Part shown: positions 1 to 32,375 of the stretch, piece by piece | How the letters are laid out: the number at the start of each line of letters is the position of its first letter | Position numbering within the stretch: the stretch's first letter is position 1 | Assembly: GCA_002779355.1 (NCBI GenBank) | Contig: PEWS01000040.1 | Location: forward strand, 1 to 32,375 | DNA: 32,375 nt | Direction: 5' to 3' | Source of the DNA: Candidatus Nealsonbacteria bacterium CG07_land_8_20_14_0_80_39_13 | Lineage (GTDB): Bacteria; Patescibacteriota; Minisyncoccia; Minisyncoccales; GCA-002779355 | Program-made: the position numbers and the translations under genes | The notes under the pieces: generated by a model | The model's database searches: none | The model's input: only the letters and a program-made list of their open reading frames with translations | What the model was told of the DNA's origin: nothing

Positions 1-369
1 CAGGTTTTTGGCAGTCCTTAGGGCAGGTAATGTTGGTCTCGTTACTTTCGCAGACACCGTCGCCACAGATGATAGGCTTTGGGCAGTCTCCTTGACAAGT
101 GGCGTTGGTCTCGTTGCCTTCGCAGACACCGTCACCGCAGACAACAGGTTTTTGGCAGTCCTTTAAGCAGGTAACGTTGGTCTCGTTACCTTCGCAGACT
201 CCGTCACTGCAGACAACAGGCTTCAGGCAGTCCTTGGGACAGGTAATGTTAGTTTCATTACCTTCGCAGGTGCTGTCACCGCAGATAATTGGCTTCGGGC
301 AATCCTTGAAGCACGACTCATACGTCTCCAGTCTTTCGCACTTACCATCTCCGCACACTGTTGAATTTA
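1..369. repeat. Tandem 72-nt coding repeat, at least 5 units
   Basis: GGCAGTC/GGCAATC landmarks occur at 10, 82, 154, 226 and 298, spaced exactly 72 nt apart. The array continues past the window edge. Confidence 0.9.
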
Positions 370-871
370 TCGGAATGCCGGCGTTTTTAGTTCCACCACT
401 ACTGCTACTGCTACTGCTACTGCTACTGCCACCACTATAATAAGTGGGGCAGACTGCATCAGATCCATCGCAATTTTCATCTATTCCGTTGCCACAGACA
501 TCTGTAGCTTCGGGATGAATTGTAGCGTTGTTGTTATTGCAGTCGCCGGAGACGTTGACGTATCCAGCTGGTACCGTTACGTTACACAACATAGTTGTGT
601 TGTTCCCACTGCCATAGCCATCGCCGTCGGCGTCTCTGTAGCGGATACAATATGTTTCGTCAACGGCGCCGTTACAATTATCGTCAATAGTGTTATTCGG
701 TATTTCTACCGTATTACACACTATTGTAACGTTCACCTCCGCATAGGCATCTAAGCCACTTGCGTTGGTTATGTTGCAATTGCCGGCGCAATTATCAGAA
801 TAAACCCCCTGTGTCAATATCGCTAATAGCATTATTGACAAAAAAATTTTCAGGTTCATTTTATCCATCAT
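1..871 (-). CDS. Secreted cysteine-rich repeat surface protein, partial (C-terminus runs off the window start)
   Basis: It is absent from the ORF track because it stays open to position 1. The reverse complement of 781-871 reads MMDKMNLKIFLSIMLLAILTQGVYS/DNCAG, which looks like a signal peptide (ATGs at 871, 868 and 859). A VSGDCNNNNATIHPEATDVCGNGIDENCDG module follows, then a Ser9 linker, then at least five exact 72-nt (24-aa) tandem units CGDGVCEGNETNxTCxxDCxKPxx. The start lies 8 nt after the stop of the 879-2021 gene, consistent with an operon. Confidence 0.8.
   Translation of the reverse strand, partial: MMDKMNLKIFLSIMLLAILTQGVYSDNCAGNCNITNASGLDAYAEVNVTIVCNTVEIPNNTIDDNCNGAVDETYCIRYRDADGDGYGSGNNTTMLCNVTVPAGYVNVSGDCNNNNATIHPEATDVCGNGIDENCDGSDAVCPTYYSGGSSSSSSSSSSGGTKNAGIPINSTVCGDGKCERLETYESCFKDCPKPIICGDSTCEGNETNITCPKDCLKPVVCSDGVCEGNETNVTCLKDCQKPVVCGDGVCEGNETNATCQGDCPKPIICGDGVCESNETNITCPKDCQKP
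398..430. repeat. Hexanucleotide microsatellite (ACTGCT)n encoding a poly-Ser linker on the minus strand
   Basis: ACTGCT occurs 4 times followed by ACTGCC. Confidence 0.9.
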
Positions 872-878
872 CTTTCGT

Positions 879-2021
879 CTAACAGAGATCTACTCTTGCG
901 ACAGAGTAAAATCTGATTTTCACTGTTCCTGTAGTGGGGAAGACTTTATTCCACGACATGAAAATACTTTCTCCGGGATTCACAATTAGGATCGTGATCG
1001 ATTGTCCCAAGTCTGGAGAACTGACATACACGTCTTTTAATGGGACGTTTCCGTTATTTGCAATAGATAAATTGCAAATTGTCGGGTTTCCCAGCAAGAC
1101 TCCCGTAGAACAAGTGGCGTTAGCGATATTTAAATCAACTATTGTCATATTCCCGTCTCCGTCTTCATCAATACCGTTGTTCCAGTAGGCGGGGTTACAA
1201 CGCTCCCATTGACAGTTTTCATCAATAAGTCCATCGCAGTCGTCGTCAATACTGTTGCCACAAACCTCTGTCGCTCCTGGATGGATTGTGACATTATGAT
1301 CGTTGCAATCACCCGAGACATTAACATAACCGGTTGGTGGCGTTGCGTTGCATGTCGTTATTCCATTTGACGCATTGCCATATGTGTCGCTATCAAAATT
1401 TTGGTAATACGTGTAAAGGGTTAATCCTTCATCTGCGCTACCATCGCAATCGTCATCAATATTATTGCATGTCTCTGGCACACCGGGATGAATTAGTGCG
1501 TTGTTGTCGTTGCAGTCGCCCGAGACGTTGCTGTATCCCACGGGAGGGGTCGTTTCACAAAACATCGTCGCCGTCGTTATTCCATAACCATCGTCATCGG
1601 CGTCCCTATAATAGGCATAACCGCACCTCACCATCTGGAGGTTCACTAATGTATAACTGTTTCCATCGGGAATTACTCTGATTACACTAGCATTCCCATA
1701 ATCCGCCTTTTGAGCTGTCACGGTTATTTGCCCTGTAACATTCAGTACGAACTCTACGGTTCCGTTTCCGTTTGTGATGCCCGTTATATTTACAATGGTT
1801 ACGTTTACGCCCGCTAATGGCACTGACCCGTTGGATAAGTCTTTTACGGAAACGCTTATCGTCGCGTTTGCCGCACTTACCGCCGAGCTCATTACCACCA
1901 CCAACACCAGCATCAGCATCATTCCGCTGCCGTTTCCGCCATTTCCAATTCCTCCTTTTTTTGTCGCTTCCGCTACGACCAGCCCTAGGGGCGTTGCCCC
2001 ATGCCAATTTCCTTTTTGCAT
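879..2021 (-). CDS. Secreted Cys/Asp-rich repeat protein (MopE-like 'putative metal-binding' modules)
   Basis: A 380-aa ORF. The hydrophobic MMLMLVLVVVMSSAVSAANA segment begins at residue 34, so the real start may be 1922. An NxS/T-rich beta-type region follows, then two full copies of VSGDCNDxNxxIHPGxxExCxNxIDDDCDG plus a degenerate DEDGDG copy. The motif family was recognised by eye only. Confidence 0.8.
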   Translation of the reverse strand: MQKGNWHGATPLGLVVAEATKKGGIGNGGNGSGMMLMLVLVVVMSSAVSAANATISVSVKDLSNGSVPLAGVNVTIVNITGITNGNGTVEFVLNVTGQITVTAQKADYGNASVIRVIPDGNSYTLVNLQMVRCGYAYYRDADDDGYGITTATMFCETTPPVGYSNVSGDCNDNNALIHPGVPETCNNIDDDCDGSADEGLTLYTYYQNFDSDTYGNASNGITTCNATPPTGYVNVSGDCNDHNVTIHPGATEVCGNSIDDDCDGLIDENCQWERCNPAYWNNGIDEDGDGNMTIVDLNIANATCSTGVLLGNPTICNLSIANNGNVPLKDVYVSSPDLGQSITILIVNPGESIFMSWNKVFPTTGTVKIRFYSVARVDLC

Positions 2022-2106
2022 TTTTTTATCAAGGTACTCATAGAGTAAGATATTTTATTACTCTATAGATTAAAGTATAATCTTGATTGATAGATTTGTC
2101 AAGCTA

Positions 2107-2135
2107 TTGACAAAAAAAGAGCCTTATGCTAACAT
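2107..2135 (+). promoter_or_regulatory. Candidate sigma70-type promoter for the 713-aa surface protein gene
   Basis: TTGACA (2107-2112), a 17-nt spacer, and TGC-TAACAT (extended -10-like, hexamer 2130-2135). It lies about 55 nt upstream of the ATG. Confidence 0.45.
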
Positions 2136-2189
2136 ATTAAATATTAGGGGTTAATAATTTATTATAAATTTATTATAAAAATAAAAAAT

Positions 2190-4331
2190 ATGTTTAAAAA
2201 AATCATACAAATAGTAACATTACTTATAGTTGGTCTGTTTTTTACGGTTGGTCAGGTTTCAGCGGCTGATAATCCGACAAGCGGGACATTAACCGCTTCG
2301 ACTAATTCGGCAGTTGTCGGAACTAATGTAACTGTAACTATTACAGCTTCTGACGGCGATGGGATAGAAAAGGTTTGCTTGACCGATTGTAAAGATTGTC
2401 AAAATGCGACAAATTGCGCGCAATCTTGGCAAATAACTCAAGCTGTAATAGGGTCGTTTTACGCCGAAGCCAGTGTTTGCGCGAAAAATGCGGATACAGG
2501 CGTTAATGAATGTTCAAGGACTAATCCGGAGGGCATAAGCATTGATTTTTCCGATTTGACTGTTTCGTGTTCGGCGAGTCCGAGCCCGGTTCAGACGAAC
2601 AATAACGTAACCTTTACAGCTACAGTTTCCGGCGGAACAGGAACGTATTCTTACGCTTGGACGGGGGATTGTACAGGAACCAATCCAACTTGCGCTAAAT
2701 CATTCAGTTCGGCAGGAACTTTTACTCCGACTTTAACTGTTGTTTCCGGAACAGAAACAAAAACAGTTAGCTGTTCTGCAGTTGTTCAATCAGGTTCAAT
2801 TCAGTATATTTCCGTACCCCAATATATTCCGGCATCATGTAACGGTTGTGGTTCTTGCGGGAGTGGTTCTTGTAATGGTTACAGCAATCACAGTTATTCG
2901 CAATGTTACGATGAAGATGTCTATTGGTATTGTTCTAATAATATAAAAAATGACAAGAAAGAAGAATGCGGAAGCGATTCTTGCGACCAATGGACCAATT
3001 ATTGTTCAAGTGGCAATGTTTATAAAAAAAGAAATTGTTATGATCGGGGGTGTAATAACGCCGCTTGTTTCTCCACCTCAAAAGCAGAAAGTGAGTTTGT
3101 GGAAAACTGTAGTTCGCTTGGCTGTGAAAACGGAAAATGTGTTGTTAAGCCGGCTTGCGAATGTTCTTTCGGCCCATGTTGCGATGGGTGTTATTACAAG
3201 CCTTCAACTTCAATTTGCGAAACAAAAGTAGAAATTCAATATGGCTGTCCTTGGGGAACGGGGTGCGGAGCTGATGTGGCCAAGAGGTCAAACAGCACAT
3301 TTCGCTATTGTTCAGGAGCAAGTAATTTGTGTCTTGGCGAATGGAAGCAGTCTTTGAAGCGGACAAGTTGGACAGTGGTTGATTATTGTTCAGTCGGCGA
3401 GACGTGCTCTGTCGGCAAATCAGCCTGCTCTTATAATTCAGCCTGTACAAGACCTGTAAATACTTATATTAAAAATTATACAAAAAAGTGTTCAGAAGAT
3501 AATCTTTTTTGGTACGATTCCAATAATTTGAAACAGGGAAAATATCGCGATTGCGCCGATGAAAACGACTGTACCTCTGACAGTTGCGATAATAATAAAT
3601 GCGCCAATGAATTGAAATGCGACGGAACAGCCTGTTCAGTCGGTTCAGATAGTTATTGCGAGAGTTGCGAATCTTGCGGAGATGACGTTTGCAACTGCAA
3701 CGAAACTCCTTGCGGATGTCCGGCTGACTGTAAAATATCAGGGCTTTCGGTTTCTGTTTTATGCAAAGAAGCAGGGGAGTCAACCGACTGGAGTAAAGAC
3801 ATAAAGGCCTCTCCTTCAAGCAAGCTGGATGTTCTTTTGGTCGTTACCAATAGCGGACAAGATGATTTGGAAGATGTTTCTGTGGAGGTGAATTTACCCA
3901 AGGAACTCAAATACCAAAACGATCTTAAAATTGGAGGGGATGCCTATAAAGGAGATATCGCCTTAGTTAATGTCGGAGATTTGTCTTCAGGTTCTTCTAA
4001 AACGATAACCTTGGGAGTGCTCACCGGCAGGATTTTGGATGATTCTGATTTTTCTATAGCCGGAACTGTGAGCGATGGGAATTTAAAGTCTTCTGATTCG
4101 GTTAAGATTTCTTTAGCGGGAACAGGCGCATCCGGAATCGCAACTGTTTTCTCCGGCACAGCTTTCTCAATTTCTCAATGGCAAAATTGGCAATATCTTT
4201 TCTGGCTGGCGACAATCGCTCTTGTAGCTTTTGGGGCATTTTATATCTTCCCCATTGTGAGAAAAAAGAAAAAAGAGGCGATGCTTAAAGACATCATTAA
4301 AGGAGTAGCTTCCGCCGACAAGTTATTATAA
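2190..4331 (+). CDS. Large secreted cysteine-rich protein with a PKD-like domain and a C-terminal membrane anchor
   Basis: A 713-aa ORF with an N-terminal signal peptide (LLIVGLFFTVGQVSAADN). It has a PKD-like segment (VSCSASPSPVQTNNNVTFTATVSGGTGTYSYAWTGDC) and many Cys-rich modules. The C-terminal hydrophobic helix YLFWLATIALVAFGAFYIFPIV is followed by RKKKK. Confidence 0.85.
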   Translation: MFKKIIQIVTLLIVGLFFTVGQVSAADNPTSGTLTASTNSAVVGTNVTVTITASDGDGIEKVCLTDCKDCQNATNCAQSWQITQAVIGSFYAEASVCAKNADTGVNECSRTNPEGISIDFSDLTVSCSASPSPVQTNNNVTFTATVSGGTGTYSYAWTGDCTGTNPTCAKSFSSAGTFTPTLTVVSGTETKTVSCSAVVQSGSIQYISVPQYIPASCNGCGSCGSGSCNGYSNHSYSQCYDEDVYWYCSNNIKNDKKEECGSDSCDQWTNYCSSGNVYKKRNCYDRGCNNAACFSTSKAESEFVENCSSLGCENGKCVVKPACECSFGPCCDGCYYKPSTSICETKVEIQYGCPWGTGCGADVAKRSNSTFRYCSGASNLCLGEWKQSLKRTSWTVVDYCSVGETCSVGKSACSYNSACTRPVNTYIKNYTKKCSEDNLFWYDSNNLKQGKYRDCADENDCTSDSCDNNKCANELKCDGTACSVGSDSYCESCESCGDDVCNCNETPCGCPADCKISGLSVSVLCKEAGESTDWSKDIKASPSSKLDVLLVVTNSGQDDLEDVSVEVNLPKELKYQNDLKIGGDAYKGDIALVNVGDLSSGSSKTITLGVLTGRILDDSDFSIAGTVSDGNLKSSDSVKISLAGTGASGIATVFSGTAFSISQWQNWQYLFWLATIALVAFGAFYIFPIVRKKKKEAMLKDIIKGVASADKLL

Positions 4332-6233
4332 ATTAGTTTTTTCTTCTATTTCTTTCTTTAGTTTTTGGATAAAATCCTCTATCTTTATCGCTCCCAAGTC
4401 TTTATTCTTGGAGCGGATGGAAACGGAATTGGCTTCAATTTCTTTGTCTCCGATAATTAAGATGTAGGGGATTTTTTCCATTTCAGCCGCTCTGATTTTC
4501 TTGCCGAGGGTATCGTTTTTTTTTTTGACTTCTACACGGATATTATTCTTTTTCAGCTCATCAGCTGTTTTCTGGGCAAACTCCAGATGTTTTTCACTTA
4601 TCGGTATTAAGGAAACTTGGACAGGGGATAGCCATAAAGGGAACGCTCCGGCATAGTGCTCTATTAAAAGCCCTAAAAATCTCTCAAAAGAGCCCATTAG
4701 CGCCCTGTGGAGCATGAATGGCTGCTCTTGTTCGCCCTTAGAGTTAATAAAGGTCATATTGAACCTTTCCGGCAAATTGAAATCAAATTGTAAGGTTGAG
4801 CATTGCCATTCCCGTCCGAGAGCGTCTTTTATTTTGTAATCTAATTTCGGACCGTAGAAGGCAGCTTCTCCTTCCTGTTTCTCGTATTCAATATTTAATT
4901 CTTTAGCTACTTTTTCCAAAACTTCTTCGGTAAATTTCCAGCCCTTTTCATTGCCGGCATATTTGTCCTTATTTTTCCTGTCCCTCAAAGAGAGATATAT
5001 TTTGTAGTTCTTGAAACCGAAAGCTTCAAAATATTCTTTAATGAAGTTCGCCACCCTTTTTAGTTCATCTTCAACTTGTTCTTTGGCGCAGATGATATGA
5101 GCGTCGTCTTGAGTGAATCCTCTGACCCTGGTCAGTCCGGAGAGTTCGCCTGATTTTTCATAGCGATAAACCGTTCCGCATTCAGCCCAGCGTAGAGGAA
5201 GTTCTTTGTGGGAACGGAGCTCTGATTTATAAATCCTTACATGGAAGGGGCAATTCATCGGCTTAAGCAAATATTCTTCTTTTTTTACTCCTTCTTTTTC
5301 TTTTTTTCCTTCTGATTGCTGATAGTCTTTCAATGATTTGCTTACTTCAAGAACGGGATACATGCTGTCGTTGTAAAAATTCCAATGGCCTGATTGCTCC
5401 CATAAATTTCTGCTGCCGATATGAGGGGATCTGACTAATTGATAGCCATTGTTAAGGTGTTTTTTGTACCAAAAATCCTCAATTATTCTCCAAAGGAGAG
5501 CGCCTTTTGGTTTCCACATCGCCAAACCCAACCCGACAACAGGGTCAAGCAGAAACAGGTCTTTTCCGATTACCCTATGATCTCTTTTTTCCGCTTCATC
5601 CATCATTTTTGAGTATTTCTCCAATTCCTCTTTTGTCTCAAAAGCCAAACCATAAATCCTTGTCAGCATTTTATTCTTTTCGTCTCCCTTCCAGTAGGCG
5701 CCGGCTGTTTTTGTCAATTTAAAACTGCCATCGACAATTTCTTCGGTATTTTTTATATGAGGGCCCTTGCACAGATCAATGGAATCTCCGCTCTCGTAAA
5801 CAGAAATTGTTTTATCGGTCAATTCCTTTATCAATTCCAATTTATAGGGCTGTCCGCGGAATATTTTTTTAGCTTCTTTTTTGGAGACGATCTTCTTTTT
5901 GAATTTAATATTCTGCTTAATCAATTCCCTCATCTCTTTCTCAATCTTTACTATGTCCTCGGGCGATAGTCCGAATTTTTGTTTTAGGTTTGGGATTTGT
6001 CGTCCAGAGGACGACCTCGGCCAGAGGCTGACCAGCCTTTGGCTGGAGCCTCTGGCTGGGGATTTGGGATTTGGGATTTGGGATTTAACGATTTTGACTT
6101 CAGAAAAGTCAAAATCGTAATAGAATCCCTTATCTATTGCCGGCCCGATGCCAAATTTAACTTTCGGGTAAAGTTTTTTAACCGCCATAGCCATAATGTG
6201 AGCGAGCGAATGTCTTGCAATTTCTATGTTCAT
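4326..6233 (-). CDS. thrS: Threonyl-tRNA synthetase, lacking the N-terminal TGS domain and carrying a repeat-derived insertion
   Basis: A 635-aa ORF that is colinear by eye with E. coli ThrRS from the N2 editing domain onward. Shared landmarks are HSLAHIMAMA, KPMNCPFH, RVRGFTQDDAHIF, GEAAFYGPK and HRALMGSFERF, plus a C-terminal anticodon-binding domain. Confidence 0.95.
   Translation of the reverse strand: MNIEIARHSLAHIMAMAVKKLYPKVKFGIGPAIDKGFYYDFDFSEVKIVKSQIPNPKSPARGSSQRLVSLWPRSSSGRQIPNLKQKFGLSPEDIVKIEKEMRELIKQNIKFKKKIVSKKEAKKIFRGQPYKLELIKELTDKTISVYESGDSIDLCKGPHIKNTEEIVDGSFKLTKTAGAYWKGDEKNKMLTRIYGLAFETKEELEKYSKMMDEAEKRDHRVIGKDLFLLDPVVGLGLAMWKPKGALLWRIIEDFWYKKHLNNGYQLVRSPHIGSRNLWEQSGHWNFYNDSMYPVLEVSKSLKDYQQSEGKKEKEGVKKEEYLLKPMNCPFHVRIYKSELRSHKELPLRWAECGTVYRYEKSGELSGLTRVRGFTQDDAHIICAKEQVEDELKRVANFIKEYFEAFGFKNYKIYLSLRDRKNKDKYAGNEKGWKFTEEVLEKVAKELNIEYEKQEGEAAFYGPKLDYKIKDALGREWQCSTLQFDFNLPERFNMTFINSKGEQEQPFMLHRALMGSFERFLGLLIEHYAGAFPLWLSPVQVSLIPISEKHLEFAQKTADELKKNNIRVEVKKKNDTLGKKIRAAEMEKIPYILIIGDKEIEANSVSIRSKNKDLGAIKIEDFIQKLKKEIEEKTNL
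5992..6118. repeat. Composite repeat inside thrS: GGGATTT unit, 59-nt GC-rich module, (GGGATTT)x4, 13-bp perfect inverted repeat
   Basis: GGGATTT lies at 5992-5998 and the GC-rich module at 6001-6059. Four GGGATTT units span 6059-6086. The inverted repeat ACGATTTTGACTT/AAGTCAAAATCGT spans 6088-6118. Confidence 0.85.
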
Positions 6234-6269
6234 AATTTTATTATTTTATTGTATTAATTAACGAATTTT

Positions 6270-6296
6270 CGCCAGGGGCGGATCGGCCTTTGACCG
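6270..6296. repeat. GC-rich modular repeat copy (CGCCAGGGGCGGATCGGCCTTTGACCG), intergenic between dnaE and thrS
   Basis: It shares GCCAGGGGC-ATCGGCC with 18423-18439. A degenerate reverse copy lies at 15506-15531. Confidence 0.7.
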
Positions 6297-6351
6297 AAAC
6301 GAGTTTCTGAATTAACTTATTTATTATATCAGAAACCCTCCTTTTTTCCAC

Positions 6352-9300
6352 TTATGGTTTTTTTGTCAGTTCACGGGCTTCGTCGCAGATTACTTTCGGG
6401 GAGTCGCCCCTGAAATCAACGCTTCCGACGATAATGACGATTTTATTTTCCTGAAACAATTGAGGATTCTTTTCCATTATCTTAGGGAAGACAACTATTT
6501 CCAACTTGCCGTCAGCATCCTCAATATTCAGAAAAAGCATCGGCTTTCCGGTTTTGGTGATTATTTTTTTAATTGCGCCGATAACTCCCCCGACTTTTAC
6601 TTTTGTCCCGCCGATATAGTTTTTTATTTTTGAAAGAGGGGTAGTGTATTTCAATAATATATCCTGAAATCCATCTAAAGGATGAGCTGTTACAAAAAGA
6701 CCGAGAAGTTCTTTTTCCCATTTTAATTTTTCGTGTTCGGAAATAGGCTCAATTTTATCCAAGCGGAATTCAGTATTGTTTTTTTTCTCGCTTTCCATCG
6801 CCCCAAAAAGGCTTTTCTGCCCGTTGGACTTCATTTTTTTGTTTTCTCTGCCATACTCAAGCAACCTTTCTACATTATGTAAGAGTTGTCCCCGCTCGCC
6901 GAATTTTTCAAAAGCCCCTGCCTTGATCAGGCTTTCCAATGATTTTTTATTAAGATCTTTTGATCTGGCGCTGACGCGGTCAACGAAATCAAATACTGAA
7001 TTATAGGGTCCGGAGCTTTTTCTCTCTTGGATGACTGTTTCCATTATATTTTCGCCGACATTTTTTATCGCCAAAAGTCCGAAGCGGATTTGTTTGGGGG
7101 GGACAACGGTAAAATTCTGCAAGCTTTCATTTATATCCGGAGGAAGAACTTCAATTCCCATGCTTTTGGCCTCTGATATCAGGAAGCCGATTCTTTCCGT
7201 ATCGTTTCTTTCTGAAGTTAAAAGAGAGGCTGTAAATTCAGTTGTGAAATGAGCCTTCAGATAAGCGGTTTGGTAGGCAATCATAGCGTAGCAGGTGGCA
7301 TGGGATCGATTGAAAGAATAGTGGGCGAATGGTTCTATCCAATGCCATATTTTTAAAGCGACGCTTTCGTTGATGCTGTTTTTCTTCATCCCGTCAACGA
7401 ATTTTTTCTTCTGTTCCATCAGAAGTTTTTCAATTTTTTTGCCGATGGCTTTTCTTAAGACATCAGCTTCAGGCATGGAAAAGCCGGCCAAGTCCTGGGC
7501 GATTTTCATAATTTGCTCCTGGTAAACGGGGATGGAATAGGTGCTTTCCAGAATCGGTTTCAATTTCGGATGGAAATAAGTAAGGTCTTTTTGTCCGTGC
7601 TTGCCGGCAATATATTCCGGAATAAGAGCCATCGGCCCCGGACGATATAAGGCAACCATAGCGATAATATCTTCAATATTACTCGGTTTTAATTGTTTTA
7701 GGTATTTTCTCATTCCCTCGCTTTCCAGCTGGAATACTCCGACCGTAAGCCCTCTTTGGAGAAGTCTATAAGTTTTTTCATCGTCAAGAGGGATGTTTTC
7801 CAAATCAATATTCTTTCCTTGAACCTTGTATATTCTGGAAAGAGTGTCTTCGATAATGGTCAGGTTTTTTAATCCCAAGAAATCCATCTTCAATAATCCC
7901 AAGTCAGCCACAGCATGCATTTCGTATTGAGTGACAATGATTTTATCGTTTTGGGTCGGATGCTGCAAAGGAATAATTTCGTCCAAGGGCTGATTAGAAA
8001 TAACAACCCCGCAGGCATGAGTAGAGGCGTGTCGGACAACCCCCTCCAATCTTTTAGCCAGATCAATCAGCTTGCGGGCTTTTTGGTTTCCCTCGTAAAG
8101 TTCCCGGAATTTAGTTACGCTGGCCAATGTTTTTTCCAAATCAAGGCCGAAAGGAATCATTTTCGCCACCACATCGCAGTAGCTGTACTCATATCCCAAA
8201 ACCCTTCCCACGTCTCTGATTCCGGCTCTGGCGGCTATTGTTCCGAAGGTGATAATTTGAGCTACCTTATCTCGACCGTATTTTTCAGAAACATATTCAA
8301 TTACTTCATTTCTGCGCCGGTCGTTGAAATCAAGGTCAATATCAGGCAGTCCTTCAGCTCTTCCCGGATTTAAAAATCTTTCAAATAAAAGATTGTATTT
8401 TAAAGGGTCAACGTTAGTGATGTTGACGAGGAAGGAAACCAAAGAGCCGGCCACCGAACCTCTTCCCGGTCCGACCACGATTCTGTTTTTTTTGGCCCAA
8501 TTGACGAAATCTTGGACTATCAGAAAGTAAGAAGCCAGCCCCATTTTTTGGATAGCTGAAAGTTCGTATTCCATTCTTTCCAGAATCTTACTTCTATCTC
8601 CTTCCGGATACCTTTTTTCCACCCCTTCAAGGCAGAGTTCCCGTAAGTATTCGTCAGGGGTTTTTCCTGAAGGGACTTCAAATTTAGGCAATTTTATCTC
8701 CCCCAATTTGAATTCAAAATTGCAGGCCTCGGCGATTTTCCCGGTGTTTTCAATCGCTTCCGGAGTTTCCTTGAAGTCTTCAGCCATTTGCTCCGGCGTT
8801 CTGAAGGAAAAATCGTCTTTAATCAGGGTTCTTCTTTCCGGGTCGTTAAGATTAGCGCCGGTATTGATAAGCATCAGTACATCCTGGACTTCAGCGTCTT
8901 CCGGTTTCAGATAATGGACATCGTTTGTGGCCACCAGAGGGATATCCAATCTTTTGGAGAGAGCGATTAATCCTTCGTTAGCTTTTTCTTGGCCATCAAG
9001 GTTTTTATGTTTTTGTAGTTCCAGATAAAAATTTTCTTTGCCGAAAATTTCTTGGTATTTGAGGGCGGTTTTTTCCGCTTCGTCCATTTTATTATTAATA
9101 ATCATCCTCGGGATTTTCCCTTGAATACAGGCGGAGAGGGCGATCAATCCTTCTGAATATTGGGATAATAATTCTTCGTCAACTCTTGGTTTGTAATAGA
9201 ACCCTTTTAGGTGAGATTGGGTTATTATTTTTACTAAATTTTTATATCCTTTTTCGTTTTTGGCCAATAAAATCAAATGGTATCTTTTGTCGTCAATGTT

Positions 9301-9543
9301 CGGCCTCTCCTGGCGCATGCTTTCAAAGGCAACATAAACCTCACAGCCGATTATCGGTTTAATACCCCTTTCTTTAGCTTTTTTACAGAACTCAACAGCC
9401 CCGTAAATATTGCCGTGGTCGGTTAGGGCGACTGAATCCATTCCTAATTTTTTGGCGTAATCCAAAAGCTGGTCAATCTTGGGCAGGCCGTCAAGGAGAG
9501 AGTAATGAGAGTGCACATGCAGATGAGTAAATTTCTTATTCAT
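6352..9543 (-). CDS. dnaE: DNA polymerase III alpha subunit
   Basis: A 1063-aa ORF. It has an N-terminal PHP motif (FTHLHVHSHYSLLDG), a polymerase core and a C-terminal OB-fold region. No intein-like interruption is visible. Confidence 0.95.
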   Translation of the reverse strand: MNKKFTHLHVHSHYSLLDGLPKIDQLLDYAKKLGMDSVALTDHGNIYGAVEFCKKAKERGIKPIIGCEVYVAFESMRQERPNIDDKRYHLILLAKNEKGYKNLVKIITQSHLKGFYYKPRVDEELLSQYSEGLIALSACIQGKIPRMIINNKMDEAEKTALKYQEIFGKENFYLELQKHKNLDGQEKANEGLIALSKRLDIPLVATNDVHYLKPEDAEVQDVLMLINTGANLNDPERRTLIKDDFSFRTPEQMAEDFKETPEAIENTGKIAEACNFEFKLGEIKLPKFEVPSGKTPDEYLRELCLEGVEKRYPEGDRSKILERMEYELSAIQKMGLASYFLIVQDFVNWAKKNRIVVGPGRGSVAGSLVSFLVNITNVDPLKYNLLFERFLNPGRAEGLPDIDLDFNDRRRNEVIEYVSEKYGRDKVAQIITFGTIAARAGIRDVGRVLGYEYSYCDVVAKMIPFGLDLEKTLASVTKFRELYEGNQKARKLIDLAKRLEGVVRHASTHACGVVISNQPLDEIIPLQHPTQNDKIIVTQYEMHAVADLGLLKMDFLGLKNLTIIEDTLSRIYKVQGKNIDLENIPLDDEKTYRLLQRGLTVGVFQLESEGMRKYLKQLKPSNIEDIIAMVALYRPGPMALIPEYIAGKHGQKDLTYFHPKLKPILESTYSIPVYQEQIMKIAQDLAGFSMPEADVLRKAIGKKIEKLLMEQKKKFVDGMKKNSINESVALKIWHWIEPFAHYSFNRSHATCYAMIAYQTAYLKAHFTTEFTASLLTSERNDTERIGFLISEAKSMGIEVLPPDINESLQNFTVVPPKQIRFGLLAIKNVGENIMETVIQERKSSGPYNSVFDFVDRVSARSKDLNKKSLESLIKAGAFEKFGERGQLLHNVERLLEYGRENKKMKSNGQKSLFGAMESEKKNNTEFRLDKIEPISEHEKLKWEKELLGLFVTAHPLDGFQDILLKYTTPLSKIKNYIGGTKVKVGGVIGAIKKIITKTGKPMLFLNIEDADGKLEIVVFPKIMEKNPQLFQENKIVIIVGSVDFRGDSPKVICDEARELTKKP

Positions 9544-9587
9544 GGCAGTATTTTAGCACTTTAACATTCTAATGTTAAAATTTTCGC

Positions 9588-9616
9588 AATAAAAAACGTT
9601 GAATTAAATCAACGTT
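9588..9616 (-). terminator. Rho-independent terminator of the 236-aa gene
   Basis: On the minus strand, AACGTTGA-TTTAAT-TCAACGTT (8-bp stem) is followed by TTTTTATT. The stem contains the stop codon. Confidence 0.6.
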
Positions 9617-10319
9617 GAATGTATTTTTCCATTATTTCGGCAAATGGAATTTTCTCCGTACTTGCACTTCGCGAATTTTCCCAAAACATGTCGCGTATAT
9701 CTTTTTCTTTCTTGGCGTAAATGTTTAAAGAAAAATAGCATTTATAATTAGCTTCGCCATTTTTAATTTTTATTTCTATATCAATAAATTTCATTCTTAA
9801 GAATTTCTTAAGTTCGATTAATTCTTTTCTTGGAATGGCAAAAAATACTTTGCTTTCGTAATCGTCGTCGTTTAGTTTATTTATCAACTTTTTAATTTTT
9901 AGCCAGGACGTTTCCCCTTCGGATATGCCTTTCTTCGGAAAGAGATAGATGCTGTTTTCTTCAGAAAGTTTCAAGATGAGGTAGGGAAATGGCATGATGG
10001 TTATCTTTCTATATTCACTATCGGTGATACTAACTTTTTCATCAACCGTCTTATATCGTAGAACTCCCCTTATTCCCGTTGTTTGGGTTAACGTGAGATG
10101 TTCTCTTTGGCAGAATTCATCTATATCAACCATCTTCTTTTTGAAATTTTCTCCAAGTTGCGTCTTTAATACTCTTTCCACAGAATTTATAAGAGTCTCG
10201 TATTCGTTATTTTCGGATACATTCAAACTAAAATTCCCCCATATTTTTTTTGCGACGATTTTGTTGTCAACACCGTTGTTTGACGGTAGTCGAAAAACAA
10301 TTTTCATTTTTTCTTTCAT
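9609..10319 (-). CDS. Hypothetical protein (orphan, AT-rich)
   Basis: A 236-aa uninterrupted ORF with no motif I recognise. Its stop codon lies inside a terminator hairpin, and its 5' side faces a repeat-filled divergent intergenic region. Confidence 0.6.
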   Translation of the reverse strand: MKEKMKIVFRLPSNNGVDNKIVAKKIWGNFSLNVSENNEYETLINSVERVLKTQLGENFKKKMVDIDEFCQREHLTLTQTTGIRGVLRYKTVDEKVSITDSEYRKITIMPFPYLILKLSEENSIYLFPKKGISEGETSWLKIKKLINKLNDDDYESKVFFAIPRKELIELKKFLRMKFIDIEIKIKNGEANYKCYFSLNIYAKKEKDIRDMFWENSRSASTEKIPFAEIMEKYIQR

Positions 10320-10463
10320 TTTTTGGTTTTTTCTTTTTTTAAGGTGCTTATCGCACTTTTTTGACGGGATTATTATTTCCCTTGCCCCTTAATTACCATA
10401 AAAATAAGTCAGACGTCAAATTTTCATGAGCCATTTCAAATTTTTTAGCAATTTTACAGGGAT

Positions 10464-10580
10464 TTTACAGGGGTCAGACCCCTGTAAATTCCGCAGTGGT
10501 CAGACCCCTGCAAATTGTACCCCTGTAAATTGTTTGAAGAGGCCTATGTTGACGGGCCTATGTTGACGTCAGACGTCAAC
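10464..10580. repeat. Cluster of palindromes centred on GTC-A-GAC plus short direct repeats
   Basis: A 25-nt perfect palindrome TTTACAGGGGTCAGACCCCTGTAAA spans 10464-10488. A degenerate copy spans 10493-10511, and GTTGACGTCAGACGTCAAC spans 10562-10580. GGCCTATGTTGACG occurs twice and ACGTCAACGCTT occurs twice. Confidence 0.85.
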
Positions 10581-10625
10581 GCTTACGTCAACGCTTATAT
10601 CTTGTTAGTATGGTAAAATGGTTTT

Positions 10626-11252
10626 ATGAGATACCCTAATTTAAATGAAGAAAAAAAGTTGTGGAAAAGCGGATATAAGTACGTAGTGGGGTTGGATGAG
10701 GCCGGAAGGGGACCGCTTGCGGGGCCGGTTGTGGCTGGAGCGGTAATGTTAAAAAATTACAAATTTCAAATTTCAAATTTCAAATTTCTAAAAGAGATGC
10801 GAGGGGTGAAAGATTCAAAGAAATTATCGGCGAGAAAGAGAGAAGAGATTTATGAAGTCCTGACGAATCATCCGGCGATAGAATGGGGGGTTGGCCGGGT
10901 TTCTGAAAAAATAATTGATAAGATAAATATCTTGGAGGCGACGAAACTGGCAATGATAAAAGCAATAAAAAAATTTAAAGTTGATTTTCTGATTATTGAT
11001 GGAAATTTTAAAATAAAAAAAGATATTCCGCAGAAATCAATAATAAAAGCAGATGCTAAAGTTTTTTCCTGCGCCGCCGCCAGCATTATCGCCAAAGTGA
11101 CAAGGGACAGGATAATGGAGAAAGAGCATAGAAAGTATCCGAAATATAATTTCGCCAAGCACAAGGGTTATCCGACGAAAGAGCATTATAAAGCCATAAG
11201 GAAAAACGGCTGTTGCAAGATTCACCGAAAAACCTTCCGTTTGGAAAATTAG
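10626..11252 (+). CDS. rnhB: Ribonuclease HII
   Basis: GLDEAGRGPLAGPVVAGAV and DSKKLS motifs. An in-frame heptamer-tract insertion (NYKFQISNFKFL) lies between them. Confidence 0.9.
   Translation: MRYPNLNEEKKLWKSGYKYVVGLDEAGRGPLAGPVVAGAVMLKNYKFQISNFKFLKEMRGVKDSKKLSARKREEIYEVLTNHPAIEWGVGRVSEKIIDKINILEATKLAMIKAIKKFKVDFLIIDGNFKIKKDIPQKSIIKADAKVFSCAAASIIAKVTRDRIMEKEHRKYPKYNFAKHKGYPTKEHYKAIRKNGCCKIHRKTFRLEN
10759..10788. repeat. Heptamer tract (ACAAATT, then TCAAATT x3) inside the rnhB coding sequence
   Basis: Read directly from the sequence. It encodes YKFQISNFKF. Confidence 0.9.
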
Positions 11253-11318
11253 GCGCATGGGGTTGTAAGATTTAATTTTATATGATAATCTATAATAAAT
11301 TAAAAATTTTAAGAAATT

Positions 11319-11603
11319 ATGCCAGTTCCTAAACAAAGACATACCAAATCAAAAAGAAACAGGAGAAGGTCCCATATTAAGCTTACTATTCCGACCTTAA
11401 ATAAGTGCCCAAAATGCGCTAAGCCTGTCTTGCCTCATGTTGCTTGCTTAAGTTGCGGTTTTTATAAAGGGAAAGAAGTTATTGACGTGATGAAAAAATT
11501 AACTAAAAAAGAGAGGAAGGCAAAGGAAAGAGAAATGGCGGAAAAAGAAGCTGAAGCCAAGAAAGATAAACCATTAACAGCGGAAGAACTCTCTAAAAAT
11601 TAA
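11319..11603 (+). CDS. rpmF: 50S ribosomal protein L32 with a K/E-rich C-terminal extension
   Basis: [19 protein letters not shown] followed by CPKC...CLSCG zinc-ribbon cysteines. Confidence 0.9.
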
Positions 11604-11605
11604 TT

Positions 11606-12091
11606 ATGGCAAGTAGGCATTTGTCTAGAAGCATAGTTTTACAGGCTCTTTACGAGTGGGATTTTTTCAATAAAAAGAATAATCTGGAGAAGATAGTTGA
11701 GAAAGATATTGAGGAAATGGGGCCGGGATTGGAAGACAAGAGTTTTATTTGGGAATTGACCGCCGGAGTAGTGGAAAATTTTGAAGCCCTTAATAAGATA
11801 ATTGAACAGGCGGCTCCGGAATGGCCAGTTGATCAGATCAGTATCGTTGACAGGAATATTTTAAGAATCGGCTTGTATGAGCTTTTATATGGAAGTAAAG
11901 AAGCTGTTCCCCCTAAGGTGGCCATTAACGAATCAATAGAGTTGGGGAAAACATTCGGTGGAGAGAATTCAGGGAAATTCATAAATGGTGTTTTAGGGAC
12001 AGTCTATAAACAAGCGGGGATAACTGAACCCGATGAAAAAGATGAGGATAATGGAGATAATGAAAAAAAAGATGATGATGAAAAAATTTGA
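11606..12091 (+). CDS. nusB: Transcription antitermination factor NusB (acidic C-terminal tail)
   Basis: [14 protein letters not shown] and the overall NusB-like helical pattern ([25 protein letters not shown]). It ends with TGA at 12089-12091. Confidence 0.85.
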
Positions 12092-12770
12092 AAAATTTGA
12101 AAAAGAAATTGGCGTTAATTTCAAGAATAAGGATTTACTGACTCAAGCTTTCTGTCACAGATCTTATCTGAACGAAAATACGGATTTTAACTTGAGCAAT
12201 AACGAGAGGTTGGAATTTTTGGGAGACGCGGTTCTGGAGTTGATAATAACGGAGAATCTCTACGTTAATCAACCGGAAAAATCGGAAGGTGAATTGACGA
12301 ACTGGAGAGCGGCTTTGGTGAATACAAATATGCTTTCAAAAATTGCCGGCGAGCTCGGATACAATGACTTTCTTTTGCTATCCAAAGGAGAGGAAAAGGA
12401 AAAGGGAAAGGCAAGGCAGTGTATCTTAGCTAATACATTTGAAGCTGTTTTGGGAGCAATTTACCTTGATCAGGGGATAGAAGTCTGCCGGAAATTCATT
12501 GAAAAAAATTTACTCAAGGAATTGTCCAATATTGAAAAAAACGAACTTTTTAAAGACGATAAGTCGCGTTTTCAAGAAGAGTCTCAAGAAAGGGCAGGCA
12601 TTACTCCCATTTATAAGGTTCTGGGAGAAGAGGGGCCTGACCATGACAAGGTCTTTACTATTGGGGTTTTTCTTGATAAAGAATTAGTAGCTAAGGATAC
12701 CGGCTCGTCAAAGCAAGAAGCAGAGATAAAAGCGGCTAAAAAGGCATTAGAGGTAAAAAATTGGAAATAA
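12072..12770 (+). CDS. rnc: Ribonuclease III
   Basis: The RNase III signature [13 protein letters not shown] plus a C-terminal dsRBD ([12 protein letters not shown]...[16 protein letters not shown]). The ORF is open from 12033. Comparison with the E. coli N-terminus favours a start in the MMM run near 12072, overlapping the nusB 3' end. Confidence 0.85.
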
Positions 12771-12790
12771 TTAAATAAATTTCAAATATT

Positions 12791-13171
12791 ATGTTGGTAA
12801 TTCGCTTGCTTCGCAAAGGAAGGAAAAATCAGCCTTTCTTCAAAATTGTGGTTACGGATAAAAAGAATGCTCCCCGAGGAGGACGTTTTGTTGAGGAGGT
12901 TGGTTTTTGGAACCCTAAGACAAAAGAAAAAACATTGAACGGAGACAGAATAAAGCACTGGATTTCTATGGGCGCAAAGCCTTCGGAAACAGTCTACAAT
13001 CTTTTAATTGTTGGAAAGATCATTGAGGGCAAAAAAACAGCAGTTCATAAAAAATCTAGGCCAGAGGCCCATCGTCCTCTGGACGACAAGAAGAAGCCGG
13101 CTGAAGGAGGAACTGCCCCTGTTGCGGAAGCCAAGAAAGAAGAGAAACCTGCGGAAGCCGTAGCTCAATAG
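12791..13171 (+). CDS. rpsP: 30S ribosomal protein S16 with a C-terminal extension containing a GC-rich repeat
   Basis: MLVIRLLRKGRKNQPFFKIVV...RFVEEVGFWNP. Confidence 0.9.
   Translation: MLVIRLLRKGRKNQPFFKIVVTDKKNAPRGGRFVEEVGFWNPKTKEKTLNGDRIKHWISMGAKPSETVYNLLIVGKIIEGKKTAVHKKSRPEAHRPLDDKKKPAEGGTAPVAEAKKEEKPAEAVAQ
13069..13097. repeat. GC-rich modular repeat copy inside the rpsP 3' extension
   Basis: GGCCAGAGGCCCATCGTCCTCTGGACGAC. It shares CGTCCTCTGGACG with the thrS copy. Confidence 0.75.
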
Positions 13172-13176
13172 GAAAG

Positions 13177-13204
13177 TTGACAATTGTTTTTGAAAAGATA
13201 AAAT
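13177..13204 (+). promoter_or_regulatory. Candidate sigma70-type promoter upstream of the KH-domain gene
   Basis: TTGACA (13177-13182), a 16-nt spacer, and TAAAAT (13199-13204). Confidence 0.4.
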
Positions 13205-13267
13205 ATAAACAGATAAAGGTCGAGACACTTAGAAGATTAAAAGAAAAAGAAAAACCTTTTTGAAATT

Positions 13268-13594
13268 ATGACAAAAGAAGCCAATGACAAAGAATTTCTT
13301 GAGTATATGGTTAAGGCATTAGTTGATCACCCTGAAGATGTCGTTGTTGACCGAAAGGTTGACGAGATGGGAGTTTTGCTTTCTTTGAAGGTAAACTCTG
13401 AAGATATGGGTCAAATCATCGGCAAAGCCGGTTCTATTGCCAGATCAATCAGGAGCTTAGTCCGGATTGTCGGCCTCAAGAATCACGCTCGGGTTAACTT
13501 GAAAATAGAGGAACCTGAAGGCGGAAGAACTTCAGCTCCTTCTCACAGCGCAGTTAAAAAAGAGACAGGAGATTTTGAAGAACTTAGCCTGTAA
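13268..13594 (+). CDS. KH-domain RNA-binding protein (YlqC/UPF0109-like)
   Basis: ALVDHPEDVVVD...GQIIGKAGSIARSIRSLV (GxxG KH loop). It occupies the conserved position between rpsP and trmD. Confidence 0.8.
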   Translation: MTKEANDKEFLEYMVKALVDHPEDVVVDRKVDEMGVLLSLKVNSEDMGQIIGKAGSIARSIRSLVRIVGLKNHARVNLKIEEPEGGRTSAPSHSAVKKETGDFEELSL

Positions 13595-13665
13595 GTAATT
13601 TATTTACCGGACAAGGAAAACCGTGCTATCATCAATGATTGACAGCGCGGTTTTCATTTAAAGAT

Positions 13666-14364
13666 ATGAGGTTTGATATCATCACAATTTTTCCTAATAT
13701 TTTTGATTCTTATTTAAAAGAGACTTTTATAAAAAAAGCTCAAGATAAGAAAATAATTAATATCAAAATCCACAATTTAAGGGATTGGGCTTTTGATCGC
13801 CATCAAACCGTTGACGGCCGGCCTTTCGGTGGAGGATTGGGAATGGTCATCAAACTGGAGCCGATATACAAAGCCGTCTCCAGTTTGATTAAATGTAAAG
13901 CTAAAAACGAAAAACTAAAAATAAACCGGAAAACTAAGGTTATACTCTTTACGCCGAGGGGAGAGAAGTTTAACCAGCAGATGGCTTATAAATTGAGCAA
14001 ATTTGACCGATTGATAATGATTTGCGGCCGTTATGAGGGGGTTGATGAAAGAGTGGCCGAACATATAGCTGACGTTGAGATTTCAATAGGGGATTACGAC
14101 CTGATGGGCGGGGAATTGCCGGCTATGATAGTAATGGAAACAATAACGAGGTTGAAACCGGGAGTTATTGGTAAGCCTGAATTTCTCAAAGAGAGAGTCG
14201 CTAAGAATAAAAAATTTCTTGAGTATCCCCAATACGTCAGGCCGGAAGTATTTTTGCCTGATAAGAAGTCAAGAGGTTGGAAGGCGCCTAAGGTTTTGCT
14301 GTCGGGCAACCACAAAGATATTGAAGCCTGGAAGGCGGAACACGGAAAGGAGATTGGAAATTAA
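13666..14364 (+). CDS. trmD: tRNA (guanine37-N1)-methyltransferase
   Basis: MRFDIITIFPNIF..., GRPFGGGLGMV, CGRYEGVDERV and LSGNH motifs. The ORF-track start at 13639 is a TTG, and the ATG at 13666 matches the canonical N-terminus. Confidence 0.9.
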   Translation: MRFDIITIFPNIFDSYLKETFIKKAQDKKIINIKIHNLRDWAFDRHQTVDGRPFGGGLGMVIKLEPIYKAVSSLIKCKAKNEKLKINRKTKVILFTPRGEKFNQQMAYKLSKFDRLIMICGRYEGVDERVAEHIADVEISIGDYDLMGGELPAMIVMETITRLKPGVIGKPEFLKERVAKNKKFLEYPQYVRPEVFLPDKKSRGWKAPKVLLSGNHKDIEAWKAEHGKEIGN

Positions 14365-14391
14365 ATGATTTTGTGTTAAGTTTATATTTAC

Positions 14392-14474
14392 GGGTAGGTA
14401 CCAAAGCGGCTAAATGGGTGTGGCTGTAAACCACATGACTTCGGTCTTCGGGGGTTCAAATCCCTCCCTACCCA
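14392..14474 (+). tRNA. tRNA-Tyr (GTA), class II with a long variable arm
   Basis: Hand-folded cloverleaf. Acceptor GGGTAGG/CCTACCC, 3-bp D stem, anticodon stem TGTGG/CCACA with loop CTGTAAA, variable arm GAC-TTCG-GTC, T arm GGGGG-TTCAAAT-CCCTC, discriminator A. No CCA is encoded. Confidence 0.9.
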
Positions 14475-14475
14475 C

Positions 14476-14503
14476 AGCAAATTTTGCTATTGCAAAATTT
14501 GCT
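14476..14503 (+). terminator. Perfect 12-bp hairpin directly after tRNA-Tyr (no clear U-run)
   Basis: AGCAAATTTTGC-TATT-GCAAAATTTGCT. Confidence 0.35.
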
Positions 14504-14579
14504 CCCTAAATACAAATTATACGCATAAATTACAAGTAGCTTGAAGAATTAAAATAATCGAAATTATGTAAAATAGATT

Positions 14580-15404
14580 ATGGAGAAGAACATTAACATT
14601 TGCAAATCAATGGCGTATAAAGAAAAACAGGCGAAAATTACTAGAGAAAATTGGGGAAAAGGAGTTTATGATTTTCGGATCAAACAAGAGGAGAGGCGAT
14701 GCGCAAGAAAGGGGTGTAGATTAATTTTCAAAGCACAACCATCAGACGTCAAGAAATTTTGTTCTCGTAGTTGTGCGGCAAAGGTTAATAATCCAAAACG
14801 CGCTAAAATTAATTTTACTGACAAGGAAAAAATCAAAAAATTATATAGAAAAGGATTTTCAATGATGGAAATTTCTCAAAAATTAGGCTATAGCTACAAT
14901 GCGGTTGTATATTGGATGAAAAAACTTAAAATTCCCTGTCGCAGCGTAAGTGATGCCCTATACCAAAAGTTAAATCCAAAAGGAGACCCCTTTAATATAA
15001 AGAAAAATTTGACGCCGGAAGACCAGAGATTATTCGGGTTAGGAATGGGAATTTATTGGGGAGAAGGGAATAAGCTTAATAAGCATAGCGTGAGGTTGGG
15101 AAATTCCGATCCAAAACTCATAAAGTTATTTCGTGATTTTTTAATCAAGATATGCGGCGTTAAAAAAGAAAAATTCTTATATAATCTTCTTTTGTTCAAT
15201 GATGCGAGCAAAAACAAAGCGCTTAGTTTCTGGAATAAAGAGCTTGGACTTGCTTCGGGTCAAATAAAATCGGTTACTTCTCTAAAACCAAGAGGGAAAG
15301 GAACATATAAGAAAAAGAGCATGACAGGGGTATTGACTATTGAAGTCGGGAACGTCAAACTTAAAAAAGAGATAGACAAGATGCTTGAGGCGTTATGTAA
15401 ATAG
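14580..15404 (+). CDS. LAGLIDADG-like homing-endonuclease-family protein with an N-terminal zinc ribbon and HTH
   Basis: A 274-aa ORF. It has C-x4-C...FCSRSC cysteines, an HTH-like KKLYRKGFSMMEISQKLGYSYNAVVYWMKKLKI, and a single LAGLIDADG-like motif RLFGLGMGIYWGEGNK. Motifs were recognised by eye. Its stop codon directly abuts tRNA-Thr. Confidence 0.55.
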   Translation: MEKNINICKSMAYKEKQAKITRENWGKGVYDFRIKQEERRCARKGCRLIFKAQPSDVKKFCSRSCAAKVNNPKRAKINFTDKEKIKKLYRKGFSMMEISQKLGYSYNAVVYWMKKLKIPCRSVSDALYQKLNPKGDPFNIKKNLTPEDQRLFGLGMGIYWGEGNKLNKHSVRLGNSDPKLIKLFRDFLIKICGVKKEKFLYNLLLFNDASKNKALSFWNKELGLASGQIKSVTSLKPRGKGTYKKKSMTGVLTIEVGNVKLKKEIDKMLEALCK

Positions 15405-15478
15405 GCCTGAGTAGCTCAGACAGTTAGAGCACATCATTGGTAATGATGAGGTCAGCGGTGCGACTCCGCTCTCAGGCT
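15405..15478 (+). tRNA. tRNA-Thr (GGT) with non-canonical D and T loops
   Basis: Acceptor GCCTGAG/CTCAGGC, D arm GCTC-AGACAGTTA-GAGC, anticodon arm CATCA-TTGGTAA-TGATG, variable AGGTC, T arm AGCGG-TGCGACT-CCGCT, discriminator T. Confidence 0.8.
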
Positions 15479-15505
15479 CAGGATAAGCGAAAATTATCAA
15501 TTTTA

Positions 15506-15531
15506 GTCAAAGGTTGATCTGCCCTTGGTGG
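15506..15531. repeat. Degenerate GC-rich repeat copy upstream of rpmG
   Basis: The reverse complement CCACCAAGGGCAGATCAACCTTTGAC aligns with CGCCAGGGGCGGATCGGCCTTTGAC at 6270. Confidence 0.55.
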
Positions 15532-15558
15532 AAAATTAAAAATATCAATTAAAAAAAT

Positions 15559-15723
15559 ATGGCAACAAAGAAAAAACCATTCGTAAAATTACAGTGCTCG
15601 GAGTGCAAGGAAGTTAATTACTACACTCACAAATCAAAGGGGATAGCGACGGAGAAACTGGAATTGAAAAAATTCTGCAGTTCTTGTCGCAAGAGCGTAG
15701 TCCACAAAGAAGCCAAGAAATAA
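15559..15723 (+). CDS. rpmG: 50S ribosomal protein L33
   Basis: A 54-aa ORF below the ORF-track size cutoff: MATKKKPFVKLQCSECKEVNYYTHKSKGIATEKLELKKFCSSCRKSVVHKEAKK. It has the CxxC...CxxC pattern and typical L33 length. Confidence 0.9.
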   Translation: MATKKKPFVKLQCSECKEVNYYTHKSKGIATEKLELKKFCSSCRKSVVHKEAKK

Positions 15724-15751
15724 AAATAGAAAAGTACGTGGGGGCGTGCTT

Positions 15752-15825
15752 AGGGGCATAGTTTAGTGGTAAAACAGTGGTCTCCAAAACCACGGACGGG
15801 AGTCCGATTCTCTCTGCCCCTGCCA
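15752..15825 (+). tRNA. tRNA-Trp (CCA), CCA end encoded, T loop TCCGATT
   Basis: Acceptor AGGGGCA/TGCCCCT, D arm GTTT-AGTGGTA-AAAC, anticodon arm GTGGT-CTCCAAA-ACCAC, T arm GGGAG-TCCGATT-CTCTC, then G-CCA. It is near-identical in layout to E. coli tRNA-Trp. Confidence 0.9.
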
Positions 15826-15995
15826 ATGAATGCGCGGGTTCGTCCCGTCATCCGACGGGACGCCCAGTCGTATGACTGGGCGAGTCCTGGCGCCCCCGCA
15901 ATGTAATAAATTTTTCTTTCGGAAAAATTTAAACATTGCTGTGGCGTTTAAATTTTCAAAGAAAATTTATTACGCCACGCATTTCCAAAAGCATA

Positions 15996-16020
15996 CATCG
16001 TGGAGTCAGACCCCACGATG
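15996..16020. repeat. GTC-A-GAC-centred palindrome (12-bp arms, 1 mismatch)
   Basis: CATCGTGGAGTCAGACCCCACGATG. Confidence 0.8.
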
Positions 16021-16141
16021 ATAATCTTTGTTAAAATTTTTAGCGCAGAATTATGGAGACCGGGTCTCCGTAATTCTGGATAATTACGCTTCGGCGGAGT
16101 TTTTTGTTTTCAAATAACGGTGAGGCGGGAAGGGGAGTTTA

Positions 16142-16205
16142 CAGGGGTCAGACCCCTGCGGAATCTACAGGGGTCAGACCCCTGTGAAAACCCCTGTGAA
16201 ATTTG
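16142..16205. repeat. Two CAGGGGTCAGACCCCTG palindromes plus CCCCTGTGAAA direct repeats
   Basis: The palindromes span 16142-16158 and 16168-16184. This is the same unit as at 10467-10485. Confidence 0.85.
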
Positions 16206-16265
16206 TTTGTTGAGAAAGCAATTATTTTGCTTTCAGTGGAGAGGTTTTTTTGATAGAATAAATTT

Positions 16266-16868
16266 ATGAAAAAACAGAAATTTTATGCTTACTCGGCTGA
16301 TGGGAAAACAGGCATAGCTGATGACTGGCCATCTTGCGAAAAAATCGTTTCCGGAATTCAGGGCGCCAAGTTCAAGGGCTTTCTGACCGAAGCTGAAGCT
16401 AAGATGTGGCTGGAAGCCGGAGCGGATTACAAGATTAAACACTTAACCACTGAAAAGGGGATCTATTTTGACGCCGGAACAGGAGCCGGCCACGGGGTTG
16501 AGATTAATGTAACCGATGAAAAGGGAACAAGCTTACTGGATAAAGTTTTACCGGACACCCATATAAATCATCGCGGCCACCACTGGATTTTTAAAGATGT
16601 AACTAATAATTTTGGCGAATTACTGGCCTGCAAATACGCCTTGCAGATTGCGTTAAAGGAGGGGATTAAGGATGTTTTCGGCGACAGTAAGTTGATTATT
16701 GAGTTTTGGTCTAAGGGGTATGTAAAAAAAGAAAATATTCATCCGGAGACAATTGCCTTAAGCGCTGAAGTTAAAAAACTAAGATATGATTTTGAGAAAT
16801 CAGGAGGGAAGATAGGGCGCGTTCCCGGCTCCGGCAACCCGGCCGATTTAGGTTTCCACAAAGGCTAA
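16266..16868 (+). CDS. rnhA: Ribonuclease HI with an N-terminal hybrid-binding (viroplasmin-like) domain
   Basis: The N-terminus KFYAYSADGKTGIADDWPSCEKIVSGIQGAKFKGFLTEAEAKMWL matches the HBD pattern. DEDD-type residues appear in YFDAGTG, NNFGELLA, FGDSKL and NPADL. Confidence 0.8.
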   Translation: MKKQKFYAYSADGKTGIADDWPSCEKIVSGIQGAKFKGFLTEAEAKMWLEAGADYKIKHLTTEKGIYFDAGTGAGHGVEINVTDEKGTSLLDKVLPDTHINHRGHHWIFKDVTNNFGELLACKYALQIALKEGIKDVFGDSKLIIEFWSKGYVKKENIHPETIALSAEVKKLRYDFEKSGGKIGRVPGSGNPADLGFHKG

Positions 16869-16873
16869 CCATA

Positions 16874-16908
16874 TTAAATTTCAAATTTCAAATTACAAAT
16901 TTCAAAAA
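16874..16908. repeat. Intergenic heptamer tract (TTAAATT TCAAATT TCAAATT ACAAATT TCAAAAA)
   Basis: It ends 2 nt before the ATG at 16911. Confidence 0.9.
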
Positions 16909-16910
16909 CC

Positions 16911-17444
16911 ATGGAGGAGATAAAGATAGATAAATTGATACGCTCCAAGAGAAGGAGCATCGCCTTAATCGTCTCGTCCGAGGCGACTCTTATTGTCCGA
17001 GCGCCAATGAGAACGACTTTGGAATATATTGAAGGTCTGGTTTTTGAAAAAAGGGCTTGGATAAAAAAGAAAAAGGATCAAATTTTAAAAAATAGCTGGC
17101 CGGCTAAAAAATGCGAAGAATTATCTCAAGAAAAGGCACTGGAGAAAATAACCGAAAGAGTGAATTTTTACAGTCGGATTACCGGTTGGAAATTTAAGTC
17201 CGTATCAATTACCAAGGCCGAATCAAGATGGGGCTCCTGCGGACCGAATAATTCAATTAATTTCAGTCGGCGGTTGATTATGGCGCCCATTGATGTTATT
17301 GATTATGTAGTTGTTCATGAATTGGCTCATATAGCGGAGAAAAATCATTCAAAAAAATTTTGGGACAAAGTGGAGGCAATTTTGCCTGATTATAAAGAAA
17401 AAAGAAAATGGTTAAAAGAAAAAGGCCATAATCTAAAAATATAA
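16911..17444 (+). CDS. YgjP-like metal-dependent hydrolase (DUF45 / M48-like, HExxH)
   Basis: WGSCGPNNSINFSRRLIMAP and VVHELAHIAEKNHSKKFW motifs. Confidence 0.7.
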   Translation: MEEIKIDKLIRSKRRSIALIVSSEATLIVRAPMRTTLEYIEGLVFEKRAWIKKKKDQILKNSWPAKKCEELSQEKALEKITERVNFYSRITGWKFKSVSITKAESRWGSCGPNNSINFSRRLIMAPIDVIDYVVVHELAHIAEKNHSKKFWDKVEAILPDYKEKRKWLKEKGHNLKI

Positions 17445-17448
17445 GCAT

Positions 17449-18363
17449 ATGGAAGAAATTTTTTTAGACGCTTTAATGGATTCATTTAAAATGGTTCCAT
17501 TATTGTTAATAATTTATATCGGAATAGAGTTGATTGAATATAGATTCGGGAACAGGATAAGGGAGAAAATCCAAAAAGCCGGAGCGGTAGGTCCGGCAAT
17601 AGGGGCGATAGCCGGGAGTTTTCCTCAATGCGGTTTTTCGGTTGTCGCCACAGCTTTGTATACCCAAAGATTAGTTACTGTGGGGACGCTAATGGCTGTT
17701 TATCTTTCCACTTCCGATGAAGCTATCCCGATAATTTTAGCCCAGCCGGACAAAACCGGAATTATTTTACCTTTAATTTCAACGAAGATTTTCATCGCCT
17801 TAATGGCCGGATACGCTATTGATTCGGCCTTCAGAAAAGAAAACAAAAAAATACTGGCTCATATTGAATCGTATGCGCATAGCAAAGATGATAAGGATCA
17901 TCATCACGAGTCAGTAATAGAAGAAAAAGCCTGTTGCGGGCACAGCGCTAGCGCCTTGGCTAAAGGATTCAATCCGAAAGAGATATTTTTTCATCCTGTA
18001 ATTCACACTTTTAAAATTTTCGTTTTTATTTTTGCCGTTTCGTTCCTGATCAACTTCGCTATTTTTCAAATAGGCGAAGAGGCGTTTGGTAAGTTATTTT
18101 TAAGCAATAGCTTTCTTCAGCCATTTTTAATGGGATTAGTCGGACTGATTCCGAACTGCGTCGCTTCTGTTGCTATAACTCAATTATATCTTGGGGGATT
18201 GATTTCTTTCGGTTCGGTTATTGCCGGATTATGCGCCAGCGGGGGATTGGGGATACTGGTTTTATTCAGGGAGGAAAAAGACAAGAAAAATGTGTTCAGG
18301 ATTTTACTCCTGCTCTTCGGCATAAGCGTCTCCTCCGGTCTGATAATCCAACACCTTTTTTAG
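17449..18363 (+). CDS. Polytopic membrane protein, putative heavy-metal permease (ArsP_2-like) with a His/Cys-rich loop
   Basis: A 304-aa ORF with about 8-10 hydrophobic helices. The central loop is HSKDDKDHHHESVIEEKACCGHS. The family assignment is from memory of the N-terminal pattern only. Confidence 0.5.
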   Translation: MEEIFLDALMDSFKMVPLLLIIYIGIELIEYRFGNRIREKIQKAGAVGPAIGAIAGSFPQCGFSVVATALYTQRLVTVGTLMAVYLSTSDEAIPIILAQPDKTGIILPLISTKIFIALMAGYAIDSAFRKENKKILAHIESYAHSKDDKDHHHESVIEEKACCGHSASALAKGFNPKEIFFHPVIHTFKIFVFIFAVSFLINFAIFQIGEEAFGKLFLSNSFLQPFLMGLVGLIPNCVASVAITQLYLGGLISFGSVIAGLCASGGLGILVLFREEKDKKNVFRILLLLFGISVSSGLIIQHLF

Positions 18364-18420
18364 CTTTTAATTGGTTTTAAAGTTTGATAAAATGTTATTA
18401 AATTATAAATTTAAGAAAAT

Positions 18421-18520
18421 CGGCCAGGGGCATCGGCCAGAGGCCCCAGCCAAAGGCTCCAGCCAAAGGCTGGTCAGCCTCTGGCCGAGGTCAGCTTCTG
18501 GCCGAGATAGTCCTCTGGAC
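18421..18520. repeat. Largest GC-rich modular repeat (100 nt) upstream of the HlyD-family gene
   Basis: It is built from GGCCAGAGGCC, CCAGCCAAAGGCT x2, GGTCAGCCTCTGGCCGAGGTC, AGCTTCTGGCCGAG and GTCCTCTGGAC units. Positions 18454-18492 are identical over 39 nt to the reverse complement of 6013-6051 in thrS. Confidence 0.85.
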
Positions 18521-18528
18521 TAAAAAAT

Positions 18529-20112
18529 ATGGATGAAGAAAATAAGAAAAACAAGAAAGGTTGGGCGGGGAAAATCGCGGTTTTGGTTGCTATTATAATA
18601 GTGGCTTATTTTGGTCTTTCTCAAACAATTTTTAAGCAAAAAGAGACAGGATTTAGGGTCGTGAAAGCGGAGATGAGAAATATTGTTCAGGAAATATCAG
18701 AGACAGGGACAGTTAAAAAAGGGGAAGAAACAAGACTGTCTTTTAAAAATGGAGGACGGATAGAAAAAATTTGGGTCAAAGCCGGAGATAATGTTGTTAA
18801 GGGAGAGGCTTTGGCGAAAGTTGACATAAGTGAAGTATCAATAAAGCTTTCCGAAGCCAAAGCTAATTTATTATTTGTTAAAGCAAAATTGGAGAAATTG
18901 ATGGCCGGCGCGAGCAATGAGGAAAAAGCCAGCGCTGAAACAGCGGTTTTGAACGCCGAAACAGCAGTTAAAAACGCAGAACATAATTTGGAAAATATAA
19001 AAGCTTCAGCTGAAAATAATCTCCTTGACACACAAGAAGACGCTAAGATTGTTTTAAACTCCGCTTATTTGACTATAAGCAATTCTTTTAATGTTGCTGA
19101 TTTGATAGAGAGAACTTATTTTTCCGCTAACGATCAGGAGGGGATATTGGTCAGGGAAAGCGTTGAAAAAATAGAAAAATTCTTATCCGTTGAGAATGAC
19201 CTTGCTAAAATGGAGGGGAATCTTAATATTGTATCTGATGCGTTAAAGAAAATCAGGGATATCTGCGAAGAAACGAAGTACAGAAATATTGTTTCTTCAA
19301 CCGATAAGGCTTCTTTGGATACTCAAAGGACGAATATAAACACAGCCTTAACCAATGTTGTTAATTCCGAGCAGGCAATTTCCTCTGTTAAATTAACCAA
19401 TGAATATAATATTAATTATGCGGGAACATCTCTCTCTTCGACTAAGGGAACCTTGGCCTCCGCTCAAAACAGCTTAGCTCTGCTGATAGCTCCGCCTCGC
19501 CAGGAAGATGTTAATTCTTACAAGGCTCAAGTAGTTCAGGCCGAAAGCAGTGTTGCTCTTTTGGAAAACCAGCTGAAAGAAGCTGTTTTGAGAAGTCCGT
19601 CTGACGGTCAAATAATAAGGGTTGAGGGAAAAGAGGGAGAGATGCAGGTGGCCGGAAGCCTCGCTATGTCTTTCTTGCCGACAGCCTTGTTTGAGATTGA
19701 AGTGAATATCTATGAAGAGGATATTGCTAAAATAAATCTTGGCGACCCGGCTGGTATTTCGCTGATAGCTTTTCCGGATAAAAAACTCAACGGAGAAGTA
19801 ATCGCCATTGATCCGGCTGAAGAACTTATTGAAGGGGTTGTTTATTACAAGACAAAAATAAGCATCAAGGATGCGCCGGAAGAAGTTAGGCCGGGAATGA
19901 CCGCTGATATAGACATTAAAAAGAATATTAAAGAGAATGTGCTGACTATCCCATCGGAAGCAGTTGGAAAGGAAAATGGAAAAGCGTTTGTTCAGTACCT
20001 GAAGAATGGAAAGATAGAAAAAAAAGAAATCATCATTGGCGCTCAAGGAAGTGGCGGTTTAGTTGAAATAATCTCCGGATTGAGCGAGGGCGATGAAATA
20101 AGAGTCAAATAA
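18529..20112 (+). CDS. HlyD/MacA-family efflux adaptor (membrane-fusion protein)
   Basis: An N-terminal TM segment, a long coiled-coil region, and barrel-sandwich/beta-barrel motifs (GTVKKGEE...VKAGDNVVKGEALAKVD, PGMTADIDI). It is followed by an ABC ATPase and an FtsX-type permease. Confidence 0.8.
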   Translation: MDEENKKNKKGWAGKIAVLVAIIIVAYFGLSQTIFKQKETGFRVVKAEMRNIVQEISETGTVKKGEETRLSFKNGGRIEKIWVKAGDNVVKGEALAKVDISEVSIKLSEAKANLLFVKAKLEKLMAGASNEEKASAETAVLNAETAVKNAEHNLENIKASAENNLLDTQEDAKIVLNSAYLTISNSFNVADLIERTYFSANDQEGILVRESVEKIEKFLSVENDLAKMEGNLNIVSDALKKIRDICEETKYRNIVSSTDKASLDTQRTNINTALTNVVNSEQAISSVKLTNEYNINYAGTSLSSTKGTLASAQNSLALLIAPPRQEDVNSYKAQVVQAESSVALLENQLKEAVLRSPSDGQIIRVEGKEGEMQVAGSLAMSFLPTALFEIEVNIYEEDIAKINLGDPAGISLIAFPDKKLNGEVIAIDPAEELIEGVVYYKTKISIKDAPEEVRPGMTADIDIKKNIKENVLTIPSEAVGKENGKAFVQYLKNGKIEKKEIIIGAQGSGGLVEIISGLSEGDEIRVK

Positions 20113-20135
20113 GTTAAATAAATAGCAAAATCTAA

Positions 20136-20855
20136 ATGGTAAACGACAAGTCATTGATCAAACTGGAGGATGTTTGGAAAATATATCAGCTGGGAAAAGT
20201 GGAGCTGACGGCTTTAAAAGGCGTAATCCTTGAAATTTTTGAAGGCTCTTTTGTGAGCATAGTCGGCTCATCAGGATCCGGAAAATCAACTTTATTAAAT
20301 ATGCTCGGTTGTCTGGATTTCCCCTCAAAGGGAAAAACTTTTTTGAAAGGGAAAGACATTTCTCTTTTAAGCGAAGATGAGCTTTCTCAAGCCAGAGGGA
20401 AAATCATCGGTTTTGTTTTCCAAGAGTTTAATTTATTGCCCAATTTTTCCGCTCTTCAGAACGTAATGTTTCCGATGATTTTTCAGGGAATTCCGGAGGC
20501 GGAGAGGGTGAAAAAAGCCAAAGAACTTTTAATTTCACTGGGACTGAAAGAAAGAATTTGTCATCAACCGTCTGAATTATCGGGCGGAGAAAGACAAAGG
20601 GTGGCTATTGCCAGGGCATTAGCCAATGATCCGGAAATGATTATAGCTGATGAGCCTACCGGAAATTTAGACTCTGTTACGGGAACCAAGATAATGGAAA
20701 TTTTGACCGATTTTCACAAAAATTTAGGGAGAACGGTTGTCGTTGTTACTCACGATCCGAAAGTGGCAAGATATAGCAAGGAGATGATTAATATTAAGGA
20801 TGGGGAGATAATATCCGACCATTCCAATTCAAACGAATCATTATGGAAGAAATAA
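20136..20855 (+). CDS. ABC transporter ATP-binding protein (MacB/LolD-type)
   Basis: Walker A GSSGSGKSTLLN, signature LSGGERQRVAIARAL, Walker B IIADEPTGNLD. Confidence 0.9.
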   Translation: MVNDKSLIKLEDVWKIYQLGKVELTALKGVILEIFEGSFVSIVGSSGSGKSTLLNMLGCLDFPSKGKTFLKGKDISLLSEDELSQARGKIIGFVFQEFNLLPNFSALQNVMFPMIFQGIPEAERVKKAKELLISLGLKERICHQPSELSGGERQRVAIARALANDPEMIIADEPTGNLDSVTGTKIMEILTDFHKNLGRTVVVVTHDPKVARYSKEMINIKDGEIISDHSNSNESLWKK

Positions 20856-22072
20856 GGGATTATTTAAAAATAGCGTTTCAAAACCTAAAGACGCGGTCAT
20901 TGAGAAGCTGGCTTACGATTCTTGGAATTGTCATCGGGGTTTTTCTTATTGTAAGTTTATTATCTTTAAGCGAGGGGCTGAAAACCACAATAAACAAACA
21001 ATTAAAGGCCATGGGCGGAGAAATTATCATTGTAATGCCCGGTGATGAATCCAACCCCTTTGCGTCAATGATGGTCGGAGGAGTTGAATTAGAAAGAGAA
21101 GATATTTCAGCTATACAAAAGACTGAAGGAGTTGATAAGGTTATTACTATGTCTTATAGTAGCGCCATTTCCAGATATAATGGCGAGGGAAAAACAACTT
21201 TTCTGGGAGGATTATCTTTAAGAGACGGCCAAGAAATTTTGTCAAGGTTTGAAGGATGGACCATAGGGGAGGGAAGATGGCCTATTTTTGGTAAAAATGA
21301 AGTCATTGTCGGGAAAAAATTAGCGGAGGATATTTTTGAAGATAATATAATCGTCAATAGCGACATAATGATTAAAGGAAGGAAGATGAAGGTTGTCGGG
21401 ATATTGGAATCTTTAGGCAGTAAGACAGATGACAGTTTTGTCTATATGGATATGGATGTTTACGAGAATATCACAGGGAAGAAAAAGGGGAGCGCTCAAA
21501 TGGCTATGGTCAAAGTAAGCGATGGCGTCTTAATCAATGATATAGCCGATAAAATAAAATTAGCTTTAGAGAAAACAACAAAAAGAAGAGGCGGAACGGA
21601 TGCGGCAAGTTTCGCCGTTATCACCGCAGAAAAAGTGAGTGGAATAGCAAATGACATCCTGTCGGTCGTTCAAGCTGTTATAGTTGGGTTCGCAAGCATC
21701 GCTATTATTGTCGGCGGAATCGGGATAATGAATACTATGCTTACCTCTGTCAGAGAGAGAACAAAGGAAATAGGAATAATGAAGGCCATTGGGGCTAAAA
21801 ATTCAGCCATAACATCTATTTTTTTAATGGAAGCGGCTATTATAGGATTTGTTGGCGGGATTGGGGGAACCGCGTTAGGAACAATAATGGCTAAGTTAAT
21901 AGAGGTATACGGACAAGTTCATCCGATGTTCTATTTTTCTGCAGTTATATCTCCGGGATTAGTTTTATTTGGATTGATTTTTTCTTTAGTCGTTGGCTGC
22001 TTAGCCGGGTTTCTTCCGGCGAGAAGAGCAGCGAAATTAAGGCCGGTCGACGCCTTAAGAAGATACGAATAA
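20843..22072 (+). CDS. ABC transporter permease (FtsX/MacB-type, 4 TM with a periplasmic domain)
   Basis: A 409-aa ORF with an N-terminal TM, a roughly 230-aa extracytoplasmic domain and a C-terminal FtsX-like 3-TM bundle (ERTKEIGIMKAIGA). It overlaps the ATPase gene by 13 nt. Confidence 0.85.
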   Translation: MEEIRDYLKIAFQNLKTRSLRSWLTILGIVIGVFLIVSLLSLSEGLKTTINKQLKAMGGEIIIVMPGDESNPFASMMVGGVELEREDISAIQKTEGVDKVITMSYSSAISRYNGEGKTTFLGGLSLRDGQEILSRFEGWTIGEGRWPIFGKNEVIVGKKLAEDIFEDNIIVNSDIMIKGRKMKVVGILESLGSKTDDSFVYMDMDVYENITGKKKGSAQMAMVKVSDGVLINDIADKIKLALEKTTKRRGGTDAASFAVITAEKVSGIANDILSVVQAVIVGFASIAIIVGGIGIMNTMLTSVRERTKEIGIMKAIGAKNSAITSIFLMEAAIIGFVGGIGGTALGTIMAKLIEVYGQVHPMFYFSAVISPGLVLFGLIFSLVVGCLAGFLPARRAAKLRPVDALRRYE

Positions 22073-22075
22073 CAA

Positions 22076-22111
22076 TCAAAATTACAAATTATAAATTACA
22101 AATTACAAAAA
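22076..22111. repeat. Intergenic heptamer tract (ACAAATT ATAAATT ACAAATT ACAAAAA)
   Basis: It ends 3 nt before the ATG at 22115. Confidence 0.85.
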
Positions 22112-22114
22112 ATT

Positions 22115-22417
22115 ATGGTTTTTGAATTATTATTTGCGGGGTTTGGCGGGGGATTGATGAGGGGATTGGTCGGTTTTCTTAAACACCAATTCGCTTACAA
22201 AACCGTTGATTTTAAGTGGCCTTATTTCTTAGGGGTAAGCGTTATGTCAGGGCTTATCGGAATGTTTTCAACTCTGGCTATGACAGGAGTCGGATTTTCA
22301 TTGGAAGGGGTTTTTACCCCGGCTTTGGCTTTTATCATCGGTTATGCCGGAGGCGATTTCATTGAAAACATTTACAAAATCATCATCCAAAAATCCTCCC
22401 TCTACACAAAAAAATAA
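22115..22417 (+). CDS. Small hydrophobic membrane protein, function unknown
   Basis: A 100-aa ORF with about 3 predicted TM helices. It is preceded directly by a heptamer tract. Confidence 0.6.
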   Translation: MVFELLFAGFGGGLMRGLVGFLKHQFAYKTVDFKWPYFLGVSVMSGLIGMFSTLAMTGVGFSLEGVFTPALAFIIGYAGGDFIENIYKIIIQKSSLYTKK

Positions 22418-22432
22418 CGTATAATTGAATTT

Positions 22433-23467
22433 ATGTCGTTGAAAAGGGAATTACTTATCATTATCTGTTTTGTTTTTTTGTCTTTGACTCTGATTGTGTC
22501 GGTTTCTTTCGCTTTGTTTGAGATGGAGACAAAGAAGCCTTTTAATCTTCAGGGGAAAGAAGAGGTTTTTGTTGTTGAGAAAGGGGAGGGGGCTAAACAA
22601 ATAGCCAAAAATCTTGGGGAAAAGGGGGTTATCAGAAATGACATTCTTTTTATTCTTTACGTTCTGAAAAGCGGTGAGGCCGGGAAAATTAAGGCCGGAA
22701 AATATTCTCTCTCCTCGGCTATGACTATTTCTCAAATAGCGGAGAAATTAGTTAAAGGCGAAGTGATGAAAGAAAAAATTATCATTCTTGAAGGATGGAG
22801 TTTGCGGGATATTGAGAGAGAGCTGATTTCCAAATTCCTCGTCCAGAGGACGACCAGCCTCTGGCTGGAAATTTCAGCAGAGAATGTGAAGTCATATAAG
22901 GAAGATTATGAATTTTTGAAGGATGCGCCGGACAGCGCTACCCTTGAGGGCTATATTTTCCCGGACACTTATGAGGTTGACGAAGGAGAAACCACAAAAA
23001 GTATAACCAGAAAAGCTTTGGATAATTTTGATAAGAAGTTGACGGAAGACTTAAGAAAAGAAATAAAGAAACAAAATAAAAGCATATTTGAAATCGTGAC
23101 AATGGCTTCTTTGTTGGAAAAAGAGGTCAGGACATCAGAGGATAAAAAAATTGTTTCCGGAATTTTTTGGAAAAGAATAAGCATCGGCCAGCCGTTGCAA
23201 AGCTGCGCCACTGTCGCTTACGCCATCGGGGTTGATAAATGGAGGTATTCATATGAAGACACAAGAACTAAATCTCCTTATAATACTTACTTGAATCAGG
23301 GATTGCCCATTGGTCCTATTTCTAATCCCGGGCTTGAGAGCATTAAGGCGGCGATTGAGCCGGAAAAAAGCGATTATTGGTATTATCTTTCAGATACTGA
23401 AGGAAAAACAATATTCAGTAAGACATTTGAGGAACATAATATAGCCAAGGCAAAATACCTTAAATAA
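22433..23467 (+). CDS. mltG: Endolytic murein transglycosylase MltG (YceG-like)
   Basis: An N-terminal TM segment, and the motifs ILEGW, ASLLEKE, QSCATVAY, SPYNTYLNQGLPIGPISNPG. Confidence 0.85.
   Translation: MSLKRELLIIICFVFLSLTLIVSVSFALFEMETKKPFNLQGKEEVFVVEKGEGAKQIAKNLGEKGVIRNDILFILYVLKSGEAGKIKAGKYSLSSAMTISQIAEKLVKGEVMKEKIIILEGWSLRDIERELISKFLVQRTTSLWLEISAENVKSYKEDYEFLKDAPDSATLEGYIFPDTYEVDEGETTKSITRKALDNFDKKLTEDLRKEIKKQNKSIFEIVTMASLLEKEVRTSEDKKIVSGIFWKRISIGQPLQSCATVAYAIGVDKWRYSYEDTRTKSPYNTYLNQGLPIGPISNPGLESIKAAIEPEKSDYWYYLSDTEGKTIFSKTFEEHNIAKAKYLK
22840..22868. repeat. GC-rich modular repeat copy inside the mltG coding sequence
   Basis: CGTCCAGAGGACGACC+AGCCTCTGGCTGG matches the two ends of the thrS module (6001-6016 and 6047-6059) without the internal units. 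It is followed by AAATTTC. Confidence 0.8.
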
Positions 23468-23471
23468 AATT

Positions 23472-24038
23472 ATGAAAAAAAAGCCAAAGGTGGCGATGGT
23501 TATTTCTTTTAGGGATTTCAGGGATGAGGAGCTTTTTGTTCCGATGGAAATTTTGAATAAGGCGGGGATAGAAACAAAAGTCATTTCCAATAAAAAAGGC
23601 TTGGCGATCGGGGCTGATGGGGGAGAGATTGAGGTTAATATTTTAGCTTCAGAATTAAAAGTGGAGGAGTTTGACGCTATAATTTTTATCGGTGGCCCGG
23701 GCTGTTTGAAAAATCTGGACAACGAAATTTCTTATGAAATTATCCGCCAAACGATTCATCAAGGGAAGATTTTGGCCGGAATATGCATCAGTCCTGTTAT
23801 TTTGGCTAAAGCCGGGGCGCTGAAAGGGAAGAGGGCAACGGTTTGGTCTAATTCAATGGACAAGTCAACTATAAAAATCCTAAAGGAAAATAGGGCTATT
23901 TACCAAAAAGAGCCGGTTGTGGTTGACGGAAATATCATCACATCCTCCGGCCCCTCCTCCGCCAAGGATTTTGCCGGAACTCTTGACAGGATTTTAAAAA
24001 AGAATATACTTGAGACAGGATCCGCAGACAGCAGGTAA
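23472..24038 (+). CDS. DJ-1/PfpI family protein
   Basis: FDAIIFIGGPG and the nucleophile-elbow-like ILAGICISPVILAKAG. Confidence 0.8.
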   Translation: MKKKPKVAMVISFRDFRDEELFVPMEILNKAGIETKVISNKKGLAIGADGGEIEVNILASELKVEEFDAIIFIGGPGCLKNLDNEISYEIIRQTIHQGKILAGICISPVILAKAGALKGKRATVWSNSMDKSTIKILKENRAIYQKEPVVVDGNIITSSGPSSAKDFAGTLDRILKKNILETGSADSR

Positions 24039-24083
24039 TTAAATCCTGCCGAGGAAACAAGTCGTCTTTTTGTTTACCCTTTG

Positions 24084-24104
24084 TCTGCAATAGCAGATTT
24101 TTTT
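24084..24104 (+). terminator. Short hairpin plus T7 run upstream of rplJ (DJ-1 gene terminator or L10-leader attenuator)
   Basis: TCTGC-AATA-GCAGA followed by TTTTTTT. It lies 20 nt upstream of the rplJ ATG. Confidence 0.4.
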
Positions 24105-24123
24105 ATTCACTAAAATCAAAGAT

Positions 24124-24651
24124 ATGCCATTAACTAAAAAACGAAAACAAAATATCGTAGAAAGCTTAAAGAGCAAGTTTGAAAAGCAAAAATCTATAAT
24201 TTTTCTTGACTACTGTGGCTTGAAGGTAAAAGACACTCTCAATTTGAGGAAGAAAATGAAGGAACAGGGATGCGAGTTAAAAATAGCCAAAAAAACATTG
24301 CTCGGATTGATTCTTGACGGCTCGGGACAGGGAATGAAAGAGAAAGTGAAGAAATTGCCCGGGCAAATAGCTATCGGATTCGGATATGAAGATGAAGTAA
24401 TGCCCTTTAAGATTTCAGGAGATTTTTCAAAAACAAATACTAACGTTAAGGTTTTGGGAGGAATATTGAGTACGAAGAAAGATGAATTTTTATCTTCAGA
24501 GCAGGCGATAGTCTTATCGCAATTGCCGAGCAAGAAAGAACTTTTGGCGAAATTGGTAGGAAGCATGAAGTCCCCGATATCAGGCTTCGTCAATGTTTTA
24601 GGGGGGAATCTTAAAGGTCTGTTGCGTGTTTTAAGCCAAATCAAATCATAA
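24124..24651 (+). CDS. rplJ: 50S ribosomal protein L10
   Basis: A 175-aa ORF immediately upstream of rplL, with an L10-like pattern ([21 protein letters not shown]). Confidence 0.9.
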
Positions 24652-24670
24652 TAAATTAACCAAAAAAAAT

Positions 24671-25099
24671 ATGACAGAAGAAATTAAAAAAGAGGAAGAA
24701 GCAGTAGAGGTACCGGAGAAATTTAAAAAATTAGTCGGAGAAATAGAGCAGATGTCCGTTTTGGACTTAGCTGAATTAGTAAAGGTATTGGAGAAGAAAT
24801 TCGGCGTTTCCAGCGCTACTCCAATGGTTATGGTCGCTGCCGGAGGAGTCGCAGGAGGAGCTCCTGCCACAGAAGAGAAATCTTCTTTCAATGTTGAACT
24901 CAAAGCAGCAGGCGACAAGAAAATTGAAGTAATTAAAGCAGTTAGAGATCTTACGGGAAAGGGATTGAAAGAGGCTAAAGATTTAGTTGACGCCGTCGTC
25001 GCCGCTCCTCAAATGATTAAGGAGAATGTTAAGAAAGAGGAAGCGGAAGAAATGAAGAAGAAATTCACTGAAGCCGGCGCCACCGTAGAACTGAAATAA
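24671..25099 (+). CDS. rplL: 50S ribosomal protein L7/L12
   Basis: An Ala/Gly hinge ([12 protein letters not shown]) and the C-terminal domain [24 protein letters not shown]...[22 protein letters not shown]. Confidence 0.95.
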
Positions 25100-25109
25100 G
25101 CGAAAAACA

Positions 25110-25140
25110 AAATCCCGCAGAAATGCGGGATTTGCTTTAT
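25110..25140 (+). terminator. Rho-independent terminator of rplJ-rplL
   Basis: AAATCCCGCA-GAAA-TGCGGGATTT followed by GCTTTATTT. Confidence 0.7.
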
Positions 25141-25183
25141 TTATAATCCTCTTTTTCCAAACGACAAAAGTTTTTGTCATCTC

Positions 25184-25244
25184 GAAAAAAAGTGTCTTGA
25201 ATTTTAGTTTTCTAAATTAGTTTTCTAAAATTCAAGACTTTTTA
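25184..25244. terminator. Bidirectional terminator-like hairpin between the convergent rplL and 531-aa genes
   Basis: A 13-bp perfect stem GTCTTGAATTTTA/TAAAATTCAAGAC (25194-25238) is flanked by A7 on the left and T5 on the right. The loop holds the direct repeat AGTTTTCTAAA twice. A second small hairpin ATGCGA-TATTAG-TCGCAT spans 25254-25271. Confidence 0.6.
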
Positions 25245-25279
25245 TAAAGGGTCATGCGATATTAGTCGCATAACTCTAT

Positions 25280-26875
25280 TTATATAAAGTCTTCGCCCAG
25301 AATAAAGACTTTTTTACCATTGCTTTTTTTGGTTCTTAATGTGCTTTTTAGTTTCTCGAAGTCTTCGTGCTCGGCTTTTTCAGCCAGCTTTCTTGCGCAC
25401 CTTGGCAGCCAGCAATGTTTGAACAGACATCCTTTGCATCCCCCCTTAATTTTTTCCGAACAATCATTGGGGAAAAAATCTTTGTCCGCTCCCATTGCCA
25501 CGACGTTAAGGATGTCGTCTTCACTAAGTAACGATCTGTCCTTACTTGTTTCCATCGTCCCGTTCACGATCCCGATTATCTCATCACCTGCGGATATCGC
25601 GTACCAGACGTCCGATTGCAAGTCTTCCGGTTCGGTCAATTCTTTGTAAGAGAGAGTTTTCTCGGTTCTTCTTGCTCTGGCCTCTTTTTTCCTCAGTATT
25701 GCTAAGGTATCTTTATTTTCTACCGTTATCCGATTGTTTTCTAAGCGGTAAAAAATTTGAATGCCTGTATTTCTTCCCATTGTTGTCACGTCATTAATGA
25801 CGACTGCACCGGTTCTATACCAGTTTCTATAGTATGCGGGAAACGAGGGAATGTCTGCGCCTATCTCAGTGGCTTTTTTCTTCATGGCACTTGTGATCCT
25901 GAACAGCGCCATTGTCTGTGGTTCTCCGCAGAGTCCTTTTACCTGTTCAGATTTGTCAGGCATCATTTCCCCACAACGATAGAATCCTGTCTGTTTCTCC
26001 ATCCACAAATCCAGAACCTTGAAGGTTAAATGCTCTATTTCCTTCTTTTTTCCGATTAGGATAGCATCGCCTATAAGACCGCCAAGACTTAAGTATGGGG
26101 CGTCACCTAGAGAGGTTTCATCTATATGTTTTTCTAAAGGGAGAACCCTTTCGTCCGAACAGTTTTCTAATCTTCCGGTTTTCACTCTTTGTTCTACCCA
26201 GAAATTTAGCATTTTCCCTGCTTGTTTTTTGCACTCACTTCTGATTTTCCTAAAGCTGTTTTTGTCTTCGGACTTATAATAAAGCCTTTCTGCCTCATAA
26301 TGGATGTCGAAGAGGAACTCTGCTTCTTTCAACGCTTCCCTTTTATCGTCAGCCACCGCATATGTCAAGTTTATTATTTGGGGAAGATTCAATGTTTTGC
26401 TTTTTTTCCTAATAACTTTTTCGTTGACTATGCCGATCAATCTCTGAATAGCCGGGTTGTCATTTATTTTAAGCCGTCTGGCTAAGACTTCCGTAGCGCA
26501 CATTTCTCTTCCATTATCGGCAAATTCATGCCCCACGAAACAACAGTGCCCTTCCAATTCTTTTGGCGCAGGTCCCACATCTATGAGAAAATTGCCTTTA
26601 TTGGCTAGGGTAATAATGTCATTAACGTCGAGCTCTCCTTCTACGAGCCTTATTCTATTTTTTTCTATTTTTGAATTTCCGAATCTACTCTCCAGCACCC
26701 AACACATAGTCGAGTCCAGATTAAGCGGTTTACGTATTACGTAATGCCGTTCGTCCACAGTTCTTTCTTCCATTTGCGACCTCTCGTCACTTTGTCCTTT
26801 TGGATTCTTCTTATAAGAACCCTCACGTCCCTTTGGACGGGTACCTTTTAGGGGCACCTTTATTTTGTTCTCCAT
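25280..26875 (-). CDS. Hypothetical 531-aa protein (basic N-terminus, His/Cys cluster, C-terminal 5-Cys cluster), no recognisable family
   Basis: A long uninterrupted ORF convergent to rplL, with its own promoter, leader and terminators. Notable motifs are EGHCCFVGHEFADNGREMC and DCSEKIKGGCKGCLFKHCWLPRC. Confidence 0.8.
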   Translation of the reverse strand: MENKIKVPLKGTRPKGREGSYKKNPKGQSDERSQMEERTVDERHYVIRKPLNLDSTMCWVLESRFGNSKIEKNRIRLVEGELDVNDIITLANKGNFLIDVGPAPKELEGHCCFVGHEFADNGREMCATEVLARRLKINDNPAIQRLIGIVNEKVIRKKSKTLNLPQIINLTYAVADDKREALKEAEFLFDIHYEAERLYYKSEDKNSFRKIRSECKKQAGKMLNFWVEQRVKTGRLENCSDERVLPLEKHIDETSLGDAPYLSLGGLIGDAILIGKKKEIEHLTFKVLDLWMEKQTGFYRCGEMMPDKSEQVKGLCGEPQTMALFRITSAMKKKATEIGADIPSFPAYYRNWYRTGAVVINDVTTMGRNTGIQIFYRLENNRITVENKDTLAILRKKEARARRTEKTLSYKELTEPEDLQSDVWYAISAGDEIIGIVNGTMETSKDRSLLSEDDILNVVAMGADKDFFPNDCSEKIKGGCKGCLFKHCWLPRCARKLAEKAEHEDFEKLKSTLRTKKSNGKKVFILGEDFI

Positions 26876-27113
26876 TTTTGTTTTTTATATATTTTTTATA
26901 TTTTTGGCTTATCTCCCTTCAGATTCTTTCTCTCTTCAGGGTGCCAAGCTGGCCACTAATTTCTTAACGAACAATTTGGCTACCTGAAGAATTCATTTCT
27001 TCCCTTCTGCAATAAAAAACAAAAATGGCTTCTTCCCGCCGTCGGGCGGGACCCCCCGCCTATAGCGGGGTGGCTTTCTCTTTATGGATTTTTAAAGAAC
27101 TACCAATGTTTAC
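26876..27113 (-). promoter_or_regulatory. Structured 5' leader, possibly containing an independent small RNA, upstream of the 531-aa gene
   Basis: Two adjacent GC-only hairpins (27052-27073 and 27035-27050) are followed by a U5-G-U6 run (27025-27014). An imperfect 13-bp-stem hairpin spans 26933-26990. Confidence 0.35.
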
Positions 27114-27120
27114 TGTTTAG

Positions 27121-27150
27121 AGTATAGTATATCTATATATATTTTGTCAA
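27121..27150 (-). promoter_or_regulatory. Near-consensus sigma70-type promoter driving the leader and 531-aa gene
   Basis: On the minus strand: TTGACA (27150-27145), an 18-nt spacer, and TATACT (27126-27121). Confidence 0.55.
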
Positions 27151-27201
27151 ACATTTTTCGGAAAACGCTGATAGATGCTGATATTGCTGATTTCCGTTAA
27201 T

Positions 27202-27265
27202 AAAAAAACAGATTAACCCGTTCCAGCCAGAGGCTGGTCCACCTATGGCGGAAACCCGTTAATCT
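27202..27265 (-). terminator. Terminator-like long interrupted hairpin after the 717-aa gene
   Basis: The outer stem AGATTAAC/GTTAATCT (27210-27217 / 27258-27265) encloses a GC-rich repeat hairpin. A U7 run follows on the minus strand (27208-27202). Confidence 0.45.
27223..27251. repeat. GC-rich repeat copy embedded in a terminator hairpin
   Basis: CCAGCCAGAGGCTGGTCCACCTATGGCGG. Confidence 0.65.
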
Positions 27266-27280
27266 CTTAATTTCAAAATA

Positions 27281-29434
27281 TCAGAAAGTGATTTTGAAGA
27301 CTTCTAAGCCATTAAGAATGTAAATGGTTTTGCCGTTTTCGGAAACGGAGAAGTCTAAAAGATTGTCAAAGCTGTCGCTTTGAAATTGCCTGATAACCTT
27401 TCCTGTTTTGTCCAGAATGATTATCCTTTTTTGAGATGGCTCTGAAATATACAAATAAGGGAGTTCGGTTGAAGTAAAAATCTTTGACAAATCTTTAATC
27501 GCCGGGAAAATATCTATTTTTAAAGTTTCCTTGAATTCGCCGGCGTAATATCTGTATATGGAATTATCTTTTGCCAGAACCCAGACATTGTCGTCAACCG
27601 CCATTGATTTGGCGTCAATATTTCTTGAAGCGTCGGAGGAAAGCCAAGAAACAGCCTCCACCCATTTGGATTTCCCGAGGAAAGGGTATTTTATTATTTT
27701 TCCGGATTTTTTATCCAGAAAGTAAAGATGAGAGGCGAAAGAAGAGACATTGCTCAAATTAGCTTCCGGATAGGGGGGGACCAAGGTGAGGGGATCCTCT
27801 ATTCCCCCTACATTTAGTCCTGTTATCTGATTTGGCCCCGAGAATAAAATCACAAAATCAGTCAGATTTGCGGCTGAATCAAATTTTTGCTCTGTTTCCT
27901 CTTTATTTCCCTGCCCCTTTTCATCCAATCTGAATAATCCTTGAGCATAATGGCTGAAGAAATAATTGTCTTTCCCAAAAGAGATGATCCTTTGCGGAAC
28001 AAAATTTTCCGATTTAAATTGGAAAAATATTTCAGGATTTTTTATTTCCTCCAGATTATTCAGTTCGTTCAATTCTTGAGATATTTTATTTTCCAAGGAA
28101 AGAATTTGTCCCCTTAATTCTTTGGGCACAAAAACCGACTCCTTAATCAAAACAGATATTTCATTCCAGCTTTCTTCAAGGAGAACGTCAGCGTCTTTTC
28201 TTGCTTGAGGGTTTGTTTCTTTCAATAGCAGAAAGCTTTCCGCTTGTTCAACTTTTTGCTCAATTTTTTCAAAATCTTCCCGATAGTTTTCCACTTTTTT
28301 GTTTTCTTGCCAGCTAAAAATCAGAAAACCGATAAATAGGCAGATAAAAAAGGAAAATATCAGGAACAGATTACTTTGAATTCTCCTTGACTCGTCCATA
28401 TCTTTTATCCTCATTTTAAGCTTGAGAACCGGAAAGGAAAAATTATCTAAAGCCGGCAAATTGATATAGAATCTTTTTTTCTGCGCATCCTTTTTTGTTT
28501 TTTTTATCTTTGGCGCAGACGATTTCTTTGTTGTCTTTTTGAATTGGGACTTGAGGAAGTTGAAAACAGGAAGAATAATTTTTTTCATTAAAAGATTCTT
28601 CGCCTTTTTAGCCGGCGCAGTGAATGGAATAAAAACCGCTTCCCTGAAAGAAAATTCTTTTTTCTCGGCTCGGGAGGAGATTCTCTCTTTTTTCTGCGGA
28701 GCTAAGCTATTTTCCTTTAAGTTTTCTTTTACCGGGATTTCTTTTGAATTTCCTTTTTTCGGAGTCTTGTCGTTAAGGAATAGAAGCAGGAAAACGCCTG
28801 AAATAACAGACAGCTCTTTCTTCTTAGATTTAAGAAACAGCTTAAGGCTTTCTCCATTAAAAGGCTTTATTTTAGCTATTTCTTCCGTTAATTTTTTGTC
28901 GGTAAAAAAATCAAAAACATCTTTGGTGAAAGCCATCAGAATATCTCCTTCAGCGATTTTACCCGAGGCAATGTTGCCGAAAACTTTCAATGGAAAAGGC
29001 TCTATGGTTTCATTTTTTATCTTTTCATCAATGTTAATCAGCTGGCCTTCCCTAATCAGGATAAATTTTATATCTCCTGTCTTGGTAAAATTGATTTCAG
29101 AATTTTTTATTGCAATCGCCCCGAGGTTTAAATTGCCCAACCAGCCGACTTCTCCATTTTTCGTCAATTCCTGCAAATATTCATTGGCTTTCTGAAGGCT
29201 TTTCTTTAAAGATTCTTCACTGGAGACCAAAGTTGAACCATAATACCTTTCCCTTATCAGCTTGGCTAATTTATCCAAAAAGGCGACATCGTGGGGGATG
29301 GCGTTTCTAAGAAGTCCGAGCATATATAAGCTTCCGACTCTCCGTTCGTAAACATTTTCCGGCTCATAGCAAAAGCTGTCAAAAATTAAACTCGGTTTCA
29401 AATCGGGATTAAAATGAAATTCAAAAACTTGCAT
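27281..29434 (-). CDS. Membrane protein with an N-terminal degenerate PP2C/SpoIIE-like domain, a K-rich linker, one TM segment and a C-terminal beta-propeller-like region
   Basis: A 717-aa ORF. The N-terminal pattern LGAIAIKNSEINFTKTGDIKFILIREGQ...GKIAEGDILMAFTKDV resembles the PPM fold without clear catalytic Asp motifs. The TM segment is LFLIFSFFICLFIGFLIFSW. The C-terminal part has repeated beta-strand motifs. The fold calls are tentative. Confidence 0.7.
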   Translation of the reverse strand: MQVFEFHFNPDLKPSLIFDSFCYEPENVYERRVGSLYMLGLLRNAIPHDVAFLDKLAKLIRERYYGSTLVSSEESLKKSLQKANEYLQELTKNGEVGWLGNLNLGAIAIKNSEINFTKTGDIKFILIREGQLINIDEKIKNETIEPFPLKVFGNIASGKIAEGDILMAFTKDVFDFFTDKKLTEEIAKIKPFNGESLKLFLKSKKKELSVISGVFLLLFLNDKTPKKGNSKEIPVKENLKENSLAPQKKERISSRAEKKEFSFREAVFIPFTAPAKKAKNLLMKKIILPVFNFLKSQFKKTTKKSSAPKIKKTKKDAQKKRFYINLPALDNFSFPVLKLKMRIKDMDESRRIQSNLFLIFSFFICLFIGFLIFSWQENKKVENYREDFEKIEQKVEQAESFLLLKETNPQARKDADVLLEESWNEISVLIKESVFVPKELRGQILSLENKISQELNELNNLEEIKNPEIFFQFKSENFVPQRIISFGKDNYFFSHYAQGLFRLDEKGQGNKEETEQKFDSAANLTDFVILFSGPNQITGLNVGGIEDPLTLVPPYPEANLSNVSSFASHLYFLDKKSGKIIKYPFLGKSKWVEAVSWLSSDASRNIDAKSMAVDDNVWVLAKDNSIYRYYAGEFKETLKIDIFPAIKDLSKIFTSTELPYLYISEPSQKRIIILDKTGKVIRQFQSDSFDNLLDFSVSENGKTIYILNGLEVFKITF

Positions 29435-29477
29435 AATTTTATTATACTATTTTATTCCAATATGTTAAAATATCAGT

Positions 29478-29951
29478 ATGGTGGATAACAAAAAAAACGA
29501 GAAGGAAACTGTCGTCGGAGGCACTTTTGACATACTCCATGACGGACATAAAAAATTATTAAGAGAAGCTTACGGAATTGGAGGGAGAGTGATGATCGGC
29601 TTAACTTCTGACGAAATGGCTCTGCAGACAAGGAACAGGGAGATAGCCGGCTTTGAAGATAGGAAGAAAGAATTAGAACTTTTTATTTCCGGAGAATTAA
29701 AGTCAAAGCCGGATGTTGTGGAAATTAAAGATAAATTCGGCTCTACCCTTGAGAGGGATTTTGATTATATAGTGGTTTCTCCGGAAACTTTCCCGACCGC
29801 CATAGCCATCAATGAGGAAAGAAAAAAAATAAATAAAAAGTCGATAGAGATTATTAAAATAGATTTTGTCTTAGCCGAAGACGGAAAACCTATTTCTTCA
29901 GAAAGAATATCAAAAGGAGAAATAGATAAACACGGCAAACTACTAAGCTAG
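29478..29951 (+). CDS. Cytidylyltransferase-fold protein, archaeal/eukaryotic-type phosphopantetheine adenylyltransferase-like
   Basis: VVGGTFDILHDGHKKLL (the GxFxxxHxGH nucleotidyltransferase motif) and IGLTSDEMA. About 157 aa. Confidence 0.7.
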   Translation: MVDNKKNEKETVVGGTFDILHDGHKKLLREAYGIGGRVMIGLTSDEMALQTRNREIAGFEDRKKELELFISGELKSKPDVVEIKDKFGSTLERDFDYIVVSPETFPTAIAINEERKKINKKSIEIIKIDFVLAEDGKPISSERISKGEIDKHGKLLS

Positions 29952-30011
29952 CTTGTAGGAATTAGCTTGTAGGCGGGTAGCCTACAACCTACTGCCCTAC
30001 AACCTACAAAC
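29949..30011. repeat. TTGTAGG / CCTACAA direct and inverted repeat cluster between the PPAT-like gene and ybaB
   Basis: AGCTTGTAGG occurs twice, then TTGTAGG-CGGGTAG-CCTACAA forms a hairpin, then CCTACAACC occurs twice. Confidence 0.8.
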
Positions 30012-30018
30012 TAAACAT

Positions 30019-30270
30019 ATGTTTGACCAACTTAAAAATTTAGGAAAAATGAGAGAGATTCAAAATATACTCTCTAAGGAAAGAGTAACCGTTGAAAGAG
30101 ACGGAATTAAGGTTACGGTTAACGGAAAAATGGAAATGGAAGAAATAATCTTAAGCCCCGATATGGAGAAGGGGAAACAGGAAAGAATCTTAAAAGATTG
30201 CATTAATGAAGCGGTCAAGAAAATTCAATTTTCAGCTGCTCAAAAAATGTCCCAAATGGGCGGATCTTAA
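30019..30270 (+). CDS. ybaB: YbaB/EbfC-family nucleoid-associated protein
   Basis: An 83-aa ORF. The pattern MFDQLKNLGKM...VTVERDGIKVTVNGKMEMEEIILSPD matches the YbaB layout. Confidence 0.7.
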   Translation: MFDQLKNLGKMREIQNILSKERVTVERDGIKVTVNGKMEMEEIILSPDMEKGKQERILKDCINEAVKKIQFSAAQKMSQMGGS

Positions 30271-30275
30271 TTTCC

Positions 30276-30614
30276 ATGATAATCGTAGAAAGGAAACCTG
30301 AGAAAATTTTATGGACAGAACACTCAAAAAGAAAAATGCGCTATTATCGGCTCTCTGAAGGTAAAGTTTTAAGGGTATTAAGAAGGCCTGATAGGAAAGA
30401 AGAGGGAATCGCTCCGAAAACAATCGCTGTTATGCAGAAAAGCGGAACAAAGAAGAGGCCGACGGAAATTTGGATGATGTACCAAATAAAAAATGGAAAA
30501 ATAAGGAAGGTTATAATAATAAGCGCGTGGAGGTATCCGGGGATAAGTCCGATCGGAGAAAAATTACCGATACCGATTGACATCCTTGAAGAACTTTCCG
30601 ATTTAATAAATTAA
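30276..30614 (+). CDS. Hypothetical small basic protein (possibly DUF4258-like)
   Basis: A 112-aa ORF that begins 5 nt after the ybaB stop. WTEHSKRKMRYYRLSEGKVLRVLRRPD loosely resembles DUF4258 and is not verified. Confidence 0.55.
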   Translation: MIIVERKPEKILWTEHSKRKMRYYRLSEGKVLRVLRRPDRKEEGIAPKTIAVMQKSGTKKRPTEIWMMYQIKNGKIRKVIIISAWRYPGISPIGEKLPIPIDILEELSDLIN

Positions 30615-30636
30615 TCTAAAGTTAAAATAATTGAAT

Positions 30637-31647
30637 ATGAAAAAATTCGCTTTTTTAATCCATCCAAGAGCATCACTTCGGGAAGATATGGGAAAAGTCT
30701 TTCCTCTTTTTAAATTTCTGCCGGAAAAATTTCTGGAATGGATGGTCAAATGTTTGAATCCGATGGCCAGAGGAAAAATAATCTTTTCAGGAAGCAAGGA
30801 GGTAGCGGGATGGATTATTGTCGTTCCACTGTCTGCCCGTCAATTTTTTTCCTTGCCAAGGGATTTTGTTGTGAAAAAAATAATAAAAGCGGTGGAGATG
30901 GCGAAAAAAATGGGCGTTGAGGTTGTCGGGTTAGGAGAACTTACCTCTCCCGTCACTCATGGTGGAGAAAATTTAAAAGCGAAGATAGACGGGGTTGCTA
31001 TCACCACTGGTAATTCTTTGACTGCGGCCATCGCAGTTAAAGTTATTGAAAAAATAAATAATATCAGGAGTTTAGATATCGTAAAGGAAAAGATAGCTAT
31101 AATTGGAGCGGGCGGTTCTGTCGGGAAGGGAGCGTCTTTTCTTTTGGCTCAAAAAGGCGCCTCTTTGATTTTAGTTGAAAAAGAAGAAAAAATAGAAGCT
31201 TTAAAAAAAATTTTTTCTTCCTATGCTAACGTTCGGGTGGAAAAGGATATTTCTTTTATTAAGGAAGCGGAAATAGTGGTGGTTACCACATCATCAACAG
31301 AACAGATTATAAAATCAGATTATTTGAAACAAGGAGCCATTGTTTATGACATCACCCAGCCTCGCAATACATCTCCTGATATACTGACAGAAAGAAAAGA
31401 CGTAACGATTATTGATGGGGGGGTTATTGATACCCCAAAGATTGATTACGGCATGAATATAGGTTTGAAAAAAAATCAAGCTTATGCATGTTTAGTGGAA
31501 ACAATGATTTGCGCCATGGAGGGGGATGGGGAAAGCCATACGGGATACACAACCCCTGAATCAGCAAGAAAAATGTTCAGTTTAATGGGAAAATATCAAG
31601 ATTATTTTAAGATAAATATTTCCCAAAGCTTTGGGAAGTCATTATAA
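30637..31647 (+). CDS. NAD(P)-binding oxidoreductase, COG5322 / acyl-ACP-reductase-like family
   Basis: The N-terminus KFAFLIHPR and the Rossmann motif IAIIGAGGSVGKGASFLLAQKG. I chose the ATG at 30637 rather than the TTG at 30631. Confidence 0.65.
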   Translation: MKKFAFLIHPRASLREDMGKVFPLFKFLPEKFLEWMVKCLNPMARGKIIFSGSKEVAGWIIVVPLSARQFFSLPRDFVVKKIIKAVEMAKKMGVEVVGLGELTSPVTHGGENLKAKIDGVAITTGNSLTAAIAVKVIEKINNIRSLDIVKEKIAIIGAGGSVGKGASFLLAQKGASLILVEKEEKIEALKKIFSSYANVRVEKDISFIKEAEIVVVTTSSTEQIIKSDYLKQGAIVYDITQPRNTSPDILTERKDVTIIDGGVIDTPKIDYGMNIGLKKNQAYACLVETMICAMEGDGESHTGYTTPESARKMFSLMGKYQDYFKINISQSFGKSL

Positions 31648-31666
31648 GTTAATCTATTTCTCATCA

Positions 31667-32375
31667 ATGACGATAGACGCAATATTTATAAATACCTATT
31701 CTTCCCTTATCAGCGGACTATTTATGATAGCGATGGGTGTTTTTGTCTTCAGCAAGAACCCATGGAAAAGGCTGAATACAATATTCTTTTTTTTCTGCTC
31801 TGCGGTGGCTGTTTGGCTTATTTGTACCTTTATAATGTATAAAAGCGATAGCGATATTTGGCGCATATTTTGGGATAAGATGGTCTATATCGGGGTAGTT
31901 TTCATTCCCATATTAATGTATCATTTCGGACTGGTTTTTACCGAAACAGAAGAAAAAAATAAAGTTAATCTTTATTTAGGATATTTTTTCTCATTAGTGT
32001 TCCTTTTACTAAGTCGAACATCTTATTTTGTAAACGATTTATACAGATATGAATGGGGGGTTCATACTCAAGCTGGATTCGCCCATCATTTGTTTTTAGC
32101 ATTCTTCTTTTTTTACGTGTTATTGTTTCTTCTTGAAATATATAATTTTTTAAAAATAACTCAAAAAAAATACGGAAAAATTAGAAGGAATCAGGTAAAA
32201 TATTTGTTAATTTCCTTTATTACGATGAACATGGCAGCTTATGCGTTTTTGGCAGCCTATGGGATAAATGTAAATCCTTTGGGGGCGTATCTATTGGAAA
32301 TAATTTCTGTTTCAATATTAGCTTTGGCAATTACCAAATATCATCTTTTTGAGATAAGGGTTATTCTGACCGAAA
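31667..32375 (+). CDS. Multi-pass membrane sensor N-terminal domain (7TM histidine-kinase-type), partial, runs off the window end
   Basis: The ORF is open from ATG 31667 to the window end. It has about 6-7 hydrophobic helices and ends in AITKYHLFEIRVILTE, typical of the last helix of 7TM sensor N-domains. Confidence 0.65.
   Translation, partial: MTIDAIFINTYSSLISGLFMIAMGVFVFSKNPWKRLNTIFFFFCSAVAVWLICTFIMYKSDSDIWRIFWDKMVYIGVVFIPILMYHFGLVFTETEEKNKVNLYLGYFFSLVFLLLSRTSYFVNDLYRYEWGVHTQAGFAHHLFLAFFFFYVLLFLLEIYNFLKITQKKYGKIRRNQVKYLLISFITMNMAAYAFLAAYGINVNPLGAYLLEIISVSILALAITKYHLFEIRVILTE

Follow-up and report, generated by a model that had tools for sequence, protein, structure and literature searches.

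The threonyl-tRNA synthetase (ThrRS) gene of an ultra-small Parcubacteria/CPR bacterium with a 586-kb genome encodes 42 extra residues in its editing domain, and these are probably a tolerated, translated insertion of repeat DNA that arose by selfish or recombinational events at the DNA level, at a loop that acts as an insertion hot spot. The gene, thrS (4326-6233, minus strand, 635 aa), lies in a window of 32,375 nucleotides, the whole of the stretch analysed here, and was characterized through its ORF, Pfam and PDB matches and an AlphaFold2 (AF2) model. Pfam recognized tRNA_SAD (E = 6.7e-16), tRNA-synt_2b (1.2e-50) and HGTP_anticodon (8.4e-23), corresponding to the N2 editing domain, the class II core and the anticodon-binding domain, and the TGS domain is absent from the N-terminus. 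Among solved structures the protein matches S. aureus ThrRS (PDB 1nyq, E = 1.7e-161), and the AF2 model matches both 1nyq and 1qf6, with a Foldseek TM of 0.77-0.80 to 1nyq. The gene product is a bacterial-type class II threonyl-tRNA synthetase, and its Pfam domains and overall model fold agree with the view of the initial annotation that the insert sits in an essential enzyme, which is otherwise intact.

The insert as a whole spans 5973-6104 (minus strand, 132 nt, residues S44-F87), as delimited by orthologue and PDB alignments and by pLDDT. It occupies the N2 editing-domain loop between the strand ending in GFYYDFDF and the helix PEDIVKIEKEM. The closest relative, Parcubacteria bacterium A4, has a ThrRS of 88% amino acid identity whose alignment shows a 126-nt gap at the insert and a basal loop of 12 residues in its place; the repeat-DNA stretch itself is 132 nt, and the net gain over this nearest orthologue is 126 nt or 42 aa, which refines the figure of about 40 extra in-frame residues first proposed. 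The solved structures place the boundary alike: 1nyq aligns to query residues 3-44 and 89-632 with just 2 residues between, and the alignment of E. coli ThrRS 1qf6 resumes at residue 89. In 29 of 30 same-order genomes, which are without the insert, ThrRS aligns as 1-44 plus about 88-632. The segment is thus not a conserved ancestral part of ThrRS. AlphaFold2 gave pLDDT below 50 at residues 49-85, flanked by a confident strand (E36-42) and helix (H91-106), and the insert is modelled as a disordered loop between strand and helix, in line with the surface loop proposed by the initial annotation.

The insert is real, being identical in at least 12 independent assemblies. A chimeric join that placed an intergenic repeat into thrS during assembly was considered, since part of the insert is identical over 39 of 39 nt to another locus and the insert is interrupted by a run of 30 Ns in one of the public assemblies for this species. 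This explanation has a negligible chance of being right: at least 12 full-length members of the cluster, drawn from NCBI, JGI and ENA assemblies and polymorphic elsewhere, have the 635-aa protein with the identical insert, the reading frame is preserved, and homologous backbones occupy the same site in many other taxa.

Three layers can be told apart in the insert, namely a junction hairpin, a heptamer array and a nested GC module, and the inverted repeat, the four heptamers, the GC module and the fifth heptamer were all found where they had first been described. The junction hairpin (6087-6119, minus strand; coding sense TACGATTTTGACTTT-TCT-GAAGTCAAAATCGTT) is evident from sequence, folding and orthologue covariation. 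On the forward strand its perfect 13-bp arms are ACGATTTTGACTT (6088-6100) and AAGTCAAAATCGT (6106-6118), separated by the loop CAGAA. The left arm (6105-6119) consists of the host codons Y39-F43 (Y-D-F-D-F), and the right arm (6087-6101), which starts the insert, encodes E-V-K-I-V. The inverted repeat had been taken for a part brought in by the element, a reading that fails because the codons that form the left arm, Y-D-F-D-F, are conserved and belong to the host itself. The hairpin has been retained by 10 lineages: across 10 orthologues, pairing holds in 94.7% of cells, none of 500 shuffles was as good, and slid controls were 30-47% paired. Three pairs have changed on both sides in a compensatory manner, at Tyr/Asp wobble positions, and the loop sequence alternates among lineages between TCT and the complementary AGA. 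An extension of the hairpin by GGGATT/AATCCC was dismissed as incidental, as it occurs only with host GGATTC (own genome, G002) and is not general.

Immediately after the hairpin, four perfect heptamers (AAATCCC in coding sense) at 6059-6086 on the minus strand form the 5' part of a backbone and encode KSQIPNPKS; TRF reports them as period 7, 4.0 copies and 100% matches (GGGATTT on the forward strand). The 3' part of the backbone (5973-5998, minus strand) comprises a fifth AAATCCC (5992-5998) followed by AAACCTAAAACAAAAATTC, encodes IPNLKQKF and is homologous to the conserved ...AAAATTCAAAACARGAATTT insert end in other lineages. A BLAST search of the hairpin plus heptamer backbone against its own genome found generic AAATCCC-like arrays only and no second full copy, so the backbone is not itself a dispersed element in this genome. 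The thrS heptamers are homologous to a heptamer core of about 65 nt that is present in 108 of the 301 genomes of the order searched, often at several loci per genome. This core lies within open frames of 179-730 aa, on the frame's own strand, in 19 of 30 fetched loci, and it is the A-rich strand of the element that is usually read. Of two sets of 30 and 49 copies, 9 and 15 respectively have a hairpin of at least 7 bp just upstream of the 5' end of the core, compared with 3.3% of control windows; most of these hairpins, which precede about 30% of copies and are locus-specific, end 0-4 nt from the core. Genes in which the heptamer element follows a hairpin of host codons include those for PheT, ArgRS, PCMT, TopA and LeuRS. 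The 17-18 nt head of the thrS hairpin was not found at other copies of the core in the 301 genomes.

Period 7 is the commonest tandem-repeat period in this genome (127 of 746 TRF rows). Five AAATTTC heptamers (10754-10788, plus strand; TRF, Pfam) are in frame in the gene for RNase HII (10626-11252), at a loop that contains other heptamer-type inserts in orthologues. The genome is poor in anti-SD pairing signals, and two further arrays, at 16876-16906 and 22079-22109, were observed directly before start codons.

The third layer is a nested GC module of 60 nt (5999-6058, minus strand) that is made of 15-nt palindromic units and encodes ARGSSQRLVSLWPRSSSGRQ. Its units are TCGTCC-AGA-GGACGA, TCGGCC-AGA-GGCTGA, CCAGCC-TTT-GGCTGG and a partial unit of 13 nt; they fold as two strong hairpins, and the G+C content of 5999-6059 is 67% compared with 40% for thrS as a whole. 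The longest exact match joins 6013-6051 to the reverse complement of 18454-18492 over 39 nt, exactly as the initial annotation had it, and complementarity reaches 92% over the 62-nt arms 6000-6061 and 18444-18505. The second locus is an intergenic copy of 4-6 units (18435-18522) directly upstream of an HlyD-like gene starting at 18529. Within the window, two-unit modules of 30 nt are also found in frame on the plus strand in the YceG/MltG gene (22839-22868 in 22433-23467) and in the C-terminal extension of ribosomal protein S16 (13057-13086 in 12791-13171), and in an intergenic position (27223-27252). The YceG/MltG module lies in a loop of variable length among orthologues; in the MltG and RNase HII alignments the repeats fall in variable loops, where ambiguous alignment prevents exact placement of the insert ends.

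Genome-wide, the motif GCCAGAGGC occurs 38 times against 1.2 expected, and 100 GC units were counted against 16-26 in shuffles. The family amounts to about 34 sites with bona fide modules in the 586-kb genome, 13 of them exactly 30 nt. Roughly half of the modules are in ORFs, where neither frame nor orientation is fixed, several frames and both orientations being used, and those with at least two units divide into 12 in ORFs and 7 intergenic. Two-unit sites number 13 in this genome, whereas each of 300 others from the order has 0-3, and the thrS module is absent in every orthologue examined. The 60-nt module is specific to this species and appears to be a recent layer. With GC-family copies elsewhere and a dispersed heptamer core, the insert indeed consists of repeat DNA with copies at other places, and in-frame copies of such repeats occur in thrS, rpsP, yceG, rnhB and other genes. 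That the GC module has the same heptamer at either end had been attributed to nested insertion or target duplication. Nested insertion stands, and the heptamers would flank the module because it entered a pre-existing heptamer array. Of the target duplication that, together with terminal inverted repeats, marks a MITE, there is only a weak sign across the genome: direct repeats flanking GC modules average 2.5 nt compared with 1.65 nt in permuted data (3 of 500 permutations as high), a slight excess that is largely due to flanks that are AT-rich and heptamer-like.

Among 109 relatives, a sample enriched for insert-bearing sequences because the search region contained the insert, the loop at this site measures 10-58 residues, with the basal 12 in 42 relatives and a heptamer-type insert in at least 23. 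The site is empty in A4, and relatives among Gribaldobacteria and Portnoybacteria have only the backbone there. In three lineages the backbone is joined by a GC module, different in each, and other lineages have unrelated inserts in the same loop. Insert states are scattered over the ThrRS tree, and well-supported branches force at least 16 changes, a scatter that numerous precise losses would produce just as well as numerous gains. Judging by these sequences, the ThrRS editing-domain loop is an insertion hot spot in Parcubacteria.

Alternatively, the hairpin and heptamer backbone could be an old, vertically inherited segment of Parcubacteria ThrRS that was precisely lost many times, including in A4, so that only the GC module was inserted. 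The backbone is found at the exact same site in many distant Parcubacteria ThrRS, the peptide SEVKIVNPKS...NSKQEF and its DNA are homologous in at least 10 lineages, the hairpin head is specific to thrS, and gains and losses look alike on a tree. We nevertheless regard vertical inheritance as unlikely. Between lineages, identity is 77-88% in the canonical 90-nt insert compared with 67-72% for the next 600 nt of thrS, an excess partly inflated by low complexity, and such conservation would be odd for an inherited disordered loop. The state changes on the tree would need repeated exact return to the basal 12-residue loop, as in A4, and copies of the heptamer core demonstrably lie scattered in many further genes and spacers.

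The same conservation above the flanks, together with a hairpin maintained by compensatory changes in 10 lineages, could also point to function. Selection for RNA or DNA structure could explain these features if the insert or its hairpin regulated thrS expression or replication-transcription traffic through mRNA or DNA structure, and heptamer arrays do lie directly upstream of start codons; a new interaction loop on the editing domain is another form of this explanation. A functional role is improbable, however, as the closest relative and most orthologues do without the insert, unrelated inserts occupy the same loop in other lineages, and the same repeat classes are found both in spacers and in the loops of numerous unrelated proteins. 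The structural model gives the insert no fold, there is no Rfam match, and intramolecular template switching would keep the palindrome without selection.

The insert might also go untranslated, either cut out of the mRNA, as the initial annotation allowed, or skipped by the ribosome. Mobile GC-rich bypass elements, called 'byp', are found in Magnusiomyces mitochondria, and the thrS insert is likewise highly structured (DNA fold of the region -43.5 kcal/mol compared with -14.7 +/- 2.9 for shuffles, z = -9.9) and GC-rich in an AT-rich gene. Such processing is highly improbable. Across lineages, insert lengths (72, 87, 90, 114 and 132 nt) and nested modules (24, 42 and 60 nt) are all multiples of three and stop-free, in a survey of called ORFs alone that is biased towards in-frame copies, although heptamer arrays traverse all three frames. 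No intron, ribozyme or other Rfam family scored above threshold, take-off/landing codon pairs were not found, and the peptide is low-complexity and without intein blocks; the insert thus lacks the marks of an intron, an intein or a bypass element. In other genes the same modules make C-terminal tails that end at stop codons.

The explanation that we favor, repeat insertion at the DNA level, would account for the three layers as follows. The first would be the 13-15-bp hairpin, whose right arm is an inverted copy of the host codons Y-D-F-D-F; the second, the heptamer array, kin of the approximately 65-nt element dispersed through the order; and the third, the 60-nt GC module, inserted into the heptamer array already in place. 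The backbone thus appears to be the earlier part and the GC module the later one. The initial proposal that a mobile or recombinogenic repeat had invaded thrS is upheld as to the dispersed repeat DNA, but a single invasion does not describe layers that differ in age. We infer that the layers came from insertion or template-switch (fold-back) events and not from selection for protein function. Heptamer units are stop-free in every frame of the coding strand and GC units are five codons long, and therefore such DNA can persist in an essential gene as a disordered, solvent-exposed loop. On the evidence of frame and sequence, the insert is likely to be translated and neutral or tolerated.

A further-reaching possibility, which we put forward only tentatively, is that CPR bacteria have in the heptamer element an undescribed mobile DNA, protein-free, frame-neutral and linked to DNA hairpins, whose array serves as a landing pad for GC modules. 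Such an element might integrate immediately 3' of a hairpin, or its insertion might make the hairpin by fold-back copying of 8-15 nt of target, and template switching would afterwards keep the hairpin perfect. The interchangeable GC-hairpin modules might be mobilized by an HUH (Y1) enzyme of the genome. If this were so, the thrS site would represent a natural time series from empty site to backbone to backbone with GC modules. No element-encoded enzyme was identified for these repeats, the four Y1_Tnp (PF01797) genes of the genome having been checked for the GC family. None of the four is flanked by this CCAGAGG-type family, and a RAYT link for it was rejected on that ground; the Y1 gene at C2:7672-8463 is flanked on both sides by doublets of a different hairpin family (CAGGGGTCAGACCCCTG).

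These observations suggest that an extremely reduced genome tolerates and keeps generating repeat DNA within the most essential genes, with three repeat classes stacked in one protein loop. The junction hairpin, formed with host codons, covarying and recurring at other copies, offers a testable lead to the origin of the element. Inserts of this kind lengthen proteins, disrupt assemblies and misdirect gene prediction; in one public record ThrRS begins inside the insert, which yields a protein of 556 aa. They also reveal which loops can accommodate some 40 additional residues, and are potential strain-level markers for CPR population genomics.

A literature search of limited reach returned work on RPE, REP and MITE elements and nothing on in-frame repeats in CPR/Patescibacteria. 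Of the systems that resemble the thrS insert, quasipalindrome template-switch mutagenesis (the Ripley model) is a mutational mechanism and not an element family. It would explain the right arm as exact inverted host codons, the perfect arms and the TCT/AGA loops, but by itself leaves the attached heptamer array unexplained. The GC clusters of yeast mitochondria are short, mobile and palindromic, lie in AT-rich DNA and have in-frame copies in var1; they belong to an organelle of another lineage and to other sequence families, and lack a heptamer backbone. Cyanobacterial STRRs are heptanucleotide tandem repeats dispersed in the genome and described as lying mainly between genes. Period-7 tandem arrays are likewise dispersed in the genome studied here, but their unit sequences differ, and the unit order of the approximately 65-nt element is conserved across genera, in frame and preceded by a hairpin.

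REP and BIME sequences are short, GC-rich imperfect palindromes that occur singly, in pairs or in arrays, some of them inside genes (PMC3733652). As in REPtrons (RAYT, Y1 HUH), the genome encodes four Y1_Tnp genes, one of which is flanked by hairpin doublets. This REPtron-like arrangement belongs to the other hairpin family, whereas the GC family is not predominantly extragenic and does not flank a Y1 gene; its thrS units are 15 nt long, begin TCGTCC, TCGGCC, CCAGCC, TCAGCC or TCCGCC and have no GTAG/CGTC tag. The closest parallel is the Rickettsia palindromic elements, or RPE (Ogata et al. 2000/2002). RPE are described as dispersed hairpin-forming repeats of a small AT-rich genome, single elements of about 100-150 bp in ten families with one conserved peptide each, which lie in frame in housekeeping or essential genes about as often as between genes and add surface peptides compatible with the fold (PMC10969869, PMC3733652). 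The repeats studied here share with them a dispersed family (about 34 GC modules; heptamer core in 108 of 301 genomes), palindromic hairpin-forming DNA (z = -9.9) and frequent in-frame insertion in functional ORFs. Compared by description, the thrS insert differs in being modular, with a host-derived hairpin, an array of about 65 nt and 15-nt GC palindromes, and the GC units (15-30 nt) are read in several frames to give different peptides, in a host from Parcubacteria and not Rickettsiales. The thrS insert resembles the RPE-type in-gene selfish DNA of Rickettsia, but its parts are different and smaller.

The thrS gene is an ORF of 635 codons on the minus strand (4326-6233), in a genome of 586 kb, 39% G+C and 44 contigs, of which the window is contig C14. 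Its product has tRNA_SAD, class II core and anticodon-binding domains and lacks the TGS domain, beginning right at the editing-domain HxxxH motif (residues 8-12), as do the Parcubacteria orthologues examined here; relatives of this ThrRS bear the names Gribaldobacteria, Portnoybacteria or Parcubacteria. Downstream, 2190-4331 encodes a Cys-rich, secreted-type protein of 713 aa that has faint PKD-like hits, and 72-nt and 144-nt tandem repeats lie within a Cys-rich repeat ORF at the window start (1-360). The initial annotation held that about 40 residues of ThrRS are extra, and alignments bore this out. S. aureus ThrRS (1nyq) aligns at 3-44 and 89-632 with two residues between, the alignment of E. 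coli ThrRS 1qf6 picks up again at query residue 89, and in 29 of 30 same-order genomes the match is split into approximately 1-44 and 88-632. The nearest relative identified, 'Candidatus Parcubacteria bacterium A4' (A4), shows 88% amino-acid identity and the same dnaE-thrS neighbourhood; its ThrRS loop reads GFYYDFEF-ITPPSDQDLM-KIEKEM and is short by exactly 126 nt compared with the window's thrS. An assembly artefact was ruled out by the 90%-identity cluster of this ThrRS (20 members), in which at least 12 full-length members from NCBI, JGI and ENA assemblies carry an identical insert, while several other residues vary and one member has N82D. In one public assembly the insert is interrupted by a gap of 30 N, so its ThrRS was called from an internal start (556 aa).

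The repeat-made stretch of thrS covers 5973-6104 on the minus strand (residues S44-F87), and the sequence features reported for this region were all found at the reported coordinates: a perfect inverted repeat with 13-bp arms (6088-6118), five GGGATTT heptamers (four at 6059-6086, one at 5992-5998), a module rich in G+C (5999-6059, 67% G+C versus 40% for thrS), and a 39-nt segment (6013-6051) that exactly matches 18454-18492 in reverse complement. This copy of the insert comprises a shortened 72-nt backbone and a 60-nt GC module. As single-stranded DNA, the region gave -43.5 kcal/mol versus -14.7 ± 2.9 in shuffles; no Rfam family scored above threshold in 5800-6400.

A homologous insert of 24-30 residues occupies the same site in many more distant Parcubacteria ThrRS, with the consensus DFDF-SEVKIVNPKSQxPNPKQIxNSNxQNSKQEF-KLTPDDLP. 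In 109 relatives, loop length varied between 10 and 58 residues; 42 of them have the basal 12 residues, and the rest have heptamer-type or other inserts. On a ThrRS tree computed with the loop taken out, insert states were scattered: for the heptamer type, well-supported branches require at least 16 changes, in a sample that is overrich in insert bearers because the search region contained the insert. The sister of the window's protein was the insert-less A4. We retrieved the DNA of nine insert-bearing orthologues and compared ten lineages including the window's own. The canonical insert is 90 nt and is 77-88% identical between lineages, versus 67-72% for the next 600 nt of thrS. The backbone may have been either gained or lost repeatedly; the clean basal loop of A4 and the excess DNA conservation of the insert favour gain.

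The 60-nt GC module was found in none of the nine insert-bearing orthologues. Two of the other Parcubacteria ThrRS, P0002 and P0023, carry different GC-rich hairpins, of 42 and 24 nt respectively, nested within the array at roughly the same position. Nested modules (24, 42, 60 nt) and whole inserts (72, 87, 90, 114, 132 nt) are all multiples of three and free of stops. The proposed invasion of thrS by a repeat element is best read as an insertion of repeat DNA in layers of different age, not as a single event, since the backbone is shared with orthologues and the GC module is not. The hairpin-plus-heptamer backbone would have come first and the species-specific GC module later; this second step appears recent, given that the heptamers are perfect and that 39 of 39 nt match another locus. 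Elsewhere in ThrRS, P0002, P0016, P0024, P0097 and P0108 share another small insert, STLQ(L/F)(H/R)SGQ(A/I/T)KE, after the editing-domain GPH(I/V) motif, and P0023 has a GC-hairpin-like LPADRQALPAGRQ insert close to the C-terminus; therefore ThrRS has several permissive loops.

In 10/10 lineages, the insert starts with the reverse complement of the host Y-D-F-D-F codons (TAYGAYTTYGAYTTY - 3 nt - GAARTCAAARTCRTA), and this right arm is missing from insert-less orthologues. The 13-bp inverted repeat had been regarded as inserted DNA, which is true of its right arm but not of its left arm; the latter is host Y-D-F-D-F codons in all ten lineages, so half of the repeat is host gene. Standard pairs made up 94.7% of cells (15 pairs, ten lineages), and three pairs, exactly the wobble positions of Tyr, Asp1 and Asp2, had changed on both sides. 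As controls, 0 of 500 shuffles reached the observed pairing or covariation, and slid controls gave 30-47%. The stem is mismatched where the host residue differs (DMDF, DFEF). Eight lineages have TCN as the central loop triplet, and the other two have AGA, which complements TCT; inversion of the loop would fit this pattern, which is only suggestive. As to how the backbone arose, a fold-back or template-switch event copying the adjoining host codons would account for three features: that one arm derives from the host, that it is perfect in each lineage, and that the stem covaries. Selection on a nucleic-acid structure would also account for them.

The heptamer part of the insert is a dispersed element. 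Searching 301 genomes of the order with a 90-nt query taken from one orthologue gave matches in 108. The matches mostly spanned query positions 18-82, often lay at several loci per genome and sometimes formed adjacent mirror pairs; the hairpin arm (positions 1-17) was matched at thrS-like loci only. The heptamer element lay in a stop-free frame of 179-730 codons at 19 of 30 fetched loci, always with the A-rich strand coding, in genes that by motif we take to include PheT, ArgRS, LeuRS, TopA, TatD and isoaspartyl methyltransferase. Perfectly paired stems of 7 bp or longer occurred in the 45 nt 5' of the element at 9 of these 30 loci and in 15 of 49 copies of a second, independent set, mostly with 0-4 nt between stem end and element, compared with 18 of 538 random control windows drawn from the first set of loci. 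No hairpin enrichment was seen 3' of the element. The upstream stems vary between loci, and in several genes host codons make up both arms (e.g. HAFDL-N-KIESV in PheT). This pattern, a locus-specific hairpin followed by a heptamer array in about 30% of copies, is the main new anatomical point. Genome-wide, period 7 is the commonest tandem-repeat period (TRF, 127 of 746 rows), and many such arrays lie inside long ORFs on other contigs, e.g. C2:14651, C8:1938, C10:1566, C33:4597-5662 and C44:4690-5461. In the window, AAATTTC / AAATTAC arrays of about 4.4 copies (16876-16906 and 22079-22109) end 4-5 nt before the ATGs of the next genes (16911 and 22115) and may be unstructured A-rich leaders. The LeuRS loop after RFLxKVW contains an ACAAGGA-type heptamer insert here (C33:3471-5972) and a KSQIPNPK-type element in another genome (locus L140); because the loop is shared and the arrays differ, it is another hot spot.

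The GC module belongs to a family that is amplified in this genome. Its units are 15 nt long, each with a 6-bp stem whose first strand ends in CC, a loop of 3 nt (AGA, TCT, AAA or TTT), then GG and the complement. The genome has 100 units versus 16-26 in shuffled sequence, and about 34 bona fide modules, 13 of them exactly 30 nt (two units, ten codons). About half are in ORFs, read in differing frames and orientations, and encode peptides including RPEADQSLAG, QRTTSLWLE, SSSGR and PASGW; in the window, modules lie in S16, YceG/MltG and three spacers. The two-unit pattern has 13 sites here; of 300 other genomes of the order, 13 have it, at only 1-3 sites each and mainly in the form of TCCGCC...GGCGGA doublets. 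Of the suggested nested insertion or target duplication, the nesting was borne out, the 60-nt module lying within the heptamer backbone; the signal for a target-site duplication at GC modules is weak. An intergenic 30-nt module at 27223-27252 (flanks 27209-27266) has a direct repeat AACCCGTT on either side and an outer inverted repeat AGATTAAC...GTTAATCT; an older hairpin may have received this module in its loop, with 8 nt duplicated.

None of the four Y1_Tnp genes in the genome is bracketed by the thrS GC family. One of them, at C2:7672-8463 (IS200/IS605- or RAYT-like), has CAGGGGTCAGACCCCTG hairpin doublets on both sides (C2:7584-7626 and C2:8492-8534), an arrangement that resembles a REPtron, here in a CPR genome of 586 kb. 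This third hairpin family, seen only between genes, also occurs in the window at 10459-10514 and 16133-16193.

An AlphaFold2 model of ThrRS (35 sequences; mean pLDDT 86, pTM 0.78) superposes on solved ThrRS structures. Residues 49-85, flanked by a confidently modelled strand (36-42) and helix (91-106), are predicted without secondary structure (pLDDT <50), in agreement with the surface loop first proposed. The most economical reading is that the insert is tolerated, translated repeat DNA at a permissive loop. Our literature search found no account of such in-frame inserts in CPR bacteria. The defining features of Rickettsia palindromic elements and REPs (size, tag, associated RAYT, host) are not those of the thrS insert. 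However, some REPs occur inside genes (PMC3733652), a partial match, and Rickettsia palindromic elements are in-frame and fold-compatible with the host protein (PMC10969869, PMC3733652), a behaviour that the thrS insert matches.

Follow-up and report, generated by a model that had tools for sequence, protein, structure and literature searches.

Among proteins with a DHH fold, Cdc45 and the archaeal GAN are RecJ-like members that have lost catalysis and act as scaffolds. Among leader RNAs, the hairpins ahead of E. coli pnp and rnc undergo RNase III processing in exoribonuclease autoregulation, and ROSE and fourU are RNA thermometers with leaders that sequester the ribosome-binding site (RBS). 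Little is known of the RNA-turnover enzymes of Patescibacteria (CPR bacteria), organisms that depend on nucleotide scavenging; to our knowledge, hardly any cis-regulatory RNAs have been described in CPR bacteria. We have analysed a stretch of 32,375 nucleotides (“the window”) from Candidatus Nealsonbacteria bacterium CG07_land_8_20_14_0_80_39_13 (contig PEWS01000040.1), in which a 531-aa open reading frame, ORF531 (25280..26875, minus strand), lies convergent to rplL (24671..25099, plus strand), as originally predicted. The explanation that we favour, and hold to be probable, is that ORF531 is a positional ortholog within a DHH/DHHA1-type family, likely a pseudo-enzyme, and that it is subject to leader-based post-transcriptional control.

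ORF531 has its own promoter and flanking terminators, and the view that it forms a self-contained transcription unit was supported. Its near-consensus promoter, found by a promoter scan, is composed of a -35 hexamer TTGACA (27145..27150, minus strand) and a -10 hexamer TATACT (27121..27126, minus strand) with an 18-nt spacer, agrees with the consensus at 11 of 12 positions and is among the two best sites in 24000-30000, in a scan that was only mildly enriched overall (17 sites versus 11.5 expected). The promoter is independently supported by the leader box TAGTTCTTTAAA (“Box A”), which starts exactly 18 nt after the -10 hexamer, since the same spacing is found at two near-consensus promoters of the related locus L036. 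Downstream of ORF531 lies the expected bidirectional hairpin (25185..25248, both strands), at which GTCTTGAATTTTA (25194-25206) and TAAAATTCAAGAC (25226-25238) form a perfect 13-bp stem around a loop composed of two tandem copies of TTAGTTTTCTAAA. Its A7 and T5 flanks make it look like a terminator on both strands, and our terminator scan missed it because the loop is 19 nt long. A second GC-rich bidirectional hairpin is present at 25110-25133, directly after rplL. On the other side, a composite terminator-like structure followed by T7 (27202..27273, minus strand) ends the neighbouring 717-aa gene, ORF717, and constitutes the 5′ boundary of the ORF531 cassette.

The original prediction recognised no family for the protein. 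This held for Pfam, NCBIfam, PADLOC, PHROGs and PDB sequence searches, which gave nothing significant for ORF531 (no match to Pfam DHH (PF01368) or DHHA1 above the gathering threshold, and a single PHROGs match, to a family without known function, at E 0.009), and a word-indexed homolog search recovered its own cluster alone; deeper searches, by contrast, did reveal a family. Among 1.8 billion cluster representatives searched exhaustively with HMMER, no real relatives other than P0016 (phmmer E 2.6e-7) and P0018 were detected, P0017, another match of this search, being an SH3-repeat protein that was judged spurious. When P0016 was used as query, 69 “hypothetical” proteins of ~350 aa were retrieved; the few matches with a named source organism and 80 genome loci assign them mostly to Patescibacteria. 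ORF531 aligned to this family by hhalign at 97.9% (E 6.7e-13, 319 aligned columns, query residues 52-496) and by BLASTP in two collinear segments. These alignments argue that ORF531 belongs to an unannotated Patescibacteria-wide (CPR) family of ~350-440-aa two-domain DHH/DHHA1-type proteins (P0016/P0040/P0087 type). No Pfam or NCBIfam model reaches threshold for the family (NCBIfam gave nothing on five of its members); Pfam DHH and ChrB_C are weakly matched by family members, DHH remaining below the cut-off in 5 of 58 aligned sequences (57 relatives and ORF531; best E 6.5e-4), and the family alignment, searched as a profile against PDB, returned chance matches only. One relative, at L036, carries a fused LigT 2H phosphoesterase domain. 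A possible similarity to MYG1/UPF0160 in N-terminal motifs (TH..FH.DE / GG.YD...DHHQ) and in size served only as a lead. Membership was not supported, as 0 of 58 members match Pfam UPF0160 at E <= 1. MYG1/UPF0160 is itself a DHH-superfamily 3′-5′ RNA exonuclease (PMC6582341). No description of the family or of the leader motif was found in the literature that we searched.

The fold assignment comes through the family. The AlphaFold2 model of P0016 (pLDDT 93) matched by Foldseek against PDB the exopolyphosphatase PPX1 2qb6 (E 1e-5, probability 0.99), H. pylori 6mtz, NrN 9lq9 and Borrelia DhhP 9r7o, and its matches in a viral library were DHH phosphohydrolases. The model of ORF531 itself (pLDDT 75, pTM 0.70; pLDDT 80-94 for most of residues 45-240) gave RecJ, GAN or Cdc45 in 8 of its 10 top matches, all weak and non-significant (E 0.17-1, TM about 0.2-0.3). 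Since its own structural match is not significant (E >= 0.17), DHH membership of ORF531 is derived from its profile homology to the family, and the DHH/DHHA1 fold modelled for the family would extend to ORF531 through the hhalign alignment. Residues ~202-296, an insertion of ~95 residues between the DHH-like and DHHA1-like domains (25988..26272, minus strand), remained unaligned to the 350-aa family in hhalign and are common to a 400-440-aa syntenic subfamily; the model predicts them to be helical. The protein also carries basic tails. The outcome named beforehand as refuting the original view, a match by profile or structure to a known enzyme family, was obtained at the superfamily level, yet ORF531 lacks the catalytic signature of its family.

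The family is characterized by motifs I (H..P[DH].D), III (FD[HE]H) and IV, and by a DHHA1-like second domain. In the 55-member family alignment, the His of motif I is invariant and its middle position is D or H, while motif III reads D-(H/E)-H with a nearly invariant D and an invariant last H. In ORF531, motif I (H-x3-D-x-D) is replaced by R48-K-P-L-N52-L-D54, where the last Asp alone is kept, motif III (D-H-H) by V114-G115-H116, and the nearly invariant Asp of motif IV (NDLKG) aligns with K153 or V154; the replacements at motifs I, III and IV, confined to ORF531, are thus H→R48, D/H→N52, D→V114 and D→V154, of which the first and the last two concern putative metal ligands of the family. The degenerate motif III region, E108-C126 (ELEGHCCFVGHEFADNGREMC; 26498..26554, minus strand), was delimited by alignment to the family, whose GGGRFD(E/H)H corresponds to an 8-residue insert and FVGH in ORF531, hence V114 in place of Asp. 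This region includes an extra His/Cys cluster with H110, C111 and C112 being new, while D54, D99 and H116 are kept. The second domain matches the family motifs SDN, R, GNVQIF, R..E, W and LLNGS, with D341, R350, Q373-I374, R395, E398, W424 and N438-G439-(T) retained. Both motifs that had been pointed out beforehand, EGHCCFVGHEFADNGREMC and DCSEKIKGGCKGCLFKHCWLPRC, were found in the ORF531 translation. The C-terminal Cys cluster (C472, C480, C483, C488 and C493; 25397..25462, minus strand) aligns with C..C..CPWY..GL.RC of the family and proved to be a conserved feature of the wider family, in which C472, C480, C483 and C493 correspond to the Cys4 positions, all four kept, and C488 is extra; the Cys4 cluster is found in most family members and is missing from the P0087-P0098 subgroup. 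We infer that phosphoester hydrolysis by a canonical two-metal DHH centre has been lost, that ORF531 would most likely be a nucleotide- or RNA-binding pseudo-enzyme, acting as a regulator or scaffold as has its precedent in Cdc45/GAN, and that the new His/Cys loop may accommodate another metal. Loss of the canonical ligands does not prove that ORF531 is inactive.

Gene order adds a further argument. It had been observed that rplJ-rplL is not followed by rpoB, and rpoB is indeed absent from the window; the deduction that an accessory gene was inserted where rpoB should be did not survive comparison with related genomes, as the arrangement of an ORF717-like gene, a DHH-like gene and convergent rplL-rplJ is kept wholly or partly at no less than six related Parcubacteria loci, namely L096, L097, L098, L099, L100 and, with a Fic gene inserted, L073. 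ORF717 (27281..29434, minus strand), the conserved upstream neighbour, matches no Pfam family and contains one hydrophobic segment; in L096 and L097 the gene that precedes the DHH-like gene shares 39-45% identity with ORF717, whose position is occupied in L100 by a 664-aa gene. Because the gene order is conserved at these six loci, ORF531 appears to be the positional ortholog of the DHH-like gene whose convergence on rplL-rplJ is maintained in Nealsonbacteria and related Parcubacteria. Compared with its syntenic orthologs, ORF531 shows ~21-23% identity versus 39-75% for the flanking genes, and is a fast-evolving, hyperdivergent family copy in one Nealsonbacteria population.

Within that population ORF531 forms a single 90%-identity cluster with 33 members at >=98% identity, and its reading frame is intact, with no frameshift or stop, in all 15 aligned members, which come from several data sources. 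ORF531 carries 10 SNPs, 7 of them nonsynonymous, at a density of ~3x that of the flanking sequence, and four contigs are 100% identical over the 441 nt of leader and intergenic region. The SNP pattern cannot be used as a selection test, because the polymorphisms of ORF717 are also entirely nonsynonymous (6/6). Alternative starts of ORF531 exist at codon 7 (GTG) and codon 35 (ATG). AUG1 has no Shine-Dalgarno sequence, while M35 is preceded by a good one (GAGAGG) and fits the family N-terminus. Yet K/R/E-rich N-terminal extensions are present in the orthologs P0097 and P0098 as well, and a 17-bp helix described below targets AUG1 precisely; the real start may thus be either AUG1 or M35.

Several other explanations of the protein have to be weighed against a pseudo-enzyme. 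ORF531 could still be an active phosphoesterase or nuclease with a metal centre (e.g. Zn or Fe) rebuilt from D54, D99 and H116 together with H110, C111 and C112, and with the role of its orthologs, such as nanoRNA/dinucleotide turnover. We regard this as a possibility of some weight, albeit an improbable one: the intact frame in 15/15 aligned cluster members, the confident core of the model, the retained DHHA1-like substrate-side motifs and Cys cluster and the location of the new His/Cys residues exactly in the motif III loop are in its favor, whereas H16, D80 and D123 (P0016 numbering), invariant or nearly so in the 55 family members, are replaced in ORF531 only and a Cys-ligated active centre is seen in 0 of 55 aligned relatives. 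Moreover, DHH-family enzymes are not known to have a Cys-ligated active centre. Alternatively, the same loss of catalytic residues, together with the extreme divergence relative to the flanking genes and the dense, mainly nonsynonymous polymorphism, might reflect a gene under relaxed constraint, perhaps after takeover by a paralog, that is becoming a pseudogene. Such decay is improbable to a much greater degree, as no variant has a frameshift or stop, ORF531 retains several family motifs and each of the four Cys positions of the family, its promoter and leader show perfect conservation, and the nonsynonymous pattern, shared by ORF717, is not specific to ORF531. Least credible of all is the initial view of an orphan accessory module, specific to the lineage and inserted at the place expected for rpoB-rpoC; even though no curated family matches ORF531 and the word-indexed search gave its own cluster alone, its homology to a widespread family (the hhalign alignment together with Foldseek of a family member) and the gene order conserved in related genomes contradict it, its composition equals that of the surrounding sequence, and no mobile-element or defence signature was found (0 PADLOC matches; the neighbours are housekeeping genes). 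From the nucleic-acid-binding role that had been suggested along with this view, the “accessory” part is therefore to be dropped, while a nucleic-acid or nucleotide-related role remains plausible, judging from the DHH/DHHA1 fold, the LigT fusion in a relative and the basic tails.

The leader is the more novel part of the locus. Its length of ~240 nt was confirmed (about 239 nt from the -10 hexamer to the ATG of ORF531), and its folding is far more stable than that of shuffled sequences (z = -5.7, and z = -8.0 if extended into ORF531). Near the 5′ end of the transcript, the invariant Box A (27091..27102, minus strand) lies within a first hairpin predicted by MFE and centroid folds (27071..27105, minus strand); the exact 12-mer recurs in the leaders of L014, L036 (three times) and L097, and close variants occur in L097-2 and L100. 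Then follow two GC-rich hairpins, CCCCGC..GCGGGG and UCCCGCC..GGCGGGA (27034..27070, minus strand), an insert specific to the window lineage and absent from the L073, L097, L098 and L036 leaders. An attenuator made of these GC hairpins and the U-run was considered and rejected as non-canonical, with the U-run starting 8 nt after hairpin C, and the scan called no minus-strand terminator at 27070-27010. The purine-rich Box B GAAGGGAAGAAA (26996..27007, minus strand), identified by eye, is located just upstream of the conserved hairpin, and GGGGAAGGA-like stretches were seen, also by eye, at its position in L097-1, L097-2, L036-2 and L036-3.

The conserved hairpin (26934..26989, minus strand) was delineated by covariance models and covariation, and has 24 bp: a 13-bp outer stem, an A/C 1x1 loop, an 11-bp inner stem with an AAUU/AGCU core and a 4-nt loop. 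The covariance models R1 and R2 score it at 90.6 and 79 bits. Homologous hairpins were found in L073, L097 (twice), L098, where it is a perfect 27-bp helix, and L036 (three times), a total of 8 instances in 5 species including the window, preceding DHH-like and a few other genes. Standard pairs occupy 179 of 185 pair cells (96.8%), with compensatory double changes in 17 of 24 pairs; 0 of 2000 shuffles reach the covariation of these eight instances, which come from only five species in a structure-guided alignment, and a four-sequence test gave 0 of 500 shuffles, with slide controls 27-46% paired. The leader is thus a real structured RNA, as predicted, whose central hairpin also occurs ahead of homologous genes in four other species, where compensatory changes preserve it. 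It does not always accompany the gene, being absent from L096, L099, L094/95 and about 80 canonical family loci; no shared leader was found in the canonical loci L002-L004 (L002 is leaderless). As the orthologous L096, L099 and L094/95 do without it, the hairpin is not obligatory for the DHH-like gene. When run over 80 family loci, R1 detected the L036 hairpins only, weakly (E 0.001-0.09), and a marginal match in L039, and two pattern scans of the metagenome collection gave 0 and 6 matches, all 6 of which failed the covariance model. Rfam 15 was searched at gathering and at permissive cut-offs: the window leader had no match even at E <= 10 and the L097, L036, L073 and L014 leaders none at E <= 0.1. 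On these comparisons, Box A and the long hairpin constitute a candidate new leader RNA, well supported by covariation and outside Rfam.

Perhaps the hairpin acts as DNA, that is, as a palindromic operator or a dispersed intergenic repeat of MITE- or REP-like type, and not as a cis-regulatory RNA. Three copies within 6 kb in L036 and two within 0.5 kb in L097 would fit such an element, as would the copies that precede unrelated small ORFs and the invariance of Box A, which would be expected of a protein-binding DNA site. We nevertheless find this reading unlikely, given that 8 of 8 copies are oriented with the downstream gene, between the promoter or upstream gene and the start codon, that 29 of the 179 standard pairs are G-U, equivalent to A-C mismatches on the other strand, and that reverse-strand covariance-model scores are much lower (e.g. 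95.7 versus 23.6 bits). Furthermore, stem identity drops to 43-70% while 96.8% pairing is kept, and neither terminal repeats nor target duplications were seen. Of similarly low probability is the bolder proposal that Box A and the long hairpin represent a new cis-regulatory RNA class of a small Parcubacteria regulon, with ORF531 as its RNA- or nucleotide-binding reader. This regulon would comprise DHH-like and DHH-LigT phosphoesterases along with Zn-ribbon and other small proteins, and ORF531, devoid of catalytic metal ligands and keeping the substrate-binding domain, the Cys4 knuckle and the basic tails, would read the leader by autoregulation or by sensing a nucleotide/nanoRNA signal.

In the explanation that we favour, that of a pseudo-enzyme under leader-based control, the start codon would be the point of regulation. 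A perfect 17-bp helix is predicted to bury the AUG of ORF531 and its A-rich ribosome-binding region: the U-rich anti-RBS arm CCAUUUUUGUUUUUUAU (27012..27028, minus strand; 17 nt) is 100% complementary to 26888-26872, the 3′ arm (26872..26888, minus strand), which includes the AUG at 26875-26873. The duplex energy is -16.7 kcal/mol, and positions -15 to +5 are unpaired with a mean probability of 0.16, versus 0.81 +/- 0.08 when the upstream leader is shuffled. Transcription from TTGACA-18-TATACT would yield the ~240-nt leader, and control of ORF531 would then be post-transcriptional, with translation off by default and on once some event opens or cleaves the leader. The likeliest opener may be a factor specific for dsRNA, for example RNase III, that attacks the long hairpin, or else the DHH-like protein itself through binding; the window does encode an RNase III. 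Against this model, a distance of 59 nt separates the hairpin from the AUG in the window, and of about 60 nt in L073 and L098, these copies having no Shine-Dalgarno sequence within them, while in L097-2, L036-2 and L036-3 the Shine-Dalgarno sequence lies inside the 3′ arm of the hairpin.

A “hypothetical orphan” of a CPR genome can therefore be placed in a definable DHH-type family, widespread in Patescibacteria and without Pfam, NCBIfam or Rfam coverage. ORF531 would be a natural example of a DHH enzyme that is maybe becoming a pseudo-enzyme at a fixed genomic position, accompanied by a candidate new leader RNA in CPR bacteria.

With the DHH/DHHA1 phosphoesterases (NrnA, DhhP/GdpP-type c-di-AMP and pApA phosphodiesterases, NrN, PPX1 exopolyphosphatase and family II pyrophosphatase), the family of ORF531 appears to share the two-domain fold. 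It differs from them in having LLNGS in place of the DHHA1 GGGH motif and, in most members, an added C-terminal Cys4 cluster; ORF531 departs further by lacking the motif I His, the motif III Asp and the motif IV Asp and by its helical insertion and basic tails. Nothing indicates a replication role of ORF531 or a specific relationship to Cdc45/GAN; yet these proteins, the best (non-significant) structural matches of its model, provide a precedent for a DHH fold kept after loss of the catalytic residues. For the leader, the likeness to those of pnp and rnc is an analogy of mechanism only, with no sequence similarity: here too a long hairpin, of 24-27 bp and nearly perfect in the present leaders, lies in the 5′ UTR before the gene of a putative RNA- or nucleotide-degrading enzyme. 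As for ROSE and fourU, the leader has no Rfam match and the hairpins of the window, L073 and L098 stand apart from the start codon and hold no Shine-Dalgarno sequence; even so, the ORF531 start region would likewise be held in an AU-rich helix, and the hairpin stems are G-U-rich with an A-C mismatch, as may be compared with RBS-sequestering leaders and RNA thermometers.

ORF531, the 531-aa gene under study, is encoded at 25280..26875 on the minus strand and runs convergent to rplL (24671..25099), itself downstream of rplJ (24124..24651), as the original prediction had it; both protein motifs quoted there were found in the translation. The near-consensus promoter it proposed was located as a promoter-like site, with TTGACA at 27150-27145, an 18-nt spacer and TATACT at 27126-27121 (11/12 consensus matches). 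Likewise, a perfect 13-bp terminator-like hairpin (25194-25206 with 25226-25238), flanked by A7 and T5, lies between ORF531 and rplL, and the upstream 717-aa gene, ORF717 (27281-29434, without Pfam family and with one hydrophobic segment), ends at 27273-27202 in a composite hairpin followed by T7. rplL is closed by a GC-rich bidirectional terminator of its own (25110-25133). The GC content of ORF531 is the same as that of the surrounding sequence. ORF531 is a real gene and appears to be independently transcribed.

Some of these signals resemble each other. The 19-nt loop of the 13-bp hairpin carries TTAGTTTTCTAAA twice in tandem, and this unit, perfectly duplicated at 25204-25229, is closely similar to Box A of the ORF531 leader, TTAGTTCTTTAAA. 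The ORF717 terminator consists of an outer stem, AGATTAAC../..GTTAATCT, around two short GC hairpins followed by T7; two GC hairpins of the same style are found in the ORF531 leader (27070-27034).

No match to ORF531 was found in curated libraries or PDB sequences, and a word-indexed search of 5.8 billion proteins returned only its own 90% cluster (33 members, including PIP22783.1 from a Candidatus Nealsonbacteria MAG; the 15 aligned are at least 98% identical). When 1.84 billion cluster representatives were scanned exhaustively with HMMER, two proteins were added, P0016 (361 aa, E 2.6e-7) and P0018 (491 aa, E 5e-5); a third match, P0017, is an SH3-repeat protein and was rejected as spurious. 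With P0016 as query, 69 proteins of ~350 aa were recovered, all of them unnamed, labelled "hypothetical" or clearly misnamed; a source organism is given for only a few, each from Patescibacteria. In a genome scan, family members turned up in many lineages of CPR, Parcubacteria and Microgenomates among them. BLASTP aligned ORF531 with P0016 in two collinear segments (E 4e-12 and 3e-5), and hhalign against a 55-member family alignment gave 97.9% probability (E 6.7e-13) over 319 columns, spanning residues 52-496. ORF531 is homologous to this DHH/DHHA1-like CPR family, and the claim that it was an orphan without family does not hold in view of the HMMER and hhalign matches.

The family itself is not yet described. 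Its consensus reads THxxP(H/D)LDE..A.WLL; (D)xGGGRFD(E/H)H; ECAATLVA; NDLKG..PFDLA, where the first elements are the counterparts of DHH motifs I-IV, and continues with SDN; GNVQIF; IR..EQ; W; LLNGS; C..C..CPWY..GL.RCR. The AlphaFold2 model of P0016 is confident (pLDDT 93, pTM 0.86) and every one of its best PDB matches is a DHH/DHHA1 enzyme, namely PPX1, the exopolyphosphatase of yeast (2qb6; E 1.1e-5, probability 0.99), H. pylori 6mtz, NrN (9lq9 and 9lqa) and Borrelia DhhP (9r7o); DHH phosphohydrolases also came on top in a viral structure library. Among 58 family members, Pfam ChrB_C was matched weakly by 22 (best E 1.7e-6), Pfam DHH weakly by 5 (best E 6.5e-4) and Pfam UPF0160/MYG1 by none, and NCBIfam has no model for the family. 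In locus L036, from another Patescibacteria genome, a paralog has its DHH-like domain joined to a 2H phosphoesterase domain of LigT type (6310-7851; Pfam E 4e-9), which points to RNA-end or nucleotide chemistry. This fusion gene is immediately followed by a canonical Cys4-bearing member (7953-8969), and a copy of the leader hairpin discussed below lies upstream of the operon (5470-5588).

Against this background the divergence of ORF531 is exceptional. In the 55-member alignment (P0016 numbering) no member departs from H16, D22 or H82 and almost none from D80 or D123, and the syntenic orthologs retain H..PD.D and FD(H/E)H; changes at these motif positions occur in ORF531 alone. Conserved putative metal ligands are lost: in motif I the His is replaced by R48 and the D/H position by N52, in motif III D-(H/E) is replaced by V114-G115, just before which an 8-residue insert adds H110, C111 and C112, and in motif IV the Asp is replaced by K153 or V154. 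D54, D99 and H116 are retained, as are the second-domain residues D341, R350, Q373, I374, R395, E398, W424, N438 and G439 and all four family Cys positions (C472, C480, C483 and C493). The model of ORF531 itself (pLDDT 75, pTM 0.70; residues 1-39 disordered) gave non-significant PDB matches (E 0.17-1), of which archaeal RecJ/GAN or Cdc45 make up 8 of the top 10. We infer that the two-metal centre was lost or remodelled, while the ligand-binding half was retained.

The gene order around ORF531 is conserved. As noted originally, rpoB does not follow rplJ-rplL and is absent from the window. A family gene is convergent on rplL-rplJ in the related loci L096 (GCA_004196295.1), L097, L098, L099 and L073 (Candidatus Nealsonbacteria CSMAG_2115; order kept but a Fic gene inserted), with DJ-1 and/or YceG beyond rplL-rplJ where the contig reaches that far. 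These syntenic members have 387-441 aa and share a ~95-residue helical insertion with ORF531. An rplL without a following rpoB is thus a conserved arrangement in this lineage, and the idea of an accessory insertion at the place of rpoB must be given up. Upstream, a 660-666-aa protein without Pfam domains precedes the DHH-like gene in L096, L097 and L100, the last a short contig that covers the upstream pair and not the rplL side; in L099 a truncated 264-aa gene takes this place. Identities to counterparts in related loci are 39-45% for ORF717, 66-75% for rplL, 40-52% for rplJ, 47-51% for YceG, 56-63% for DJ-1 and 32-60% for FtsX. ORF531 has only 22.7% identity to the L096 gene (E 4e-4) and 21% to the L073 gene; it is a positional ortholog with abnormal divergence.

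Further observations concern the neighbours. ORF717 has counterparts upstream of the DHH-like gene in L096, L097 and L100; the partnership is conserved, and a functional link between the two is possible. In L073, the closest named relative, the Fic/DOC-family gene lies between the DHH-like gene and rplL (1745-2815), so the convergent gap beside rplL tolerates gene insertion. Rfam L10_leader matches upstream of rplJ in L073 (4105-4234, 50.6 bits); upstream of the window rplJ, in an intergenic gap of only 85 nt (24039-24123), no Rfam model reached gathering score.

The predicted structured leader was borne out: its ~239 nt fold far better than shuffles (z = -5.7), and extension to codon 45 gives z = -8.0. 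On inspection, the L073 upstream region was found to contain a homolog of the window hairpin at 26989-26934. R1, a covariance model made from this pair, recovered two further copies in L097 (E 1e-7 and 3e-7), and a second model, R2, one in L098 (E 2.9e-16), a perfect 27-bp helix, and three in L036 (E 3.4e-6, 1.1e-5 and 7.8e-4). In four hairpin sequences, standard pairs occupy 96.8% of cells and 12/24 pairs are changed on both sides; these values were reached by 0/500 shuffles, and slid controls were 27-46% paired. For all eight, in the register of the cmsearch alignments, 179/185 cells are paired with double changes in 17/24 pairs (shuffles: mean 74% paired, 10.1 pairs; 0/2000 reach the observed values), at identities down to 40-57%. 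A core of AAUU/AGCU, with an A-C mismatch beside a U-G pair, is common, not universal.

Every copy lies upstream of a gene and in its orientation. Five are in leaders of units encoding DHH-like proteins (window, L073, L098, L097-2 and L036-1); L097-1 precedes a 66-aa CxxC..CxxC ORF of the same unit as the L097 DHH-like gene, and L036-2 and L036-3 precede small unknown ORFs. Box A, TAGTTCTTTAAA (window 27102-27091), starts 18 nt past the -10 element, both in the window and at two promoters of L036, and recurs in L014, L097, L036-3 and L100, and the purine-rich Box B lies just before the hairpin. The hairpin motif does not precede the orthologs in L096, L099 and L094/95, nor is it present at about 80 canonical family loci, and two pattern scans of metagenomes gave no additional copies. 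The leader has no match in Rfam, and no description of the motif was found in the literature. The covarying hairpin and Box A are conserved, and we put the leader forward as a candidate for a new motif of cis-regulatory RNA.

Individual leaders show their own arrangements. In L097 (4380-5001) one leader holds both copies and the 66-aa mini-protein (4620-4820); the second hairpin abuts the DHH-like gene start and has the Shine-Dalgarno sequence of that gene in its 3' arm, and further upstream a Shine-Dalgarno sequence is followed by an AUG-UAG start-stop pair. L100 is the only instance where Box A falls within a uORF (2297-2329; 10 codons, MKFFKRKKWR, own GGAGGG Shine-Dalgarno sequence).

In the window leader specifically, the two GC-rich hairpins (27070-27034) form an insert that separates Box A from Box B, and a perfect 17-nt inverted repeat (27028-27012 with 26888-26872; predicted duplex energy -16.7 kcal/mol) includes the AUG. 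Positions -15 to +5 have a mean unpaired probability of 0.16, the AUG itself about 0; with the leader upstream shuffled, the mean is 0.81 +/- 0.08 and never falls below 0.54. The Shine-Dalgarno sequence or start codon is likewise sequestered in MFE folds of the leaders from L073 and L097. No Shine-Dalgarno sequence lies near AUG1 of ORF531, where there is just an A-rich tract; GGAG could serve a GTG at codon 7, and the alternative start M35 has GAGAGG upstream and agrees with the family N-terminus. The orthologs P0097 and P0098 have K/R/E-rich N-terminal extensions as well. The extended MFE fold pairs the Box A region (27100-27083) with 26773-26757 around M35 (AGUUCUUU with AAAGAACU, and UCCAU with AUGGA), and has four small hairpins over codons 7-34.

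Other explanations can be weighed on this evidence. That ORF531 is still an active enzyme, with D54, D99 and H116 in place and new His and Cys residues in the motif III loop, we consider possible yet doubtful. A decaying gene would fit the abnormal divergence, and within the population ORF531 has 10 SNPs, 7 of them nonsynonymous; since 6/6 SNPs in ORF717 are also nonsynonymous, this pattern is not diagnostic. No frameshift or stop codon occurs among the variants, the 441 nt from the ORF717 end to ORF531 codon 9 are identical in four contigs, and decay appears quite improbable. An origin of the leader hairpin at the DNA level or from a repeat element, which its several copies in L036 and L097 might recall, is unlikely; G-U pairs make up 29 of the 179 standard ones and the reverse strand scores far lower, so that the structure is specific to the sense strand, a point in favour of RNA. 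The original reading as an orphan cassette retains scarcely any credibility beside the homologs and the shared gene order.

As to local variation, 5 of the 7 differences between the window and contig L001 fall inside 24 nt (26210-26233) that encode part of the insertion domain of ORF531; two of the five are C215R and M222I and the other three are synonymous, which suggests a small recombination patch or local hotspot.

ORF531 is a new degenerate variant in a known superfamily, reached through an undescribed family; the finding as a whole is of moderate interest and not categorically new. The protein would bind nucleotides or RNA, as a pseudo-enzyme or as a remodelled enzyme, and its synthesis would be controlled post-transcriptionally by occlusion of the ribosome-binding site. 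The long hairpin would be recognised by some factor, the leading candidates being RNase III (encoded at 12033-12770) or the DHH-like protein itself, by analogy with the autoregulation of pnp and rnc.
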